Shown here: piece by piece, positions 1-64,000 of the stretch
Position numbering within the stretch: the first letter of the stretch is position 1
How the letters are laid out: every line of letters begins with the position of its first letter
Assembly (NCBI GenBank): GCA_963768425.1
Contig: CAVYHV010000015.1
Span: 63,620 to 127,619 of the forward strand
Length of the DNA stretch: 64,000 nucleotides
Reading direction: 5' to 3'
Origin: Candidatus Bathyarchaeota archaeon
Lineage (GTDB): Archaea; Thermoproteota; Bathyarchaeia; Bathyarchaeales; Bathycorpusculaceae
The notes under the pieces: generated by a model
What the model saw: only the letters and a program-made list of their open reading frames with translations
Told to the model about the DNA's origin: nothing
Databases searched by the model: none
Made by a program: the position numbers and the translations under genes

Positions 1-12
1 ACTATACTTCTC

Positions 13-1524
13 ATGCTAGGTTTGGCCGTGGACTACTCGGTTTTGCAGCTTAGACGCACAAGGGAAGAACGGCTGAAAGGCAAAACAATCGAAGAAAGCG
101 TAGGAATCTCCATCAAATGGGCAGGCCAAGCTGTATTGACCGCAGGCATAACCGTCATCGTAGCTTACATCGTCATGGCGGTTGCAAACGTGCCCATATT
201 CAGCGACGTTGGAACAGCAATAGCCTTAGGAGTCGCAATCTTGCTCGCGGCGTCTTTGACTTTGCTGCCTGCTTTGGAAATTGCCTTAGGCGATAAGATC
301 TTCTGGCCAGGGCTGAAGGGAAAAATCAACGCAAAGTCTGACCCCAACAAAAACGTGCTTAGACGTTTGGCTCATTGTACGCTTAAAAGGAAAGTGCCCG
401 TTGTCGTAATCATCAGTGTCATTGCGCTAAGCGCTTTTATCGTTATGTATAGCACTCCAACAAGCGAGGAGTTCCTTAGGCTGATTCCGAACTTCCCGAG
501 CAACCAGGGACTGACTGCTTTAGCCAACGATTTTGGAAGCGGAACCTTAGGGCCGACATCAATCGTCGTCACGACTGCGACGCCGATAACTTATGGAGAG
601 AACCAGTTTAACCAGACGCTGCTTAACCAAATTGACGCCATCACAAATTCTGCTGCAGATTCCAAAGGCGTCGATTCAGCTTCGGGCACAACTAGACCCT
701 ATGGAGATGCCTTCAACTACGCTTCGATCGGTAACATGTCTGTTCCAATTCAGCAGCAGTACGAAAGCCAAATGTTCTCAACCATCGGTAAAGATAACAA
801 AACCGCAGTGATCACCGTTAACCTGGCGGATTCAGGCTTTAGCCCCGCCGCTATCAACTCGCTCAAAGGTGTCGAAAAGAACATCAGCAAACTGTCTCTA
901 CTGGCAGGAGTGAAAATTTACTATGGCGGAGAAACCCAGTCCATCTATGATGGTCAAACATTCATGACGAATTTGATTCCTGAAGTCGTGGCTATCCTTG
1001 CAGCGGCAGTCTACGTGATCTTATTCTTCCAGCTAAAATCCGCTTTTACCCCGGTTCGACTTATAGTTACGATTCTCTGCAGCGTCGTTTGCTCATTAGC
1101 AATCGTTTGCTTCGTCTTTTACTATGCCCTAAACCTGCCCATCCTTAACTTCGCGCCGCTCTTCGTTGTGGTAACCATGCTTGGCGTAGGAATAGACTAC
1201 GACATATTCTTCATAACCCGCATAAGAGAAGAAGTCCTCAACGGAAAAACAGACAATGACGCAATAGTAGAAGCCATCGACAAAGTCTGGGTAACAATCC
1301 TCGGCTTAGGCCTGGTCCTTGCAACCGTCTTCCTGTCACTGGTAATAACCAACATTGCCGTGCTTGAAGAAATCGCACTAGCCGTTGCCGCCGCAATCCT
1401 GATCGACGTAACCGTAGTAATCCTCTTCTTCGTACCTTCACTAATGGGTTTGGCGCAGAAATTCAACTGGTGGCCCTACCGATTCACAAAAAACAAAAAA
1501 GCTGAAAACAACAAGCATGTTTAG
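13..1524 (+). CDS. MMPL/RND family transporter (probably 5'-truncated by window edge)
   Basis: Two GxxxDY motifs (GLAVDY, GVGIDYDIF..RIREE), many TM segments and a large extracytoplasmic loop; the ORF starts mid-domain. Confidence 0.9.
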   Translation: MLGLAVDYSVLQLRRTREERLKGKTIEESVGISIKWAGQAVLTAGITVIVAYIVMAVANVPIFSDVGTAIALGVAILLAASLTLLPALEIALGDKIFWPGLKGKINAKSDPNKNVLRRLAHCTLKRKVPVVVIISVIALSAFIVMYSTPTSEEFLRLIPNFPSNQGLTALANDFGSGTLGPTSIVVTTATPITYGENQFNQTLLNQIDAITNSAADSKGVDSASGTTRPYGDAFNYASIGNMSVPIQQQYESQMFSTIGKDNKTAVITVNLADSGFSPAAINSLKGVEKNISKLSLLAGVKIYYGGETQSIYDGQTFMTNLIPEVVAILAAAVYVILFFQLKSAFTPVRLIVTILCSVVCSLAIVCFVFYYALNLPILNFAPLFVVVTMLGVGIDYDIFFITRIREEVLNGKTDNDAIVEAIDKVWVTILGLGLVLATVFLSLVITNIAVLEEIALAVAAAILIDVTVVILFFVPSLMGLAQKFNWWPYRFTKNKKAENNKHV

Positions 1525-1852
1525 GTCGATTTATTTAGTTTGCTATCAGTAACAAGTTTTTCGGTTTGCTTCGATGAGTTAAATCAATTGCGCCTTAATG
1601 CGCTGTTAATTTAATAAACAAGCTAACTTAAAACACGCCCATGCCATTTACAGCCTAAAACAAGGCTACAGTGCCAGACTCCGCCTATTCTGTAAATTAG
1701 GGTATTTAATTAAATGGGTCTTCAAAAAAATTTGGAAATAATTTTGAAATTTTGGGGCTTAACAAAAATCGTGCCTTTTAAGGGGCTAATTATTCAGCCA
1801 TTACAATAGCAAAAATAAAATATAGTTGTTCTAACTGTATTTCGGTGGTTGT

Positions 1853-2323
1853 TTGGGCATGAGAGTGATTGATGCAACTCTTATTGGGCTTGCTTTAATT
1901 TCTCTAATCTTTGTTGGAATGGTCTTTTTGATTGTTGACTTACTGATTTTCAATTCTGTTAACCCTGTCTCAATTGAGATAGCAGATTTGGGCATGTTTT
2001 TAGGTTTAGCTTTTGGGTTGTTTGCAGGGAATTGGTATACTAAGCAACAACTGAGCATTTTATCCGAAAAGATTGAGTTTAGCAGTTTGGGTTCCAAGGG
2101 ATTGTACTATGCCTTGTTTTCTGGGTTGGCGATATTTCTTGTTTGTTCGTTCTTTGTTATTTTTTATAACGAGATCGTTTTCGCAGAGGGTTTGATTACC
2201 TTCGTTATTTCAGCAACTTTTGCTTTGTACGTAATAAGGTTAATTGTTGTCTATTCATGGGAAAAGAGAGTAAGAAAAATAATGATGATGGAGTGGAACA
2301 AATTTTATGCTATACCAAAATAA
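1853..2323 (+). CDS. Hypothetical membrane protein (~4 TM)
   Basis: 156-aa hydrophobic ORF; AT-rich. Confidence 0.7.
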   Translation: MGMRVIDATLIGLALISLIFVGMVFLIVDLLIFNSVNPVSIEIADLGMFLGLAFGLFAGNWYTKQQLSILSEKIEFSSLGSKGLYYALFSGLAIFLVCSFFVIFYNEIVFAEGLITFVISATFALYVIRLIVVYSWEKRVRKIMMMEWNKFYAIPK

Positions 2324-2390
2324 TCAGGTTTTAAGTTTTTCCATCGCTTGCTTTGGGTTTTAACTCTTAGAACTAACAATCAACCTTCGA

Positions 2391-2714
2391 TCAAAGCGTT
2401 TTCAACCAATCATCAAGTTGCTTCTCTTTTAAGCCCACGCCGAATCTTCCGTCAAGACGTTTGGAGACTTTGCCTTTTTCAAAGAATATAATGGTTGGAA
2501 CAGCCTCAACGTCGTATATATCCCACAACTCATTGTCGTAGTCATCAAGCATGACGTGAATGATTTCTCCGTCGTTGAATATGCCTGTTTTCTTTTGGAA
2601 AACCGGAACAAAACTCCTGCAGTAAGGACACCATGAAGCATGAAAAAGTGCAAGAACTTTCTCGTTCTTCTTCAATTCCTGATTTAGGCCTTGTTCACTA
2701 TCAACTTTGATCAT
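2391..2714 (-). CDS. Thioredoxin family protein
   Basis: WCPYC active site and VPT cis-Pro motif; start chosen at MIKVDS. Confidence 0.9.
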   Translation of the reverse strand: MIKVDSEQGLNQELKKNEKVLALFHASWCPYCRSFVPVFQKKTGIFNDGEIIHVMLDDYDNELWDIYDVEAVPTIIFFEKGKVSKRLDGRFGVGLKEKQLDDWLKTL

Positions 2715-2974
2715 AAGTATCATTCTAAATCGTTTTGCGTTGTTCATAAACGTGCCGTTCCTGCTCCAACAAACGCACATTTATAAAATTTCTCTTGACT
2801 AGACATAGTAGATATTTCTTAAGGATAGAGGGTTCTCACTTGAAGAGAACAAGGGTTACTTTGTTATCTTTTAAGGCGCAAACGGGAGACGTTTTCCATG
2901 GAAACCGACATTAGCAATCATCCCAACTTTAAGGAAAGCTAAATAGATTAATCCATATCAAATAGCTGAACACG

Positions 2975-3697
2975 ATGTCACGTAAAGCTTATCGAAGAGG
3001 ATATCCAGTTGCAGTTTTAATCGGAATAGAGAGTGACCATGCTGCCTTATGGCAAATTTTCAGCCAAGTAGCCAAGCAACAACAAACTTTATCCCTAGCT
3101 GGGAACCGAAGCGACACAAAAAACCTGTACTGCTTTCACGAAGCAGTCATAAACGCAATTCGGCCGACTTTGAAGGAAGGAGTCAGAAGCATCGTAATAG
3201 CAGCGCCTCCGCGGACCAATTATGCACAGGAATTCCAAAATCACATTAAGGCACATCACAGCTGGCTTCTTTCAGGAACCAACAAAGCCACATTCTCCAC
3301 CATCACAGGTTCAGCAAGCACACCCACCCAAGTTGCCGCCATTACAAAAACAGCAGCCTTCAAACAATCAATCAGCGAAACAACAACGGAAGAAGCAGAA
3401 AACCTTCTTGAAATCCTCGAAAAAAAGCTAAGCTCCCCTGAAAACTCGGTGCTTTTTTCTCTGCAAGACGCGGAACATTTTATTCTCGGAACGCAAACAG
3501 AGGGGAAGCCTAAGCCTGAATACCTCATGCTTACAGATGAGTTCCTTTCGAAGAGTCGGCAAAAATACCGAATTCAAAAGCTCATGCAGATTGCGGCAAA
3601 CAAAGGAGTAAAAACCCGAGTAATAAGTGCGGAGTCAACTGCTGGAAAACGGCTAACGCAGTTTGGCGGAATTGTTTGTTTGGCAAAACGTGATTAG
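2975..3697 (+). CDS. Pelota/aeRF1-family protein, domains 2-3 only
   Basis: C-terminus ISAESTAGKRLTQFGGIVCL parallels pelota ISTEHEAGAKLLSLGGIAAL; SIVIAAP domain-2 strand; no N-terminal domain. Confidence 0.7.
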   Translation: MSRKAYRRGYPVAVLIGIESDHAALWQIFSQVAKQQQTLSLAGNRSDTKNLYCFHEAVINAIRPTLKEGVRSIVIAAPPRTNYAQEFQNHIKAHHSWLLSGTNKATFSTITGSASTPTQVAAITKTAAFKQSISETTTEEAENLLEILEKKLSSPENSVLFSLQDAEHFILGTQTEGKPKPEYLMLTDEFLSKSRQKYRIQKLMQIAANKGVKTRVISAESTAGKRLTQFGGIVCLAKRD

Positions 3698-3702
3698 CCA
3701 AC

Positions 3703-4434
3703 CTAAAGAAATCCATTATCCTTAAGTTGCCCAATTGATATTTTGCCAGAATGCAAAGAAGTAGCCACCAACGCCCCTGAAATACCAGTATCCCGCAGCT
3801 CAAGCAAATCACTGATGTCTCTGACGCCGCCTCCAACGTACAGATTCAACGGCACTTCTGCAAGCACTTTTTTCATAAAATCCATGTTCACTCCTTCGCC
3901 GCTGCCTACCCGCGCCAAATCCAAAACAATGACTTGTGAAACGCCCATGACCTTGAACTCGTTTAGAAGGCAAATTGGATTCGTGCATCCATTGAATCCC
4001 AACTTGACAAGGACCTTGTCGCCTCTCAAATCCAAGCTTACAATGACGCGGTCGCTTCCAAACGCTTTTACCGCTTCGCCGACGAAGCTTTTGTTTTGGA
4101 GTGTTTCGGTTCCGATGACAAGTTTTGAAACCCCGTTCTCAAGCAATTTCTCGGCTCGTTCCATTGAGGTCACGCCTGCATCGATCATCAGGTTAAGACC
4201 CGTTGCGTCAGAGATACGTTGGAAAACTTGAAAGTTGGCGGAGCAATCGATTATGGCATCTAAATCAGCAATATACAACTCGCTAAAACCGAGCTTTTTG
4301 AAGTCCTTTGCAACTTCAACTGGGTCGACTGAATTGGACAAGCTGCTTTGAAGGGGTTTATACTCGCTTCTCTTGCCCCTGATAGCATGGACCACGACGC
4401 CGTTTAAAATGTCGATCACTGGTATTGCTTTCAA
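3703..4434 (-). CDS. HisA/HisF-related TIM-barrel protein (C1-cofactor associated)
   Basis: IPVIDILNGVVVHA..G.R..Y, YIADLDAI, LDLARVGSGEG, VGGGVRD; divergent from the mfn operon. Confidence 0.85.
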   Translation of the reverse strand: MKAIPVIDILNGVVVHAIRGKRSEYKPLQSSLSNSVDPVEVAKDFKKLGFSELYIADLDAIIDCSANFQVFQRISDATGLNLMIDAGVTSMERAEKLLENGVSKLVIGTETLQNKSFVGEAVKAFGSDRVIVSLDLRGDKVLVKLGFNGCTNPICLLNEFKVMGVSQVIVLDLARVGSGEGVNMDFMKKVLAEVPLNLYVGGGVRDISDLLELRDTGISGALVATSLHSGKISIGQLKDNGFL

Positions 4435-4537
4435 TCTTGCTCGCTAACTGGAATTATTCGTTGCAAATAGAAAAACCTAGCCTTCGTTGAGCAAAACTTT
4501 TAAAGCCTTCATTAATGCGCTTGATTACTGACAACGA

Positions 4538-5278
4538 TTGAAGCTACTAATTAGCCCCGTAAACGCACAAGAAGCCGCCGAAGCTATTGCTGGAGGCGCC
4601 ACCATAATTGACGTCAAAAACCCTCAAGAAGGCGCCTTAGGAGCCAATTTTCCATGGGTCATCAAGCAGATAAAGGAGCTTGCACCGAAAAACGTTCAAG
4701 TTAGTTGCGCTTTAGGCGACATCCCGAATCTTCCTGGTTCTGTGTCGCTTGCAGCCTTGGGTGCAGCTTCGTTGGGGGTTGATTACGTCAAGGTAAGTCT
4801 TTATGGGTGCAAAACAGTTGAGGAAGCACTGTATCTCCTTCAAAACGTTAACAGAGCTGCTAAGGAATGCAACCCCAAAATCAAGGTGGCTGCCGTTGGT
4901 TACGCTGACGCAAAAAAAACTAATTTGCTAGATCCAAGGCAGGTTCCCGAAGTAGCAGCCAAAGCGCACGTTGAGGTAGCCATGCTTGACACGCAGTTTA
5001 AAGACGGAAAGACCCTCTTCTTCCACCTCTCGGCGGAGCAACTTAAGAAATTCGTTGATCGTAGCCATCAACTGGGTCTTGAAGTGGCGTTGGCTGGGTC
5101 ACTGCGGAAGGAAGATTTGCCTGTAGTTTACCGTTTGGGCGCCGATATAGTAGGTTTGCGTGGAGCAGCCTGCACAAACAGAGACCGAGTCAAGGGAGAA
5201 ATGAAGAGAGCTCTCGTGGGCGAACTTGTGGAAGTTATCAGTCAAACTGAATTGCAAGCTAACAAGCCGAGGGTTTAA
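4538..5278 (+). CDS. mfnB: (5-formylfuran-3-yl)methyl phosphate synthase
   Basis: LLISP..EA.EA..GGA.IIDVKNP.EGALGANFPW, MLDT..KDG, LAGSL, GLRGAAC. Confidence 0.92.
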   Translation: MKLLISPVNAQEAAEAIAGGATIIDVKNPQEGALGANFPWVIKQIKELAPKNVQVSCALGDIPNLPGSVSLAALGAASLGVDYVKVSLYGCKTVEEALYLLQNVNRAAKECNPKIKVAAVGYADAKKTNLLDPRQVPEVAAKAHVEVAMLDTQFKDGKTLFFHLSAEQLKKFVDRSHQLGLEVALAGSLRKEDLPVVYRLGADIVGLRGAACTNRDRVKGEMKRALVGELVEVISQTELQANKPRV

Positions 5279-5280
5279 CC

Positions 5281-6420
5281 TTGCATGCAGGCGGCTTAAG
5301 CAGGAAACTGGTGCTGGCTGAAATTAAAAAAGTCCGGCACTTAGACCAGCGCTACGATGACGGTAAGGTTTTGTGTTCCATGTGTACAAAGCCGCATCCG
5401 ACGGCGGAGAAAGCTTACAAGCTCTTTTTGAATTCTAACTTAGGCGACCCTGGACTATTTCCAGGGAGCGTACAGCTTGAACAAGAAGTTGTACATGAAT
5501 TAGCGACCCTCCTTCATGGCGAAAACGGCATTGGACACGTAGTTTCAGGGGGAACCGAAGCTAATTTGATGGCACTTTTAGCCGCAAGAAACACGGCAAA
5601 TGTCAGCGCTCCCGAAATCGTTTTGCCTGAATCGGCTCATTTCTCATTCACCAAAGTCTGCAATGTCCTAAAAATAAAGTCAGTGTACGTCAAATTAGAC
5701 AGCTCTTTCAGAGTTGACCCAGTTCAGGTTGTGAAATCTATCAGCGAAAACACTATCGCAATCGTCGGGACTGCTGGAACTTCGGAACTGGGTGTGGTCG
5801 ATCCAATCGAGGAACTTTCACGAATTGCGCTAGAGCGCAAGGTTTGGTTACATGTTGATGCAGCCTTCGGAGGCTTAGTTATTCCGTTCTTAGATGGCGA
5901 CAAACCTAAGTTTGATTTCTCATTGGAGGCAGTGAAATCTATGACAGTTGACCCTCACAAGATGGGAATGGCTGCCATTCCAGCAGGCGGAATCCTCTTC
6001 AGACACCAAGAAGCCTTGGATTGTCTCAAAACTGAAACGCCTTACTTAACCGATCGATACCAGTACACGTTTGTCGGAACACGAACAGGTGCTGCAGCTG
6101 CTTCAGCATGGGCAGCTTTTAAGTCGCTAGGCATTGAAGGGTACAGGAAAATCGTCGGCAAATGCATGAAGAATACCCAGCTAATCGCTGACGGACTGGT
6201 AGATGAGGGTTGCAGCCTTGTCGTGCAGCCATCCCTGAACATCGTGGCGTTCCGCAGCAACGGTGGCACTAAACGCATGTCAGAGAGACTTCGACAGAAA
6301 GGCTGGCTTATCTCTTACGTGCCACGGTACGATTGCATAAGAATCGTTGTCATGCCGCACGTTAAGAAGAAGCATGCCGAAGTTTTTTTGAAGGACGTCG
6401 CCGGAATCGAAAAGCTTTAA
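5281..6420 (+). CDS. mfnA: PLP-dependent L-tyrosine/L-aspartate decarboxylase
   Basis: SMCTKPH, NLGDPGLFPG, SGGTEAN, HVDAAFGG, DPHK (PLP lysine). Confidence 0.93.
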   Translation: MHAGGLSRKLVLAEIKKVRHLDQRYDDGKVLCSMCTKPHPTAEKAYKLFLNSNLGDPGLFPGSVQLEQEVVHELATLLHGENGIGHVVSGGTEANLMALLAARNTANVSAPEIVLPESAHFSFTKVCNVLKIKSVYVKLDSSFRVDPVQVVKSISENTIAIVGTAGTSELGVVDPIEELSRIALERKVWLHVDAAFGGLVIPFLDGDKPKFDFSLEAVKSMTVDPHKMGMAAIPAGGILFRHQEALDCLKTETPYLTDRYQYTFVGTRTGAAAASAWAAFKSLGIEGYRKIVGKCMKNTQLIADGLVDEGCSLVVQPSLNIVAFRSNGGTKRMSERLRQKGWLISYVPRYDCIRIVVMPHVKKKHAEVFLKDVAGIEKL

Positions 6421-6461
6421 GGTTACGCAGGGTTTCCATCGAATCTTAAAGGGACAATGCT

Positions 6462-7694
6462 TTGAAGATTTTGCTTTACGAGCATGTTTCAGGCGGCGGA
6501 TACGCAGGAAAACCACTGGACCAAAGCGTTTTATCAGAAGGGTTCGGTATGCTACGCTGCCTCGCCCAAGATTTCAAAGCTGCAGGAAACGAAGTAACAG
6601 TTTTACTTGATGAACGCATCGCAAAAATGAAGCCGCCTCTCTCAGCTAAAAGCACAGTTCCAGTTTTTCAAGCCCAAGAAGTCGAAAAATCTCTGGTTAA
6701 CGCTGCTAAAACTAACGATGCTGTCTACGTTATTGCGCCTGAAACAGGACAGATCCTGCAGTCACTGGTCACTCTCGTTGGGAAAACATCGAAAGTGGCT
6801 CTTAATTGCGAAGCCAGCGCTATTGGCAACGTTGCGGATAAGGCGGTTCTCTACGAGACCCTCAGGAACAACGATTTATACACTCCTGAAACGGTCATCT
6901 TTGACGTTGAGAATGACTTAGCCCAAGTTGAGCGAGAAATCAGAAGTCGACTGAGTTACCCTGTCGTCGTTAAGCCTGTGGATGGTGTTAGCTGCGGAGG
7001 ATTAAGCATCATCCACGAAGACCGTCTATTAGAAACTGCAATCGAGAAAATAAAGTCGACATCATCCGCAAAAAGTTTCATTGCACAAGAGTTCATTTGC
7101 GGCGAAAACGCGAGCGTAAGCCTGATTTGCAAGGAAGATAAAGCGTTATCAGCTAGCCTGAATAAACAGATCGTTAATCTTTCCGAACCAGAAGGAGCTT
7201 CAAGCTATGAAGGCGGCGCGGTTCCTTTTGATCATGCGCTAAAGACTGAAGCGTTCAAAGCGGCGGAAAAGGTTGCATCGTGTTTTGTTGGATTGCGAGG
7301 CTACGTCGGGGTTGACTTCGTTTTGGCGCAAGGCAGGGCATTTGTTGTGGATATTAATCCTAGATTAACGACGTCTTATGTTGGTTTGAGCAAAGTTGCT
7401 GGTTTTAACGTGGCAGAGGCAATGGTTCATGCCGTACTTGATAACAAGTTTCTAGTACAGCAGGAAAACAAGGGGTTCGTTTATTTTTCTAAAGTTCGAT
7501 TGCCCAAGCCTTCAATTGATGTCTTCTCTAAGGTCGCTCAAATAGACGGGGTTATTTCACCGCCTTTCCCCGTTGACGGCGAGTCAGAAGCGATTTCGCT
7601 GGTGGCTGCTAATGGCGAATCCATGTCTGACGCGGAGCTGCGGTTCGAAGAAGCTAAAAAGCGGCTGCTCAAGTTATCAGTGGGAGAAAGATAG
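6462..7694 (+). CDS. mfnD: Tyramine--L-glutamate ligase (ATP-grasp)
   Basis: EG.GML, IAPE, VVKPVDG, GYVGVD, INPRLTTSY; operon context. Confidence 0.85.
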   Translation: MKILLYEHVSGGGYAGKPLDQSVLSEGFGMLRCLAQDFKAAGNEVTVLLDERIAKMKPPLSAKSTVPVFQAQEVEKSLVNAAKTNDAVYVIAPETGQILQSLVTLVGKTSKVALNCEASAIGNVADKAVLYETLRNNDLYTPETVIFDVENDLAQVEREIRSRLSYPVVVKPVDGVSCGGLSIIHEDRLLETAIEKIKSTSSAKSFIAQEFICGENASVSLICKEDKALSASLNKQIVNLSEPEGASSYEGGAVPFDHALKTEAFKAAEKVASCFVGLRGYVGVDFVLAQGRAFVVDINPRLTTSYVGLSKVAGFNVAEAMVHAVLDNKFLVQQENKGFVYFSKVRLPKPSIDVFSKVAQIDGVISPPFPVDGESEAISLVAANGESMSDAELRFEEAKKRLLKLSVGER

Positions 7695-7695
7695 C

Positions 7696-8766
7696 GTGGT
7701 AGACGTGTTAGGATTTGACATCGGGGGCGCGAACACCAAAGCTGTACTAGTTCGTACGCAAAACGGTAGACTAAAAGACATAAAGCTTGACATCGAGTAT
7801 TTCCCGATTTGGAAAGAACCACAAAAACTCTCAAAAGTCCTCTTGAAGTTGAAGCAACGACTGGGTGCCGAAAGACTCGATGGATTAGGGGTTACAATGA
7901 CCGCTGAATTATCGGATGCTTACCAAACCAAACGTGAAGGAGTTCACAGCGTTATAGCCGGAGTTAAAGAATCGTTTCCTGACACGCCTATCCACGTGCT
8001 AAATACAGATTGCGAGTTGGAGTCGACAGCCAAGGCAGAATTGGCGCCACTTGGGGTAGCGGCTGCAAATTGGGTTGCTACAGGATGGTTGGTTGCCCAG
8101 CGAATAGCCAACTGCGTGATAGCTGACGTCGGAAGCACAAGCACCAGTATAATTCCAGTCGCTTCAGGGAAAGTGGCTGCACTGGGCAAAACGGATTTGG
8201 ACAAACTAATTTGTGGAGAGCTTGTTTACACGGGAGGTTTAAGGACAAATGTCGCGGCAATTGTCCAATCCATTCCTGTCAGAGGCGGAGTAGCCAGCGT
8301 GGCATCTGAAATGTTTGCGCTATCCGCAGATGTCCACATAATCTTAGGCCACATCACAGAAGCGCAGTACACTAGTGAGACTGCGGACGGACGCGGCAAG
8401 ACGTTACGTGAAGCCTATGCAAGGTTAGCTAGGGTAGTTTGCGCTGATACAGACATGTTGACGAATCAGGAAATATTTGAGATGGCAAAATACATCTACC
8501 TCAGCCAACTTTTGCAAGTTACCCAAGGCTTAACCAAAGTCTACTCACACGTTAAAAAGCAAGCGAAAAACGAAGTTTCAATCGTGGTCACGGGTCTCGG
8601 TAAAGATTTTATCGCAAGAAAAGCAGCTGAAAAAATCGGCGCTGACTCTATCTTCGATTTGGGAACCTTTCTGCCAAAAGAAATGTCGATGGCGACGCCT
8701 GCTTTCGCAGTTGCATTGATGACAGCGAACAAGATTGAGGGGGAGACAATCTGTTGGACGCAGTAA
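7696..8766 (+). CDS. mfnF: Hydantoinase A-like methanofuran biosynthesis protein MfnF
   Basis: GFDIGGANTK, TMTAELSDAY, AAANW, DVGSTSTSIIP, GELVYTG.LRT; GTG start right after mfnD. Confidence 0.88.
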   Translation: MVDVLGFDIGGANTKAVLVRTQNGRLKDIKLDIEYFPIWKEPQKLSKVLLKLKQRLGAERLDGLGVTMTAELSDAYQTKREGVHSVIAGVKESFPDTPIHVLNTDCELESTAKAELAPLGVAAANWVATGWLVAQRIANCVIADVGSTSTSIIPVASGKVAALGKTDLDKLICGELVYTGGLRTNVAAIVQSIPVRGGVASVASEMFALSADVHIILGHITEAQYTSETADGRGKTLREAYARLARVVCADTDMLTNQEIFEMAKYIYLSQLLQVTQGLTKVYSHVKKQAKNEVSIVVTGLGKDFIARKAAEKIGADSIFDLGTFLPKEMSMATPAFAVALMTANKIEGETICWTQ

Positions 8767-9431
8767 TGGTCAAAGTCGGCGGAAGCCTTGCATTGCAACC
8801 GGATAAACTGAGAAGCTTATGCGGAAAATTGACCGAGTTTTCTTATGCACACAAATTAGTTATATTGCCGGGAGGCGGCGAATTTGCCGACGCGGTCAGA
8901 AACTTAGATGAGCGATTCCATTTGTCGCCTAAGATTTCTCATCGCATGGCGATTTTAGGGATGGATCAATATGGGTTGCTGCTGTCTAACCTGCTGGCGG
9001 GTTCAAAGCTTGTTTATGAGCTTGATGATCTGCAAGAAATCCTCAATTCAGGTGAGTTGCCAGTTTTTTTGCCGTCGGCTTTCTTGTTTTCTAAAGATGC
9101 ACTTGAGAACTCGTGGGATGTTACTTCTGACACTATCGCCGTCTATATTGCAAGCCAACTGGGCTTATCCAAAGTTGTCTTAGTGACTGATGTTGATGGA
9201 GTCTACTCCAGTGACCCTAAGAAGTTTTTAAATGCAAAATTGATCAGGAAGTTGTCCGCTTCCAAGCTCCTAAAAATGAGCGAGAGAACGAGCGTTGATA
9301 AGTTCTTGCCAAAACTAATCTTGCAGTCCCAGCTTGAATGTTTCGTCGTAAATGGGCTACATTCCCAGCGCATCAAGGCAATCTTAACTGGAAAAGAAAC
9401 AGTTTGCACCAAAATAACCCGAAATCCATAG
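8754..9431 (+). CDS. mfnE: [5-(aminomethyl)furan-3-yl]methyl phosphate kinase (amino-acid kinase family)
   Basis: VKVGGSL, PGGGEFADAVR, H.MAILGMDQYG, SWDVTSD, TDVDGVY. Confidence 0.88.
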   Translation: MDAVMVKVGGSLALQPDKLRSLCGKLTEFSYAHKLVILPGGGEFADAVRNLDERFHLSPKISHRMAILGMDQYGLLLSNLLAGSKLVYELDDLQEILNSGELPVFLPSAFLFSKDALENSWDVTSDTIAVYIASQLGLSKVVLVTDVDGVYSSDPKKFLNAKLIRKLSASKLLKMSERTSVDKFLPKLILQSQLECFVVNGLHSQRIKAILTGKETVCTKITRNP

Positions 9432-9587
9432 AAATCTTCTAACGAGTTCCTTTAAAAGCACAAAGATATTTGGAATTGTTCAACAGCCATCTTTAAAAAT
9501 TAATTTATGCAGCACCTGCATGAATTCTTTCAAATAGGTGAAAGGATAAAATAGAAAAAATAAAAAAAGGATATTGGAAGTTGCCGT

Positions 9588-9752
9588 TTAGATCTTTTTC
9601 TTATCCACGACTTCTCGGAAGGTTTTGTCGCAGCACTTGTAAAGAGCAATGGTCAATTGTGTGCGTTTTCCTTTTTTGTCTGGTTTGCCAGCCATCTTCC
9701 AAGTTTTGGTTGCATTTTTTACTTCTTTTCCACAAGTTGGGCATTTTGCCAT
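9588..9752 (-). CDS. Small basic Cren7-like protein with Zn-ribbon cysteines (54 aa; not in ORF track)
   Basis: Translated by hand: MAKCPTCGKEVKNATKTWKMAGKPDKKGKRTQLTIALYKCCDKTFREVVDKKKI; KxW...IxL[YF]...KxFR pattern resembles Cren7; followed by a T-rich tract. Confidence 0.8.
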   Translation of the reverse strand: MAKCPTCGKEVKNATKTWKMAGKPDKKGKRTQLTIALYKCCDKTFREVVDKKKI

Positions 9753-9979
9753 GATTATCCCTACGCTTGAATGTTATCATATGGATCAGCATAAAACACT
9801 TGTGGTACATGCACTTAAAAATGGCTAAAAAGGCTTTCTTATAGCGTGAAAAACATGGAAAATGCAACCGTTTTATTGAAAAAACGGCGCTAACTCACTA
9901 CATTGCGGGGCGCCATAAGAAATGTTCCTAAACCAAGTTCTTAAGAAAATGGAGGAAAGTAAAAGAATTATTAGCTCAA

Positions 9980-10588
9980 GTGATGAAGCTAAGTCTGGAG
10001 AACCAGATGATTGTCGGTTTAGATTTGGCAGGCGTCGAAACACGACCAACCGGCGTCTGCATCCTTACAGGAATGAACGCTCAAACTTGCCTGATGTATA
10101 CGGACACGGAAATCCTCGCAAAAATCAAGGCAATTAATCCTGCCGTTGTAGCCATCGACGCGCCTTTAAGCCTGCCTCCTGGACGGAAATCCCTTGAAGA
10201 TAGAACTGGTGTTCACCTTAGAGAATGCGACAGGGAACTCTTGAAAAGGCACATAAAGTTTTTTCCAATTACGCTGGGTCCTATGCGAAAACTGACCATA
10301 CGCGGAATAAACCTGAGACATGCTTTAGAGGCGGAACGATTGGTTGTGATTGAGGCGTATCCAGGCGGTGCACAAGACGTTCGTGGAATCCTCCGAAAGC
10401 AGAAAGGGCTCGAAAAACTAAAGTCTGGTCTTGAGAGCTTAGGCATAAAAGGGCTGAAGAACGAATTAAGCGACCATGAACTTGATGCAGTAACTTGTGC
10501 ATATGTGGGCAAACTCTTTCTAGAGGGCAAATCTGTAACTTATGGAGCCCCAGAAGGAATAGTTATGCCGAAAGGTACAAAACCCTGA
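9980..10588 (+). CDS. DUF429 family predicted nuclease (RNase H fold)
   Basis: VGLDLAG, VAIDAPL, RECDREL, IEAYP, HELDAVTCA. Confidence 0.85.
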   Translation: MMKLSLENQMIVGLDLAGVETRPTGVCILTGMNAQTCLMYTDTEILAKIKAINPAVVAIDAPLSLPPGRKSLEDRTGVHLRECDRELLKRHIKFFPITLGPMRKLTIRGINLRHALEAERLVVIEAYPGGAQDVRGILRKQKGLEKLKSGLESLGIKGLKNELSDHELDAVTCAYVGKLFLEGKSVTYGAPEGIVMPKGTKP

Positions 10589-10812
10589 TTATGAAACAGA
10601 GTTCTTTTCAGAAAATCCACAATTAGGAGTGGCTCAATTGTTAGTAAATTAATTAGTTCTAACGCTTTGATTAATCTTTTAAGAGGTTTTCTTGAAAAGA
10701 GCAGGAGTGTCTAATCTGACGTGCAAGGGTCAAAAGAACAGTAAATAATGAAACAAGTGGGTCTCTTCAAAATATCCTTTACTTGAAGAGAAAAAAGAAG
10801 GGAGATTTGACT

Positions 10813-11337
10813 TTACGCAGAAGGAGCCGGTGGAGGTGGAGATGCCATTGGAGATGGCGCAGAAGATTGAAATACTTGTTTTATTTGAGCAACGGTTGTT
10901 CCCGCCCAGCGATCGGTCAATTTTTGGCGCTTGTCATTTCCAGCTGTGACAACTGCTATCAACCAGTCCAGGAAAAGGAAAAGCGCGAAGATCTTGCTTA
11001 TATTGCGTATGAATGATTTCCCAAATGATATCCGTCCGCCTTTTTCCAGCTGCACCTCTAAACCCATGACTCTTTTTCCAACTGTTCCTCCCCAGACGAC
11101 GTCCAATATGATGAAATAAAGTATTGAAAGCAGCCCAAAAAGCCCAAAAGTTAGCCAAATTCCGCCGTAGAAAAGCACCGAAGAGCCTGAAGCTATGGCA
11201 GCAACAGCTATCACCGCTACTATAATGCCCAGTATTGTTGTTACTATGAAGATTATTATTGCGTCGATGATGTAAGCGATTAAGCGTATAACCCAATGCG
11301 TAAAGTCAATCTGTCCACTATTGTTGCTACTTGTCAT
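10813..11337 (-). CDS. RDD family membrane protein
   Basis: RLIAYIID, GTVGKRVMGL, QKLTDRWAGT; Pro-rich tail. Confidence 0.9.
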   Translation of the reverse strand: MTSSNNSGQIDFTHWVIRLIAYIIDAIIIFIVTTILGIIVAVIAVAAIASGSSVLFYGGIWLTFGLFGLLSILYFIILDVVWGGTVGKRVMGLEVQLEKGGRISFGKSFIRNISKIFALFLFLDWLIAVVTAGNDKRQKLTDRWAGTTVAQIKQVFQSSAPSPMASPPPPAPSA

Positions 11338-11423
11338 TTGCTAAAAACCTCTAACTAGATTGTTGTATAAGCGCCTTATTATCGTTTTCGATTTATCGAT
11401 TAAACTCTAAAAAGAAGTATGTT

Positions 11424-12071
11424 TCAAGGCTTGAAACCTATCAAGAGCGCCATTTCCATCCATTTCCAGTAACAGTCAACGTCAGCGAAACCAATCTGTC
11501 TTAAGAATTTAAGCTGCGTTTCAACATCCAAAAGTCTGTTAGATGGGTCTTCTGTTTTGGGAACTCCTGATAGCTCCAAGAATTTCAGGTGAACGTTCTC
11601 TGTCGAAGAAGCAACGCGGTCAAGATTGCAGAACACGCCTTTTGGATTTAGTAGACCGAAAACTTCTTTGTACAGTTGCCTTTTTCTGGGATGCTCAAGG
11701 TGATGGATCGCCAAACTGGAGACTACGGCGTCAAAACATCCGAGTTGCTTAGCCGGAAGGGGTCGTCTTAAATCATGTTTAAACACAGTTACGCTCGTTT
11801 CTTTCGTGAAGCGTTCTTCGGCGCGTTCAAGCATAGGCTCGGAAAAGTCCAATGCCACACCTTGTGCGTCTGGCTTGTTCAGCTTAACCAAGGCCATTAA
11901 TCTGCCGTTACCTGTTCCCAAATCCAAAATCCGCTTGGTGTGTTTAGGGATTTGTTCAAGCAGCACTCTTTCCCCTTCTGTTCTATGGGGAAGTTTATCT
12001 GCTCTTGCCAAGTACGCAAGGACATGATCAATTCTTTGCCATTCGCTCTTAGGTACATCTTCTTTTTCCAA
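11424..12071 (-). CDS. Class I SAM-dependent methyltransferase
   Basis: ILDLGTGNG, FDAVVSSLAIHHL, LNPKGVF. Confidence 0.9.
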   Translation of the reverse strand: MEKEDVPKSEWQRIDHVLAYLARADKLPHRTEGERVLLEQIPKHTKRILDLGTGNGRLMALVKLNKPDAQGVALDFSEPMLERAEERFTKETSVTVFKHDLRRPLPAKQLGCFDAVVSSLAIHHLEHPRKRQLYKEVFGLLNPKGVFCNLDRVASSTENVHLKFLELSGVPKTEDPSNRLLDVETQLKFLRQIGFADVDCYWKWMEMALLIGFKP

Positions 12072-12252
12072 AGTCCATCCCTCCTCTATAACAAGCGGCA
12101 GGATATTTTTAATTTGCGTCGTTTACTTACGGAATTGGAGGGCTCAAAGCGGCAAAACTTTTCTCTCGACCTGAAAATACTCTTCCTAAGCTAACAATCC
12201 TTATATTGTGTTGATTCCTTTGAAAGGGGAATATTAAAAGGGGTTTCTGTTT

Positions 12253-12594
12253 ATGGAGTTTTGCCCAACTTGCGGCGTTCGTCTTGAGCCGAAGAAATCT
12301 GATGGTGCAATAGCACTTGTTTGCTCAAAATGCGGCTTCACCAAGCAGGCATCATGCAGCCGTGAGCAAGCTAAAGTAGTGAAAGTTATTCAGCCTAAAT
12401 CCCAGCCGTTTATGACCGTCATAAGCGAAGAGGAACAAAAAGTCAAAACCATGCCGACAATACGCATGAAATGCGAGAAGTGCGGAAACAACATGGTTTA
12501 CGTTTGGCAAGTACAAACTCGAGGCGGGGACGAAGCGTCAACCCAATTCATGCGCTGCACCAAATGCGGACACACCTTCAGAGAATACTCATAG
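12253..12594 (+). CDS. tfs: Transcription factor S
   Basis: Two Zn ribbons; QTRGGDE acidic hairpin intact. Confidence 0.93.
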   Translation: MEFCPTCGVRLEPKKSDGAIALVCSKCGFTKQASCSREQAKVVKVIQPKSQPFMTVISEEEQKVKTMPTIRMKCEKCGNNMVYVWQVQTRGGDEASTQFMRCTKCGHTFREYS

Positions 12595-13206
12595 AAATGT
12601 TTTCCTTGATCTCAAAAAAGCGTCTTTTCATATGGTGAAGAACCCGTCGAGAAGCAAATTACGTACGCTATTTGAACCCCGCTTACCATGTCAGTTTTTT
12701 GGCAAAGTGTTGGTTAGAGTTTACGTGAAGCTTAAGGTTATTGACTTACGGTTTGAAGCAAACGAAGAAAAGTAAAATTTCCAAGGACAGCAACATAACA
12801 AACTATGCTTGAACCCGTCCGCTTATTGTCAAGTATAAACAGGTGTGCGAAAACGGTTCTTTTCATATTTCATACGCAAAAATTAAGGGTGAAAAAAAGG
12901 ACAGTTTTTCCTTCTTTTGAAGTTTTAAGTTTGAGTTTTGCTCTTTTTCTCTTTTCGTGCTTTTCTTTTCGCGTCTCGTTCTTTTTTGGTTAGTGGTTTT
13001 TCTTTTTTCGGCATGTTTTATCTCCGGGTGTAATGATATGCAAGTTAGCACTTTAATAATTTTCGACAAAACCCCGTTGCCACAACTGCTACATTATGGG
13101 AAATCTGCAATAATAGACAATCATTACAATTCACACGTTTCAAAATTTGAGTACTAAATTAATAAAAAGAAAAGTGTTAATTGAGTTAAGATGTTAGCTT
13201 AAAAGC

Positions 13207-13350
13207 TTAATATCTTCTTGGTGGTCTGCGTTTAGAATAGCATTCTCGGCAATATACTGGCCTGCTTCCGTCTGGCTTGAAAGGAACTTCACATTCTTTT
13301 CCACAGTCAGCGCAGGTTGCCTTGTGCATTTCTTTGTTACCGTATGACAT
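13207..13350 (-). CDS. CxxC-x17-CxxC small Zn-finger protein (47 aa; not in ORF track)
   Basis: Translated by hand: MSYGNKEMHKATCADCGKECEVPFKPDGSRPVYCRECYSKRRPPRRY. Confidence 0.88.
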   Translation of the reverse strand: MSYGNKEMHKATCADCGKECEVPFKPDGSRPVYCRECYSKRRPPRRY

Positions 13351-13751
13351 TTTCGTTTTTCACTTCCTATTACATTTCTTTTGCAAATCACTTTGCAAGC
13401 ATGCCTAAGGTTGAACTTACTATAAAATCTATCCGTTGCAGAAGGCTAAGAGGGTTATTCGCCCCGTGTATCGTTGCGGTTGCACTCCGCTTTTGGCCTG
13501 TACTCTACCTTCTTTGTCCGCGCCTTATGGTGTCTTTCACATTCTTTTATTCGAACAAGCATCCACTCGTTTTCTTCGTAAACGCAACCGCAAACCAAAG
13601 TTTTAGTCGTCAAAACCATTCATCTCTAAACTGCTCGCCAGTCAAATAAGAAATAACTGCAGTACCTCATAACGATTCCTCTTAGCCGCCCTTTAATCGC
13701 ATGGTTTGCTACACAACCTAAATAAACTAATTTTCTTATCCAACATTCACC

Positions 13752-14285
13752 TTGAACTTTGAAAACGTAACGTTGACTGATTCTGTCTTTTTCCGATGCA
13801 TGTGCTGCGGTATTTGTTGCCGTATGCAGCCACCCGACGTTGACGACGCCGAGCGGAAACGGATAGAGGCAAAAGGATTCAAAGATTTCTTAGAGCGCCC
13901 TGACGAAGGCGGAATTCGTTGGATCCGCAGAAAAAAAGATGCCAGCTGCCATTTCCTTACAAAAAACAACAAGTGCGCCATCTACAACGTGCGCCCAGCG
14001 GCTTGCAGATTGGAACCATTCACAATAGCCGACTACGACTCCGAGAAAAACCGAATAGAAGTAGAACTGAACTTCCCTTTTTCAAGCTGCTGTGTGGGAA
14101 CCTGCGAAGAAAAAGAAATGGGGTCTTTTCAGGAAATCGCGAAAGCCGCTCAAGTAATGTTGCGGAAGATTTTAGCTGTAACTGCGAAAGACTTAGAGCT
14201 TCCCATAAAGGATAAGAGGGTTCGCGCTGAAACTCGGTCAAGAATTCTTCGAAGAAAAATAGAAGCCGCCGACCTACAACTATAA
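13752..14285 (+). CDS. YkgJ-family cysteine cluster (CxxCxxCC) protein
   Basis: FRCMCCGICC, CHFL, CAIYNVRPAACRLEPF. Confidence 0.88.
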   Translation: MNFENVTLTDSVFFRCMCCGICCRMQPPDVDDAERKRIEAKGFKDFLERPDEGGIRWIRRKKDASCHFLTKNNKCAIYNVRPAACRLEPFTIADYDSEKNRIEVELNFPFSSCCVGTCEEKEMGSFQEIAKAAQVMLRKILAVTAKDLELPIKDKRVRAETRSRILRRKIEAADLQL

Positions 14286-14299
14286 CCTATTTTAAGCTG

Positions 14300-14710
14300 C
14301 TAAAACTCCGGCAGGATGTCCCCTTCTGACTTTTCCGCAGGCATGGGAGAGACGTTGGCAGCTTGCGCCTTCTCAGCCATCTTCTTTGCGACGGCAATTT
14401 GTCTTTTAACGTCATCCACTCCTGACTGTAATGATTGCAACGCAATAACTTCCCATGTGTTTTGGCTCCAGAACGGTAAACTATTCATTGTCTTGCTCAA
14501 TTCTTCAGCAGACGGAGATTCAATAATCATTACTCCAGCTCTTTGACCTGCGAACAATCCTCCGATTATTATTTTTTTGTCTTCCCAATCCTTCAACATT
14601 TGTATGCTTGGCAAAATCATGTGTTCCGCAGCCATTGTGAAATCCGCTGGGTTAACAGGACCGCCATAGTCAATTCCTCTGCCTATCACTAAAAACCTCA
14701 AAAAATTCAC
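14300..14710 (-). CDS. Muconolactone isomerase-like/DUF3303-like small protein
   Basis: GVMIIESPSAEELSKTMNSLPFW..WEVIAL pattern. Confidence 0.6.
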   Translation of the reverse strand: MNFLRFLVIGRGIDYGGPVNPADFTMAAEHMILPSIQMLKDWEDKKIIIGGLFAGQRAGVMIIESPSAEELSKTMNSLPFWSQNTWEVIALQSLQSGVDDVKRQIAVAKKMAEKAQAANVSPMPAEKSEGDILPEF

Positions 14711-14879
14711 CTAACAAGAAAGAACAATTCCTTCTCCCTTAAGTATATGTGATTGTCAAAAAACAGCAACAACAGAAAATCGAGCCTTATTTGACTTTTC
14801 ATTTAATCAAATTGCGTTGCACTGTCAAGCGCTAACGTTCGCAAAGCTTTTTAGCTTGCTCGCTTAACCCTTATGGTGC

Positions 14880-14953
14880 GGGAGAAGTGACTTCTATCTT
14901 AAAGCGCTTTATCTGCTCTAATTTACGGCTAATTTCTCGAAGCTACTTCTTCC
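14880..14953 (+). promoter_or_regulatory. Structured 5' leader (long stem-loop) of the beta-propeller gene
   Basis: GGGAGAAGTGACTTC (14880-14894) pairs 14/15 (two G-U) with GAAGCTACTTCTTCC (14939-14953); BRE/TATA-like CAAAGCTTTTTAGC at 14842-14855. Confidence 0.5.
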
Positions 14954-14966
14954 AAAAAAACTAAAA

Positions 14967-17913
14967 ATGAGGAAAACAAAAATGCAAAAACCAATTAGTA
15001 AATCTGTGACTATTATTTTCGCAATACTTTTTTCGATTTCAATGGCAGCTTCAATTATAATGATACCAAACGCTAACGCGCATACGCCATCTTGGAGTAT
15101 TCCAGAATATGCCTACATTTTCGCTGCGCCAAGCCCTATAGGGGTAGGTCAGACAACGCACGTTTACATGTGGCTTGACAGTGTTTTCGGTGCAGCAGGC
15201 ACTGCAACCGTTGGTACAAGTGAAGCATTGCTTTCAAACAATTACAGATTCCACAACTTTCAGCTCATCATTACTTCACCTTCCGGTACAAACACAACGG
15301 AAACCTTTGCTATCGTCTCAGACCCAACATCGTCACAACCCTATTCCTTTACTCCCAGCGCAACCGGCACGTACACCTTAACATTTAATTTTCCAGGACA
15401 AGGTTATGCAGAATACGCTGGCCAGTATAATCCCACTTCAAATCTGGTTGGCGATACTTATCTGCCTTGCAGCGCGTCAACAACAATTACTGTTCAGTCA
15501 ACGCCAATAACAGGTACACCCGGTGCCCCGTTACCGACAGCTTACTGGTCATATCCAATATACGGTTCAAACTATGACTGGTACACGATTTCGTCAAACT
15601 GGCTAGGTTTTGGTGTAGGACTTTCCGCTTCTGTGCCCCCACAACCCTCAGGCTACACTAGCACTTCATTGTACTCCGGTGATGGCATAGGGCCGCTAAC
15701 TTCACACATTATGTGGACAACGCAGACTCAAATTGGCGGGGAAGTCGGAGGAAACATGTTTACCAACGATCAGTCAGTCGGCTACTTCGAAGGCTCATCA
15801 TATGCACCCAGATTCCAAAACCCGATAATAATAGACGGATACCTATACTACACAGTAGTCGCATCATTCACTGGTTCGCCTCTCTTGGGCGGAAGTCGCT
15901 ACCGGACCAACCGTCTGCGTTAATCTTCAAACAGGAAAGCAGCTCTGGAGCAACCAGAATATTCCACAACTATTAATGGGCATGACACCGGACGTTTACG
16001 ACCCTGACCAACACGGAGTTTATCCGCCAATTCTAGTTGCAAGCGTTACTGCACCTGACGGTTCAACAACTTGGGAACTGTTTGATGGTTTCACGGGAGA
16101 TGCACTATTCAACGTAACCGACGTTCCTTCAGGCGCAGCAGCATGGGGTCCACAAGGTGAGTACCTGCAGTATATCCTCACTAATGATGGCACGCCGACA
16201 GCTCCACAATGGTATTTGTCTGAATGGAACTCCTCCAGGCTTTGGTTATACGACATCAATCCATACACTGGCAGTGGAAGCGTCTCGCCGTCAATCCTAA
16301 TTCAACCCGGCAACGGTTTCCTGGGCTTTCCTTTTAGCAGTGTGCTTCCTATTCCAATCACAGGCGAAGATGTGTTTTACCCAACCGGAGCAGTAGGATT
16401 CGTACCTTACGGTTCAGCACTTAATGTCAACGGAAACATCGGCATCGCGCAAGGCCATGCTATATCTGCATTTAATTCGCCAACAACTTATGACTGGAAC
16501 ATTTCGTTATCATACCTAAACGCACTACCAGTACCACCCCTCGTTATAACTCCCATCGGCCCCATGGGCGGCGTTCCCATAACGATCGGCGCAGTAGACT
16601 ACGGAGATATGATGCTTGCCTACACTACGCTCCCAACAGGTTACGCAGCAGACGGCGGAGGCGTCCCACAACCCCCATCATGGACAATGTACGGCATAAA
16701 CCTCAACTCATCTGTAGGCGCGGTCGGTTCTGTACTTTGGAGCAAGACGATTACAACGCCACCGGGAAATCTGACTATCTCATTTAGCGGAGCTGACTGG
16801 CAGACCCGTACCTTTGAAATGAACTATGAAGAAACTATGCAATGGACAGGATTCAGTCTAACAAATGGCGCACAGCTCTGGGGACCAACTCCATCTCAAA
16901 CAGCCCTCGACTACTACGGCACACCGGGATCTCCCCCATTGCAAGCCTTCCTTGCCTACGGCACACTCTACAGCAGTTCATACGGCGGAATATGCTACGC
17001 CTATAACGATCAAACTGGAAAACTATTATGGACATGGGGCAACGGTGGACCATCTCAACCAGACAACAGCACCTACGCAGGCTTTAACGGACCTTACGGT
17101 GTCTATCCAACCCAAATACAAGCTATTGATAAAGGCGTCGTATACCTAGCTACAGATGAACACACTGTAACCAACCCAATTTACGTGGGCGCAACGATAG
17201 TCGCCATTAACGCCACCACAGGACAGCAAATATGGAGGCTTTCAGGATACCCAAGCGAATGGGCCGGGACTGGTAGCGCATGGGCTGTCGCAGCTGGCTA
17301 CTTGACATTCTTTAACGGGTACGACGGCCAAATCTACTCTGTAGGCAGAGGGCCCAGCGCAACAACAGTACAGGCACCATTGACCTCTACAACAGCCGGA
17401 GCCAACGTAGCCATACAGGGCACAGTGATCGACACTTCAACAGGCACACAGCAATCAACGCAGAAGGCTGATTTTCCCTACGGTGTTCCATGCGCATCTG
17501 ACACAAGCATGCAGGCGTGGATGGGCCACGTTTACCAGCAAATGCCAGAACCGACCGATTTCACAGGCGTTACTGTAACGTTGACCGCTCTTGATCCAAA
17601 CAACAACACTGTTCCCATCGGCCAAGCCACAACCAACGCTTATGGTCTATACAACTACCAGTGGACGCCACCAAATGTTCCAGGCAAGTACACCGTTACC
17701 GCAACATTCTCAGGCACAAATGGTTACTATCCATCAAGTGCACAAACAACTATGATCGTAGGCTCGCCAGCAGCAACAGCCGCGCCAACAGCAACACCAC
17801 TTAGCGGCGTCGCCACACAGGCTACACTCGAATACATAGGCATCGCAATCATAATCGTGATAATCATCATCGGTGCAGTACTCGCACTGCTGATGATGAG
17901 AAAACACGCATAA
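14967..17913 (+). CDS. Large secreted, C-terminally anchored PQQ-like beta-propeller protein (~981 aa; one +1 frameshift at ~15897)
   Basis: Signal peptide, repeated TGxxLW motifs, C-terminal TM plus basic tail; removing one base in GGAAGTCGCTACC gives GSATGPTVCVNLQTGKQLW and joins both ORFs. Confidence 0.85.
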
Positions 17914-17919
17914 AACAAC

Positions 17920-17954
17920 CAAGGGAAAAAACCCATTTCCCCTTTCTTTTTATT
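17920..17954 (+). terminator. Hairpin plus oligo-T terminator
   Basis: GGGAAA...TTTCCC followed by CTTTCTTTTTATT after the stop at 17913. Confidence 0.55.
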
Positions 17955-18223
17955 TAACTTTTAAGTCAGAATTTTTCAAATCGTTCAAATCTTGAAATTG
18001 ATTTATCGGCAAGGCTATCCCTCAAGAATAATAGTACACGTTGCTTCACGACTCGAAGTGTAAGATTAAATCATGAAACAAGCTTCGTGCACTCATCGAT
18101 TTGAAGAAAAATATGTAGTTGTAAGTTTTTAGAGGGCATTTTTTGTCTTTTGCTGTCAGGTAACTTATTTATTTGATGTTTTTCTATCGTATATCAGTAT
18201 TCAATGTTGAATGCTTCTTGCAC

Positions 18224-18766
18224 GTGAAAATTAAATATCCAAAACTCTCGTTGTTCATAATAAGTGTAATCTTAGTGTACTTCCTTTTTTCTGGATTAGC
18301 ATACAAACCCTTGCATGATGCCCTTATTTTCATGGGGTATTTTGGAACTTTTCTTGCGGGTTTACTGTATCCCTATGCATTAACTTCGTCGGCGGGTACA
18401 GCGATATTGCTGATTCTCGCTAAAGATCAAAACTTCCTCTTAGCAGGAGTTATAGCTGGAGGCGGCGCTTTGATAAGTGACATGGTTATCTTCCTTTTTG
18501 TTAAACATGGCTTTAATGATGAGGTACAAAAACTCTCAAAAGAAAAAGTTGTTCAAACTATTAATCGATGGATACCTGATTCCATTAGAGTCTACTTGCT
18601 TGCGACTTTTGCCAGTATTCTAATTGCATCGCCGCTTCCAACTGAAATTGGTATTATGCTAATGACATCAATAAAGAACATGTCTACCAAGAAATTCGTA
18701 ATAATTGTGTATATCCTGCATGCAAGCGCAATCTTCATAATTCTTCTAATTGGCCGCATTGTATAA
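18224..18766 (+). CDS. Hypothetical membrane protein (DedA/VTT-like)
   Basis: Multi-TM; GALISD.VIF and IASPLPTEIG motifs; AT-rich. Confidence 0.7.
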   Translation: MKIKYPKLSLFIISVILVYFLFSGLAYKPLHDALIFMGYFGTFLAGLLYPYALTSSAGTAILLILAKDQNFLLAGVIAGGGALISDMVIFLFVKHGFNDEVQKLSKEKVVQTINRWIPDSIRVYLLATFASILIASPLPTEIGIMLMTSIKNMSTKKFVIIVYILHASAIFIILLIGRIV

Positions 18767-19041
18767 TTTGGAGAGTCAAGACTTTTTTTGCTTAAGGGTA
18801 ACAAAGTCAGGCCTTTTAATGTGTTTTTCTATAAGAGATAGTTTGAGTAAAGACGCCTCGTGCAGCGTCATATGTGCTTTTTGACTGCGCCAAACCCCGC
18901 TTGTGCCTTATAGCACCTAAAGATCTCTTAGCCAGGTTTTCACTTAAACGCTTTCAATTCACTTTGCCTTTGTCGTCTAAAAACTGATAAGTAACATATC
19001 CTCTATACCATTAAGGCAAAAATGGAGGATGAGAAAATAAA

Positions 19042-19173
19042 ATGCCAAAATTAACCTTTACCGTAAGCCATGAAAACGACAAACGATTAAGAGAAAAAGT
19101 GCTTAACAGAGGCGACCTATCCTGCATAATAAACGACGCATTAGACCAATACTTCAAGAAAGCGGAACAATAA
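19042..19173 (+). CDS. Ribbon-helix-helix small DNA-binding protein (43 aa; not in ORF track)
   Basis: MPKLTFTVSHENDKRLREKVLNRGDLSCIINDALDQYFKKAEQ: alternating N-terminal strand plus S.II..AL..Y helix. Confidence 0.65.
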   Translation: MPKLTFTVSHENDKRLREKVLNRGDLSCIINDALDQYFKKAEQ

Positions 19174-19440
19174 CAAAGAAACAACAATGACAGAAGCTCC
19201 GTAAACCTTGGAAAAAGAACGATTCACAGTCAAAAAACCCAGTTGAGGAAGTTCAAAAAGTTACTAATTGTCAAGTCTATATTACGTAGAAATAAAAGCC
19301 TTCATAAATTCATTCGACATAGTCTGATAAAATAATTGCTCCACCGCAAACCGGACATCCTACTTAATTACGTCTTCTTAAATTTTAAAGATGTAAGTTA
19401 TGAAGGGTTGCATAAATTATTAGAACAACTTGTTACACAT

Positions 19441-19698
19441 ATGTTTACTATGAACAAATCAGAAGCTTTAGCGGTGTTGGGCGAGATTCGAGATGCCCTA
19501 AAAAACTCAGAGGTCTTAAGCTGCGTTTCCCTCGATGGCTCGCAGGTTTCTCACGTATCAACTGGTGGGTATGAAATAAAGATGAAATGCGAATTAGACA
19601 GCGTCTCAAAGGACGCAATAAACGGCGTACTGAAAAGAAATGAACTATACATGAAAGAACAAAACGGCTATGTAATTTTCCGTTCTCTTAAAGACTAA
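19441..19698 (+). CDS. Small hypothetical protein (paralog of 21258-21473)
   Basis: MNKSEALAVLGEI...YEIKMK...L.MKEQNGYVIF. Confidence 0.7.
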   Translation: MFTMNKSEALAVLGEIRDALKNSEVLSCVSLDGSQVSHVSTGGYEIKMKCELDSVSKDAINGVLKRNELYMKEQNGYVIFRSLKD

Positions 19699-20037
19699 CA
19701 TGACGTGATTAGCATCCTCGTTTTTCTAATCATATGACACTAGTCACGCCACTTCTATGAAATGCTGTCTTTTGATTGCTCACTGTGCGTATGCTCTAAA
19801 GAGATTACATGTTTTGTTTTGACTCATCTTTCTATGCTTGATATTTGAGAGATGCCCAAGATGCTGTGACACCGATTAGCGATTCCTTTGCAAGCTTTTT
19901 TCAAAAGACAAAGAAAGCGAAGTAAGCGCGCACTTAAGTAACATGGAAAGGGGTAAGGGAGTTTGCAATATTAAGATTTGAGGTTTACAAAAGCAAATAA
20001 AGTTATGCAACACAATCCACTGTGAGGGAGAAGGCAA

Positions 20038-20268
20038 ATGCAAGAGCCATCGCACACGTGGATTCCTAGAACAGGCAGACAATTGTTCATGAGGTGTGTC
20101 GATATCATGTGCCTCTTCGGAATAGCCGGTTATGCTTTAAAACTTCCGACATTCTTTAACAACTGGGTTTACTATCCGTTGTCGCCGAACCTCGGGGACA
20201 GCTTATTCCTATTAGTCTGCGTTGCATGGTTTGTAGTGAGATTACGAAAGCTCTATGTCTGCAATTAA
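20038..20268 (+). CDS. Small hypothetical membrane protein
   Basis: 76-aa ORF with two hydrophobic segments and a purine-rich upstream region. Confidence 0.45.
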   Translation: MQEPSHTWIPRTGRQLFMRCVDIMCLFGIAGYALKLPTFFNNWVYYPLSPNLGDSLFLLVCVAWFVVRLRKLYVCN

Positions 20269-20310
20269 AAAGCAATAAGTACGCGCTTTGCGGTATTATA
20301 TCGGCCTTTT

Positions 20311-20523
20311 TCAAACACTTTTATCAACATTGTAATTTTCCACGCGCTCCATTATCCCCCAATCTACACTTTCTAAAACCACCACACTAAGTTCTTTATC
20401 CTTATTTACTCTTAATTCTGTTCCACAGCTAGGGCATTGAATTATTTCTCCAACTTCAGCATACTTTAAGAAATCTGCTTTATTTGAGAAATCATATCCA
20501 CATTCAGGACATTTTGCACTCAT
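20311..20523 (-). CDS. LysW-like Zn-ribbon carrier protein with aberrant C-terminus
   Basis: CPECG...EVGEIIQCPSCGTELRV...ESVDWG, then a 14-aa extension instead of terminal Glu. Confidence 0.7.
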   Translation of the reverse strand: MSAKCPECGYDFSNKADFLKYAEVGEIIQCPSCGTELRVNKDKELSVVVLESVDWGIMERVENYNVDKSV

Positions 20524-21257
20524 GTGTTATACACCTCACAAGCTATGAAGCCGCGTCAATAGCCGCCTGGAAGTCGGCAGCACTAGAACCCGTTAAAACA
20601 TTACGCATGTTGTACGCCAAATAATAATTTGGTTTTGAATTATTAGATTTTATGAATTTCTGATAAGCGTTCGTGGTTAGATAACAATAACTCTGGACAG
20701 TAGTTGGTAGGCTGGAACTTTGGGTTTGAATGTCTGTTTTTCTCGTCAGCATTCTCTGTTAATAGACGCGGACGTTTGCGGAGTAAGGCTGTCGCCATTA
20801 CTCTTAATTTCTTGGCAGGCTTTCTTTCCTGAAGAAAAGGGAAGCGGAGCAAACAAGCGGGGGCGATGCAAAAAGAGCACGCGTTCGATCTTAATCTGAA
20901 CGAGAAAAGCGATTACTTTATTATTTTTTGGTTTAGAAAAGTTATTTTACTATTTTGAATTTGCTTTTGCATTCATTACAAGTGTAGCCCTCAATTACGA
21001 AATAGCTGTTCTGTAAAAGCGTTTGAGGCTTTGAAACTTCTTTGTGACAGTTAGGACATTCAGCCACTTAGATCAACTCTCTCCGTACGTTACAGTACTA
21101 TATGATATATTAAGTTATGATGTAACATCATGTGACAACACATCAACAATCAAAAATATAGATTAATTATTCAGCTATTTGGCTTCGATCTCGAGTTTCT
21201 TTGAAAATTGCATAAAGTTTATTAAATTTGTACGTTCTCAAGGGGCTGAGGGGTAAC

Positions 21258-21473
21258 TTGTTCGATAGGAAAGAAGCTGTTGCTTTATTAAGAGAGTTAG
21301 GTTTAGAGCATTTAATACAACCTTCTTTCGTCATCCTCAAACAAAGAACACCTAACAGTTACCAATTAGAGATTAAAGGCGAATATGACCACGAAGAAAT
21401 TGAGGTCTTTCTAAAGAAAAGAAACTTAACATATCAAGAGAAGAAAGACTATTTAGTTATTTTTAAGCCATAA
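21258..21473 (+). CDS. Small hypothetical protein (paralog of 19441-19698)
   Basis: DRKEAVALLREL...YQLEIK...LTYQEKKDYLVIF; TTG start after GAGGGG. Confidence 0.7.
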   Translation: MFDRKEAVALLRELGLEHLIQPSFVILKQRTPNSYQLEIKGEYDHEEIEVFLKKRNLTYQEKKDYLVIFKP

Positions 21474-21493
21474 GGAAAAATGATAATAAGTCG

Positions 21494-21619
21494 TTATCTA
21501 GTAACTTTGAAACAGCAGTTACAGTTCATACATGTGTAGGCTTCGACACGGAAAAGCTGAGTTTCCAACATTTTGTTAGGTTCTGCAACTTCTTCGCCAC
21601 AGTTAGGGCATTTAGCCAT
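21494..21619 (-). CDS. Small Zn-ribbon protein related to 9588-9752
   Basis: MAKCPNCGEEVAEPNK...AYTCMNCNCCFKV shares the MAKCPxCGxEV start. Confidence 0.65.
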   Translation of the reverse strand: MAKCPNCGEEVAEPNKMLETQLFRVEAYTCMNCNCCFKVTR

Positions 21620-21982
21620 TTTGATCTCTCGGTACGGTACAATGCCTTCCAATAGAGGAACAACTATTACTTGAAAATATGTTGGCACACTTTGATACAA
21701 CAAACAACCAGAACCAGGAGTGTGCGTTTTTTCTCTGCGCTCTTAATAATTTTTGCTTATTGTTTTCTTTATCTGTAGGAAAAAAACACTATAGGTCTCA
21801 AGAGGTCTTACTATGCAGTACTCAACATGCGAAATAAGTCGTCTCTTAAATGCAAGTTTTGGATATCATTTTTCTTAAAACCAAGCGTTTATACTATAAA
21901 ACGATGACACTTCTTTTTGGTTTACAGTTTGCTTTGCAATACAAGACCTTGATCGCAAGGTCGTCTATCTGTCGTCTATCTG

Positions 21983-22498
21983 TTAATAGAGCGAAGCCAC
22001 GATTGCAGTTGTGATCTCTTGAATTTGTGGAACCTCTGTTTGTATTTGAGAAATAAGTAGCTGCAGGTCTTTGTTATCGCTAGTTTTTACCGCGCATATT
22101 AGGTCGTAGGGTCCGAAGACCGTATCAGCCGACAAGACTTTAGGTATACCTTGAAGCTTTTCTTGGACTAGTTCAAGATTTCTAGGTTGAGTATGCAGGA
22201 GTAGGAAAGCATACGGTTCCTCAGCAAAAGATTTGCCTTCTGAGATTACAATAAGGGTTTCCGTCTTGTCAATCATTGCTCCTTGAGCAGAAATTGTTCT
22301 AATTGGGTCGAACCATTTGCTGATAAATTCGTCAAGGTTTTTTAATCCGCGTAGTTGGATAAGAACTTCAGCAGGACCAAGAAGCAAGTATATATCTTTC
22401 TTGGATAGACCAATTTTAATCAACTCATCCAAAACTTTGGTTTTAGCGCCCACTTTGCAAGATAACGTATTGCAAGATAATATCATATATACCTTCAT
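21983..22498 (-). CDS. Tandem Lrp/AsnC ligand-binding (RAM) domain protein
   Basis: Duplicated motifs LLGPAEVLI / VFGPYDLI; no HTH. Confidence 0.8.
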   Translation of the reverse strand: MKVYMILSCNTLSCKVGAKTKVLDELIKIGLSKKDIYLLLGPAEVLIQLRGLKNLDEFISKWFDPIRTISAQGAMIDKTETLIVISEGKSFAEEPYAFLLLHTQPRNLELVQEKLQGIPKVLSADTVFGPYDLICAVKTSDNKDLQLLISQIQTEVPQIQEITTAIVASLY

Positions 22499-22618
22499 AA
22501 AGTGGTCAATAGTATATTGACATAATCAGCTTGATAAGCCTAACGTAATTTTGACTTTAAGAAAGACAAGATAGCACACTTATTCTTGCCAATACGAATG
22601 TAATGTCCGAGTTGGACT

Positions 22619-22643
22619 TTTGGGCTGGTGTGTTGGTTGTAAC
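22619..22643 (-). repeat. Duplicate of RNase P RNA 3' end (att-like)
   Basis: TTTGGGCTGGTGTGTTGGTTGTAAC is identical to 24497-24521. Confidence 0.85.
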
Positions 22644-23104
22644 ACACCTATTTTGGCGAAATTGCCACAGTTTCCCCCTCTTTTTACTCTTGACCAACTA
22701 AAAGATAGTTCTTAATGGAAGCTTTTTCTTTAATGATTTCAACATCCCCTCTTTTACTCGTTTTTTTCGGGCTACTTGTTGACTATCTTAAGCACACGAT
22801 AGGATACTCTCCTCGGTCAGAACTATGATAATTGAGGGTCAAGCGCGCGCAACGAAGACTTGATAGAACTATAACTAAATTTAGGGAACTCAAATAAATA
22901 CAATGACATTTTTCAACGTTGAGCTCCTAAAGGAGTTTTAGCGAAACATTACACACCCTCAAAGAGTTAGGAAGTTACATGAAATCTATGACTAGGCAAA
23001 TTTCAGATTACGCGATTAATAATATCTTTTTTTAGAAAACATGTTGCGCCTAATTCAGTCAACAAAAAGCTTAAGTAGTTATTCAAAACAAAAGGGACTA
23101 AATA

Positions 23105-23524
23105 GTGTTCAAGATGACTAATCCTACACCTTTAATAAGTGATTCAAACAGATTAAAATCACAAGGGGCAGCACAGATTTTATCAATCGCCATATTCATA
23201 GCAGTGATTGTCTTCTCTTTAGCCGCATACTATTATATTAAACGCCCTTTTTGGGTTGCCATCTCCGCCGGTGCCTTAGGCGGATTAGTGCACGAAATGG
23301 TTCAAAGCGGCGGTAAGTATGTTCTTCCAAACACTGACGAAAATGGAGACTTCATGTTGGGTGGCTTAGTTGGATTACTTGCAGGAGGAATAGCTGGAGT
23401 GTTAACATATGAAGCACTTCTAGGAACGACTCCCATTCCATTTCCGGCAATAGCTGTTACCGCCTTCTTGGCTGGAGCAGCAGTAAAAGGAATAGCAGAT
23501 GCGGCAAATCCTCCAAAAAAATAG
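23105..23524 (+). CDS. Gly-rich membrane protein (DUF4257-like)
   Basis: AGALGGLVHE...LP...LGGLVGLLAGGIAG; ~4 TM. Confidence 0.7.
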   Translation: MFKMTNPTPLISDSNRLKSQGAAQILSIAIFIAVIVFSLAAYYYIKRPFWVAISAGALGGLVHEMVQSGGKYVLPNTDENGDFMLGGLVGLLAGGIAGVLTYEALLGTTPIPFPAIAVTAFLAGAAVKGIADAANPPKK

Positions 23525-23804
23525 AGCGTTTACTAGTTAAGCATTACAAAACACAAGAGCTCAAACTGCCTTCTGCAAACTGCACTATGTGTCATCTTAA
23601 GTCTGCAGTTGACTCTTTTAATAACCGATTTTTCCATGAGGAATTACCGCATTATTTTTAGTTTAAAGAACTTGTAAAGTCCAAATCAACAAAATATTAA
23701 TGTTTGAGTCCAAAAAGTTTTCCAACAATTTTTAGCGTCACCATATCCCAGGGTGGGAAAGCTTTTATGCTATTCAAAACAAGATAAAATATAGGGGTTT
23801 TGAA

Positions 23805-24359
23805 ATGTCTGTAGAGTCGGGAAAAAATTTGGGCGGCATCGGTTCCATATTCTTGGTGATACCAATTCCATTTCTGAGCATCGTTGGCATAATACTAGTC
23901 CTTTTTGGAATGAACAACTTATCTAAAGCGTACAACGACCCAAGCATTTGGCAAAACACGCTCTATGCTGTGGTCTTCGGAATAATAGGAATAATTGCAG
24001 CTGGCTTAACTCTTGTCTCGCTGTTTTTCGGAGGGATTTTCGCTAGCGGTGTTTTTGTAGCGGGCACAGGATTAGCAGGATTTTTTGCAGGACTCATCGT
24101 ATTTCTGGTGGTAGCTTTCATATTCTATATACTTGAAGCTATCTATATCAGAAGAGCATTTGATTCTCTCGCAAACAAATCTGGAGTTGGGTTATTTAGA
24201 ACTGGAGGATTGCTTTTGCTAATCGGTGCGGTTCTTACAATAGTTTTGGTTGGTTTGTTCTTAATTTTCATCGCGTGGATACTGATACTTGTAGCTTTCT
24301 TCCAGATACCAACAAGTTCAATGCCTCCGCAGTCTCAGATGCCACCGCCACCAATGTAG
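23805..24359 (+). CDS. DUF996 family membrane protein
   Basis: K.LGGIGSI, GIILVL, SGVGLFRTGGLLLLIGAVLTI, AFF; Pro-rich tail. Confidence 0.85.
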   Translation: MSVESGKNLGGIGSIFLVIPIPFLSIVGIILVLFGMNNLSKAYNDPSIWQNTLYAVVFGIIGIIAAGLTLVSLFFGGIFASGVFVAGTGLAGFFAGLIVFLVVAFIFYILEAIYIRRAFDSLANKSGVGLFRTGGLLLLIGAVLTIVLVGLFLIFIAWILILVAFFQIPTSSMPPQSQMPPPPM

Positions 24360-24497
24360 TGACCTAAATTTTCTTTTTTTTCTTCCATGTTCTTAGTCGT
24401 TAATTTTTCTTGTGTTAGAGCGCACTAAAAAGAGTTGTTTGGCTTTTGCGTTTGGTGCGTTGGGTTTTTGAAAACCTCTGTTGTTTACAACAAAGAT

Positions 24498-24819
24498 TTG
24501 GGCTGGTGTGTTGGTTGTAACCCGCCTTCTGTTGTCTGTGGCATTCGGCTAATCGGGCTACCCGCGCCTTGGGTAGAGTCCTCATTGGCGACTGTTTGCC
24601 CTTTCCACTTGCAGGACGGCCGTTTCACCGGTTCCATGTTGGCGCACTCGACCTCACTAAGGCGTCATCGACAAGTCCAACTGGACGTTTCGTTTCTGCT
24701 CCGTTGCTAACGCTCTCGCGTTGCTCCTTTTGGGGAGCTGCAATTCTACACGTGGGCGGAGTTTCCTCAGACCCATCATTTCTTGGGTCCGAAAGCCACA
24801 CACCAACTCGCCAGCCCAA
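24498..24819 (-). ncRNA. rnpB: Archaeal RNase P RNA
   Basis: Minus strand has conserved GAGGAAACUCCGCCC near the 5' end and AACAGAAGGCGGGUUA near the 3' end (P4 pairing); terminal helix UUGGGCUGG..GUUGG / CCAAC..CCAGCCCAA; ~320 nt, GC-rich. Confidence 0.93.
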
Positions 24820-24863
24820 CCAACAACGCACGTTGGCAAGCAATAAGAATTTCTATCATTACC

Positions 24864-25745
24864 TTAGGCGAGTTTGCCCTCTGCGATTAAAAAGACTTTG
24901 CCGCCGACCTCCGCCTGCAGAGCGTCGCCAGACTTGTAGGCTTTCAGCAGAAGCAGCGAGGGACGTCCCATTTCAATGCCTTGCTCAACCGTAACATCAA
25001 CTTCATCGGTGCCGAAGTAGCGATAATGCGATAGGTAACCTGCAAGGCAGCCGTTTCCTGACCCAGTTGCTGGATCCTCAGGGATGCCGAACAAGTTTAC
25101 GAATACGCGAACATGCAGATCTGTGCCTCCATGGATTGTTTGAGAGCAGAAAATCAATATGCCTCCTTTGACTTCGCTGGTCATCTCGCGGAGACGAGTA
25201 ATGTTTATGGTTGCTCGTTTGGCTGCATCTAAGGTTTTTAGAGGCACAATTATGAAGGGCATGCCTGTGGAAACTTCCTGAATTGGGAACCGATGGTCAA
25301 AATCCGCTTCGTTAATTTGCAGAACTTTAGCGAGCTTCGAGGTTGCGAATGTTTCTCCGAAAACTGGGGGAACCTGCTTCATCCACAACGTTTCTTGATC
25401 GGCATCTTTTTCGAAGCTGACAGGTATCTGCCCAACCTTTAGATTAAGCATAACTTTGTCCTCTTTGTCGCCTGCTATGAAATGTTTGATTACGTATGCT
25501 GTGCCCAAGGTTGGGTGTCCTGCGAAAGGAATCTCAGAATTGGGTGTGAAGATGCGTACATCGTAGCCTCCGTTCCGCGGCAGGCTTGAAAGAATGAAAG
25601 TGGTTTCTGAAAAATGCATCTCGTTCGCTATCTTCTGCATCTCCACAGTCGCAAAACCGCCTGCGTTAATGAACACTGCAAGCTGGTTGCCTGCATATTT
25701 TTCCTGCCCGAACACATCAACCAAATAAAATTTTAAACCGTTCAT
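24864..25745 (-). CDS. PhzF family isomerase
   Basis: VDVF...GNQLAVF, SETTF, RIFTP..EIPFAGHPTLG, EDPATGSG. Confidence 0.93.
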   Translation of the reverse strand: MNGLKFYLVDVFGQEKYAGNQLAVFINAGGFATVEMQKIANEMHFSETTFILSSLPRNGGYDVRIFTPNSEIPFAGHPTLGTAYVIKHFIAGDKEDKVMLNLKVGQIPVSFEKDADQETLWMKQVPPVFGETFATSKLAKVLQINEADFDHRFPIQEVSTGMPFIIVPLKTLDAAKRATINITRLREMTSEVKGGILIFCSQTIHGGTDLHVRVFVNLFGIPEDPATGSGNGCLAGYLSHYRYFGTDEVDVTVEQGIEMGRPSLLLLKAYKSGDALQAEVGGKVFLIAEGKLA

Positions 25746-25826
25746 CTAAACCGCCTATTTACTGGAATACAATTGAGCGGTTAGTTAGCGGAACGGATAA
25801 AACTTTCCTCACACAACACTCTAAAC

Positions 25827-26411
25827 ATGAATAAACGAGTCATCCTCATCACGGGAACGCCATGCACGGGAAAAACAACCACTGCCAAAGCATTAGCCGC
25901 TAAGATCAACGCAGCGTACATTAACCTCACCGATTTCGCGAAAACCAACAGCCTCACCTTAGGTGAGGACAAAGAAAGAAAAACCATCATAATTGATGAA
26001 GAAAAAATGCCTCAAAAACTCGCCGAAACCATAAGCGCTTCAGAAAAAGAAGACATCATCATTGACGGCCACTATGCCGCCGCCGTAACCCCAACAGCTC
26101 TTGTTACTAAAGTTTTTGTTTTGCGCCGCAACCCAAAGGAGCTTAAGGTTTTCATGGAAAGGTGTGGGTATGTGGACTCAAAACTGTGGGAGAATCTTCA
26201 GGCGGAAATCGTTGACGTTTGTCTTGTTGAAGCTATTCAGAGTCAGCGGGGAAAAGTGTGCGAACTCGACGTTACGGGTTTGTCGGTTGACGAGGTTGTT
26301 AGTATGATCTTGGATGTTTTAGATGAAAGAAAAGCCTGCTACGTGGGTATTGTTGATTGGTTGGGCGTTCTTGAGCGGGAAGGGTTGACGGATCAGTACC
26401 TGAAAGTTTAG
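25827..26411 (+). CDS. Adenylate kinase, AK6/Fap7 type
   Basis: ITGTPCTGKTT P-loop, IIDGH, ENLQAEI. Confidence 0.88.
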   Translation: MNKRVILITGTPCTGKTTTAKALAAKINAAYINLTDFAKTNSLTLGEDKERKTIIIDEEKMPQKLAETISASEKEDIIIDGHYAAAVTPTALVTKVFVLRRNPKELKVFMERCGYVDSKLWENLQAEIVDVCLVEAIQSQRGKVCELDVTGLSVDEVVSMILDVLDERKACYVGIVDWLGVLEREGLTDQYLKV

Positions 26412-26623
26412 TTTCTCGGTTTCTTGTGCTGCAGTGCGCTGACGCAAAATGTATTCCTGTGAAAAACGCCGAGCGTCGAATTATGAAAATTGTTATCAAA
26501 GAATATTGACGTGTTACGTGAAACGATTGGCTTCAGAGTTAACTACGCTGTCAGTCAATTCTTGTTGTTTAAACCACTTGGCTGTATAAATAGAAGCCTA
26601 AACAGATTTGAGCTCTAAAACAG

Positions 26624-26986
26624 CTACATGAAGGCGCCCATTTTTTGTTTGGTAAGTAAAGTGATTTTTCGGCGGTTGCTGTAGGATTTGGCGTGGTCGC
26701 TGAATTTGTCGGCTATCATGATTGGACTGCCCAGGCCGACGTCTTCTGAAGCCGTGTCTAACCCTATGATCAAATTGACGCCGACGGTGCGGTTCCAATC
26801 CCTGACCCAGACGCCTTGCTCTTGGCGGCCTTTCTGCACGATAAGGTCGAAGTGGCGGGTTGCACCGCTGTATCCATCCATGGCAGCGTTTTCCTTGTTT
26901 ACTTTGTACCCTTCTTTCTTGAAGTACTTAACCGCCAACCCAATCAGGTTTGCCCTGGGCTTTACTTGTACTACATCCTTGCTCAT
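26624..26986 (-). CDS. Mrr-like restriction endonuclease-fold protein
   Basis: YFKKEGYKV, GYSG..RHFDL, FSDHAKSY...ITLL. Confidence 0.7.
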   Translation of the reverse strand: MSKDVVQVKPRANLIGLAVKYFKKEGYKVNKENAAMDGYSGATRHFDLIVQKGRQEQGVWVRDWNRTVGVNLIIGLDTASEDVGLGSPIMIADKFSDHAKSYSNRRKITLLTKQKMGAFM

Positions 26987-27059
26987 AACGCACGCTCCCT
27001 TTTCCCTTGCATACCCTTATCAACATGTAAGTGGAAAAGCCTTTCGGAAGCGACAGCAG

Positions 27060-27257
27060 TTGAAACCGACCCAGATCGTGAAATGCACAAAATGCCAAGG
27101 TTTAATGTTAACCACGAAACAACAGAAAACCAAAATCTGCCCCTACTGCGGCGCACACGTGGACCTTTTAAAAGCGCAGAAAGTGGCTTCAGCAAAGAAC
27201 CCCTTCGAAGCTTCGACGCTACTTCGAAAACTAAAAAGCGAAAAAGGATTCACATAG
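27060..27257 (+). CDS. DUF1922-like Zn-ribbon protein
   Basis: CTKC...QKTKICPYCG...EAS.LLRKLK; TTG start inferred. Confidence 0.7.
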   Translation: MKPTQIVKCTKCQGLMLTTKQQKTKICPYCGAHVDLLKAQKVASAKNPFEASTLLRKLKSEKGFT

Positions 27258-27264
27258 CCACGAT

Positions 27265-28203
27265 TCAACGTATCTGACGCAGCATCTCGCATGTCTTACA
27301 CAAATCCCCTGCGGACGGCTCACCACATTCAACACAGGTTTTAAACCCTTCCTTAGACGCGGTCTCTTCTAACGCTGGCCTCAATCTATCCATTGCTCTG
27401 AACACTGTGAATTTGGTTCCCGCATGCTTCGACTCCATGCGGTTTAGCATCCAACGAATGTCATTGCGCAGGGCTTCGGAAGCATATGGGCACGGGGTAT
27501 CTTGGAACTTGATTTTTTTCACGTATGCATAGAGGGCGCTTTCGTTCTCTGGAATTTCGCAGAAAGGCTTGATTTTCTGCACCAAGAGCGGATGCACTTC
27601 GCCCGTGACGGGTTTCCCCTTCGCGAGACGTGTGATGTCGCCGCGGAAGATGTTCATGAGCACGGTTTGGGCTTCGTCATCAAGGGTGTGGGCTGTTGCA
27701 ACCTTGTTGGCGTGGACTTGTCTTGCAGCAATGTTGATTGCTTTGCGCCGAAGAACCCCGCAGTAAGCGCACGCAGTCAATTCTGTTTGCCCTTTGGAAC
27801 GGGCTTTCATTATCATTTCGTCAAGCGTAAATCCATATAGATCCTTAAAGGAGACGACGTGATGCGGAATCTTAAGTTGCATGCAGCTTTCAGCTGCAAT
27901 TGCTAGGGCTTCGTTTCGGTACCCGGCGATTCCTTCGTCGACTGTTACGGCTGTGAGCTTGGTTTTTGGGCGGCGACGATTCATCTTCACTAAAATGGAC
28001 AGTAGGCTTAGGCTGTCTTTGCCTCCTGAGACTGCCACCGCAAGATGGTCATTGAAGTTTAGCATATGGTAGCGGGTGATGGTTGCGCGCACTTTGCTTT
28101 CGATAGACTCCGTGAAGCACTTTTTGCACAGCGTTTCCCCTGAGTATTGCCTGTGAAAGAAGGCTTCTCGGGTTTTACAGATACTGCAGAGCGTGGCACT
28201 CAT
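27265..28203 (-). CDS. ncsA: tRNA 2-thiolation protein (NcsA/TtuA/Ctu1 family)
   Basis: N- and C-terminal Zn fingers, PP-loop SGGKDS, CAYCGVLRR, CPY. Confidence 0.88.
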   Translation of the reverse strand: MSATLCSICKTREAFFHRQYSGETLCKKCFTESIESKVRATITRYHMLNFNDHLAVAVSGGKDSLSLLSILVKMNRRRPKTKLTAVTVDEGIAGYRNEALAIAAESCMQLKIPHHVVSFKDLYGFTLDEMIMKARSKGQTELTACAYCGVLRRKAINIAARQVHANKVATAHTLDDEAQTVLMNIFRGDITRLAKGKPVTGEVHPLLVQKIKPFCEIPENESALYAYVKKIKFQDTPCPYASEALRNDIRWMLNRMESKHAGTKFTVFRAMDRLRPALEETASKEGFKTCVECGEPSAGDLCKTCEMLRQIR

Positions 28204-28295
28204 CGTTTTCCCAAGCTTAAGAGTAATCAAATGTTGATTAACGGTTAAGGTAAATAAACAATGCAGTCTTAAAACACTATAAAGGCTGGAAAAAC

Positions 28296-29000
28296 ATGGC
28301 TGTCAAGCCGACTAAACCCGCAGACTATAAAGAAGTAAACTACACATCGGCACGTTGGGAGCTGCTGCGTGAGCTTCGGGGCGAAGCGGCTTGGGTTATG
28401 TCAGCTTTGGAAGCTTTTCATTTGCAGTCAATTACGCATGGAAGCTTAGCCAGAGGCAACGTTAAGAAGGGAAGCGACGTGGACGTGTTCATCGGTGAAG
28501 TGCAGAACAGCTTCCTTGTGGAAACCGCATTGGAAAAAGCAGGTGTTCCGGTTAACTCCAGACGTATTGTTCAAGCCACCCCGACGTACGCTATGAAGGC
28601 ACATATCGAAGTTAGTGAACGGATCACGGTCACTTTTCCCCTGATGGAGATGCGAACGGTTGAACGGGAGTTTTACCGTTTCGGCGGCGAAACAGACCTC
28701 AGACAACTCAAAGAAAGCGTTCGGGTTCCAGGCGTAGATAAGAGGTTGATGCTTATTGAACCAACAGAAACGGGTCACGTAGAAAGCAGCGTCATCGGCA
28801 AAGAACAAACTGCCGCGAAATTTCTAGGCATTTCCGCCGAAACCGTTCGTGACAGGGTTCACACCTTAATGAAAAGAGACACAACGGGAAGAACAGGTGT
28901 ATTCATTAAAAAGGAACTTATGCCTGACGAAACCTTCGAGTTAGCACTCAAAAAATTGGCTGACTTGAACCCTGCAGTTAGACGCAGAATGAAAAAATAG
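28296..29000 (+). CDS. Predicted nucleotidyltransferase (pol beta superfamily)
   Basis: HGSLARG.V...SDVDVFI, EREFY.FGG, RVPGVDKRL, GRTGVF. Confidence 0.85.
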   Translation: MAVKPTKPADYKEVNYTSARWELLRELRGEAAWVMSALEAFHLQSITHGSLARGNVKKGSDVDVFIGEVQNSFLVETALEKAGVPVNSRRIVQATPTYAMKAHIEVSERITVTFPLMEMRTVEREFYRFGGETDLRQLKESVRVPGVDKRLMLIEPTETGHVESSVIGKEQTAAKFLGISAETVRDRVHTLMKRDTTGRTGVFIKKELMPDETFELALKKLADLNPAVRRRMKK

Positions 29001-29002
29001 GT

Positions 29003-29572
29003 TTAGGGAGGTGCGGGGTAGTAGATGAGTTCTTTTTCTTCGAGTAACGCTTGGATTTTGTCGACTGCTTCGTAAACTTGTTCTTCTTTTTTCGCTCCTA
29101 CACAGACAAGTTTGCCAGCTGAGAAAATTAGGAACACGACTTTTGGCTCATCCATGCGGTAAACTGCGCCTGGGAACTGTTCAGGCTCATACATGACTTT
29201 GCTTAGCTTGTAGACAAGGCTTTCGAGGTCAATTTCGCCGCCGAGCTCTGCGGAAGCAACGATGTTTTGAATGTTAACTATTGGTTTCTCTGTAATTTGG
29301 ATGCCTTCGCCGCGAAGTTCCTTCACAACTTTTTCCACAGCGCTACGGGATTCTTTTTCTGACTTTGCGCCTGTGCAAACCATTTTGCCAGTGCCGAAAA
29401 TCAACGTGGCAGTTTTGGGTTTCTTGAGTCTGAAAACTAAGCCTGGGAAAACGCTTGGGTTGTACTCTGTCTGAGGAAACTTTTCAACTATTTTCTGTAA
29501 ATCAATTTTCTGATTAAGTGAAACAGAAGCTACAATGTTTTGTATGTTAATAATTGGTTTACGTTTACTCAT
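29003..29572 (-). CDS. tbp: TATA-box binding protein
   Basis: Two repeats of NIQNIVAS...Y.P..FPG.V.R...PK...LIF..GK.VC.GAK. Confidence 0.97.
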   Translation of the reverse strand: MSKRKPIINIQNIVASVSLNQKIDLQKIVEKFPQTEYNPSVFPGLVFRLKKPKTATLIFGTGKMVCTGAKSEKESRSAVEKVVKELRGEGIQITEKPIVNIQNIVASAELGGEIDLESLVYKLSKVMYEPEQFPGAVYRMDEPKVVFLIFSAGKLVCVGAKKEEQVYEAVDKIQALLEEKELIYYPAPP

Positions 29573-29675
29573 GACTTTTCACGGGCTTGACTATTTAAAT
29601 AGAACAGGTGGTATATAACGTAATCCCTTTATAAAGGCTTTATATATGGCGAGCCGCGGTTCTGTAACGTCTTCG

Positions 29676-29936
29676 TCAGGCTTTTCTCTGTAAACTTTCG
29701 TCTGTTCGTGCCTTCAATGGTATCATGTAGGGAATTGCTTTTCGTGGTACAACTTCAAAAGCATAAAGGATACCATCAATTCCTTGCGCTGAAACCATTT
29801 TCATGCTTTTTGTTGATACATCAATGAAATGGGTTACTTCAATTATTTTATTTCCTTTGAGTGGCACATCGCATTCATGAGCATTAAACTTTTCATCTGA
29901 AAGCAATGATTTACAGTATGAACATTTTATGATCAA
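29676..29936 (-). CDS. Small passenger protein with CxxC...HxC Zn-finger-like motif
   Basis: KCSYCKSLLSDEKFNAHEC; stop codon overlaps the left TIR. Confidence 0.6.
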   Translation of the reverse strand: MIIKCSYCKSLLSDEKFNAHECDVPLKGNKIIEVTHFIDVSTKSMKMVSAQGIDGILYAFEVVPRKAIPYMIPLKARTDESLQRKA

Positions 29937-30118
29937 GAGCCCTCTAAACCTCCCGAAATAAAACCGTCATCTTTGTTTTTGCCTTTTTTATCAAAACTGT
30001 GTAGAATTTTGTTCTCTTTTTCTAACCGCTCATTTTCTTTCGCTAACTCATTATATAGCTTTAGCGTGGGCGCTTCTTCTAGCTTGAACTTTTCTCGCCC
30101 TTCTAATCTGACTACCAT
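29933..30118 (-). CDS. Small coiled-coil passenger protein
   Basis: 61 aa; GAGGT RBS-like sequence; 4-bp stop/start overlap with the next ORF. Confidence 0.5.
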   Translation of the reverse strand: MVVRLEGREKFKLEEAPTLKLYNELAKENERLEKENKILHSFDKKGKNKDDGFISGGLEGS

Positions 30119-30292
30119 AACTAGAACCTCTTTGACCTGAATAACTCAAATTTAATCATCCTCAATAGAAAAATAATGGAGCAGACGAAAGTTTACATGG
30201 AGAAGAAACAGACGAAGACGTTACAGAACCCGAGCCGCCGCCAATTAGCGTCAAAAAATCTGATCCTCAGATTGTTCTTCGGCGTCGCCACT

Positions 30293-31368
30293 TTATTGGT
30301 AGAGCGGGAACCTTAGCAAGGCTGCGATGCCTCCTAGACTTAGGAGTTTTGCTCCTGCTTCATGTTCTGTGCTGATTACGTTTACGTTTGCACGGCGCCT
30401 CTCCGCTTCCCGCATGAGTCCCTCAAGCTTTAGCCGCTGCGCTTCGTCGGCATCGCGAATAGCTGTGTCTGCAATCACAAGTTTCTCAACTGCTCCCAAA
30501 TTGACTGCGTTCTCCACAGAATCAAACCCATAGGTTACTGTGCCTTCGCCTTTGCCAAGCCGCTTCATGACTTCCTCGATGGACTCCATTTCCTCCAAGA
30601 AGCGAAGTTTGTGGGAAGCCTTCAACAAAACACCGCTGCGCAATGCTTCGTCGATGCCTGCTGTTCCGCCGTTATTGACGCTTTTGATGTCAGCGACACA
30701 TTTGGATATTTCCGGGGCTTCTTCATTTAGGTATCTTACGAAGTCAGTTTTGACGTAACCAGCGCCTATGATAACGATTGGGTTGCGGTTTGGGGTCCAA
30801 AGTTTCTCGAGGCTGTTCAAAGCCAAGCGAAAGTATGCTTTTGTTGCTTCTACCCGTTTGTCAGCTTCATGTTTTCCGGGGAGCCGCATGCGTTGTTCCA
30901 CTCGGGTTTCGTACCCGTACTGTTTGGTTTCTGCTATGGCGAAGCCTTCGTCGTCGATCGAAATTATCAGCATAGGTTTCTCGGTTTGACTTGCTTTCTC
31001 AAGTCTGTCTAGCAGGTGAGCTGCCACTCGGTCTTTACAATAGTCACAGGTTTATCGAGCGAAATACTTAGTGTGTGATGGGCTCCGGTGGGGATGATGT
31101 CAGGTGCATGGCAGATTAATCCGTGGACGCGCAGCCTGCCGAGGAATTTGTCCCAACTGACCGATTCCACTTTGACCCCCATAAAAGCGGAAACACGTTC
31201 GGCGCTTTTCGGACGACTCGTTTCAGTGTCGCTTTTTATGGCTCTACTGCTGTATGCGTAGACCTCATCGCTCTTGTAAATGACGTTGTAGAGGTGCCAC
31301 AAGTCATCCGGCGAGTCAGGAACCACTTTGACGAAACCTTGCCGCAGGTTTTTCTCGATAATCTTCAC
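30293..31368 (-). CDS. pelA: Pelota ribosome rescue factor (one base missing at ~31025)
   Basis: DDLWHLYNVI, RLRVHG.I, G.HHTL, then TYG and STEHEAGAKLLSLGGIAALLRF; adding one base after GAGTGG joins both ORFs into 358 aa. Confidence 0.92.
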
Positions 31369-31524
31369 AACACGCACTTCTAGTGAGGCTAATTGCGCAC
31401 AAAGAAATAAAAACATATTACTGCTTTGTTTTCAAAACCAGAATCTTTCAAACAAGCGCAAACCAATTTGTGGACAAACCTTAAATTTTCCTATTTCCCT
31501 AGTTTATCTGTTAACTATTTTTAG

Positions 31525-31896
31525 GTGAGTTTTATGTCTGAAACGTTTGAAGGTTTCATGTGCAAATATATCCAGGGTCAAACACTCATTTTCAAAAAAT
31601 ACCTCTTAGCAGCATTAGACAGCCAGGACAAATCTCTCTGCTACTTAGATATGAGTATGGGAACACCTCTCCCGTCGATGGATGTCAAGAACTGCGAGTT
31701 GCTTACTGACGCTGGTCTTTTCCGTGAAGAAGTCAAAACTACTCGGGATGGCCGCAACAGATACGAACTGTTTTACCTGACTGATTTAGGCATGGAAATG
31801 GTAGAGAAAATTAAAGAACAAAACTACACAGAGGATATTCCTCAAAGCCTCCAAGTTGCGGGATCCGCAAGCGAACAAACTAAACTGCAGCAATAA
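31525..31896 (+). CDS. Winged-helix-like hypothetical protein
   Basis: LTDAGLF...RDGRNRYELFYLTDLG wing pattern. Confidence 0.6.
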   Translation: MSFMSETFEGFMCKYIQGQTLIFKKYLLAALDSQDKSLCYLDMSMGTPLPSMDVKNCELLTDAGLFREEVKTTRDGRNRYELFYLTDLGMEMVEKIKEQNYTEDIPQSLQVAGSASEQTKLQQ

Positions 31897-31965
31897 AATA
31901 AAACGCTATCTTATTCTAAAAGAGAAAAGAGTTCGGGAAAAAAAATTCCCGTTTTTTTCTGCTGA

Positions 31966-34182
31966 CTAAATTAGATGTAGCAGGTTGATGAATAGCGGGA
32001 TGAAGACGATTGATAGTGTGCTGAGCAGTTTTATCAGTACATGAAGGCTTGGTCCTGCAGTGTCTTTTAATGGGTCGCCGACTGTGTCGCCTACTACCGC
32101 TGCTGCGTGAGCTGGCGAGCCTTTGCCGCCGTATTTGCCGGTTTCAATGAATTTCTTTGCATTGTCCCATGCTCCACCGCCAGTATTCATGAATAGTGCT
32201 AGAGGAACAGCCGATATTGTTGCGCCGATTACGAATGCGCCTACAGCTTCAGGTCCCAGAAGGACACCGATTATTATTGGAACGATGACAAGGATTAGTC
32301 CTGGAAGCACCATGCCTTTTAATGCAGCTTTTGTGCTGATGTCTACTGCTTTGCCGTATTCGGGTTTGCCTGTGCCTTCCATGATGCCTGGGATTTCTCT
32401 GAATTGCCGTCTGACTTCGTCCACCATCTCACCGGCTGCTTTGCCTACAGCGCTGATTGCTTGTGACGAGAAGAAGAATGGCAGCATTGCTCCGATGAAG
32501 CCCGCGATTAGTACGGCTGGGTTAGAGATGTCTACGACGAAGGGTTTGCCTGTGTGTGTGGTGACTTCCGAAGCATATGTTTGGAATAGCAGTTGCGCTG
32601 CAAGTAGAGCTGAACCGAGTGCGAATCCTTTGGTCAGTGCTTTGGTGGTGTTGCCAACTGCGTCTAGGGCTTCCATTGTTTCTTCTGCGCCGCCTTCACC
32701 TGACATTTCAGCTATGCCTGCTGCGTTGTCAGCGATTGGCCCGAAGCCGTCGAGTGCAAGAACCATGCCCATGACTGCAAGCATGCCCATGGTGGCGAGT
32801 GTGGTTCCGTAGATTCCGCCTATGAACGGAGTAATTTGGGCTACGTGGTTGACGTTCCATGAAATTGCGAATTGGGTTCCGAAGTAGTATGACGTTATCA
32901 ATGCTACTACCAGTGAAACGATTGGCAGCGCTGTAGTTTCAAGTCCCACTGCAAAGCCTGTAATTATGTTCGTTGCGGCTCCTGTTTGGCTAGCTTTAGC
33001 AATACGTCCAACTGGGCCGCGGTCGCTTCCAGTGTAGTAGTCGGTGATATAGTCGATTGCTACGCTTGCGCCTAAGCCTGAGAGCAGGCAGAAGTACAGG
33101 TAGAAGAAAGTTAGTGAGAACGATCCGTTGCCTAACAGGAAAATTGTCGCAAACAGGAACAAAACACCAGACACTATCGTGGTTACCATGAGGCCTTTTC
33201 TTAGAGCTTTCATTGGGTGCTTAGCTTCTGCCTCGTTAAGCTTCACGAAGGGCATGCCGACCAAGGTTGAAAAAATTCCTAATGCTCGAGCGATCAGCGG
33301 GAAAATCAGAAATATGAGGTTCCCCGTGGCTATGCTGATTAAGCCACCGATAATCATGCCGCCGATGTTCTCCCCAGTGGCAGATTCGAACAAGTCTGCG
33401 CCTCTTCCAGCCGAATCACCGACGTTGTCGCCGACGTTATCAGCTATGACTGCGGGGTTGCGTGGATCGTCTTCAGGGATGCCTGCTTCAACTTTGCCAA
33501 CAAGGTCTGCGCCCACGTCTGCTGCTTTAGTGTAGATTCCGCCTCCGAGTTGGGCGAACAATGCAATTAATGAAGCGCCAAAACCCATACCAACAATGCC
33601 GCTTATTGAAAACGCTTTTATCTGTGCTGCGGAGGTTGCAGCGTCAAGATGGTTGAATAAAATGTTATAGCCGCCGTAAAACAGGAATAGAAAACTTACG
33701 CCTAAAAGAGATAAACCGACAACCGCCATACCCATTGTTGCGCCGCCGTAAAAAGCGGTTTTAAGCGCTTTTTCTGCGCCATATTCTTTTGCCGCCGCAA
33801 CAGTGCGAACGTTCGCTTTGGTGGCGTTATCCATGGCTATGTAGCCTGCAGCTAATGAAGCGACTGCACCGATGAGGAAGGCTGCCGCCGTGCCTAAACC
33901 AAGAAAACCAGTTGGCAGGGCAACCCAAAGCAATACGAAGACAACTACAGTGATAATCGCGATTGTTGTGTATTGCCTCTTCAGGAAAGCGTATGCACCT
34001 TCCCGAATTGCACTTCCCACTTCTTGGGCTTTTGGTCCGCCGGGGCTCATTTTGCCTATGTAACGCATAAGCAAAAGTGAAGCAAGAACGGCAATAACAC
34101 CTGCAACAGGTGCAATCCAAAATACGAGTGTAGAAACTGAGCTAACAGATGATGTTACTAATGCTTGTAAGGGTATGAGCAT
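31966..34182 (-). CDS. hppA: Membrane-integral pyrophosphatase, K+-independent H+-pumping type
   Basis: GGGIYTKAADVGADLVGKVE, DNVGDNVGD, GDTVGDPLKD; GNTTKA (Lys marks the K+-independent class). Confidence 0.95.
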   Translation of the reverse strand: MLIPLQALVTSSVSSVSTLVFWIAPVAGVIAVLASLLLMRYIGKMSPGGPKAQEVGSAIREGAYAFLKRQYTTIAIITVVVFVLLWVALPTGFLGLGTAAAFLIGAVASLAAGYIAMDNATKANVRTVAAAKEYGAEKALKTAFYGGATMGMAVVGLSLLGVSFLFLFYGGYNILFNHLDAATSAAQIKAFSISGIVGMGFGASLIALFAQLGGGIYTKAADVGADLVGKVEAGIPEDDPRNPAVIADNVGDNVGDSAGRGADLFESATGENIGGMIIGGLISIATGNLIFLIFPLIARALGIFSTLVGMPFVKLNEAEAKHPMKALRKGLMVTTIVSGVLFLFATIFLLGNGSFSLTFFYLYFCLLSGLGASVAIDYITDYYTGSDRGPVGRIAKASQTGAATNIITGFAVGLETTALPIVSLVVALITSYYFGTQFAISWNVNHVAQITPFIGGIYGTTLATMGMLAVMGMVLALDGFGPIADNAAGIAEMSGEGGAEETMEALDAVGNTTKALTKGFALGSALLAAQLLFQTYASEVTTHTGKPFVVDISNPAVLIAGFIGAMLPFFFSSQAISAVGKAAGEMVDEVRRQFREIPGIMEGTGKPEYGKAVDISTKAALKGMVLPGLILVIVPIIIGVLLGPEAVGAFVIGATISAVPLALFMNTGGGAWDNAKKFIETGKYGGKGSPAHAAAVVGDTVGDPLKDTAGPSLHVLIKLLSTLSIVFIPLFINLLHLI

Positions 34183-34361
34183 GTTCTACAAGCCATGTCC
34201 ATTTTCCTTATATGTTTTTCTAATACGTTTTGAAAATGGTATGATTAAAAAAGAAAATTTAACGAATAAGTTAAAAAATCATTATGCTAATTCGGAATTC
34301 CCCTTGCATTTTTAAGCAACCGCCGCGTATCTCAATTCTAACCTTTAAAAGGGATTATCTG

Positions 34362-35489
34362 ATGCCTTCAAGACTGATAGTTGTCAAGGTAGGAACCAGC
34401 GGCATAACAACCAGCGAGGGAAACCTAGACCAGGAACAAATGCAGAAATTAACCAGCCAAATTGCAACTGCCACAAAACAGGGTGACAAAGTCGTCCTTG
34501 TGACTTCAGGGGCAGTTGCGGCGGGTATAGCGGAGCTCGGTATCCCTCCCAAACCCAATGATGTGGTTTTTCAGCAGGCAGCTGCTGCTATGGGTCAAAA
34601 CGTTTTGATGGCGATGTACCGTGAACTTTTCAAGGCGCATGGGCTAAAGGTTGCTCAGATCCTACTTACCGCGGAAGATCTTTCGAACCGGGTGTCCTAT
34701 GTGCACACATGTAACGTTCTAAACATGCTTTTGAAAATAGGTGTCACCCCAATAATTAACGAGAACGACGTGACCTCTGTGGCTGAGTTGCGACAGAAAG
34801 AGGGGTACAAAGTGAACTTTAGTGATAATGATATCCTCTCAGTTTTGGTGGCGAATGCTATCGGCGCAGACATGATCATCATACTCTCCGACGTCGAAGG
34901 CTTGTACACTGCTGACCCCCAAGAGTCAGGTGCAGAGTTGATTAAAACCGTTCAAGCCATAACGCCTGAACTCAAAAACTCGCTTAGCGGCAAAAGCAAG
35001 CTGGGCAGGGGCGGCATTCAAAGCAAAATTAAAGCGGCTGAAATCGCGACATCATGCGGTATCCCAGTGGTCATTGCGAACAGCCGAAGAGAAAACGTTA
35101 TCATAGACATTCTTTCGGGAAAAGACACTGGCACATTCTTCAAAGCCCAGAATCCCATGTCGGCGGTTAAACGTTGGATAGCTTACGGAGCCGCAGTCAA
35201 AGGCGAGATCCATGTTAATGCAGGCGCTAAAAAAGCCATTCTTGACGGTTCAAGTCTTTTGCCCGTTGGCATAACCTGCGTTGTGGGGCATTTTAACGTT
35301 GGCGATGTCGTCAGCATCATGGATGAGTGCAAGGTCGAGTTCGCTAAAGGCAACCCTAACTTTTCCAGCGGCGAGTTGAACCTGATTAAGGGCTGCCATG
35401 CAAGTGAAGTGCAGAAGAAGCTTGGGTCAGATAAACCTAAAGAAGCTGTAGAGCATAGGAATATCCATCTTATCGGGGAAGAAAAATGA
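34362..35489 (+). CDS. proB: Glutamate 5-kinase with PUA domain
   Basis: VVKVGTS, TSGAVAAG, INENDV, FSDND, C-terminal PUA (SLLPVGI). Confidence 0.95.
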   Translation: MPSRLIVVKVGTSGITTSEGNLDQEQMQKLTSQIATATKQGDKVVLVTSGAVAAGIAELGIPPKPNDVVFQQAAAAMGQNVLMAMYRELFKAHGLKVAQILLTAEDLSNRVSYVHTCNVLNMLLKIGVTPIINENDVTSVAELRQKEGYKVNFSDNDILSVLVANAIGADMIIILSDVEGLYTADPQESGAELIKTVQAITPELKNSLSGKSKLGRGGIQSKIKAAEIATSCGIPVVIANSRRENVIIDILSGKDTGTFFKAQNPMSAVKRWIAYGAAVKGEIHVNAGAKKAILDGSSLLPVGITCVVGHFNVGDVVSIMDECKVEFAKGNPNFSSGELNLIKGCHASEVQKKLGSDKPKEAVEHRNIHLIGEEK

Positions 35490-36727
35490 TAACTGAAATG
35501 TGTAAAAAAGCCAAAGCTGCCTCAGTTGAAATGGCTAAGCTTACGGCTGAAGCTAAGAACACGGCGCTTTGCAGAATGGCAAATGCATTGGAGGCGAACA
35601 CCGAGAAGATTTTGACCGCAAACTTGACGGACGTGGACGCTGCCATGCACAGCGGGCTAAAAACGGCGTTGATTGACCGCTTGGCCCTTGACCAACGCAA
35701 AATTCAAGCCATGGCTAAGGGTCTAAGAGAAGTTTCAGCTTTGCCTGACCCCATCGGCACAATCCTAAACACATGGACACGCCCCAACGGGTTGATAATT
35801 AGTCAAGTTCGCGTGCCTCTGGGCGTTATCGGAATCATTTACGAGTCTCGGCCTGACGTTACTTCGGATGCAGCGGGAATCTGCATCAAATCAGGAAACG
35901 CCGTCATACTGCGAGGTGGCTCTGACGCGTTGAACTCCAACGTCACGATCGGCGAGGTTCTAAGGGATGCGCTGCTAGGAACCCAAGTGCCTGTTGACGC
36001 CCTCCAAGTTGTAGAATCTGCCGATCGCCATTTGGTTGAGGAGTTGATGCGGATGCGTGAGTACATTGATGTTCTTATTCCCAGAGGAGGCGCAGACTTA
36101 ATAAAAACGGTCGTTGAAACTTCACGTATCCCAGTAATTGAGACGGGAACAGGCAACTGCCACGTTTACGTTGAAGAAGACGCCGACCTCGAAAAAGCCA
36201 CACCTATCGTCATAAACGCAAAATGCCAAAGACCTGGAACATGTAACGCCACCGAGAAGCTTCTGGTTCACAGCAAAATCGCTGCAAGATACCTGCCAGT
36301 TGTGATTGCGGCTCTTAGAGAAAAAGGCGTGGAAGTTCGCGGCGACGAGGAAACCCGCAAGATCGTTCCCGACGTTAAAGCAGCGATGGAAGAGGACTGG
36401 TACACCGAATACCTTGACCTAATTATCGGTGTGAAAATCGTAAAAAACCTCGACGAAGCAATTGCTCACATCAACAAATACGGAACCCACCACTCTGACT
36501 CTATACTTACAGCTGACTTCGACAAGGCGATGCGGTTCATACGGGAAATTGATTCAGCTGCCGTTTACTGGAACGCTTCAACACGGTTCACTGACGGAAA
36601 CCAGTTTGGGTTAGGCGCGGAAATCGGCATAAGCACACAGAAGCTTCACGCACGGGGACCTATGAGTGTGCAGCACCTCACCACAACAAAATATGTAGTG
36701 CTGGGCAGCGGACAAATAAGAAAGTGA
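35486..36727 (+). CDS. proA: Gamma-glutamyl phosphate reductase
   Basis: VPLGVIGIIYESRP, CNATE, NASTRFTDG..FGLGAEIGISTQKLHARGP. Confidence 0.96.
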   Translation: MITEMCKKAKAASVEMAKLTAEAKNTALCRMANALEANTEKILTANLTDVDAAMHSGLKTALIDRLALDQRKIQAMAKGLREVSALPDPIGTILNTWTRPNGLIISQVRVPLGVIGIIYESRPDVTSDAAGICIKSGNAVILRGGSDALNSNVTIGEVLRDALLGTQVPVDALQVVESADRHLVEELMRMREYIDVLIPRGGADLIKTVVETSRIPVIETGTGNCHVYVEEDADLEKATPIVINAKCQRPGTCNATEKLLVHSKIAARYLPVVIAALREKGVEVRGDEETRKIVPDVKAAMEEDWYTEYLDLIIGVKIVKNLDEAIAHINKYGTHHSDSILTADFDKAMRFIREIDSAAVYWNASTRFTDGNQFGLGAEIGISTQKLHARGPMSVQHLTTTKYVVLGSGQIRK

Positions 36728-36769
36728 TCTAGAACAGATCCACCAGCATTTGTTGGTGGGTTGTTTTTC

Positions 36770-38302
36770 TTATAGTGTGGGTATCGTCGGGATTATTGTT
36801 TGTAGTTGGTTGACGACTGGGTGGATTAGGTTGAGCACGACGGATGGGAAGATGCCTATGAAGATCAGTGTTCCCGCCATGATAAAGATTGGAACGAGGA
36901 TGCGTTTTGGCTCTTTTATTGCGGTTTCGTCTGTGGCTTTCTTGCCGTAGAAGACGTAGATTAAGCGGAACAGGTAAGCGGTTTGCAGCACGCTTGTGAT
37001 TATTCCGATGACTGCCAGCCATGCTAAGTTGCCTTGTATTGCGGCGGTGAAGACGAAGAATTTGGCGAAGAAGCCTCCGAACGGTGGGACTCCTGCGAAT
37101 GATAAACTAGCCATCACTAATGCTAAGCATGCGAGCGGCATTTTTTTGCCGAGTCCTGACATGTCGTCTATGGTTTTGAATCCATGGCTGTTGATGACTC
37201 CGATTGCCATGAAGGCTAGTCCTGTTGTGATGCCTCCGACTAGGAAGAAGTAGAGGTTGCTTGTTATGCCTAAGGCGGTTACGCTTGTTATAGCTACGAG
37301 GTTGTAGCCGACGTCTGCAACGCAGATGTACGCGATTAAACGTTTTACGTTGGTTTGTATGAGTGCGAATAGGTTGCCGACTACCATGGTTACTGATGCC
37401 AACGCTGCTAACATTAAGGTCCAATCTAACACTGCGTTTGGACCTTTTGGAACTATGATGTATAGGAGTACTCGGATGAGGATGTAGTAGCTGCCTTGGT
37501 CAACTAGCGCGGATAGGAAGGATGCTGATGAAGCTGGTGCTTCGGTGTATGCGTCGGGCAGCCAAAAGTGGAATGGTACGATGGCTGCTTCAATGGCGTA
37601 GCCAGCCGCGATAAATATGAAAGCTATAATGAGGAGGTGGTTGCTGGAGCCCACGGTCTGAAGAGCGGTGCCTACACCGATGTAGTTGAGGGTTCCGGTT
37701 AAGCCGTAGACTATTGAGATGCCTAAAACCACGAAGGCTGAGGCGATGATTATCATGACGAGGTACTTGAGGGTGGCGTTGATGCTGAACGCGTTTTTCT
37801 TATAAAGCATTAGGAATGCAGCTCCTGCAGTTGCGGCTTCCCAGAATATGAAGAGGGTTAAGAGGTCGCCTGCAAGGACGGCGCCCAACAAGCCTGCTGT
37901 TGTCATAAGCATGATGGCAAAGTATCGTTCGGATGGTCGCTCGTTGTTGCCTACGCTGAAAACACTGTAGAGTACAACGACTGCGCTAAGCCCGACGATG
38001 ATTATTGACATGAAGATTGAGATAGCGTCTATCAAGAAGGCGCTTGAGAAAGCTCCGTTTGGGTTTGTCGAAACAGCGCCGTTTAAGCCTATGTTGATGA
38101 GACCTGGCGAGGAAACACTGTAGTAGCTTAAAGCGAGATTTGCTACGGTGGCTCCCGCAACCGCGAAGACGGCGACGAACCAACCTACGGTCAGGGTTGT
38201 CGGGTTGGAGCTTTTGCGTATCAGTCTAAACACTGGGATTGTTAAGAGCGCTGCAATGACGAGAGTCAATATCGGTAATAATATGTCTATAACTTGAACC
38301 AT
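36770..38302 (-). CDS. NuoN/MrpD-like antiporter subunit of group 4 hydrogenase
   Basis: LFIFWE, VPFHFWLPDAY.EAP, KRLIAY, AGVPPFGGFFAK. Confidence 0.9.
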   Translation of the reverse strand: MVQVIDILLPILTLVIAALLTIPVFRLIRKSSNPTTLTVGWFVAVFAVAGATVANLALSYYSVSSPGLINIGLNGAVSTNPNGAFSSAFLIDAISIFMSIIIVGLSAVVVLYSVFSVGNNERPSERYFAIMLMTTAGLLGAVLAGDLLTLFIFWEAATAGAAFLMLYKKNAFSINATLKYLVMIIIASAFVVLGISIVYGLTGTLNYIGVGTALQTVGSSNHLLIIAFIFIAAGYAIEAAIVPFHFWLPDAYTEAPASSASFLSALVDQGSYYILIRVLLYIIVPKGPNAVLDWTLMLAALASVTMVVGNLFALIQTNVKRLIAYICVADVGYNLVAITSVTALGITSNLYFFLVGGITTGLAFMAIGVINSHGFKTIDDMSGLGKKMPLACLALVMASLSFAGVPPFGGFFAKFFVFTAAIQGNLAWLAVIGIITSVLQTAYLFRLIYVFYGKKATDETAIKEPKRILVPIFIMAGTLIFIGIFPSVVLNLIHPVVNQLQTIIPTIPTL

Positions 38303-38308
38303 TTCAGG

Positions 38309-39900
38309 TCACCTACCACCCATACTCACCGTTTGAATTAGATGTATGAAGAACGACGGGTAAATCCCGACGAGAACAACTAGAACCACAAGGATAGCGA
38401 ATGAAAGTTTAATGTAGTTTGGCACGTCGGAAGACTTTGTGGTGGTGCTCGCTGTCTTTCGCCGCTTCAGCTGCTTCAGCTTCCTCGGCTTCAACAGGTT
38501 CATCTTTTGGTTCTCCGAAGAAAATCATCGAAACGAATCTTAGCATGTAAGCCAGCGACAGAACTGTTGCGACAAGCATCAGGGCTGTGGGTATAATGTA
38601 GAATGAGTCAACCCGCATAACGTCGAAGGCTCCGACGAAAATCAGGAATTCACTGATGAAACACGCAAACGGCGGCGCTCCACCTATGCTTAGAGCCGCA
38701 ATGGTTGATGAAACGGCTGTGAAGGGCATTTTGCTTGCTAAGACCGCCCATCTTGCGGATGTCTCGTTTTTCGGTTTGATGCATGATGCCGCCTGCGGTA
38801 AGGAAGAGCAGCCCTTTGCTAAGGGCGTGACTGATGATATGAAGTACCGTTCCCGTAATTGCTATTGCAGACGATAGCAACACGACAGTTCCTGCGGCAG
38901 CGTTTGCTGGGAAAAGCGAAAGCCCAAACATTATGTAGCCCATGTGGGCGATACTTGAGTAAGCAATAAGCCGTTTTATATCTGTTGAAACCAACGCTAT
39001 CAGCGAGCCGAAGAACGCTGAGAGGATGCCGACTATGGAGAGGGCATGCAGGAAGTTTGTTCCGAAAGTTATGTCTACAGCTGGGAAAACCATTCCCAGT
39101 GATAGACGCAAAATTGCGTAAGCTCCCGCGCTGATTATGACTCCGCTAAGAAGTGCGGACATGGGTGCTGGCGCTTCGGAGTGTGCGTCGGGGAGCCAAA
39201 TGTGGACAGGGATAACCGCCATTTTAACGGCGAATCCGGCGGTTAACGCGATGAGCGCCCATTGGACGAGGCTTGTGCCCGCCGCATTATCGATTAGCCA
39301 CTTTTGGGCGAGAAACATGTCGGATGTTCCTGAGAAAATATAGATTGCGCCTAAGCCTAACAGGACGAAGACGGCTCCTGCATGTGTCCATACGAAGAGT
39401 TTGAAGGCTTGTTTGTAGCTGTCTTTGTAGCCCCATTCGCCGACTATGAAGTAGGCTGGGACAAGCATGAGTTCCCAGCAGAGGTAGAAGAGGATGAAGT
39501 TGGACGTTATGAAGACGCCGACTAACCCAACGGAGAGCATGGCGAGCAAGGCATAGTAAACGGCCAAGTGTTTTTTGCCTGCCATGTAGTTTATTGAGAA
39601 CAGCGCTGCAACTAGGATTAGGGCTAGGCTGACAAGGGCTATGGATGCGCTGATGCCGTCAGTGAAAAGCGTGAATTTGATGGATATGCTTCCAGTCGTG
39701 AACCAAGTGTAAGATTCAACGTAGCGGTGCAATGAACTGTTAAGAATTGTGGGCACCGTGGAGAGAACAAGCAGTATGTTGACTAAAGCGATTAACGCGA
39801 CGAAGATTGCTGCCCACTTCGGGGATTTCTTGCCGACCAAATAGACGAAGGGTATGCTGATTGCGGGAATTAGGAATACTGAGAGAAGAGCAAACGACAT
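38309..39900 (-). CDS. NuoM-like antiporter subunit (two +1 frameshifts at ~38740 and ~38433)
   Basis: WELMLVP, K...PVHIWLPDAHSEAP, DIKRLIAYSSIAHMG; removing two bases gives a 529-aa ORF. Confidence 0.88.
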
Positions 39901-39903
39901 TTT

Positions 39904-41876
39904 TTAGACCCCCACTGTCAAAATTAATAAAACCACGATCAGTATGAAGCCGACGATGCCGACGCGGCGATGTAGTTTTGGACTGTTGTCGACGGCACTT
40001 TTTTGAGCCGGTTAGCCGCGCGTTCTGTTCCATAGGCGAAGCTAACACTTAGCTTGTTAGCTGAATCTTCAATGTATTTGACGCCTACGGAAAGTTTGCC
40101 GATTCCTTTGGCGATCCCGCAGTATGCGTCGTCGAAGAAGTAAGCGTGATTGAGCATAGTGGCGATAGGGTTTGATCCGCCGCCGATGTTTCTTACGCCT
40201 TGGAAGTTTTGGTAGTAGCTGTAGTACAGCAGGATGAAAGTTGGAACTAAGATCGCGAGGAAGATAGGTGTCTCAATATCCGTAAATGAACCCAACAGTG
40301 AAATGCCAAGGTTGGTTAAACCTGCCGTTATCGTTGATTTTGACATGAAATCTAAGATAACAGGCATCGATAAGCCCCAGATACAGCATAAGCCTGTGAG
40401 GATAGCTGCTGGGATAAGCATGACTTTTGGAGATTCATGCACGTGCTGTTTCTTGAGGTGGTCAGATTCTTTGCCCATGAAAACCAAGCTGAACATTCGT
40501 ATGCAGTAAGCAAACGTGATTGCCGCTGTCGCGTAGAGTATTATTGCCTGTATCGTACTGGCGTGAGCAAGGCTTACAAGGCTGATGCTCGTGACGCTTG
40601 AGATGATTAAGCCTTTGCTGAAGAACGAGGCAAACGGCGGCAACCCACTGGTCGTTATAATCATTATGCCCATCAGTATGAATGATGTCGGCATTAACTT
40701 GCGTAAACCACCCATCAGACGCATGTCTCTTGTGCCGATCGCGTGGATGATGCCTCCTGCAATGAGGAATCCGAGGCCTTCGAAGAAAGCGTGACTGACC
40801 ATGTGGAATAAGCTGCCGAACCAGCCGATAGAAGCCGCTCCTGCAACAGCAGCGCCTAGCCCAGCCATCATGAAGCCTATTTGGCTTACCGTTGAGTAGG
40901 CGAGGACACCTTTGATGTCGGTTGTTGTTATTGCCAAGGTTGCGCCAACAAACGCCGTTAGGACACCTATCCAAGCGACTGTTGGGAACCAAAGCGGGTC
41001 AAGCGCTGTTATCAATGGAGCAGCAACGGAAGCGATTAGGATGAATCTTGCGAGAAGATAGATACCTGCTTTAACCATTGTGGCAGCGTGTAAGAGTGCG
41101 CTGACTGAGGTCGGAGCCTCCATTGCGCTGTACAGCCAAGTGAAAAGTGGTAGTTGGGCGGATTTGGCGATTGCGCCGCCTAACACTAGGAAGAATACGA
41201 TTGTCAGGAGTCCTGTGTTGAGGGTGTGTGCGTTATTGGTTAGGGCATTTATTATGCCTGTGAAGCTGAAGGTGTAGAGCGGTGCTTGCCCGTTGATGAT
41301 TGGACCAGCATACAATATGCCGATAGCTGCGAGCAGGGATATGTCGCCGATGCGGGTCATGATGAAGACTTTGACACCTGCATTTATCGATTCGGGGCGC
41401 TTGTACCAGAAGGCAATCAAAGCGTAGGAGCAGAGCCCCACCATTTCCCAGAAAATAAACATTTGAAGCAGGTTATCTGAAATAACTAAGCCCGCCATCG
41501 AGCCGATGAAGAGCATGATTAGGAAGTAGTATCGGGTTAACCCTTCTTCGCCTTTCATGTAGCCCCATGAGTAAACGGCGATGATTAAACCGAAGAAGGC
41601 TACGAGGCAAGCGAACAACACGCTGAGCGGGTCAATATAAACTCCTGCGTTAATCTGCGGAATCCACGGAAGCGTGTAGGTTATTGCTTTGCCGCTGCCG
41701 AACCAGACTCCTGGAATGAGCGAAAACGCTAAGCCGGCGACGGCTGCCATGATGCCTATGACGAAGTAGTTGCGGATTTTGTCGCCTTTCTTAGCTATCA
41801 CTGGAACGAATAAGCAGGCTATTAGCGGAAGTACCCAGACAGCCCATGCAGAAAATTCGGTTATGTCAAAGCTCAT
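39904..41876 (-). CDS. NuoL-like antiporter subunit (one base missing near ~39965)
   Basis: FWEMVGLCSY, KSAQLP...AMEAPTSVSALLHAATMVKAG; final TM VGIVGFILIVVLLILTVGV* lies in the shifted frame. Confidence 0.9.
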
Positions 41877-42193
41877 TGTGTTTCAGCCTCGTTTTCAGCT
41901 TTTTCTCCCATTGACTTGATGATTTTGCTAATGTCGGTAGTCCCATACTTCTTCGAAACGATTACAAGCAACGCAAGAATCACTGCGCTCACTGCAGTCT
42001 CAGTGGAGAACGCCAGAACCAGAAAAGCCTGTCCTAACCCTTGCCCCACTGCGGAGGTTAACATAACGAAGTTAAGTGTAGCGCCAATCGCGATTAACTC
42101 TATAGAGATGAACACTTTGATTAGTTGACGGTTAGTCAGCAAGCCGTAGACGCCGATCACCAAAATGACGATTGAAAGAATAACGAAGTCCAT
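41873..42193 (-). CDS. NuoK-like subunit
   Basis: IGVYGLL.NRQLIKVFISIEL, E.AV; 3 TM. Confidence 0.85.
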   Translation of the reverse strand: MDFVILSIVILVIGVYGLLTNRQLIKVFISIELIAIGATLNFVMLTSAVGQGLGQAFLVLAFSTETAVSAVILALLVIVSKKYGTTDISKIIKSMGEKAENEAETQ

Positions 42194-42660
42194 TATGATG
42201 CACCTTTCCTGCGCTCGTACAATATTATGGCGATTCCCAAAGCAACCGTTAAAATGACCAGGGCTTGCAAGACGACATCCAGTCCGTTCAGGTTCCACAA
42301 AGCGTTGCCGAAGCTAGAAGTGGAAACGCCATAAGATCCTCCTGAAGATGAAACTGAAAGGAAAAGTGCTGGCAATGACAAAACCACCCCTACGCCAAGC
42401 AGTGCACCGAGTTTTTCAGGCGACGTTTTCTTCAAAGCTTTATCGCTCAGCATTTCTCCTGAAAGGAAAAGGATAGCTAATGTCCCCACGCTTACGGCAA
42501 ACTGGAAGATTGCTGCGTATGTTGAGCCGTTTTCCCAGTAAAGCAGCGCGGTAAAGAGGAAAGTTCCCGAAAATGCTGCAACGGAATAGACCACTTCGTC
42601 AAGGAAAAGTGCGAGGCACGCCGATATTATGATTCCGATTGAAAGGATTTCAAGAATCAC
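42193..42660 (-). CDS. NuoJ-like subunit
   Basis: 5 TM; position between NuoI-like and NuoK-like genes. Confidence 0.8.
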   Translation of the reverse strand: MILEILSIGIIISACLALFLDEVVYSVAAFSGTFLFTALLYWENGSTYAAIFQFAVSVGTLAILFLSGEMLSDKALKKTSPEKLGALLGVGVVLSLPALFLSVSSSGGSYGVSTSSFGNALWNLNGLDVVLQALVILTVALGIAIILYERRKGAS

Positions 42661-43121
42661 TATTTTGAAGCCTCCTTTGGATTAGGCCTTATTATTAATG
42701 ATTTTTTGTCAGTGGTCGCCAGCTCGTACTCGGTTGAAGAGGTTATGGCGTTTCTTGGGCAGCTTTCGACGCATTGGTTGCAGAAGATGCATTTGTTAAG
42801 GTCGAATTGGGGACGTTTTTTGCCGTCAACTTCAACGATTTCTATCGCGAAAGCTGGGCAATCTCGAGCGCAGACCGTGCAATTCGTGTTTACTAGCTTT
42901 TGGACGTCGAATCCGATTTGGCGTTGAGTTCCGCTTAGGTCAATCATGTTGCATGTACGGATGGCGTACTCGGGTTTGCCACGGTAGTCTTCTGGAAGCT
43001 TAGGTTTCACGAAGGGGTACTTGGTCGTTGCGGGTTTGGTGAAGATATGTGAAGCTGTTCTTCGCCACATTGGAGAAAGTAAGCCTGATTTCTTTTTCTT
43101 TTGAGTTTTCTTGTCAGTCAT
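42660..43121 (-). CDS. NuoI-like 2x[4Fe-4S] subunit
   Basis: T.KYPF...YRG, CTVCARDCP, CIFCNQCVESCP. Confidence 0.88.
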   Translation of the reverse strand: MTDKKTQKKKKSGLLSPMWRRTASHIFTKPATTKYPFVKPKLPEDYRGKPEYAIRTCNMIDLSGTQRQIGFDVQKLVNTNCTVCARDCPAFAIEIVEVDGKKRPQFDLNKCIFCNQCVESCPRNAITSSTEYELATTDKKSLIIRPNPKEASK

Positions 43122-43123
43122 AG

Positions 43124-44131
43124 TCACAGCACCGGGTAAACCCATGTTATCATAGCTACGGTCAGCATTAGCGACAGCACCGCTAAAGGCAAGATTATTT
43201 TCCAGTTAGCCGACAACACCTGGTCGATGCGAAGCCTCGCAAACAGGGTTGTTACGTATTCAGTAATTATCACGACGGCTAGCAGTTTGAGCACAAACCA
43301 CAACGAATACCAGAACGCCGGTAACCCGCCGAAGACAGGCCCATATGGTCCTCCAAGGAACAATTCAACCACAAGCGCAGCTCCAAAGACAATTTGCACG
43401 TCACGTGTCAGGTGAAGGAATGCGAGTTTAGCCCCTGTGTACTCGGTTTCTATTCCGCCGACCAGTTCGCTTTCTGCGTCTGGAACGTCGAAGGGATCTT
43501 TTTCAAGTTCTGCTTGAATTGTGATTAGGAAAAGCACGAAAGCCCACGGAGCCATGATGATGAAGGGAACCACTTTATTGACCTGGTACGATGCGATGGC
43601 GAATATGCTTAGGCTTCCCGCAATGAAAGCAGGGGTTAATGCTAGGATGAAGAGCGGTATGTCGTATCCTAAAAACTGTGTGAGTACTCTTGCTGAGCTG
43701 ATCGTGCCGTAGGGGTTCGAGGATGCCCAGCCTGAAAGGAACAGCAAAAAGCTTGCTATGGTGGAGAACGTTAAGATAACGACAAGGTCGCCTGGAAAGC
43801 CGCTTGTAGAAATCACGCTTCCTCCGTCGATGGGTAAGAAGCACATTGCGAAAACCATCATTGCAAAAGCAGCGAGCGGCGCAAACTTGAAGACAATTTT
43901 CTTTGCGTTTCTCGGCTCGATTTCTTCTTTGGTTAACAATTTTATGAAATCGGCTAGTGGCTGAAAAAGCCCAGCTGGTCCTGCAACCATTGGGCCAACG
44001 CGGTTTTGTATGCGGGCTTCAAGTTTTCTCTCTACCCAGTCACAAAACAGTGTTAGGAGCAGAATAAACGTGAAGCCCGGGAAAATAAGTATCCGTGCTA
44101 TCAGCCAGAAGTCAACGGCCATTGAGCTCAC
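43124..44131 (-). CDS. NuoH-like membrane subunit
   Basis: ERKLEARIQNRVGP, QPLADFIKLL.KE, PFDVPDAESELV.G..TEY. Confidence 0.92.
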   Translation of the reverse strand: MSSMAVDFWLIARILIFPGFTFILLLTLFCDWVERKLEARIQNRVGPMVAGPAGLFQPLADFIKLLTKEEIEPRNAKKIVFKFAPLAAFAMMVFAMCFLPIDGGSVISTSGFPGDLVVILTFSTIASFLLFLSGWASSNPYGTISSARVLTQFLGYDIPLFILALTPAFIAGSLSIFAIASYQVNKVVPFIIMAPWAFVLFLITIQAELEKDPFDVPDAESELVGGIETEYTGAKLAFLHLTRDVQIVFGAALVVELFLGGPYGPVFGGLPAFWYSLWFVLKLLAVVIITEYVTTLFARLRIDQVLSANWKIILPLAVLSLMLTVAMITWVYPVL

Positions 44132-45700
44132 CTGTCAGTGCATGAGAAGCATGGGTCTAAACTAACAAAGTTCGGCGGAACGTCAGCTATGTTCTCTCCA
44201 ATCGCTGTCTTGAGGAACGCTGGAATGTTAGCGTATGTTGGAGTGCGGATTTTTACTCTTTCAGGCGAAGCGGAGCCGTTGCCTTTGACATAGTAGAAAA
44301 GTTCGCCTCTTGGGGCTTCGACGCGGTGGATAGCTTCTCCAACTGGAACGTATCTTGGCACGTCAACGCGGAAGGGTCCTTTCGGCATGTGGTCAAGCGC
44401 GTACTCGATTATGTTGATGCTTTCTTCAAGTTCATCCATGCGCACGTTCATTCTTGCCCAAGTGTCGCCAGCCGTTGTAGACGATTTCTTTGAATGGAAT
44501 TTCCCCGTAGGCCTCGTAGGGGTCATCTTTGCGTACGTCAATGTCATAGCCTGATCCACGGGCTACTGGTCCGACAACGCATAGCTTTATTGCGTCTTCC
44601 CTTGAAAGTACACCTTCGTTTTGCATTCTGGCACGTATTGATGGCTCGTCCGTGTAGACTTTCCTGTAGAACGGCAGCTTCTTTTTCAGATCAGACAGGG
44701 TAGTCTTAATTTTGGGAATGTCTGTGTCCTTTGAGGTCCCGTCTAACGCCGCCGATAGTCATAAGTGAAGCGTAAACGCGGTTGCCGCTGGTCAACTCAA
44801 TTAAGTCCATTATGGGTTCTCGGTCTCTCCAGAAGTACTGGAACAGTGTTTCGTACCCAATTTCCAATCCCGCGTGACCGAGCGTGAGCAGGTGGCTGTG
44901 CAGCCTGTTAAGCTCAAGCGCTACAACTCGTCAGGTATTTGGCTCTTGGCGGAACATCTGTTTTTAAGATCTTTTCGACGGCGCCGACAAATCCGTATGC
45001 GTGGCAGGCGTTGCAGATTCCGCAGACCCGCTCTACAAGGTAAACGTCTTGAACGTAGGTTCGTGTTTCAGCTGATTTTTCTATGCCTCTGTGTACGTAG
45101 CCGATTCTGGGTTCAACCTTTGTTACAACTTCCCCGTCAACGGTAACCGCGAATTTTTCAGGCTCCAAAAGCGCCGGGTGCTGTGGACCGATGATGAACT
45201 TCACGATTTTTTTGTCTTCAGGAATTTTTTCTTCCGGCGGCGAAGGATTAAGTTTTACTTCAGCAGGATTAACGTCCTTTCTAAGCGGGAAAATCCCTTC
45301 AGGCCAGTTTTCCGACAGAAGAAAGTGCCCTTTAAGCTCGTTGCCGTCGAACATTACGCCGAAGAGGTCTGATACTTCCAGTTCATGGAAAAGTGCACCT
45401 GGGATAATGTCGGTTATTGTTTGGAGTCTTGGGTTTTCTTTAGGCACCTCAGCTCGTAAGCCGAAGAAGCCCTTTTGCTGTGTGAACGTGAAATATAACG
45501 CCCAAGTTTGCGCCAAGGTCTAAGCCTGTTATGGCGGTTATGCCTGTTTTTGCGTCAGCCTCAACCATGGCTTTGAGGACTTCTCTGTGCAAACCGTTTG
45601 TGCTTATGGCGGCTGTGCCGAGTAGTCCTGGTTGAATTTGGACCTTTGAGCCAAATTTAGATTCAATTACCTTAACGATGTCTACTTCACTGTTTGGCAT
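44128..45700 (-). CDS. Group 4 [NiFe]-hydrogenase large subunit with fused NuoC-like domain (four +1 frameshifts)
   Basis: GPQHP, GYVHRGIEK, ERVCGIC (L1), ELNRLHSH, VEAPRGE, DPCFSCTDR (L2); removing 4 bases (~45472, ~44934, ~44732, ~44472) gives 522 aa. Confidence 0.88.
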
Positions 45701-46242
45701 CTTGTTTTGCCTCCATATACTGGTTTAGCTTCTGGCGGAGCCACCACAACTTGCGGTTCAGCAGCTGGCTTTGCCGCTTCCTTGGCGGGTTCAGCTTTTT
45801 TGGGTTGCTTCTTTGGTTTAGGCGGGTTTAAGGCGTTTAGAAGTTTGACGGCGCCGTCTATGATTGCTTCTGGACGCGGTGGGCATCCTGGTATGTAAGC
45901 TGTAACTGGGATTATTTTGTCGACGCCTCCGACTACGTTGTAGTTTCCTTCGAAAACTCCGCCGCTGCATGCGCAAGCTCCGATGGCGACGACGAATTTT
46001 GGCTGGGGCATCTGATCGTAAACCCGTTTTAGCCGTTCTGCGCATTGCTGCGTAACACAGCCTGTGACAAGAAGAACGTCAGCGTGCCTTGGGGATGGTT
46101 CAAGTTTTATGCCGAAGCGTTCAACGTCGTATTTCGGCGTTAGGAGTGCAACGATTTCTATGTCGCATCCGTTGCAGGCGCCTGAGTTAAAATGCAGGAC
46201 CCATGGGGATTTGACCCGAGCCCAAGTTACTGTGCCAGGCAT
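45682..46242 (-). CDS. NuoB-like hydrogenase small subunit
   Basis: CNGCDIE, SPRHAD, GACAC.GG, IPGCPPRPE. Confidence 0.93.
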   Translation of the reverse strand: MPGTVTWARVKSPWVLHFNSGACNGCDIEIVALLTPKYDVERFGIKLEPSPRHADVLLVTGCVTQQCAERLKRVYDQMPQPKFVVAIGACACSGGVFEGNYNVVGGVDKIIPVTAYIPGCPPRPEAIIDGAVKLLNALNPPKPKKQPKKAEPAKEAAKPAAEPQVVVAPPEAKPVYGGKTRCQTVK

Positions 46243-46572
46243 TTACTCTTTGCCTCCTTCAAGAAGAACCAAGCCTGCAGCAAGAATTATGCCGAGGTAC
46301 AAGAAAAGCAGAAGTGGGTTGGTGTTTGCCAATGCGAAAGAAGCAAAAGCAAGAACTAATACGGCTGAATCAAAAATAACAAAGTAAATCAGGTACTTGT
46401 AGAGGGAAACGTTGATTCTTAAGCCGTGGAAAACCACTTTTTCTCCGCAAGCGTACGATGCCTGCTCGTTTTCACTTATGGTGGTTTTAGGCGCTGAACG
46501 TTTGCCTAAACTGTAAATCACGTATGTGCAGACGAATATGAGTACGAATGCGATTGCTGCTTCAACAATCAT
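46243..46572 (-). CDS. NuoA-like subunit
   Basis: YACGE loop, Y.YLIYFVIFD; 3 TM. Confidence 0.85.
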   Translation of the reverse strand: MIVEAAIAFVLIFVCTYVIYSLGKRSAPKTTISENEQASYACGEKVVFHGLRINVSLYKYLIYFVIFDSAVLVLAFASFALANTNPLLLFLYLGIILAAGLVLLEGGKE

Positions 46573-46895
46573 CAGACATTTCTCCCTTAACGCTTTCGTG
46601 CTTGTTCATTTTTGCTTTTTCAGGGTTAGCGCCAAGTCCGCGAATGTTAGTTCCATAAGAAGTTCGGAGAAGGCGACTAACGCACAATGAAGCGCAATTG
46701 TCTTGGTTGCATAGTAGTCTCTCCCGCACAGCTCTTTGTTCTCCCTACTACCCCGAGATATTTCTCTATAATGTAATCTTCTTACATTTAAATATTAACA
46801 AGCGAAGCCAAAACAAATTCCATGGGAGCAACAAGGAAAAAACCACTCAGAAACTCGATTTCGGATGTATTCGCATGCGTTAAAACATTAAAGTG

Positions 46896-47022
46896 TATTT
46901 AGGTTACCAGTCAAGAAACGCAACGCACGCGTAGGTTAGGGAGGGGGTCTATCTTCTTGTGTGTACAAGCCGACCGGTCGGTCAAATGTATATACACTTT
47001 GTCAATACATTTTGTCAATACA
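46896..47022 (+). repeat. Direct repeat copy 1 (G-run, palindrome, 13-bp units)
   Basis: 24-bp core TGTGTGTACAAGCCGACCGGTCGG at 46958-46981 is identical to 49077-49100; ATACACTTTGTCA/ATACATTTTGTCA units follow. Confidence 0.85.
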
Positions 47023-47121
47023 ATGCCAATGTTCGCAATCGCCCTGACGATCTAAGCGCTCTGATTCCGCAAACCTATACCAAAAGCAACAAAAACCATG
47101 GCAAAAGTGGAGAAGACTGGG

Positions 47122-47835
47122 TTAAAGTCCTTTGATTCCGAATTTGTTGTGATGCGTGAAGTCTTCTATCTCTCGTCGGACCCTAAGGTATTTGCTTGCA
47201 CCAGTCGGGTAGCCTAAGCGGCATGTGTAAGCGATTTTTATGTAATCCGGCACTGCCAAGAGCTTCTTTATTTCTGTTTCAACTGGCGGGGCAGAGAAGG
47301 CGCTTAGAATTTGAAGTCCAATTCCTAAAGACTGGGCGATCAACCACATGTTTTCCATGAGGCAGCCAAGACTAATGAAGCCTAACACGTCACCATGCGA
47401 GGCAGGTGCTCTTTTTCTAGAGTCATAAATTACGAATAGGAGTGTTGGGCTTCCCCTGATTGATTGGGAAATCGGCATAGGTGTGGCTTTTTTTACGGCG
47501 TCAGATATTTTCGCGGGGTCAATCCATTCCGGCGGAAACATTGCACCTAAAATCCCCGTTTTCTTCTGCATTAGCTCTTCTTTTGAAAATGAAAGTTGCT
47601 CGTAGTTTTCGCGAAGGAACTCTTCGGAAATACGTGATTTTATGTTTCCAATCTGGTTCAAAACGGATTCGTCGTCTACAACTACAATTTCGAAGTTCTG
47701 CATGTTATGCGCTGTAGGTGTCCATTTTGCTGCCTCAAGAATCTTATGCAAGTCCTCCTTAGAGACGGAACGGTTTTTGTCAAAAGGCACACGCGCAGAT
47801 TGCCTTTCTTGAATAATCTTGAGTGTTTCGCTCAT
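47122..47835 (-). CDS. Nitroreductase family protein
   Basis: I..RQSAR, ILEAAKWTPTAHNMQ, ENMWL.AQSLGIG, LGYP. Confidence 0.9.
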   Translation of the reverse strand: MSETLKIIQERQSARVPFDKNRSVSKEDLHKILEAAKWTPTAHNMQNFEIVVVDDESVLNQIGNIKSRISEEFLRENYEQLSFSKEELMQKKTGILGAMFPPEWIDPAKISDAVKKATPMPISQSIRGSPTLLFVIYDSRKRAPASHGDVLGFISLGCLMENMWLIAQSLGIGLQILSAFSAPPVETEIKKLLAVPDYIKIAYTCRLGYPTGASKYLRVRREIEDFTHHNKFGIKGL

Positions 47836-47837
47836 GT

Positions 47838-48851
47838 CTAAGCCTCGCTTACTTTTAACACCGCTCGGAAACGAACCTTTGCAGTCATCATGCGCTCAAA
47901 AGCCATTGCCGCTTGCTCAAGCGGAAACACCTCAACCATCGGAACAACATGCGTGATGACGCTGAAGTTCAATGTGTCAGCTGCGTTTCCTCCAACCCAG
48001 CCGCTGACGGAGCGCACGGCACGCATCAACTGAACAGGCGAAATCTGCATTGGCTCATTAACGAATGTGATAATTATTAATTGCCCGTTTCGCGCAAGAC
48101 CATTGACAAGCTCTGAGATAGCTTTGCTGTTCGGTGCAGTGCAGAAGATTGCTCGTGCGCCACCCATTTTCATCAATTCTTCAGCGGCATTCTTTGCGCT
48201 TGAGTCAATGTAGATTTGGGCACCCAACTTACGCGCCAACTCCTCCTTATCTGACCCGCGGGAAATCACCGCAACCTTCAACCCAAGCTTTACAGCAAAC
48301 TGCAGCGCTAAATGACCCAGACCGCCTAAACCTTGAATTGCAACTAAATCGCCGCCTTTCGCCTGGCTACTTTTCAACGCACCAAGTGTTGTTGCCCCTG
48401 CACAAAGAAGCGGTGCAGCCTCCACAGAACTCAACTCTTCAGGAATCGCAGTCAGAACATCCATTCGGGCAACCATATACTCGGCGTAGCCACCGTCAGA
48501 TGAAATCCCTGTTGCCAAGGGACTCTCACACGCCCAAAAATCCCCTTTCAAACATGACCTGCAATGCGTACAGTGCCCGCCACGCCAGCCGACACCGACA
48601 CGCTGACCTACGCGCCAATAATGCGACTCAGAACCCAACTTTGCAATTGTGCCGACGACTTCGTGACCAGGTGTCCTGGGATACGAAAGCCCTGGGAAAT
48701 ATCCTTCTTTGACAATTGCGTCGCCATGGCAAACGCCGCATGCTTGCACTTTGAGAAGAACTTCATGTTCTCTTGGCTCAGGAATCTCTTTTTGCACCAG
48801 CTTGAAATCTCCGCCAGGTGCACTAACTTGAATTGCTTTCATTAACGCCAC
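47838..48851 (-). CDS. Zinc-dependent alcohol dehydrogenase
   Basis: GVCH.D, PGHEVVG, CxxCxxC..C, GLGGLG. Confidence 0.93.
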   Translation of the reverse strand: MALMKAIQVSAPGGDFKLVQKEIPEPREHEVLLKVQACGVCHGDAIVKEGYFPGLSYPRTPGHEVVGTIAKLGSESHYWRVGQRVGVGWRGGHCTHCRSCLKGDFWACESPLATGISSDGGYAEYMVARMDVLTAIPEELSSVEAAPLLCAGATTLGALKSSQAKGGDLVAIQGLGGLGHLALQFAVKLGLKVAVISRGSDKEELARKLGAQIYIDSSAKNAAEELMKMGGARAIFCTAPNSKAISELVNGLARNGQLIIITFVNEPMQISPVQLMRAVRSVSGWVGGNAADTLNFSVITHVVPMVEVFPLEQAAMAFERMMTAKVRFRAVLKVSEA

Positions 48852-49017
48852 AAAACTTCACCGCCAGCTTTACCGTTCGATAAGATATAAATTTTGTTGA
48901 CATAAGAAAATCCTTGCGATTTCAACGCATGAAGTTTTATCACTGGTGAACCAAGAAAAAACCGTTTTAGAAATTCGATTTTGGATGGATTCGATGGCAT
49001 TGCAACACACTGAAAAC

Positions 49018-49155
49018 TATTAGCTAACCAATCAAGAAACGCGCCAACATGAGTAGGGGAGGGGGGTCCATCTTTGTGTGTGTACAAGCCGACCGGTCGG
49101 GTCAATGTCGGTACACTTTGACGGTACAGTTTGACGGTACAGTTTGGCGGTACAG
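49018..49155 (+). repeat. Direct repeat copy 2 with 13-bp tandem units
   Basis: CGGTACACTTTGA, CGGTACAGTTTGA, CGGTACAGTTTGG, CGGTACAG at 49109-49155 after the shared core. Confidence 0.85.
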
Positions 49156-49191
49156 GTGCGCGCATGTTTGTTCCCGAAATTAAATGGGGAA

Positions 49192-49240
49192 AAAGATTAA
49201 AATTTAATCCCCCAAACACACACACTAAATTTTAATCTTT
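49192..49240. repeat. Perfect 15-bp AT-rich inverted repeat
   Basis: AAAGATTAAAATTTA (49192-49206) / TAAATTTTAATCTTT (49226-49240), 19-nt spacer. Confidence 0.8.
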
Positions 49241-49421
49241 CTCTCTCTCCTTCCCCTACTTCCCTACTCTATTCTATTCTTCTCTTCTCTCTTATGCACA
49301 CACACCACGCGTATCACGTATAGCGTATTTCACACGCACGAATAATCAAGAATAGAGTGTATATACCCAAACCTCTTAAAATGAAAAGGAATTGAATGAA
49401 TAGAGAATTAAGGAAAAAATT

Positions 49422-50186
49422 ATGAACTTATCAAATCTTTCAAGAACGGCGGTGAGTACTCTCATTTGCCGAGCAGTTGAATCGGAATTGAAAAATTCCA
49501 AATTACATGATCCTATGGCGGTTCAGATTTTAGAGACGTTGTTATCAATTTCGTCAGAAGAAGACAAGAAATGGATATTAAAGTGGAAAAAGAGGTATGG
49601 AAGTTTTTGGTCTGATGACAGGAGACAAGGTATTGAAAGGGTAAACAAGTTCGATAAGATAACAAAGGAATATATTTCCCAGAATAATAATTGCCATATC
49701 GTTAATCTGGGTTGTGGTCTGGATACCATGTACTGGCGAATCCAATCCGATACGTGCACATATATCGAACTGGATTTACCAGAAATTATTAATCTAAAAA
49801 AGGAACTTTTGGGGAATCAAATTCCCTATGAAATGATTGCATATTCTGTATTAGATACAAACTGGCTTGATACAATAACTGAACCCGGCAGTTCAAATTT
49901 TCTATTCATTGCCCAAGGATTACTCTATTATTTACCCAGAGAAGGCGTTGTTCATCTTTTTAAAACGATTTCGGAAAAAGTAATCAAATCTGAAATAGTA
50001 TTTGATTTGATGCCTCGCTTTTTAACAAGAGGGTTATTTAAATGGTTAGAGAAATTAGTTTTTGGAATTACGTTTACGTTTAGCGTGAAGAATGAATCCG
50101 AAATCGAATCATTTGCGAACGGTCTCAAAGTTACATCCTTTGATAAGGCGTTCCCATTTCAATATATTACTGTTAACATAAATTAA
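49422..50186 (+). CDS. Class I SAM methyltransferase, LCM/TcmP-like
   Basis: RAVES...DP.A, IVNLGCGLDT, ELDLPE, AQGLLYYL; AT-rich. Confidence 0.88.
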   Translation: MNLSNLSRTAVSTLICRAVESELKNSKLHDPMAVQILETLLSISSEEDKKWILKWKKRYGSFWSDDRRQGIERVNKFDKITKEYISQNNNCHIVNLGCGLDTMYWRIQSDTCTYIELDLPEIINLKKELLGNQIPYEMIAYSVLDTNWLDTITEPGSSNFLFIAQGLLYYLPREGVVHLFKTISEKVIKSEIVFDLMPRFLTRGLFKWLEKLVFGITFTFSVKNESEIESFANGLKVTSFDKAFPFQYITVNIN

Positions 50187-50201
50187 ATCCTATAGCGCGC
50201 T

Positions 50202-50503
50202 GCCTTGTCCCGATACTACGTGTTGAAATAGGTTGGTGACACTGCTTTATCGTATCTTCCTATGTTTTGGGCTGCTTCTCGGTTCAGAACCAAGCATAGA
50301 ATGCTAAAGGGCGGTCTACCAGGTCCATCGTTGAGGAAGCAATTGAACGAAACTGTTTTGGCAAAGCCTAAGTCTATGTTTTTGAAGAGGGTTTCTAGAG
50401 TTTCGTGTTCATCTTGTCCCGAGATTCACCTCCTAAGCGTGGGCTGACCCACTTGATATCGGAACCCAACTAAAAATAAACATTAATAATTTCGGGACAA
50501 GCC
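50202..50503 (-). mobile_element. Internally deleted IS (302 bp) with fused transposase N/C-terminal remnants
   Basis: TIRs GCCTTGTCCCGA / TCGGGACAAGCC; flanks AGCGCGCT and AGCACGCA (6/8 match); minus frame GQDEHETLETLFKNIDLGFAK...GPGRPPFSILCLVLNREAAQNIGRYDKAVSPTYFNT* stops next to the TIR. Confidence 0.8.
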
Positions 50504-50597
50504 AGCACGCAGAGCTCAGTAGACTGAGATAGACCAGAAGGGCCAAAAATGGCAAGAGAATTATTTATTACTGAAAATCAACACAAGACCAGGGCTT

Positions 50598-51110
50598 TCA
50601 ACAATGGACTAGAACGACTTCGCCGGGAGCGAGCCAAATATCACCGTAGAACTGGAGGACATGCCAGCCGAAAAGCCGCCGAAGCTCCAAGAAACCAATC
50701 TTTCGAAAACCATTTCGGCTTAAGACAGCCAAGGCGGAGGCGTTTCGTCTTTGCGTGGAAGCAAACACCGCTTCTGAGCCGTCACGTTTGAGATGCTTAA
50801 TGCCTTCAATTGTTAGTGCACTGGCAATGCCTTTTCGGCGGAAATCTGGGTGAACTGCAATCCAGAGGATGCAGCCGAACTTTTTGCTGCTTATGTTGAA
50901 TTCGATAAGTTTGGCAAACCCAGCCACTGTTCCATGTGCCTCGCTTATGAGCACATGCCCTTCTTCTGAAAGTAAGCTGTGGATAGCAAAGAATCCCATG
51001 AATCTTGAAAAGGACAAAGCCGCTATTTCTTTAAGCCTGCTCGCATCATTTGGGGACATCGGCCTTATTGCAAATTCAACAGTCACTGCAACACTCCTTG
51101 CGGATAACAA
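50598..51110 (-). CDS. GNAT family N-acetyltransferase
   Basis: IAVHPDFRRKGIAS motif A, N.SA....RNGF. Confidence 0.88.
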   Translation of the reverse strand: MLSARSVAVTVEFAIRPMSPNDASRLKEIAALSFSRFMGFFAIHSLLSEEGHVLISEAHGTVAGFAKLIEFNISSKKFGCILWIAVHPDFRRKGIASALTIEGIKHLKRDGSEAVFASTQRRNASALAVLSRNGFRKIGFLELRRLFGWHVLQFYGDIWLAPGEVVLVHC

Positions 51111-51142
51111 ACTAATAAAAATTCAGCGTAAAATCTTTTTAC

Positions 51143-52282
51143 TTAAACTGGGGTTAAGGGTGGGGTTCCAGGTTTTGGCTCCAGCTGTTCACTAGGCTTT
51201 TTGCGGGAAAAGATAAGGCTTGTTGACCTTACGATTTGGGGTACACCGGCTAGGTCTTCGAATATGAGCAAGCCGCGCGCTAGTAAAGCGAAAGCGGCGA
51301 TTGTCGGTATCAGTTCGGGATGCGCTGGAACGTTAAGTATTAGTCCGAAAATGCCGATGATTCCGAATTCTTGTACGCCAATTCCAGCAGGAGTTATAGG
51401 AACAAATGCTAGAGCGGTCACCAACGGGTGAATTAGGAAGTAGGCGATCCACGGTATCTGCGTAATTCCTAATGCGTAGCCTAAGAAGTACCATTCGAAC
51501 CCTTTTATGATCCAGCACGCAACGGTTAAACCAACTATTTCCGGGATTGCTTTACTTGTGCTAGAAGAGCTTTGTTTGTATTCATCAAGCTTCCCCATTA
51601 AGCCGCCTGTGAATCTTTTCAGAATTCGGGAGTTTGCGATTCGGTCAAATATTGAAATGGCTCTTTTGGACCATGTGAAAAGTGCAAGAACTATTGCGCC
51701 AGTCATCATTAAAGCGATGCCGAGCGCAGCGATTAGCAATGCAATGTTCACTCCAAGGATCTCGGTGGGGAATAATTGGTTCCATACGCTTGTTGGAACA
51801 ACCTTTACGAGGTAAATTACGGCGCCTACTCCGCCGATTACTTTAATTAGAAATTCAAATGTTTGGATGCCTAGCACGCTCGATAGACTCTTTGATGTTG
51901 GAACTTTTTGGTCAAGCAGATAAACTGGTGTAAGGATGTAACCTGAACGCCCAGGTGTGACATCGCTTGTAAGCATGCCACCATATTGGGCGAGTAATGT
52001 CTTACCAAAGGATGTTTTTACGCCGTTTTTGCTTAGGACTCGTCTCAGCCGAACGGTGAAAAGAAGGTTTATTCCAAAATACATCAGAAAAGCAAGAAGA
52101 AGGTACTCGACTTGAATGTGAAGAAGAGCATTGTACAGAGAACCTATACCGACATACCAAAACAGGGCGGCTAAAATCACCACCATAAAGATCACTTCAA
52201 GAGCAATCCTTAGTATCCCTCTAGAACGCGTAGATTTTTGCTTGGGGACTGATTCTTTAGTTGTCAATGTGCCTTCAAACAT
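51143..52282 (-). CDS. Flippase-like / lysylphosphatidylglycerol synthase TM-domain protein (UPF0104)
   Basis: TPGRSG, PITPAGIGVQE; multi-TM. Confidence 0.85.
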   Translation of the reverse strand: MFEGTLTTKESVPKQKSTRSRGILRIALEVIFMVVILAALFWYVGIGSLYNALLHIQVEYLLLAFLMYFGINLLFTVRLRRVLSKNGVKTSFGKTLLAQYGGMLTSDVTPGRSGYILTPVYLLDQKVPTSKSLSSVLGIQTFEFLIKVIGGVGAVIYLVKVVPTSVWNQLFPTEILGVNIALLIAALGIALMMTGAIVLALFTWSKRAISIFDRIANSRILKRFTGGLMGKLDEYKQSSSSTSKAIPEIVGLTVACWIIKGFEWYFLGYALGITQIPWIAYFLIHPLVTALAFVPITPAGIGVQEFGIIGIFGLILNVPAHPELIPTIAAFALLARGLLIFEDLAGVPQIVRSTSLIFSRKKPSEQLEPKPGTPPLTPV

Positions 52283-52353
52283 CCGTATTGACTGTTAAAT
52301 CTCTTATGGGAAAAAACTCCAATTCAACCATGAGCTAATGAACTACAACCAGT

Positions 52354-52536
52354 TTAAGGTCTTACGCATTCCGCCTTAGGACGACTCGGGCGCTTAGCTG
52401 TTCGCCTGCGCTCATGGTATTCGCATTCGTTTATCCGAGTAAGCATCCAACCCTCATCCTGATAGACGCAGCCACATGGCAGCTTTACAGTTTTCTTCTC
52501 ATCAGTCTTCGCCGTTGTTTTTTCAGTTTCAGCCAT
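52354..52536 (-). CDS. Small hypothetical protein with CxC...CxxH
   Basis: LPCGCVY...ECEYH; 60 aa. Confidence 0.55.
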   Translation of the reverse strand: MAETEKTTAKTDEKKTVKLPCGCVYQDEGWMLTRINECEYHERRRTAKRPSRPKAECVRP

Positions 52537-52697
52537 GGTTTTGGCGCCGTCCTGTTGAAATAGGCTAACAAGGGAATTTTAACTTAACTGCAAAGACCCG
52601 AAGAAACAAGTTTGCCGCTTGATTGAGCTTCAGCATCGTTAACAAGAAATGCTCTGAAAAAAGATTTGAAATAAAGAAAAGAAAGAGGGTTTGTTGC

Positions 52698-53541
52698 TTA
52701 AGTTGCATTCAGGTTTGCTGCTGCAGTTGCGAGGTCGCAGATGTCGATCTGGTAGTGTAGACAGTAGTCCATGTTGATGTTGTAGTTACCATAGCCAGGG
52801 ATTGAGCCATATGCGCTTACGATGCTATCGAGGTCGGATTTCGTTACTGTGGTCGAGCTGCTATCGGTGCCTAACATGAATGGGTTAAAGACTGCTGAAA
52901 TGGTTACTTCTGCTACGACTTTCCCAGTTAGCGGGGCTATACCTGTTATGTCAAGCGTGAAAGTACTCCAACCAGAGGGAACTGTAAAGTTTCCATAGGC
53001 TTTTATGGCCAGAGGCACAGCCTTTTGGTTGCTATCAATTGAGAGTATGTGCCCAGTAGCGCTGTCGGTAATAATTGTGAAGTTCTCGGTGATGCTCCAA
53101 ACGTTCCATGTGCCGTTCAGGTAGAAGGCGTTGCCGTTATAGTCTAAAGCTGAAAAGTTTCCATTTACCAGTCTAGCGGTGTAGAAGCTGTAAGTGAAGT
53201 TCTCACGTGTTCTAACAGCCGCAATTGGCCGTGTTGTGTTGGTTGTCCATATGGCAGAGGCTGCATATCCTTGGATTGTGTTTTTGGGTCCGACCTGTGT
53301 TCGGCTTAAGACTTCAATTGAACCCATGACTGGGGGTGGGTGTTGGAGTAGTGAGCCATTCTTGTAAAGAGCCGTACATGCGTACAGAGTTTCGTTGGAT
53401 GCTGACTGCGTTTGGCATTGTGCTTGAGACGTTGGGAACTGTACTATAGCTCATGAATGGGCTCGCGTAGGCGCCTGCGAGAAAGCAAAGTGAACTAACC
53501 GCGAGGATTGCGATCAATATTATTCCGAATTTTGTTTTCAT
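52698..53541 (-). CDS. Secreted protein with C-terminal dockerin-like domain (one +1 frameshift at ~53333)
   Basis: Signal peptide MKTKFGIILIAIL...; C-terminal VTKSDLDSIVSAYGS.PG..NYN..MDY....QIDICDL; removing one base from the C/G run joins both ORFs into 280 aa. Confidence 0.72.
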
Positions 53542-53587
53542 TTTCTTTCGCCTTTTTGTGCAATTTAGCTCTAATCAAAAGGGAAAT

Positions 53588-53610
53588 AAAAGCGCTTCTG
53601 AAGCGCTTTT
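53588..53610. promoter_or_regulatory. 23-bp palindromic operator candidate
   Basis: AAAAGCGCTTC-T-GAAGCGCTTTT next to a TATA-like TTTTATTT on the minus strand, ~50 bp upstream of the dockerin gene. Confidence 0.6.
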
Positions 53611-53835
53611 GACGTTAGCGACACTGCAACCGTTCATTTTCGTTCACAAACGTTTATTTAGGTTTCTAATATGTTTTCAACCCTTTGTCGTTTTCCGTAG
53701 CTGAATACAGGCCTCAATCGGATCAATAAGCTGTATAGTGCGATTTCAGATAACAAGACCAGTTTTACATTTTGCGCGAGAACAAAAATCAGAATCCAGA
53801 AAACTAAGCACCAGTCTGCAACCCTTAAATAATAA

Positions 53836-54804
53836 ATGACAACAATCGCTATACAGGTTCAAATGAAGCCTCGGACTTCAACAGCCATCCTCCTAACCAT
53901 AGCACTTATCCTGATAGTGGTGTTATCTGGCAGAGCACAAGCTCAAACCTACACCCAATATAAAATCCAGCTTAACAGCGATAACTCCGCCACATGGACG
54001 ATAACCCAAGTGTCAGGATTAAATGGCTCCGTTGACACATGGGGAGGCTTCGAGGAAAAAGTCACCGCACTCATCAACGCAGCAGCAACCCAAACAAACC
54101 GTCAGATGAGTGTAGATAGCACCTCCCTTCAAATAAGCACCTCCAGCTTAACAAACAACTCAAAAACCACCAGTTACACCTTTGTCTGGTTTAACTTCAG
54201 CGAAACAAACCAAAGACAACTCATTGCCGGAGACGTTTTTGGCGTCCCAGGTTTCTTTAATCACCTGTACGGGGACGGAGAATTACAAATCAACTACCCA
54301 GCAAACTATGCGTTGCAGTCAGTTGTGCCGAAACCAGACCAAAAAGACGCCTCTACGCAAACCTTAACCTGGCTAGGAACACAGTTCTTTGTGTCTGAAA
54401 CGCCGCAGATCATACTTGGAGGTCAAATAACAACTAAGACCGGTTCCATGCAATCATCCCCTTACCTGCTCTTATCTGTTTCAGCGGTCGCAATCGTTGT
54501 TGGTAGTGTTGTAGCAGCATGGCTTTTTTTGGTAAATAGACGACAAAAAATCAAGGCTACAGCTGCATTACCTACCTTGACTTTGCCTGAATCTGAAGAA
54601 GACAAGGTTTTGCGTTTCCTTCGATCGAACGGGGGCGGTGTTTATCAGACGGCTGTCACTGAACAATGCAGATTTTCTAAAGCGAAAACAAGCCAGTTGC
54701 TTAGTGCTCTTGAACGGGATGGGAAGGTAAGAAGAGTTAAAAAGGGAAGGGATAAAATAGTGAATATTATAGAACAACCAAAGGCGAAAAATAATGCGAG
54801 TTAA
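53836..54804 (+). CDS. Membrane-anchored protein with extracellular domain and C-terminal winged HTH
   Basis: Signal peptide, single TM, then EEDKVLRFLRSNGG..YQ......FSKAKTSQLLSALERDGKVRRVKKGR. Confidence 0.85.
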   Translation: MTTIAIQVQMKPRTSTAILLTIALILIVVLSGRAQAQTYTQYKIQLNSDNSATWTITQVSGLNGSVDTWGGFEEKVTALINAAATQTNRQMSVDSTSLQISTSSLTNNSKTTSYTFVWFNFSETNQRQLIAGDVFGVPGFFNHLYGDGELQINYPANYALQSVVPKPDQKDASTQTLTWLGTQFFVSETPQIILGGQITTKTGSMQSSPYLLLSVSAVAIVVGSVVAAWLFLVNRRQKIKATAALPTLTLPESEEDKVLRFLRSNGGGVYQTAVTEQCRFSKAKTSQLLSALERDGKVRRVKKGRDKIVNIIEQPKAKNNAS

Positions 54805-55537
54805 CTACTTGAAAACAAGCGTATTCATGTTATTGTTTATCGCTTCATTATTTGCTATTATGCCTATCCAAATGGCGAAAGCACAAAGCACGACTATAAG
54901 CGTTACTCCTCAAACTAACACAGTTTCGGTCGGTCAAACTTTTTCCGTTAACATTGAAATAAGCAACGTGCAGAACCTATATGGTATAGATATTGCACTT
55001 ACGTGGGACACATCCATGCTGAAGCTTGGCAACAACCAAACTTTTGTCGGCTTGACCAACGGCGTTCTGAATCCACAAATCCTGTTTGTTAGAGAGGCAG
55101 CAGATCAATCCGCAGGTGAATATATTGTAGCTGCAACTTCAGAGAACCCAGCGGCACCATTCAGTGGAAGCGGAACCGTAGCAACCCTGACCTTCACAGT
55201 AACAAGCAAAGGACAATCCTCTTTGACGCTTAAATCTTCCATCTCAAATAGCCCCCAGTTGGCTAGTTACCCAGGCTCAGGCGAGTCCCAATTCATAAGT
55301 GCAACCGTAATAAACGGCGTAGTCCAAACTTCTTCAAGCACGAGCTCGCCGCCGTCATCCTCGACCCCAACATCTTCAAGTACGCCTACCCAGTCGCCCG
55401 CAAATTCTCCGACCCGTACAGCAAGTGTTCCTGAGCTTTCAGTCACAGCACTGGCAGTTATTCTAGTGTTAATCACGTTGGCGGCTGCATTGTTGTCTGT
55501 TAGGATGAGAAAGAAGAACGGGAATTATTTTTCCTGA
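54794..55537 (+). CDS. Cohesin-domain surface protein with PEF-CTERM-like anchor
   Basis: GQTFSVNIEISNVQNLYG..I.LTWD.S.L, FSGSGTVATLTF; Ser/Thr/Pro linker; VPEL, TM and basic tail. Confidence 0.82.
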   Translation: MRVNYLKTSVFMLLFIASLFAIMPIQMAKAQSTTISVTPQTNTVSVGQTFSVNIEISNVQNLYGIDIALTWDTSMLKLGNNQTFVGLTNGVLNPQILFVREAADQSAGEYIVAATSENPAAPFSGSGTVATLTFTVTSKGQSSLTLKSSISNSPQLASYPGSGESQFISATVINGVVQTSSSTSSPPSSSTPTSSSTPTQSPANSPTRTASVPELSVTALAVILVLITLAAALLSVRMRKKNGNYFS

Positions 55538-55670
55538 TTTGTTTTTGAAGAGCGGATTCTCGTTTTATGGGCTTTCTCTCATGCAGTAGGAGGCTTTTTC
55601 TTTCGGAGCCGAAGAGGCATGGAAAAGCTTTTATTCTTAAAAAGATGCACAAAACAAGAGGGAAAAAACA

Positions 55671-56339
55671 ATGACATTAGAATCTAGCAAAACTTTGGGC
55701 GGTGTCGGTTCAATTCTGCTCCTCATCGGTGTACTACCGTATGTAAGTTCAATAACCTTTGGCGTTCTTGGAATTGTAGGCATTATACTTATTCTGATTT
55801 CGCTGCACGGCTTTGCAAACATTTACCATGATAAAGGAATATTCAACAATTCTCTATATGGATTTATCGCGGGCATAGTTGGCGCAGTCATAGCGGCAGT
55901 AGTTGCCTTTGCGGTAGTCCTAAGCAATTTAACAAGTCTTCTCCAGAAAATCTATCCAACTTGGAACGGAAAACTGTCTTCAATTCAATCACTTTCAGGC
56001 ATGACTCCACAAACGACGAACTTGCACTTCAGCGATGTTGTTCCGCTGCTGGAAGGCCTCGTGGCAGTGTTTTTGATCCTTTGGATCTTCATAATCATAT
56101 GGGCTATCTTCGCTAGGAAATCACTGAAAACTCTTTCAACCAAATCAAGTGTAGGCTTATTCTCAACCGCGTCTCTTCTGCTGATAATAGGTGCAGCGTT
56201 AACGATAATTATCATCGGCCTTCTTCTGTTGTGGATTGGCGTGCTGCTGATGGCTATCGCATTCTTCCAGATTAAACCGCAAATGGAACAGCAACCAGTA
56301 ACCTATGTTGAGCCCCCAACACAACCGACACCAGTTTAA
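55671..56339 (+). CDS. DUF996 family membrane protein (paralog of 23805-24359)
   Basis: ESSKTLGGVGSI, VGLFSTA.LLLIIGA.LTI, AFFQI. Confidence 0.85.
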   Translation: MTLESSKTLGGVGSILLLIGVLPYVSSITFGVLGIVGIILILISLHGFANIYHDKGIFNNSLYGFIAGIVGAVIAAVVAFAVVLSNLTSLLQKIYPTWNGKLSSIQSLSGMTPQTTNLHFSDVVPLLEGLVAVFLILWIFIIIWAIFARKSLKTLSTKSSVGLFSTASLLLIIGAALTIIIIGLLLLWIGVLLMAIAFFQIKPQMEQQPVTYVEPPTQPTPV

Positions 56340-56540
56340 AAACAAAAAATCTCCTTTTTCTTTTTGTTTTAACCGTTTAATTACTTGTTTTAGGGCTTGA
56401 TAGTTTTCAGTGAGTTGTTTTAGTCACTTTAATTTCTATATTGTTATTGCAGCTGTCTAGTAACAAGCTTTAGCGCATTATTTGCTTGGTTCTTTGTAAC
56501 AATCAAATTCACAAATCTTTTCGAGAAAACACAAGCCTCT

Positions 56541-57200
56541 TCAAAACTGCAGTCTCTCAGGCAGGATCTCGATAACGAAGAGGCCTGACGAGACGACAAA
56601 AACAAACCAGTTGGTCAATATCCCTGAGAGCGGAGTGCTAGCCAAGAACATCGTGACACGAAGAGGCATCTCTTGGGTATCGACCAACAATAGCCAAAGT
56701 TCAAAGATCATGATTACAGGGAAAATAAAGAATCGCAGCGTATCCTTGAAGGCAGTTAACATTCCTCTGTCGAGTAAGTAAGTCATGAGACAGATAGAAG
56801 CAAAAGCAAAGAATGCCAAGCCGAAGACGCCGAAGAGATAATGTCCTTCGGGGAATTCAGAGTAGAACGCAACGAGAGCTTCACGAGATGCAGAATTGTT
56901 ATGGGAAGTGGCTGTTATATACCCAAAAATGGCAAATATAATTGTGCTCAATATTGAACCGAGCAATGCAATACCTCTAATTACTCTTGGTTCTACGAAT
57001 TTTTGACAAAACATCTTCGGCGTTGGCACGGTGACGAACATGAGAAAGGACATTATAGCCAGAGCTGCGAAAGAAATGGCAATTTGACTATAGGTCTGAT
57101 GGAGCCAAGGAGTTGAAAATGGGGCTATGAAATAGAAGAGAGCGAAGGTGAGGGAGACTATAAGGAAAGGTACCACTAGTAGAGCCAGTATCCTTTTCAT
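56541..57200 (-). CDS. Hypothetical membrane protein
   Basis: 219 aa, ~6 TM. Confidence 0.7.
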   Translation of the reverse strand: MKRILALLVVPFLIVSLTFALFYFIAPFSTPWLHQTYSQIAISFAALAIMSFLMFVTVPTPKMFCQKFVEPRVIRGIALLGSILSTIIFAIFGYITATSHNNSASREALVAFYSEFPEGHYLFGVFGLAFFAFASICLMTYLLDRGMLTAFKDTLRFFIFPVIMIFELWLLLVDTQEMPLRVTMFLASTPLSGILTNWFVFVVSSGLFVIEILPERLQF

Positions 57201-57360
57201 GTATTTTTACCGCTAATGCGAGACAAATACAGCGACGAACTATAAATTTCTATAATCTTAGATTTGAGGAAAAAGATGGAGATTTTCCAACCTCCATAAA
57301 AGCTACACTTATTCAGTCGACTGAACAAAGCTTTTTAGCTTCAAATTCAAAGTAGAGAGT

Positions 57361-57798
57361 ATGTCGGCTAACAAGAAGAAGATTGTTTTGAACTGGAAAG
57401 GGAAGCTTCGTTTTGAAGCAAAAAACGAGAAAGGGCTTTCAGTGAACTTCGATGCGCCTGTAAAATATGGCGGAGAAGACTCAGCGCCGACACCTATGGA
57501 AACAGTCTTGGCGAGTTTGGCTGGATGCACAAGTTTTGATGTCGTCACCATTTTAAAAAAGAAAAGACAAAACGTCACAGGCTACAGCGTTGAGACCGAA
57601 GCAGAAAGAACTGAAGAACCGCCAGAGGTTTTCACCAAAATCCACATAAAATACATCATTAAAGGAAAAAATATTAGTAAAGACGCCGTTGAGAGAGCAA
57701 TCCAACTTTCGTACGACAAATACTGTTCGGTGGGAGCTATGCTTAAGAAAGCAGCAGAAATCACAACCTCTTACGAAATAATTCAAGAAGCATCTTAG
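57361..57798 (+). CDS. OsmC family protein
   Basis: PME.VL.SLAGC...DV, AIQLSYDKYCSV. Confidence 0.92.
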   Translation: MSANKKKIVLNWKGKLRFEAKNEKGLSVNFDAPVKYGGEDSAPTPMETVLASLAGCTSFDVVTILKKKRQNVTGYSVETEAERTEEPPEVFTKIHIKYIIKGKNISKDAVERAIQLSYDKYCSVGAMLKKAAEITTSYEIIQEAS

Positions 57799-58403
57799 CC
57801 TTTTCTTCTTGCTCCACAATTAGGACAGAAAATGGATGTTTGAGGCATCAATCCACTGCAATATGAACATGGTATCAAAACTACTTCTCGGGTTACTTCC
57901 TTCATGATTGTAGGTGACGATTGGTTAATTTGCGTTTTTGCAACTTGTATTTCGTAATTTGCAGTTGAAATATTTGGGCGGCCATTTGCCACAAGAATTG
58001 CATATAGCAACCATTTTACGTAATGGTCAATGCTGTAAAGTGTTTCCTTAGCAGCTGGAGATATAGATAATGCATATTTGTATGACCCAGAAAAACCCAG
58101 GGGCATGCGTGCATGTTCAAACAGTTTGCAAGAAGTATCACAGATAACTGCCGAGTCCCAGTATTCAGTTTGCTGTGTTCCATATTGATTTCCAATGGTT
58201 CGGCTTTTCCTAATACTCTCATAGCAATACAAACGAACAAATGCTTGATTTACTTCAAATTCTTCATCTGACGTTATTTTTACAAAGCCTTTTACTTGGT
58301 CTCCGAGTGAGTAGTGGTTTTCCTGTGAATTCAACTCCACTTTTGCTTTGGGCGGGATTGATGAAGGCGGATGCATTATGTCGGATAGCCATTTAGGACT
58401 CAT
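57795..58403 (-). CDS. Arrestin-N/SpoOM-like domain with C-terminal Zn ribbon
   Basis: YSLGDQVKG.VKI, Y.YAL.I, VKW.L; CSYC...FCPNCGA. Confidence 0.65.
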   Translation of the reverse strand: MSPKWLSDIMHPPSSIPPKAKVELNSQENHYSLGDQVKGFVKITSDEEFEVNQAFVRLYCYESIRKSRTIGNQYGTQQTEYWDSAVICDTSCKLFEHARMPLGFSGSYKYALSISPAAKETLYSIDHYVKWLLYAILVANGRPNISTANYEIQVAKTQINQSSPTIMKEVTREVVLIPCSYCSGLMPQTSIFCPNCGARRKG

Positions 58404-58900
58404 TCAAACTCAATTCTCATGTGGCTATTTCTACGCTATGCAGATTTAAAATTTTGTATGTTTTGATTGTGATGTGCATGTCTTTTGCTTTTCATCATTT
58501 TTTGCAAACACCAATATGTTCCTGGAAAAGACGGCGTTCCAGTTCATAGATGTATGTTGTGAAGTGTGATCGGTTGTTTTGGGTTTGTATTTGCATCATT
58601 TTCTGTTTCCTCCTAAACCCTTAAATGCACTGGAACGCTGCACCATTTTGGGGGATGATGCCGCTGTCCCAGCCTATTAGCTTGAAAGTTTTTTACTTAT
58701 TAATTCTTCACTTACTTTCAATCTCTGAATTCGAATTGTTGGATTCTATTTACAAGCTCCATTGAGTTGCTATTTGCTCCGTATAGCAATAAACGGGAAA
58801 AGGAGCTTCCAAGTTTCGGAATAACATTTTTATTAAGATATGCTACACCATACTCGAGGAAAAACACTATCAAAAATACGCAAAAGATTGGGGATTAACT

Positions 58901-59716
58901 TTGGAGTTTTTTCTATTTACCACAGATTTGACGCTTGCTTTCAGGGCAGAAAAAGCCGGAATTGATAGCATCATGGTTGACTGGGAAACTAGAGGAAAGA
59001 AAGCAAGACAGAAAGGGGAAAATCTTGAATTAAATTACGACTCCCCCGAAGACTTGCGTCGACTCTCTAGCGTCCTAAAAATACCAATTTCAGTTCGAAT
59101 TAATCCAGTTGGGAGTAACACTCCTTCTGAAGTCAACAACGCACTAAACAATGGCGCAAAAATAATAATGCTACCTATGGCAAACTCTTTGAAGGAAATA
59201 AAAAGGTTCTTAACAATTGTCGATGAAAGGGCAAAAACAATTGTACAGATAGAGACCCCATCTTTGGTTAAAGAAATTGAAGATTTCAGAGGCTTGGATT
59301 GGGATTATGCCTATATCGGGCTTAATGATCTGATGGTGGCTAATGGGGGGCACTCTATCTGGGAAGCAATCTCAGACGGAACAACAGAAGCAATTTGCAA
59401 GAATTTGAAAGGCAGAAAATATGGCTTCGGAGGTTCCACTGTGTTGGGAGGCGGAGAACCAATAATAGGCGATTTGATTCTACATGAATTGGTACGACTA
59501 GGCGGTTGCATGAGTATAATGAGACGGACTTTCAAACGTGAAGTACTTGACCGCGATCTCGATGCAGAAATCAAAGCTTTGAAGAGCTTTGTCAATTGCA
59601 GCGAAAAACGAGGCACGAAAGCCAAGTTATATGATCACAATCGTTTGCTCCAAGCCATAAGTCCAAGCGATAGAAATTACTACATGGCAATGAAAGTTCC
59701 TTTGCAATCCCTTTAG
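58901..59716 (+). CDS. HpcH/HpaI aldolase/citrate lyase family protein
   Basis: AEKAGID.IMVD.E.RGK.ARQ, VRINP, IMLPM, IET, IGLNDL, YGFGG. Confidence 0.85.
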   Translation: MEFFLFTTDLTLAFRAEKAGIDSIMVDWETRGKKARQKGENLELNYDSPEDLRRLSSVLKIPISVRINPVGSNTPSEVNNALNNGAKIIMLPMANSLKEIKRFLTIVDERAKTIVQIETPSLVKEIEDFRGLDWDYAYIGLNDLMVANGGHSIWEAISDGTTEAICKNLKGRKYGFGGSTVLGGGEPIIGDLILHELVRLGGCMSIMRRTFKREVLDRDLDAEIKALKSFVNCSEKRGTKAKLYDHNRLLQAISPSDRNYYMAMKVPLQSL

Positions 59717-59753
59717 AAATAGTAAGAAATGCAACTAGGAAATTCGCCAAAGC

Positions 59754-60659
59754 TCAGTTTTGGGCTTCTGGCATATTAGAGAAATTTTTACTGGCGCGAC
59801 CCCAATTTATAAGTTTTTGGTCGATAATGTCAATTACGTCTCTGTCTATGGCTGGGTTGAACTTTCGTGCAAAGAATTTTCCGCTTCTCTCCAGAATCGC
59901 CAAGTCTGATTTTGTCAGAGTCCTTGCGTGCGATGATCCTTCAGGAAAATCAAAATACATTGTACACTGATTAATAACGCTTAACTTGAAAGGAGAATTC
60001 AACATAATCGTTGGGTAAAATGTCTCGCCTGGTCCCCACACACGCCTAAAGAACTTCATCACGTTTGGATTTCTGTCCAAAAATTTTAGAATGTAACTAA
60101 CATGCCTTTTCTGCAAGCAGCGACTCCCACGTCCACCATAAGGCTTAAGACCACAGGGCAATGCTTTGCGTAATCTTGGGATTCTAAAAGTCCGCGAATA
60201 AGGATATTTTCGAGTTGATATGAAATAGTATTTATGATTTAATCTGTCAAAACCACCTTGCCACCATCCCTCGTAGGGCAACTCAAAAAACTCCATGAAT
60301 GCACTATTCTTTTCATTAAGTTCTTTCTTAAAAACTTCCGGAGGTTTCAGAGGGTAACTATCTCCAGAAAGATCAATGAAGTAATCATAATCGTATTCCT
60401 CACAGTCTCTCATCGCGCTTAAGTTTACATCAATTAACCCAAATGAACCGTATCTGCAACGAAATTTTGACGCGATTCTAATATCACCTTGTTGACATTT
60501 TTTCTCAATAATTTTTTTCCACTCATTAAATTTCTCTTTTCCAATCATCGTGTCTAAATGAATGTGAACATAATCTGATTTTGTTTGTACCCGATTTACT
60601 AGTCTTACTACACGCTCAGGATCTTCGTATTCAAAGATACTGTAAACAATCTTGGTCAA
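59754..60659 (-). CDS. Core-2/I-branching beta-1,6-GlcNAc transferase-like glycosyltransferase (GT14)
   Basis: HIHLD, YFIDLSGDSYPLK, P.ETFY.TI..NSPF, FFARKF. Confidence 0.85.
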   Translation of the reverse strand: MTKIVYSIFEYEDPERVVRLVNRVQTKSDYVHIHLDTMIGKEKFNEWKKIIEKKCQQGDIRIASKFRCRYGSFGLIDVNLSAMRDCEEYDYDYFIDLSGDSYPLKPPEVFKKELNEKNSAFMEFFELPYEGWWQGGFDRLNHKYYFISTRKYPYSRTFRIPRLRKALPCGLKPYGGRGSRCLQKRHVSYILKFLDRNPNVMKFFRRVWGPGETFYPTIMLNSPFKLSVINQCTMYFDFPEGSSHARTLTKSDLAILERSGKFFARKFNPAIDRDVIDIIDQKLINWGRASKNFSNMPEAQN

Positions 60660-61143
60660 TTTGCAACTAATCCTATTTAGGATACTGGGTAATTTTGCGC
60701 CATTCTAAAAACCTTTCTGCAGTTTCCAGCATATATAGAAATTTGTTACATGATTCAAACGCAGTTGCAGGAATCGAAAGATCCGACAAGCATTTTAGAC
60801 ATCGAAAATAATAAGCTTTAACTCCTTGTCTCTAATGTTTGCACATTACGCAATTCTGAAAATAAACACCTCAATTGTGACAAAAATGCCCTATTCAGCA
60901 GCTTTCCATGAAATTCCGTAACATCCATTTAGCAACAATGGTTATATCTCGAAATTTGAGTTTTTGGAGAGCGGCGGATAGCGATTTGCATGGGAATGCT
61001 GAAAATCGACTGTTACATTTAAGCCGGCTTTTTATATTCCAAAATTTTGAGTGGAATTTAAAACAAATATGTTTTGATGTGCCCCTCCCCTGTGAACCTG
61101 CCCAAATAAAGCACAATTTTCGTATTATCTGCAATATTGAGCA

Positions 61144-61253
61144 TTTTTCAGTATTTTGTGTTTAGTTTTGAACCGAGAGGCAGCAGAAAACATCGGAAGA
61201 TTTGACAAAGCAGTCTCACCAACATTCTTCAACACATAACATCGGGACAAGGC
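61144..61253 (+). mobile_element. IS right-end relic (same IS as 50202-50503)
   Basis: Encodes FFSILCLVLNREAAENIGRFDKAVSPTFFNT*, then TCGGGACAAGGC; flank ACCGCGGT. Confidence 0.82.
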
Positions 61254-61322
61254 ACCGCGGTGCAGCCCTCGGATCATAATTTTTCCTATCAGTTCATTCT
61301 CTTCGTTAATTCTGGTTTATTC

Positions 61323-61890
61323 TTATTTCTTTACCCAAACATGGGTGATTTCCCCAAATACATATTTGCGATAATCGTTTGCTTCTTTGTAAGCTTCGTT
61401 TATAGTAGTCTTTAGCTTCTTGTGTGTAAAAATCATTGGGATTGGGGGTAGTAAGTTCCGTTAATTTACATTCAATAATTAGTCTGGCTTCTTTGAAAGA
61501 CATATCTCCGGAAGGAGTTTGAACACTTGTCAATTCAACTTCTTTCATTTTCTCACTATCTCTTCCTGATTTACTTCCCAAAAAGAGTATTTGTTCCTTA
61601 TATTCATTCGGGAAGTAAGACATCGTATATGTTTGCTCTTTTTGAATCATTTCAAGCGTATAACGGTCTGCTCGAAGAATACACCAAGTGGTGGGTTTCT
61701 TGAAAAGAAGCCCCAAACCACCCCCACTGGCTGTCATGGAATTATAATGATCTTCCTTGCCTGCAGTAATAACCGGAAAAACTTTTCCTACCAACGTAAA
61801 TACATTGTCGCATATCTCTTCCGGAGAAATTTGTTTAAATAATTGATCAAAATTCATCTCTTTGACATTTACATGATTTGTTTTTTTCAT
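61323..61890 (-). CDS. Flavin reductase-like protein (one +1 frameshift at ~61404)
   Basis: ITAG....YNSMTAS.GG, RYT, GSKSGRD..K, IIECK; shifted frame gives DYRKYVFGEITHVWVKK*. Confidence 0.85.
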
Positions 61891-61971
61891 ATTAAACCCC
61901 TTATATAAATTATAATCCTCCTTAAATTACTCTTGACATCTTTAGTTTAAGGTTTGATGGAAATTCAATGT

Positions 61972-62021
61972 GATAAGACAGTGTCACCAACCTGTTTCAA
62001 AACTTAACATCGGGACATGGC
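61972..62021 (+). mobile_element. Shorter IS right-end relic
   Basis: DKTVSPTCFKT*, then TCGGGACATGGC; flank AGCGCGTT. Confidence 0.75.
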
Positions 62022-62027
62022 AGCGCG

Positions 62028-63146
62028 TTAAGGTGAATATGCTTCAAGATTCGTTGAAAAAATGAATTGATCTTGTGGATCAGTTAGGTATTGAGGCGTT
62101 CCAAAAGTCTGATAAGTGTAAACGTTTACAACAGGCTTGGCTGGGTTGCTCATTTCGAAAGTATATATTCGGGCGCATGCGGCGCCTTGTTGGTTGTCTA
62201 ATCCTTGCCTGTTGAAGAAAATCTCTTCTCTATTCCCTACTTTATGGTTGTATGCTGTACCTGAAGTAGTAGCGTGCCCATTTAATGTCATAAATACGTT
62301 CGGATAGCTGTTTAGCAACTTTTCAAAGTTGTTCGCCCACGTTGCATCTGTGGCTTTTAAGGTACCGTAAGTTCCAGCGCCATTAAGAAAATTATGTGTC
62401 GCAACAATTACGTTAACATTCGGGTTATCTCTGATAAGCATCTGCATCCAATCTAAAACCGTTACGTTTGCATTGTATTCAATGTTAATGACCATAAAAT
62501 GATAAGTAGCGTAATTGAACTGTACCGCTGTGCTTTTGCCGTCGAAAATATCTCCAACCCAGTAAGGCTCATGTTGCATAGTTGTCACGTTAAAAGCAGG
62601 GTAGTTGCCGCCTAACCATGAGCCATTAGGGTTCCCGCCGCCACCTTCCGTTGTGCTATTAAGTTGGTCGTGGTTTCCAGCATCCCAACAGTAAGGTATC
62701 CCATTGTTGTAAAGCGTCATCATTGCATTGCTAGCGTTTCGCCATTCAGTCGCGGAATTGGCGACATTCACAATATCACCTGTATGAATAACCATAGTAA
62801 GATTCAAAGCGTTCGCCTTATCTGCAATCCAACTGGTTAACCCGCTGTATAAGCTTGGATACCATTCGCTCAAATATTGAGTATCCGTAATCTGGATTAC
62901 GCTAAATCCATCAACGATCCTGTTCGGATCTAACGAAAGTTGGCTACTCAAGTTTGTTATAGTCGTATTCATATTTGCTGTTTTTGAGTTCAACGAATTA
63001 ATTGCTGATTTATCCGATGATATTTGGCTCTGAAGATTTACAATTTGAGCTTCAAAGGCACCAGCAAGTATCACCATTAGAACCACGCACAAAACGCCGA
63101 TTTCCACGGTAAACTTTCTACTTACAACCTTCTTTTCGCCAGTCAA
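62028..63146 (-). CDS. Membrane-anchored calcineurin-like metallophosphoesterase
   Basis: N-terminal TM and coiled coil; TDTQ, HTGDIV, GNHD, TH, NGH. Confidence 0.9.
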   Translation of the reverse strand: MTGEKKVVSRKFTVEIGVLCVVLMVILAGAFEAQIVNLQSQISSDKSAINSLNSKTANMNTTITNLSSQLSLDPNRIVDGFSVIQITDTQYLSEWYPSLYSGLTSWIADKANALNLTMVIHTGDIVNVANSATEWRNASNAMMTLYNNGIPYCWDAGNHDQLNSTTEGGGGNPNGSWLGGNYPAFNVTTMQHEPYWVGDIFDGKSTAVQFNYATYHFMVINIEYNANVTVLDWMQMLIRDNPNVNVIVATHNFLNGAGTYGTLKATDATWANNFEKLLNSYPNVFMTLNGHATTSGTAYNHKVGNREEIFFNRQGLDNQQGAACARIYTFEMSNPAKPVVNVYTYQTFGTPQYLTDPQDQFIFSTNLEAYSP

Positions 63147-63537
63147 AATTTCAGCCTCTTCCTCTGTCCTATACCGCCACGGTACTGTTTGCGTGCAATT
63201 TGTTTTTAATTTTGCTCAAAACACGATTTGCAGTGCTCACTAGCGTTTGTCTTTTGCGTGTCCATTCGGCAAGAGCAAAGCGGAGCGAGCGGTAATTGTT
63301 TGACTTTGCTTTTTCTTTTATTGTTGCTTTTAGGTTTTTGGACACTATGAATTTAGCCAGCGTGAATGTTAAACTTGCGGTTTTTGCGTCTTTAGATTGC
63401 ATGTATTTGAACTAATGTGCTAACCGCTTTTATAACTAATCACCAGAACGGTTGTACTCAAAATTAGAACATACTCTAAATGATTAGGGACTACACGCCC
63501 AAGTCTTAAATCTGAATGACATAAATATAGAATATCA

Positions 63538-63747
63538 ATGTCAAACAAATCCAATTATTTCGACAAAAAGTTTCTTTATTCTATGCTAATTGGCTTGTTT
63601 CTTCTGCTATTATTCCTGTTTCCATTTACTCATGCACAAGCTAGTGAATGGACGACCTCAGAAACCAATCAAATATATTTTGTCATAGCTATTCTAATTA
63701 TCTTAATTTTGTACATCTTCTATAGATGGAGAAAAAGAAATCCCTGA
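63538..63747 (+). CDS. Small two-TM hypothetical protein
   Basis: Signal-like segment, TM and basic tail RWRKR. Confidence 0.5.
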   Translation: MSNKSNYFDKKFLYSMLIGLFLLLLFLFPFTHAQASEWTTSETNQIYFVIAILIILILYIFYRWRKRNP

Positions 63748-64000
63748 TTGGTGGCAAAGACATAAGCGATTAAGTTAGGGAAATAGAAGCGTCAAGTTAG
63801 TGGTTTTTCGATGCCTTCTATAATATAATGTACAGACAGCGACAGACGCTTCTTGTTAAGCCGTTATGATTTTTTGGATAGCACCCAACGTAGGCATATC
63901 AGTCAGGTGTACGCCCAAAGCCAACTGTTAAATATTTCTTTTCATCCACAGTATGACTTTTTTTATGTTCAATTTATTAGATGGGGATGTTGCATTATTC

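Follow-up and report, generated by a model that had tools for sequence, protein, structure and literature searches.

Site-specific integration at the 3′ ends of tRNA and tmRNA genes is a textbook process, and the tools used for mapping genomic islands have been built around those targets. In CIMEs, which derive from the ICEs of Streptococcus thermophilus, att sites flank a unit from which the recombination and transfer genes have been deleted, and such units can lie in tandem with intact elements. The islands mapped by Islander are described, in the excerpted text, as carrying tyrosine integrases and occupying the 3′ ends of tRNA and tmRNA genes, with a displaced fragment of the target at the far end (PMC4383910). 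Another structural RNA gene is used by phage phiEf11, the attB of which lies in ffs (4.5S/SRP RNA) of Enterococcus faecalis and was published as novel in 2025 (PMC12540744); the RNA targets named in the excerpted text of that paper are tRNA/tmRNA, csRNA and ffs, and rnpB, the RNase P RNA gene, is not mentioned there. The integrases of archaea include, in the excerpted accounts, an SSV type, in which attP lies within int and the gene is split on integration, and a pNOB8 type, in which int remains intact (PMC7253208, PMC8371274). "RNase P" does not occur in the review of archaeal tyrosine recombinases or in the survey of thaumarchaeal integrated elements, and the main text of ProBord, as excerpted, pools its "ncRNA" targets without naming them (PMC13626063). 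The literature searched contained no account of rnpB serving as an att site; the TIGER and Islander target tables and supplements may list it. Both the rnpB target and the integrase clade referred to below as int2 appear to be unreported.

The rnpB gene and its repeated 3′ end

The DNA considered here is a stretch of 64,000 nucleotides (the window) from a Candidatus Bathyarchaeota archaeon. An initial annotation had described a 25-bp sequence at the 3′ end of rnpB that recurs exactly, in the same orientation, 1.88 kb downstream. A pattern search reproduced this repeat, with exact copies at 22619–22643 and 24497–24521, both on the plus strand, and the proposed 29/31 extension was recovered by a repeat finder as a 31-nt pair that is 94% identical and spaced 1878 nt apart. 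None of 100 shuffles contained a match, even with up to three mismatches allowed. A dispersed repeat, which had been raised as another possible explanation, is not involved: the 25-mer has two copies in the whole 2.96-Mb assembly, both at the rnpB locus.

The archaeal RNase P RNA family RF00373 matches the minus strand at 24811..24506, with a score of 191.4 bits (gathering score, 84), and the match spans model positions 1–288 without truncation. The segment 24497–24521 comprises the 3′ strand of helix P1 and a few bases past the end of the RF00373 model. Judging from the sequence, a longer P1 helix is possible, with 24812–24819 pairing with 24497–24504; with this extension, the intact rnpB gene occupies 24497..24819 on the minus strand. 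Contigs from RNA libraries cover 24503–24807 and have adapter letters at either end, a weak hint that the core covers the last 19 or so nucleotides of RNase P RNA. The copy at the 3′ end of the gene, on the P1 3′ strand (24497..24521, read on the minus strand with rnpB), is referred to below as the attL core, and the identical, displaced copy (22619..22643, minus strand) as the attR core. There are no tRNA or tmRNA genes in the window, and the integration target is an RNase P RNA gene (RF00373) rather than a tRNA or tmRNA gene.

The two cores are separated by 1,853 nt, within which the two membrane-protein genes of the initial annotation were confirmed as open reading frames on the plus strand. 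One (23105..23524) encodes a 139-aa membrane protein that was assigned to no named family in family searches and is present as a single copy in the genome; the other (23805..24359) encodes a DUF996 membrane protein of 184 aa (PF06195, E 4.3e-29). Both are considered cargo. The DUF996 protein is, as proposed, a paralogue of the product of 55671–56339, albeit a distant one (31% identity, E 2.6e-12), and the genome has seven DUF996 loci. Beyond the attR core, the host flank (21983..22618, minus strand) consists of an Lrp/AsnC-family gene (21983–22498; PF01037) and the region upstream of it. The reported lack of an integrase was borne out: PF00589 has no match on the window's contig, and relaxed tblastn searches with integrase and Rep-like queries (E up to 5) revealed no integrase or Rep remnants in 17900–24600. 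No tRNA genes were found near the other integrases of this genome, on contigs C8, C14, C28 and C30. Base composition was considered as an island marker and rejected: a low-GC tract (17900–24500) reaches far past the repeat-bounded unit, and the island is not set off from the Lrp side.

Integrases and duplicated rnpB ends in relatives

Regions of up to 20 kb around rnpB were taken from 17 genomes of the same genus with a downstream flank. Eight of the 17 have one or two extra copies of their own rnpB 3′ end, in the same orientation and 0.7–11 kb downstream, and in seven the rnpB 3′ end abuts a PF00589 integrase or a piece of one; the content downstream of rnpB differs across all 17. Integrases were found at the rnpB 3′ end in G003, G008, G010, G015, G072, G095, G105 and others, and in integrase-bearing relatives the second copy of the rnpB 3′ end lies 3–8.5 kb downstream. 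Duplicates of rnpB linked to integrases, for which a search of Bathyarchaeia genomes had been suggested, are thus present (e.g., in G003, G008 and G072). Three types of integrase occur at rnpB: int1, of about 306 aa (G003); int2, of about 385 aa (G008, and frameshifted in G010); and int3, on the opposite strand (G015, with a fragment in G014). In G030, which belongs to another family of the same order, an int1-like gene starts at the rnpB 3′ end.

On a broader scale, a degenerate pattern of the core gave 189 matches in 98 of 120 genomes of the genus, versus three for the reversed control. At least 29 of the 120 genomes have two or three same-strand copies of the core within about 9 kb, a count made among the 150 places listed, plus G002. 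Twenty such multi-copy loci were retrieved: 16 begin at a full rnpB, three start at a 3′ fragment of rnpB of 110–120 nt and two lack rnpB, and an integrase or integrase fragment is present at the proximal core copy in 12 of the 20. Tandem arrays in which integrase-bearing and integrase-less units are mixed are common in these relatives.

In an alignment of five int2 proteins, R, H-x-x-R, H and Y are invariant, and a search with the int2 alignment against one genome per prokaryote species yielded 29 loci, all from Bathyarchaeia/Thermoproteota. At 23 of these 29 loci (one of which has only a C-terminal integrase fragment), no more than about 120 nt separate the integrase from the end of an rnpB gene or rnpB 3′ fragment that lies upstream of it in the same orientation; among JGI metagenome contigs, 39 int2 loci were found, with rnpB or a fragment directly upstream in 29. 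The other loci (six from genomes and ten from metagenomes) have no upstream rnpB by blastn, and a scan with Rfam E-values found no RNase P RNA in these 16. One of them has a tRNA gene beside the integrase instead, so that the link between the clade and rnpB is strong without being exclusive. The rnpB gene is a regular, not an occasional, site of at least one integrase clade.

Intact relatives of the element are 3–8.5 kb long at genome loci, and 4.8–5.8 kb long in the six complete pairs from metagenomes. They begin with an att core, after which come a spacer (about 85 nt) containing a hairpin and T-run, and int2 reading away from rnpB; next there is often a gene for a Cys-rich protein, and then cargo, a conserved right arm and a second core. 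In several cases, the int frame continues without a stop through the rnpB 3′ end or att core. An SSV-type integrase that splits itself on integration was nevertheless rejected, as the integrases at L067 and L071 have their own start codon after a stop codon and full-length integrases with all catalytic residues are located on one side. No relatives were found among IMG/VR viral contigs with the att pattern, the int2 alignment or the alignment of the Rep-like protein, and no small int2 contig has a terminal overlap indicative of a free circle; neither a free circular element nor an attP-bearing viral contig was found.

The Cys-rich protein, which is missing from the window, is roughly 320–390 aa long, has HUH-like motifs and is encoded along with the integrase at L034, L054, L058, L061, L062 and L065. 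Its invariant motifs are P-H-x-H and Y-Q-x-x-H. It has no match in Pfam, PHROG, NCBIfam or PDB sequences, and Foldseek returned nothing at E ≤ 0.001 for its structural model (pLDDT 52). The best rows in a fold comparison of this model with VIA-align were HUH Reps, with Z values of only 4.5–3.2 for a model of pLDDT 52. The protein is a candidate rolling-circle Rep.

Arms of the probable element in the window

The island of the window was compared with all the retrieved loci by blastn. Its left arm (24434..24496, minus strand), which contains an 8-bp hairpin followed by a run of four T residues, corresponds by homology to the DNA that separates the att core from the integrase gene in intact int2 elements. 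The sequence running from 24521 to 24439 is 84–93% identical to that of eight loci (L073, L074, L075, L076, L077, L081, L093 and L048), the homology comprising the core and about 58 nt, and the hairpin sits immediately after the rnpB 3′ end, where it and the T-run may now terminate rnpB transcription. The alignment stops at the point at which the integrase gene of those loci has its ribosome-binding site and ATG, and the window is unrelated from there on. The match thus ends at the integrase start, indicating that the integrase has been deleted from the island of the window; the breakpoint of this loss, as read from the alignment, lies at about 24434–24440, just before the ribosome-binding site.

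The right arm (22644..22685, minus strand) is homologous to the ends of elements in relatives. From 22685 to 22619, the window matches, at 78–93% identity, the sequence immediately internal to the distal att copy of L056, L066, L095, L079, L039 and L057, with matches at two places in L066. These right arms have in common a conserved palindromic motif, GTGGCAATTTCGCCAAA, which is located at 22652–22668 in the window and occurs once in this genome. In L079 and L095, the right arm, a degenerate core and int2 follow one another in the order expected of attP. On these alignments, both ends of the 1.85-kb unit are identified as element ends. The right-arm type of the window also closes an int3-type element in G072, so the unit may be a chimera resulting from the fusion of two tandem elements by internal deletion. 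The unit has att sites on both sides, has lost its recombination genes and has an autonomous ancestor, as a CIME-like unit would.

Turnover of the segment between rnpB and Lrp

The closest relative, G072, is 93% identical to the window over 2.5 kb upstream of rnpB and 95% identical over the Lrp flank. In this genome, 27.7 kb separate rnpB from a degenerate att copy before the Lrp gene, and this interval holds an int3 element and a further 22 kb. In G002, G118 and G009, as in G072, the Lrp orthologue comes after the final att copy, and the att-like copies before it have decayed unevenly (51/58 in G002, four to five mismatches in G072).

Logan contigs from four public runs (run shares 0.07–0.13) were placed on 21500–25500; the interval 22706–23643 is uncovered in all four runs, which is uninformative either way. 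A 1749-nt peat contig (X1), about 94% identical to the window, has 22589 joined to 24497, with 49 other letters replacing 1907. It comes from a relative without the island, in which the Lrp flank is joined to rnpB, and it provides the close relative with an empty site that the initial reading led one to expect. The distance of 27.7 kb in G072 and that of 49 nt in the peat contig indicate rapid turnover, among close relatives, of the DNA lying between rnpB and attR. In a second peat contig (run X2), 24495 is joined back to 22618, with a step of exactly 1878 nt. This is a single contig with a depth of 3.8 and 36 letters on the shorter side of the junction, retained at a likeness threshold of 90%. 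An assembly chimera is unlikely, because the 25-nt repeat is shorter than the 31-mers from which the contigs were built. This exact back-joint is a candidate for the excision junction that had been suggested as a check; an excised circle and a tandem copy would both produce it.

Origin of the segment

The homologies of the arms, the adjacency of integrases to rnpB in relatives and the presence or absence of the island among close relatives strongly support the initial interpretation of an integration relic. The 1,853-nt segment is very probably a decayed small integrative element, or a tandem pair of elements fused by internal deletion, that entered at rnpB through the action of a tyrosine integrase. 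This enzyme would recombine the attP core carried by the element with its exact counterpart in the 3′ end of rnpB. The original 3′ end would be displaced to the far side, beside the host Lrp/AsnC gene, and the sequence of the element would regenerate the 3′ strand of P1, leaving rnpB whole; integration would not break rnpB because the element brings a replacement for this strand. The downstream hairpin and T-run would presumably be supplied by the element as well. During subsequent decay, the integrase would have been lost, together with any replication gene, leaving attL, the left arm, the two membrane-protein genes, the right arm and attR. An int2-type integrase is the putative catalyst of the recombination, and the position assigned to the crossover is equally putative. 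There is no integrase, Rep or recognizable pseudogene in the window, and this mechanism is therefore drawn from the relatives. The mechanism is a known one and the target an unreported one, of which the window holds a decayed copy only.

An origin without an integrase, through microhomology-mediated duplication or insertion, or through homologous recombination beside rnpB, would account for the lack of an integrase in the window, and 25 nt of identity do not in themselves discriminate between mechanisms. However, the DNA inside both repeats matches the ends of integrase-bearing elements from other species, the genes that the repeats enclose do not duplicate the flanks, and many relatives have integrases at the same site; such an origin is very improbable, and the seam of a duplication was rejected on the arm homologies. 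Equally improbable is a functional role for the distal copy, for example as a piece of RNase P RNA that acts in regulation or as a decoy, kept by selection before the Lrp/AsnC gene: an att-like copy also precedes the Lrp orthologue in G002, G009, G118 and G072, but the copies of the relatives vary in length and decay, as a displaced fragment would.

It is conceivable, but rather unlikely, that the unit is still alive as a non-autonomous, integrase-less (CIME- or satellite-like) element, excised and re-inserted in trans by integrases of the int2 type, encoded by elements that are co-resident or newly arriving. The two arms and the two cores are intact, the cores being identical at 25 of 25 positions, whereas the orthologous attR of G072 has decayed; the exact 1878-nt back-joint is present in one contig; and arrays of integrase-bearing and integrase-less units are common in relatives. 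Against this, an int2 orthologue is lacking from the genome (tblastn gave at best 25% identity, on contig C28), the junction comes from one contig of low depth and could equally result from a tandem duplication, and no copy was found at other loci or in the other genomes retrieved. A more general proposal is similarly doubtful: that, across the genus, the last 20 or so nucleotides of the essential RNase P ribozyme and its terminator routinely come from mobile DNA, with a dedicated integrase clade for which the P1 3′ strand of rnpB has become attB, and that the unit of the window is a still-mobile satellite moved in trans. A decayed element remains the preferred reading for the window.

Comparison with known systems

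At this locus, the logic of tRNA and tmRNA islands extends to RNase P RNA, which is likewise structural and essential, in a lineage of uncultured archaea. It goes beyond a single case, with an integrase clade found at rnpB in most of its loci, tandem arrays and rapid turnover, and rnpB is one more RNA target for island-mapping pipelines. Small in size and encoding an integrase together with a Rep-like protein that is unclassified, these elements are not in viral catalogues and provide a handle on the nearly uncharted plasmid-like mobilome of Bathyarchaeia. They also yield candidate pairs of integrases and att sites for genetics in Bathyarchaeia, for which there are no genetic tools. A testable prediction is that the P1 3′ strand and the downstream hairpin and T-run derive from the element after each integration.

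The closest parallel is with Islander-type islands, with which this locus and its relatives share a target regenerated by the element, a displaced 3′ fragment in direct orientation, an integrase beside the att site (in the relatives), tandem arrays, sporadic presence and integrase-less remnants. They differ from these islands in their target, the 3′ strand of P1 in RNase P RNA, in their Bathyarchaeia hosts and in the lack of an integrase in the copy of the window. Like phiEf11, as far as the excerpted text of that study describes it, they have a core of about 25–27 nt in a structural RNA gene other than a tRNA gene, and an attP near the integrase gene; unlike them, phiEf11 is a tailed phage with a bacterial host and uses a different RNA gene. 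The resemblance to CIMEs lies in the att-flanked unit and the loss of recombination genes, whereas the elements considered here are small and archaeal, have a putative HUH-like Rep in place of conjugation genes and are only putatively mobilized. In the SSV and pNOB8 types, as these are presented in the excerpted accounts, tyrosine recombinases of archaea likewise place small plasmids or viruses in RNA genes; the integrases linked to rnpB remain unsplit, and in this respect they resemble the pNOB8 type and differ from the SSV type.

Att cores apart from rnpB, and possible rearrangement at rnpB

Pairs of the att core (the 3' end of rnpB) are found apart from the full rnpB gene at five loci in four genomes of relatives: L061 and L060 (contigs C7 and C6, respectively, of genome G099), L069 (G060, C5), L072 (G110, C25) and L071 (G013, C1). 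Three of the five have only the final 110–120 nt of rnpB, at the start, the other two have none, and complete integrases are present in L061 and L071. These loci are secondary sites, or array pieces that have been relocated.

The G023 assembly breaks at rnpB, with identical copies at the end of C4 and the start of C13 (L040 and L041). In G020 (C75:37880-38029 and C27:22249-22315), the rnpB match lacks the part equivalent to positions ~38–198 of the window's rnpB, which served as the query, and additional rnpB 3' fragments are found on a different contig. Both patterns fit strain heterogeneity or rearrangement at an rnpB hot spot.

A tRNA gene (L135:505-594, minus strand), rather than rnpB, adjoins the integrase, which starts at position 810, in a single metagenomic member of the int2 family of tyrosine integrases, hinting that this clade has switched targets or shares them.

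Regions flanking rnpB and the island

Variation extends to the 5' side of rnpB: the PhzF-family gene found between rnpB and an adenylate-kinase-like gene in the window (24864-25745), G072 and G014 is missing from that position in most other relatives. Past the host Lrp gene, a low-GC tract (17900-22500) contains, at 20311-21703, three small ORFs or motifs of the Zn-ribbon type that are related to one another (direct-repeat families D1/D2, at 20416, 21038 and 21590); one of the three matches the LysW-like zinc ribbon.

The RNase P RNA itself is covered at high depth, over 24503-24807, by metatranscriptome contigs from public run X9, in which sequencing-adapter letters abut 24503 and 24807; these positions, 3–4 nt off the Rfam model ends, are possibly a read-out of the RNA termini.

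Genes associated with att copies and integrases

A gene pair judged from sequence alone to be PIN-domain-like and small antitoxin-like directly adjoins att copies in two genomes, G002 (L042, +8 to +615 after rnpB) and G003 (L034, +11074 to +11702). In G002, it constitutes the entire 688-nt content from rnpB to the displaced fragment.

A Cys-rich protein of ~320–390 aa co-occurs with rnpB-linked integrases (L034:6822-7982, L061:5642-6529 and L062:7318-8070, minus strand; L054:8148-9101, plus strand), and a homologue with 30% identity is encoded on another contig of the window's genome (G000, C8:111410-112432). Its P-H-x-H and Y-Q-x-x-H motifs are invariant. Sequence searches of Pfam, PHROG, NCBIfam and PDB returned no matches; the top-ranking structures in a fold comparison were HUH Rep nucleases (SIRV1 ORF119, AAV Rep and RepB), with low Z scores (4.5–3.2), and the protein is probably an unclassified rolling-circle Rep.

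Follow-up and report, generated by a model that had tools for sequence, protein, structure and literature searches.

Introduction

The closest described relatives of the element reported here belong to the IS6 family. In the portions of Varani et al. 2021 (PMC7986276) used here, IS6 members are mostly 700-890 bp long with one ORF of 213-254 aa and 8-bp repeats; two of them are MITEs, of 227 and 336 bp, and just one carries a passenger gene. Archaeal IS6 elements are placed there in Halobacteria, Thermococcales, Methanococcales and Sulfolobales. The portions used of Harmer and Hall 2019 (PMC6807381) give GGTTCTGTTGCAAA as the bacterial end consensus, with G1, G2 and G7 conserved, and treat both archaeal and long clostridial elements as doubtful members of the IS6/IS26 family. 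Elements of the type described below are not listed for Bathyarchaeia or Methanosarcina in these portions of PMC7986276 and PMC6807381, and the only full-text literature match for Bathyarchae, IS6 and transposase together was an unrelated CRISPR classification paper.

Here we analysed a stretch of 64,000 nucleotides from a Candidatus Bathyarchaeota archaeon (the window), in which a sequence-only reading had picked out a small transposase-less segment upstream of tbp and taken it for a recently inserted element carrying passenger genes. Our results make it very probable that the segment arose by internal deletion from an archaeal IS6-like family, as a non-autonomous derivative that landed recently just beyond the tbp promoter.

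Results

A small element with perfect ends upstream of tbp

The element occupies 29658..30230 of the window (573 bp, no strand assigned) and is bounded by terminal inverted repeats (TIRs) and by an 8-bp target-site duplication, CGAGCCGC, the two unstranded 8-bp copies of which lie at 29650..29657 on the left and 30231..30238 on the right. The outer terminal repeat, GGTTCTGTAACGTCTTCGTC, is found at 29658..29677 on the plus strand and, as its reverse complement, at 30211..30230 on the minus strand. These 20-bp copies are perfectly inverted, with 0 mismatches, and the number of matches expected from 100 shuffles of the window was 0. Further in, a 16-nt repeat, TGTAAACTTTCGTCTG, with the form TGTAAAC...TCGTCTG, lies at 29689..29704 (plus strand) and has its perfect complement at 30182..30197 (minus strand). 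The outer and inner repeats are presumed to be a first and a second site for the transposase.

The gene for the TATA-binding protein, tbp (29003..29572, minus strand; Pfam TBP, 212.8 bits, E 4e-64), is downstream of the insertion, and 85 nt separate its ATG from the TIR tip. The other neighbour, pelA (Pelota), is also on the minus strand. Within the element are two small ORFs of 61 and 86 aa, both on the minus strand and coupled by an ATGA overlap. The sequence-only reading had described the two pairs of repeats, the exact duplication, the coupled ORFs and a position about 85 bp upstream of the tbp start, and all were present as described. Its view of the element as non-autonomous also held, as neither the ORF list nor Pfam revealed a transposase in it. 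The 573-bp element is single-copy in its own genome (G000), where the other matches belong to a different full-length element and to a relic. A scan of 29300-30600 against Rfam, with E up to 1, gave 0 matches to known RNA families. Elsewhere in the window, a lone sequence that differs from the terminal repeat at 3 positions (GGTTCTGCAACTTCTTCGCC) lies at 21579-21598 without a partner and is probably either a chance match or a very old relic.

The empty site had further been described as a hairpin. A TGGCG/CGCCA hairpin is indeed present in the sequence, but the spacer sequences of other species do not conserve it at the same place; it was therefore given no weight and dropped as a target signal.

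The insertion is recent

Among the sampled relatives the closest is G095, which is 96.5% identical across the tbp region. It aligns to the window at 28919-29657 and at 30231-30298, and as these two alignments overlap by 8 nt, G095 has a single copy of CGAGCCGC. Its empty site reads ...TATATATGGCGAGCCGCCGCCAATTAG..., precise and with one copy of the 8-mer, exactly as had been predicted from the occupied site. Because the closest sampled relative retains such a site, the insertion is, on this comparison, recent and later than the split from the G095 lineage, as the sequence-only reading had proposed. The segment is accordingly not fixed in all relatives, and the search for an empty pelA-tbp site that the reading had suggested was answered in G095.

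The tbp-pelA spacer was taken from 14 genomes of the same genus. It measures 115-238 bp in 8 of them, and the window spacer, less the element and one 8-mer, measures 139 bp. Contigs from three public runs, belonging to different studies, bridge the left or right occupied junction with 0-1 differences; the insertion is therefore no assembly artefact. The empty allele was not seen in the contigs of 4 runs, the low, thin and partial cover of which cannot show fixation.

Other differences were noted around these genes. G095 has about 257 extra bases beside the pelA stop codon (L070, reverse strand, 799-1055) that are absent from the window. Pelota is one open frame in G095, G019, G003 and G020 and is split in the window into two overlapping minus-strand ORFs, 31009..31416 and 30293..31027 (overlap 31009-31027), owing to a 1-nt gap relative to G095 (GAGTGG-CAGC against GAGTGGCCAAG). 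One contig of run X4 has an indel at 31020-31022 with a net gain of 1 nt, and the split is either a real frameshift or a consensus error. In G002 (L025) and G010 (L026) the tbp-pelA spacer has an insert of 3.3-4 kb with a gene for an 811-812-aa putative secreted protein; no family end, allowing up to 5 mismatches to the window tip, was found in these two spacers.

The 86-aa ORF is a gene of the family, the 61-aa ORF probably a deletion by-product

By homology to ORFs of the family's end module, the 86-aa ORF (29676..29936, minus strand) encodes a small Cys/His-motif protein of that module. It is 47-66% identical to 8 relatives, drawn from full-length elements and database proteins, and their alignment has 16 invariant columns; the best end-module protein match is 72% identical, and 66% over the full length. 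In 5 other elements its relatives adjoin a TIR (tblastn), and at 12 of 21 metagenome loci a TIR follows within 150 nt. In these relatives the terminal repeat itself codes for the tail, ...KTDEDVTE; in the window the ORF ends sooner, within the spacer that separates the two end sites and is shortened there. No Pfam or NCBIfam family was found for either the 86-aa or the 61-aa ORF. An AlphaFold model of the 86-aa protein, built with 9 sequences, had a mean pLDDT of 70.1 and a pTM of 0.37, and Foldseek gave no PDB match to it at E <= 0.001 (best E 0.37); we therefore give it no fold assignment.

The 61-aa ORF (29933..30118, minus strand) is likely a by-product of the deletion. Its codons 1-22 lie out of frame over the 5' end of a gene for a small basic protein, the remnant of which (30051..30149, minus strand) comprises 32 codons (MSYSGQRGSSYGSQIRRARKVQARRSAHAKAI, then a stop) and is 74% identical over 34 residues to a 159-aa protein of C9, a relative in the same genome. 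As the real frame there is this 32-codon ORF, the first third of the 61-aa ORF is an out-of-frame rendering of the truncated gene. From 30054 on, the right 177 bp of the element correspond to that end of the C9, G056 and G082 elements at which the small basic protein is encoded, and the start of this DNA homology, at 30054-30055, marks the deletion junction. For the 61-aa tail, comparison with the coiled-coil gene that precedes the end-module gene elsewhere gave BLASTP E values of 25 and 38, and there were 5 weak tblastn matches (E 0.03-0.7), all just upstream of a match to the end-module gene; the tail may descend from that coiled-coil gene. Positions 29940-30053 had no significant match. The small basic protein has no Pfam match, and its 159-aa C9 version none above the Pfam cut-off and none in NCBIfam; the coiled-coil proteins of the family gave only sub-threshold coiled-coil noise in Pfam.

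A layout like that of the parent, holding both modules kept by the window copy, is seen in G082:C207b. From one end to the other this element has a membrane protein, a small basic protein (67 aa), a second membrane protein, the transposase (377 aa), an AbrB-like protein (59 aa), a coiled-coil protein (146 aa) and the end-module protein, which reads out through the terminal repeat. The sequence-only reading had taken the two ORFs for passenger genes. Foreign cargo they are not: the 86-aa ORF is the family's own end-module gene and the first third of the 61-aa ORF a truncated gene read out of frame. Nor does the window element hold a type II toxin-antitoxin pair; the AbrB/MazE-like gene occurs in full-length copies only.

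A family of long IS6-like elements

The terminal pattern, searched with at most 1 mismatch in a sample of 81 genomes of the genus, gave 106 matches in 39 of them, against 17 matches for a reversed control. Perfect 8-bp duplications flank 13 elements (1105-6051 bp) besides that of the window. End pairs lacking a duplication were G049:C19 and a 196-bp pair in G021. Full-length copies are 2165-6051 bp long, with at least 4 ORFs, and encode a transposase of 371-401 aa that combines SWIM, zinc-ribbon and IS6-type DDE domains. Most of the full-length copies examined also encode an AbrB-like protein, and the accessory genes are variable.

The C9 element is 3275 bp long, with a perfect 8-bp duplication (CTTAAAGA) and inverted ends of 63 nt that are 90% complementary. 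Its 371-aa transposase matches Pfam DDE_Tnp_IS240 (64.6 bits) and SWIM (23.5 bits) and has an IS1/IS1595-type zinc domain too. A second full-length relative scored 57.6 bits for DDE_Tnp_IS240, for which the cut-off is 27. With the NCBIfam IS6 model (NF033587) the C9 protein aligns over model positions 1-201 of 202 (E 4.8e-34), and its score of 117.8 bits is below the cut-off of 125, yet this is by far the best IS family model. The element further encodes an AbrB/MazE-like protein (PF04014, 25.0 bits), a membrane protein and the 159-aa protein. Besides this intact transposase gene, the genome has a broken one on C17 and a 65-aa fragment on C3. The C17 locus (181948-184194; L002) is a decayed copy in which an AbrB-like gene accompanies the broken transposase gene and the small basic protein gene is frameshifted, and no recognisable ends were found there; the fragment lies separately at C3:14128-14322.

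Across the class, this type of transposase was found in 16 of 79 genera (19 of 151 genomes). With an E limit of 1e-10 its database relatives number 5512, some of them labelled 'IS6 family transposase [Candidatus Bathyarchaeota archaeon]', and the exact 20-base tip of the window element adjoins a 60%-identical transposase in a Bathyarchaeota MAG. The copy at locus L086 that has this exact tip carries, 1.1 kb further in, a full-length family transposase, and its ends are of the window type. The same tip and the same two-site end layout occur in Methanosarcina/Methanosarcinaceae records (L085, L088, L089), and the family therefore crosses archaeal phyla. In one of these, a Methanosarcina sp. record (L085 180-2020), the ends enclose 1841 bp without a transposase but with an AbrB-like match, and the duplication agrees at 7 of 8 positions. 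The sequence-only reading had held that a want of other TIR copies or of a cognate transposase, together with fixation in all relatives, would count against it; other TIR copies and a related transposase exist. The genome-wide search for an autonomous partner that it proposed was answered in part: family copies and a related transposase were found, but no transposase with ends matching the window subtype is present in this genome.

Two co-varying sites at each end

Alignment of 30 ends from 15 elements showed that the family ends are about 50-60 nt long and hold two related sites each, with the consensus GGTTCTGTnAnnTCTnCGTCTG for the outer and TGTnAnnnnTCGTCTG for the inner site. The tip is GGTTCTGT in 27 of the 30 ends, so that the GG start and the G at position 7 typical of IS6 are present. 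The distance from the tip to the start of the inner site is either 32-35 or 44-45 nt. These two spacings differ by about one helical turn, the longer being found at ends through which the end-module ORF reads out; the end-module end of the window element combines the short spacing with the premature stop.

The variable base after TGT is identical in the outer and inner site in 28 of the 30 ends. When shuffled 2000 times, agreement averaged 10.2 with a maximum of 19, figures that are not to be read as a probability as the ends are related to one another. This pattern suggests two binding sites per end that would be recognised by one element-specific DNA-binding domain.

The co-varying bases also define subtypes of ends, which for outer/inner sites read TGTAACG/TGTAAAC in the window element and TGTGAAG/TGTGAAA in C9. 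As the only intact transposase of the genome, that of C9, goes with the other subtype, the window copy is probably without a cognate enzyme and would now be an immobile orphan. Were the C9 transposase able to act on ends of the window subtype, the copy would still be mobile. The outer 20 nt of the two elements agree at 17 of 20 positions, the right 177 bp of the window element are 74% identical to the C9 end, and the backbone of both sites (GGTTCTGT...TCGTC) is common to the two. However, the co-varying outer and inner bases differ between them, which suggests subtype-specific recognition, and the window element is present in only one copy in the genome. We therefore regard cross-action by C9 as rather unlikely, and the orphan state as the probable one.

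Recurrent landing sites

The tbp-upstream position is not peculiar to the window. Family ends are found at the homologous position in 6 of 70 genomes with a tbp ortholog, namely the window genome, G015, G020, G021, G049 and G053. In G015, G049 and G020 exactly 10 nt separate the last TATA-like box of the tbp promoter from the start of the family end. G021 and G053 have degenerate end relics at the same position, and in G053 a later end lies just past the relic. Aligned to empty sites, the window 8-mer is offset by about 1 nt from the position used in the other genomes. Right ends were not found for the tbp-site elements of G015, G020B, G053 and G049, which are one-ended or run off the contig.

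It could be supposed from this distribution, and from the one-ended and decayed state of several of the tbp-site elements, that all descend from one ancestral insertion shared with G020, G015, G021, G053 and G049, so that the window copy would be an old, vertically inherited relic. However, G095 as the closest relative has an intact empty site, and the TIRs and duplication of the window copy are perfect. Furthermore, a tbp+pelA tree built for 15 genomes scatters the occupied ones, with starred branches that force at least 3 changes, and the tbp-site elements vary in gene content and orientation and fall into at least 5 end subtypes. An old relic is thus highly improbable. On sequence comparison, two events at the tbp site are unambiguous: the de novo arrival of the window copy, as seen against G095, and that of the element G020A, whose perfect duplication consists of the same 8 bases that lie beside a resident element.

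Tip-to-tip pairs with exactly 8 bp between them were seen in G020 (L024 4976-5023), G003:C1 (L074 5655-5702) and G082:C207 (L083 2169-2216). In G020 and G082 these 8 bp are a copy of a perfect duplication, and so one element had inserted into the 8-mer at the tip of the other; for the G003 pair no far ends were found.

An Sm-like (LSm) gene has another recurrent site in its upstream region, which in G056 is 76 nt from the ATG and 5 nt from a TTTTATAT box. Elements occupy it in G056, in G044, in G082 (two of them) and in one metagenome contig, and probably in G084; the loci recorded for this site are L082 3226-3547 (G056:C8), L083 5514-5830 (G082:C207) and L100 1094-1253. Both copies of the duplication read GTCTTTCA in G056 and CTGTTTCA in G082. 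That the duplications differ between the genomes and are perfect within each suggests that, once the species had diverged, each received its own insertion in the homologous 8-mer.

Together, the recurrent tbp and Sm-like sites suggest that insertion is directed next to promoters. Of 12 loci, 5 have a TTTAWA box no more than 16 nt from the duplication, compared with 5.3% of random G000 intergenic positions (binomial p 0.0002), but this limit was picked after the data were seen; narrowing the flank to 8 nt leaves 1 of 12 (p 0.32). As the limit was chosen post hoc, we treat promoter-directed targeting as a hypothesis. A fixed distance from TATA box to duplication was considered and rejected: the two are 2 nt apart at tbp but 5 nt apart at the Sm-like gene, and several loci have no box. 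Tentatively, promoter architecture may be what guides the family to its targets, with insertion inside a TATA-like box or a few bases distal to it and possibly through capture of DNA that TBP/TFB has bent or marked; the three tip-to-tip pairs also speak for such a choice.

The tbp promoter

A conserved block of about 66 nt with three TATA-like boxes (29573..29638, minus strand), alignable in 14 of 14 relatives extracted, makes up the tbp promoter. The insertion lies just beyond this block and leaves it intact. Over the promoter block and retained flank, the window and G095 differ at one base. Both element ORFs face tbp, and on the minus strand no run of 5 or more T was found between the stop of the 86-aa ORF and the tbp ATG. 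Read-through from the element ORFs into tbp is possible. In the RNA runs listed, at most 0.08 of the sampled words were present.

These features invite the view that the segment has become a domesticated module, in which a retained internal promoter would drive the 61-aa and 86-aa ORFs and read through into tbp, the insertion having been kept for changed tbp expression or for a useful 86-aa protein. Consistent with such a role are the direction of both ORFs and the T-run-free stretch before tbp, the intact state of the 86-aa ORF, whose family is conserved in its 16 invariant columns, and the occurrence of occupied junctions in the contigs of all three bridging runs with none from an empty site. 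However, the 86-aa ORF has been shortened relative to its relatives by the stop in the end spacer, the promoter block is that of G095 bar one base, and the contigs are of a depth too low to show fixation. Domestication is accordingly unlikely, and we prefer to see in the segment a deletion derivative.

Discussion

A plausible course of events can be drawn from the anatomy of the family. The window copy still has both ends, the 86-aa end-module gene and the opening 32 codons of the gene for the small basic protein, whereas the middle of a layout such as that of G082:C207b, with its transposase and AbrB-like genes, has been lost. Insertion, through an 8-bp staggered cut, would have needed a cognate transposase acting in trans and bound at each end to both the outer and the inner site. 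After the split from the G095 lineage, the copy landed just distal to the tbp promoter, at a position that the family hits recurrently. As this genome offers no transposase with matching ends, we infer the mobilisation in trans from family anatomy. The direct parent of the window element is not among the sampled genomes. Of the replicative transposition through cointegrates that is typical of IS6/IS26 elements, only possible end products, namely simple insertions with duplications, are visible here.

The affinity to IS6 that the sequence-only reading had proposed is borne out by full-length relatives that have a DDE_Tnp_IS240 domain, an NCBIfam IS6-type transposase and 8-bp duplications, and by the termini, the first 8 bases of which equal the bacterial IS6/IS26 consensus as given in the portions of PMC6807381 used here. 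With IS26, IS257/IS431 and IS6100, as far as these are covered by the same sources, the family shares the DDE type, the duplications and the terminal GGTTCTGT. It differs from them in its length of 2.2-6 kb, where IS6 copies are compact (about 0.7-0.9 kb) with one ORF, and in its transposase, which exceeds the usual 213-254 aa and has N-terminal SWIM and zinc-ribbon domains. Its ends of about 50-60 nt with two sites, and its several accessory genes, set it further apart from IS6/IS26.

In being small and without a transposase between IS6-type ends, the window element resembles MITEBth2 and MITEHarch3, the two MITEs of 227 and 336 bp in the portions of PMC7986276 and PMC6807381 considered. Like a MITE it is short (573 bp), with TIRs and a duplication. 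Unlike these two it still has two ORFs, of which one is a conserved gene of the family, and it is single-copy, whereas a MITE has no coding capacity and is amplified in its genome. It is therefore better described as a deletion derivative than as part of an amplified MITE family.

Longer transposases with extra N-terminal zinc-binding domains are also described for the clostridial IS6-like clades h/i (VII/VIII), and ISDsp3 is the one IS6 member reported with a passenger gene (PMC7986276 and PMC6807381, in the portions used). These long clostridial elements and ISDsp3 are set apart by their descriptions there as bacterial elements of 1.2-1.8 kb with at most one passenger gene, and the word 'SWIM' has 0 occurrences in PMC6807381. 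With the archaeal IS6 clades the present family shares archaeal hosts and a TIR consensus longer than the bacterial 14 bp (PMC7986276 and PMC6807381, same portions), but the archaeal elements covered in PMC7986276 are of about 700-750 bp. The family is thus a variant of the IS6 kind with an unusual anatomy, and the window element itself an ordinary non-autonomous derivative of it.

What is unusual for an IS6-type family is the long SWIM transposase, the two co-varying sites per end and an ORF that reads through the terminal repeat, along with several passenger genes where the portions of PMC7986276 and PMC6807381 used here credit only one IS6 member with a passenger gene. For this genome, the segment upstream of tbp is an ordinary, well-behaved mobile-element insertion.

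The wider interest of the locus lies in where the family lands. Targeted integration is known in eukaryotes from Ty3 and Tf1. If the recurrent promoter-upstream positions reflect true target choice, the tbp promoter with its three TATA-like boxes and the Sm-like promoter would be species-spanning hotspots, and integration directed to promoters in Archaea would be a functional analogue of Ty3 or Tf1 targeting. Should the target choice prove true, the recurrent sites would provide a testable case of promoter-directed transposition in Archaea, and studies of tbp regulation would gain a natural set of tbp promoters with and without an element.
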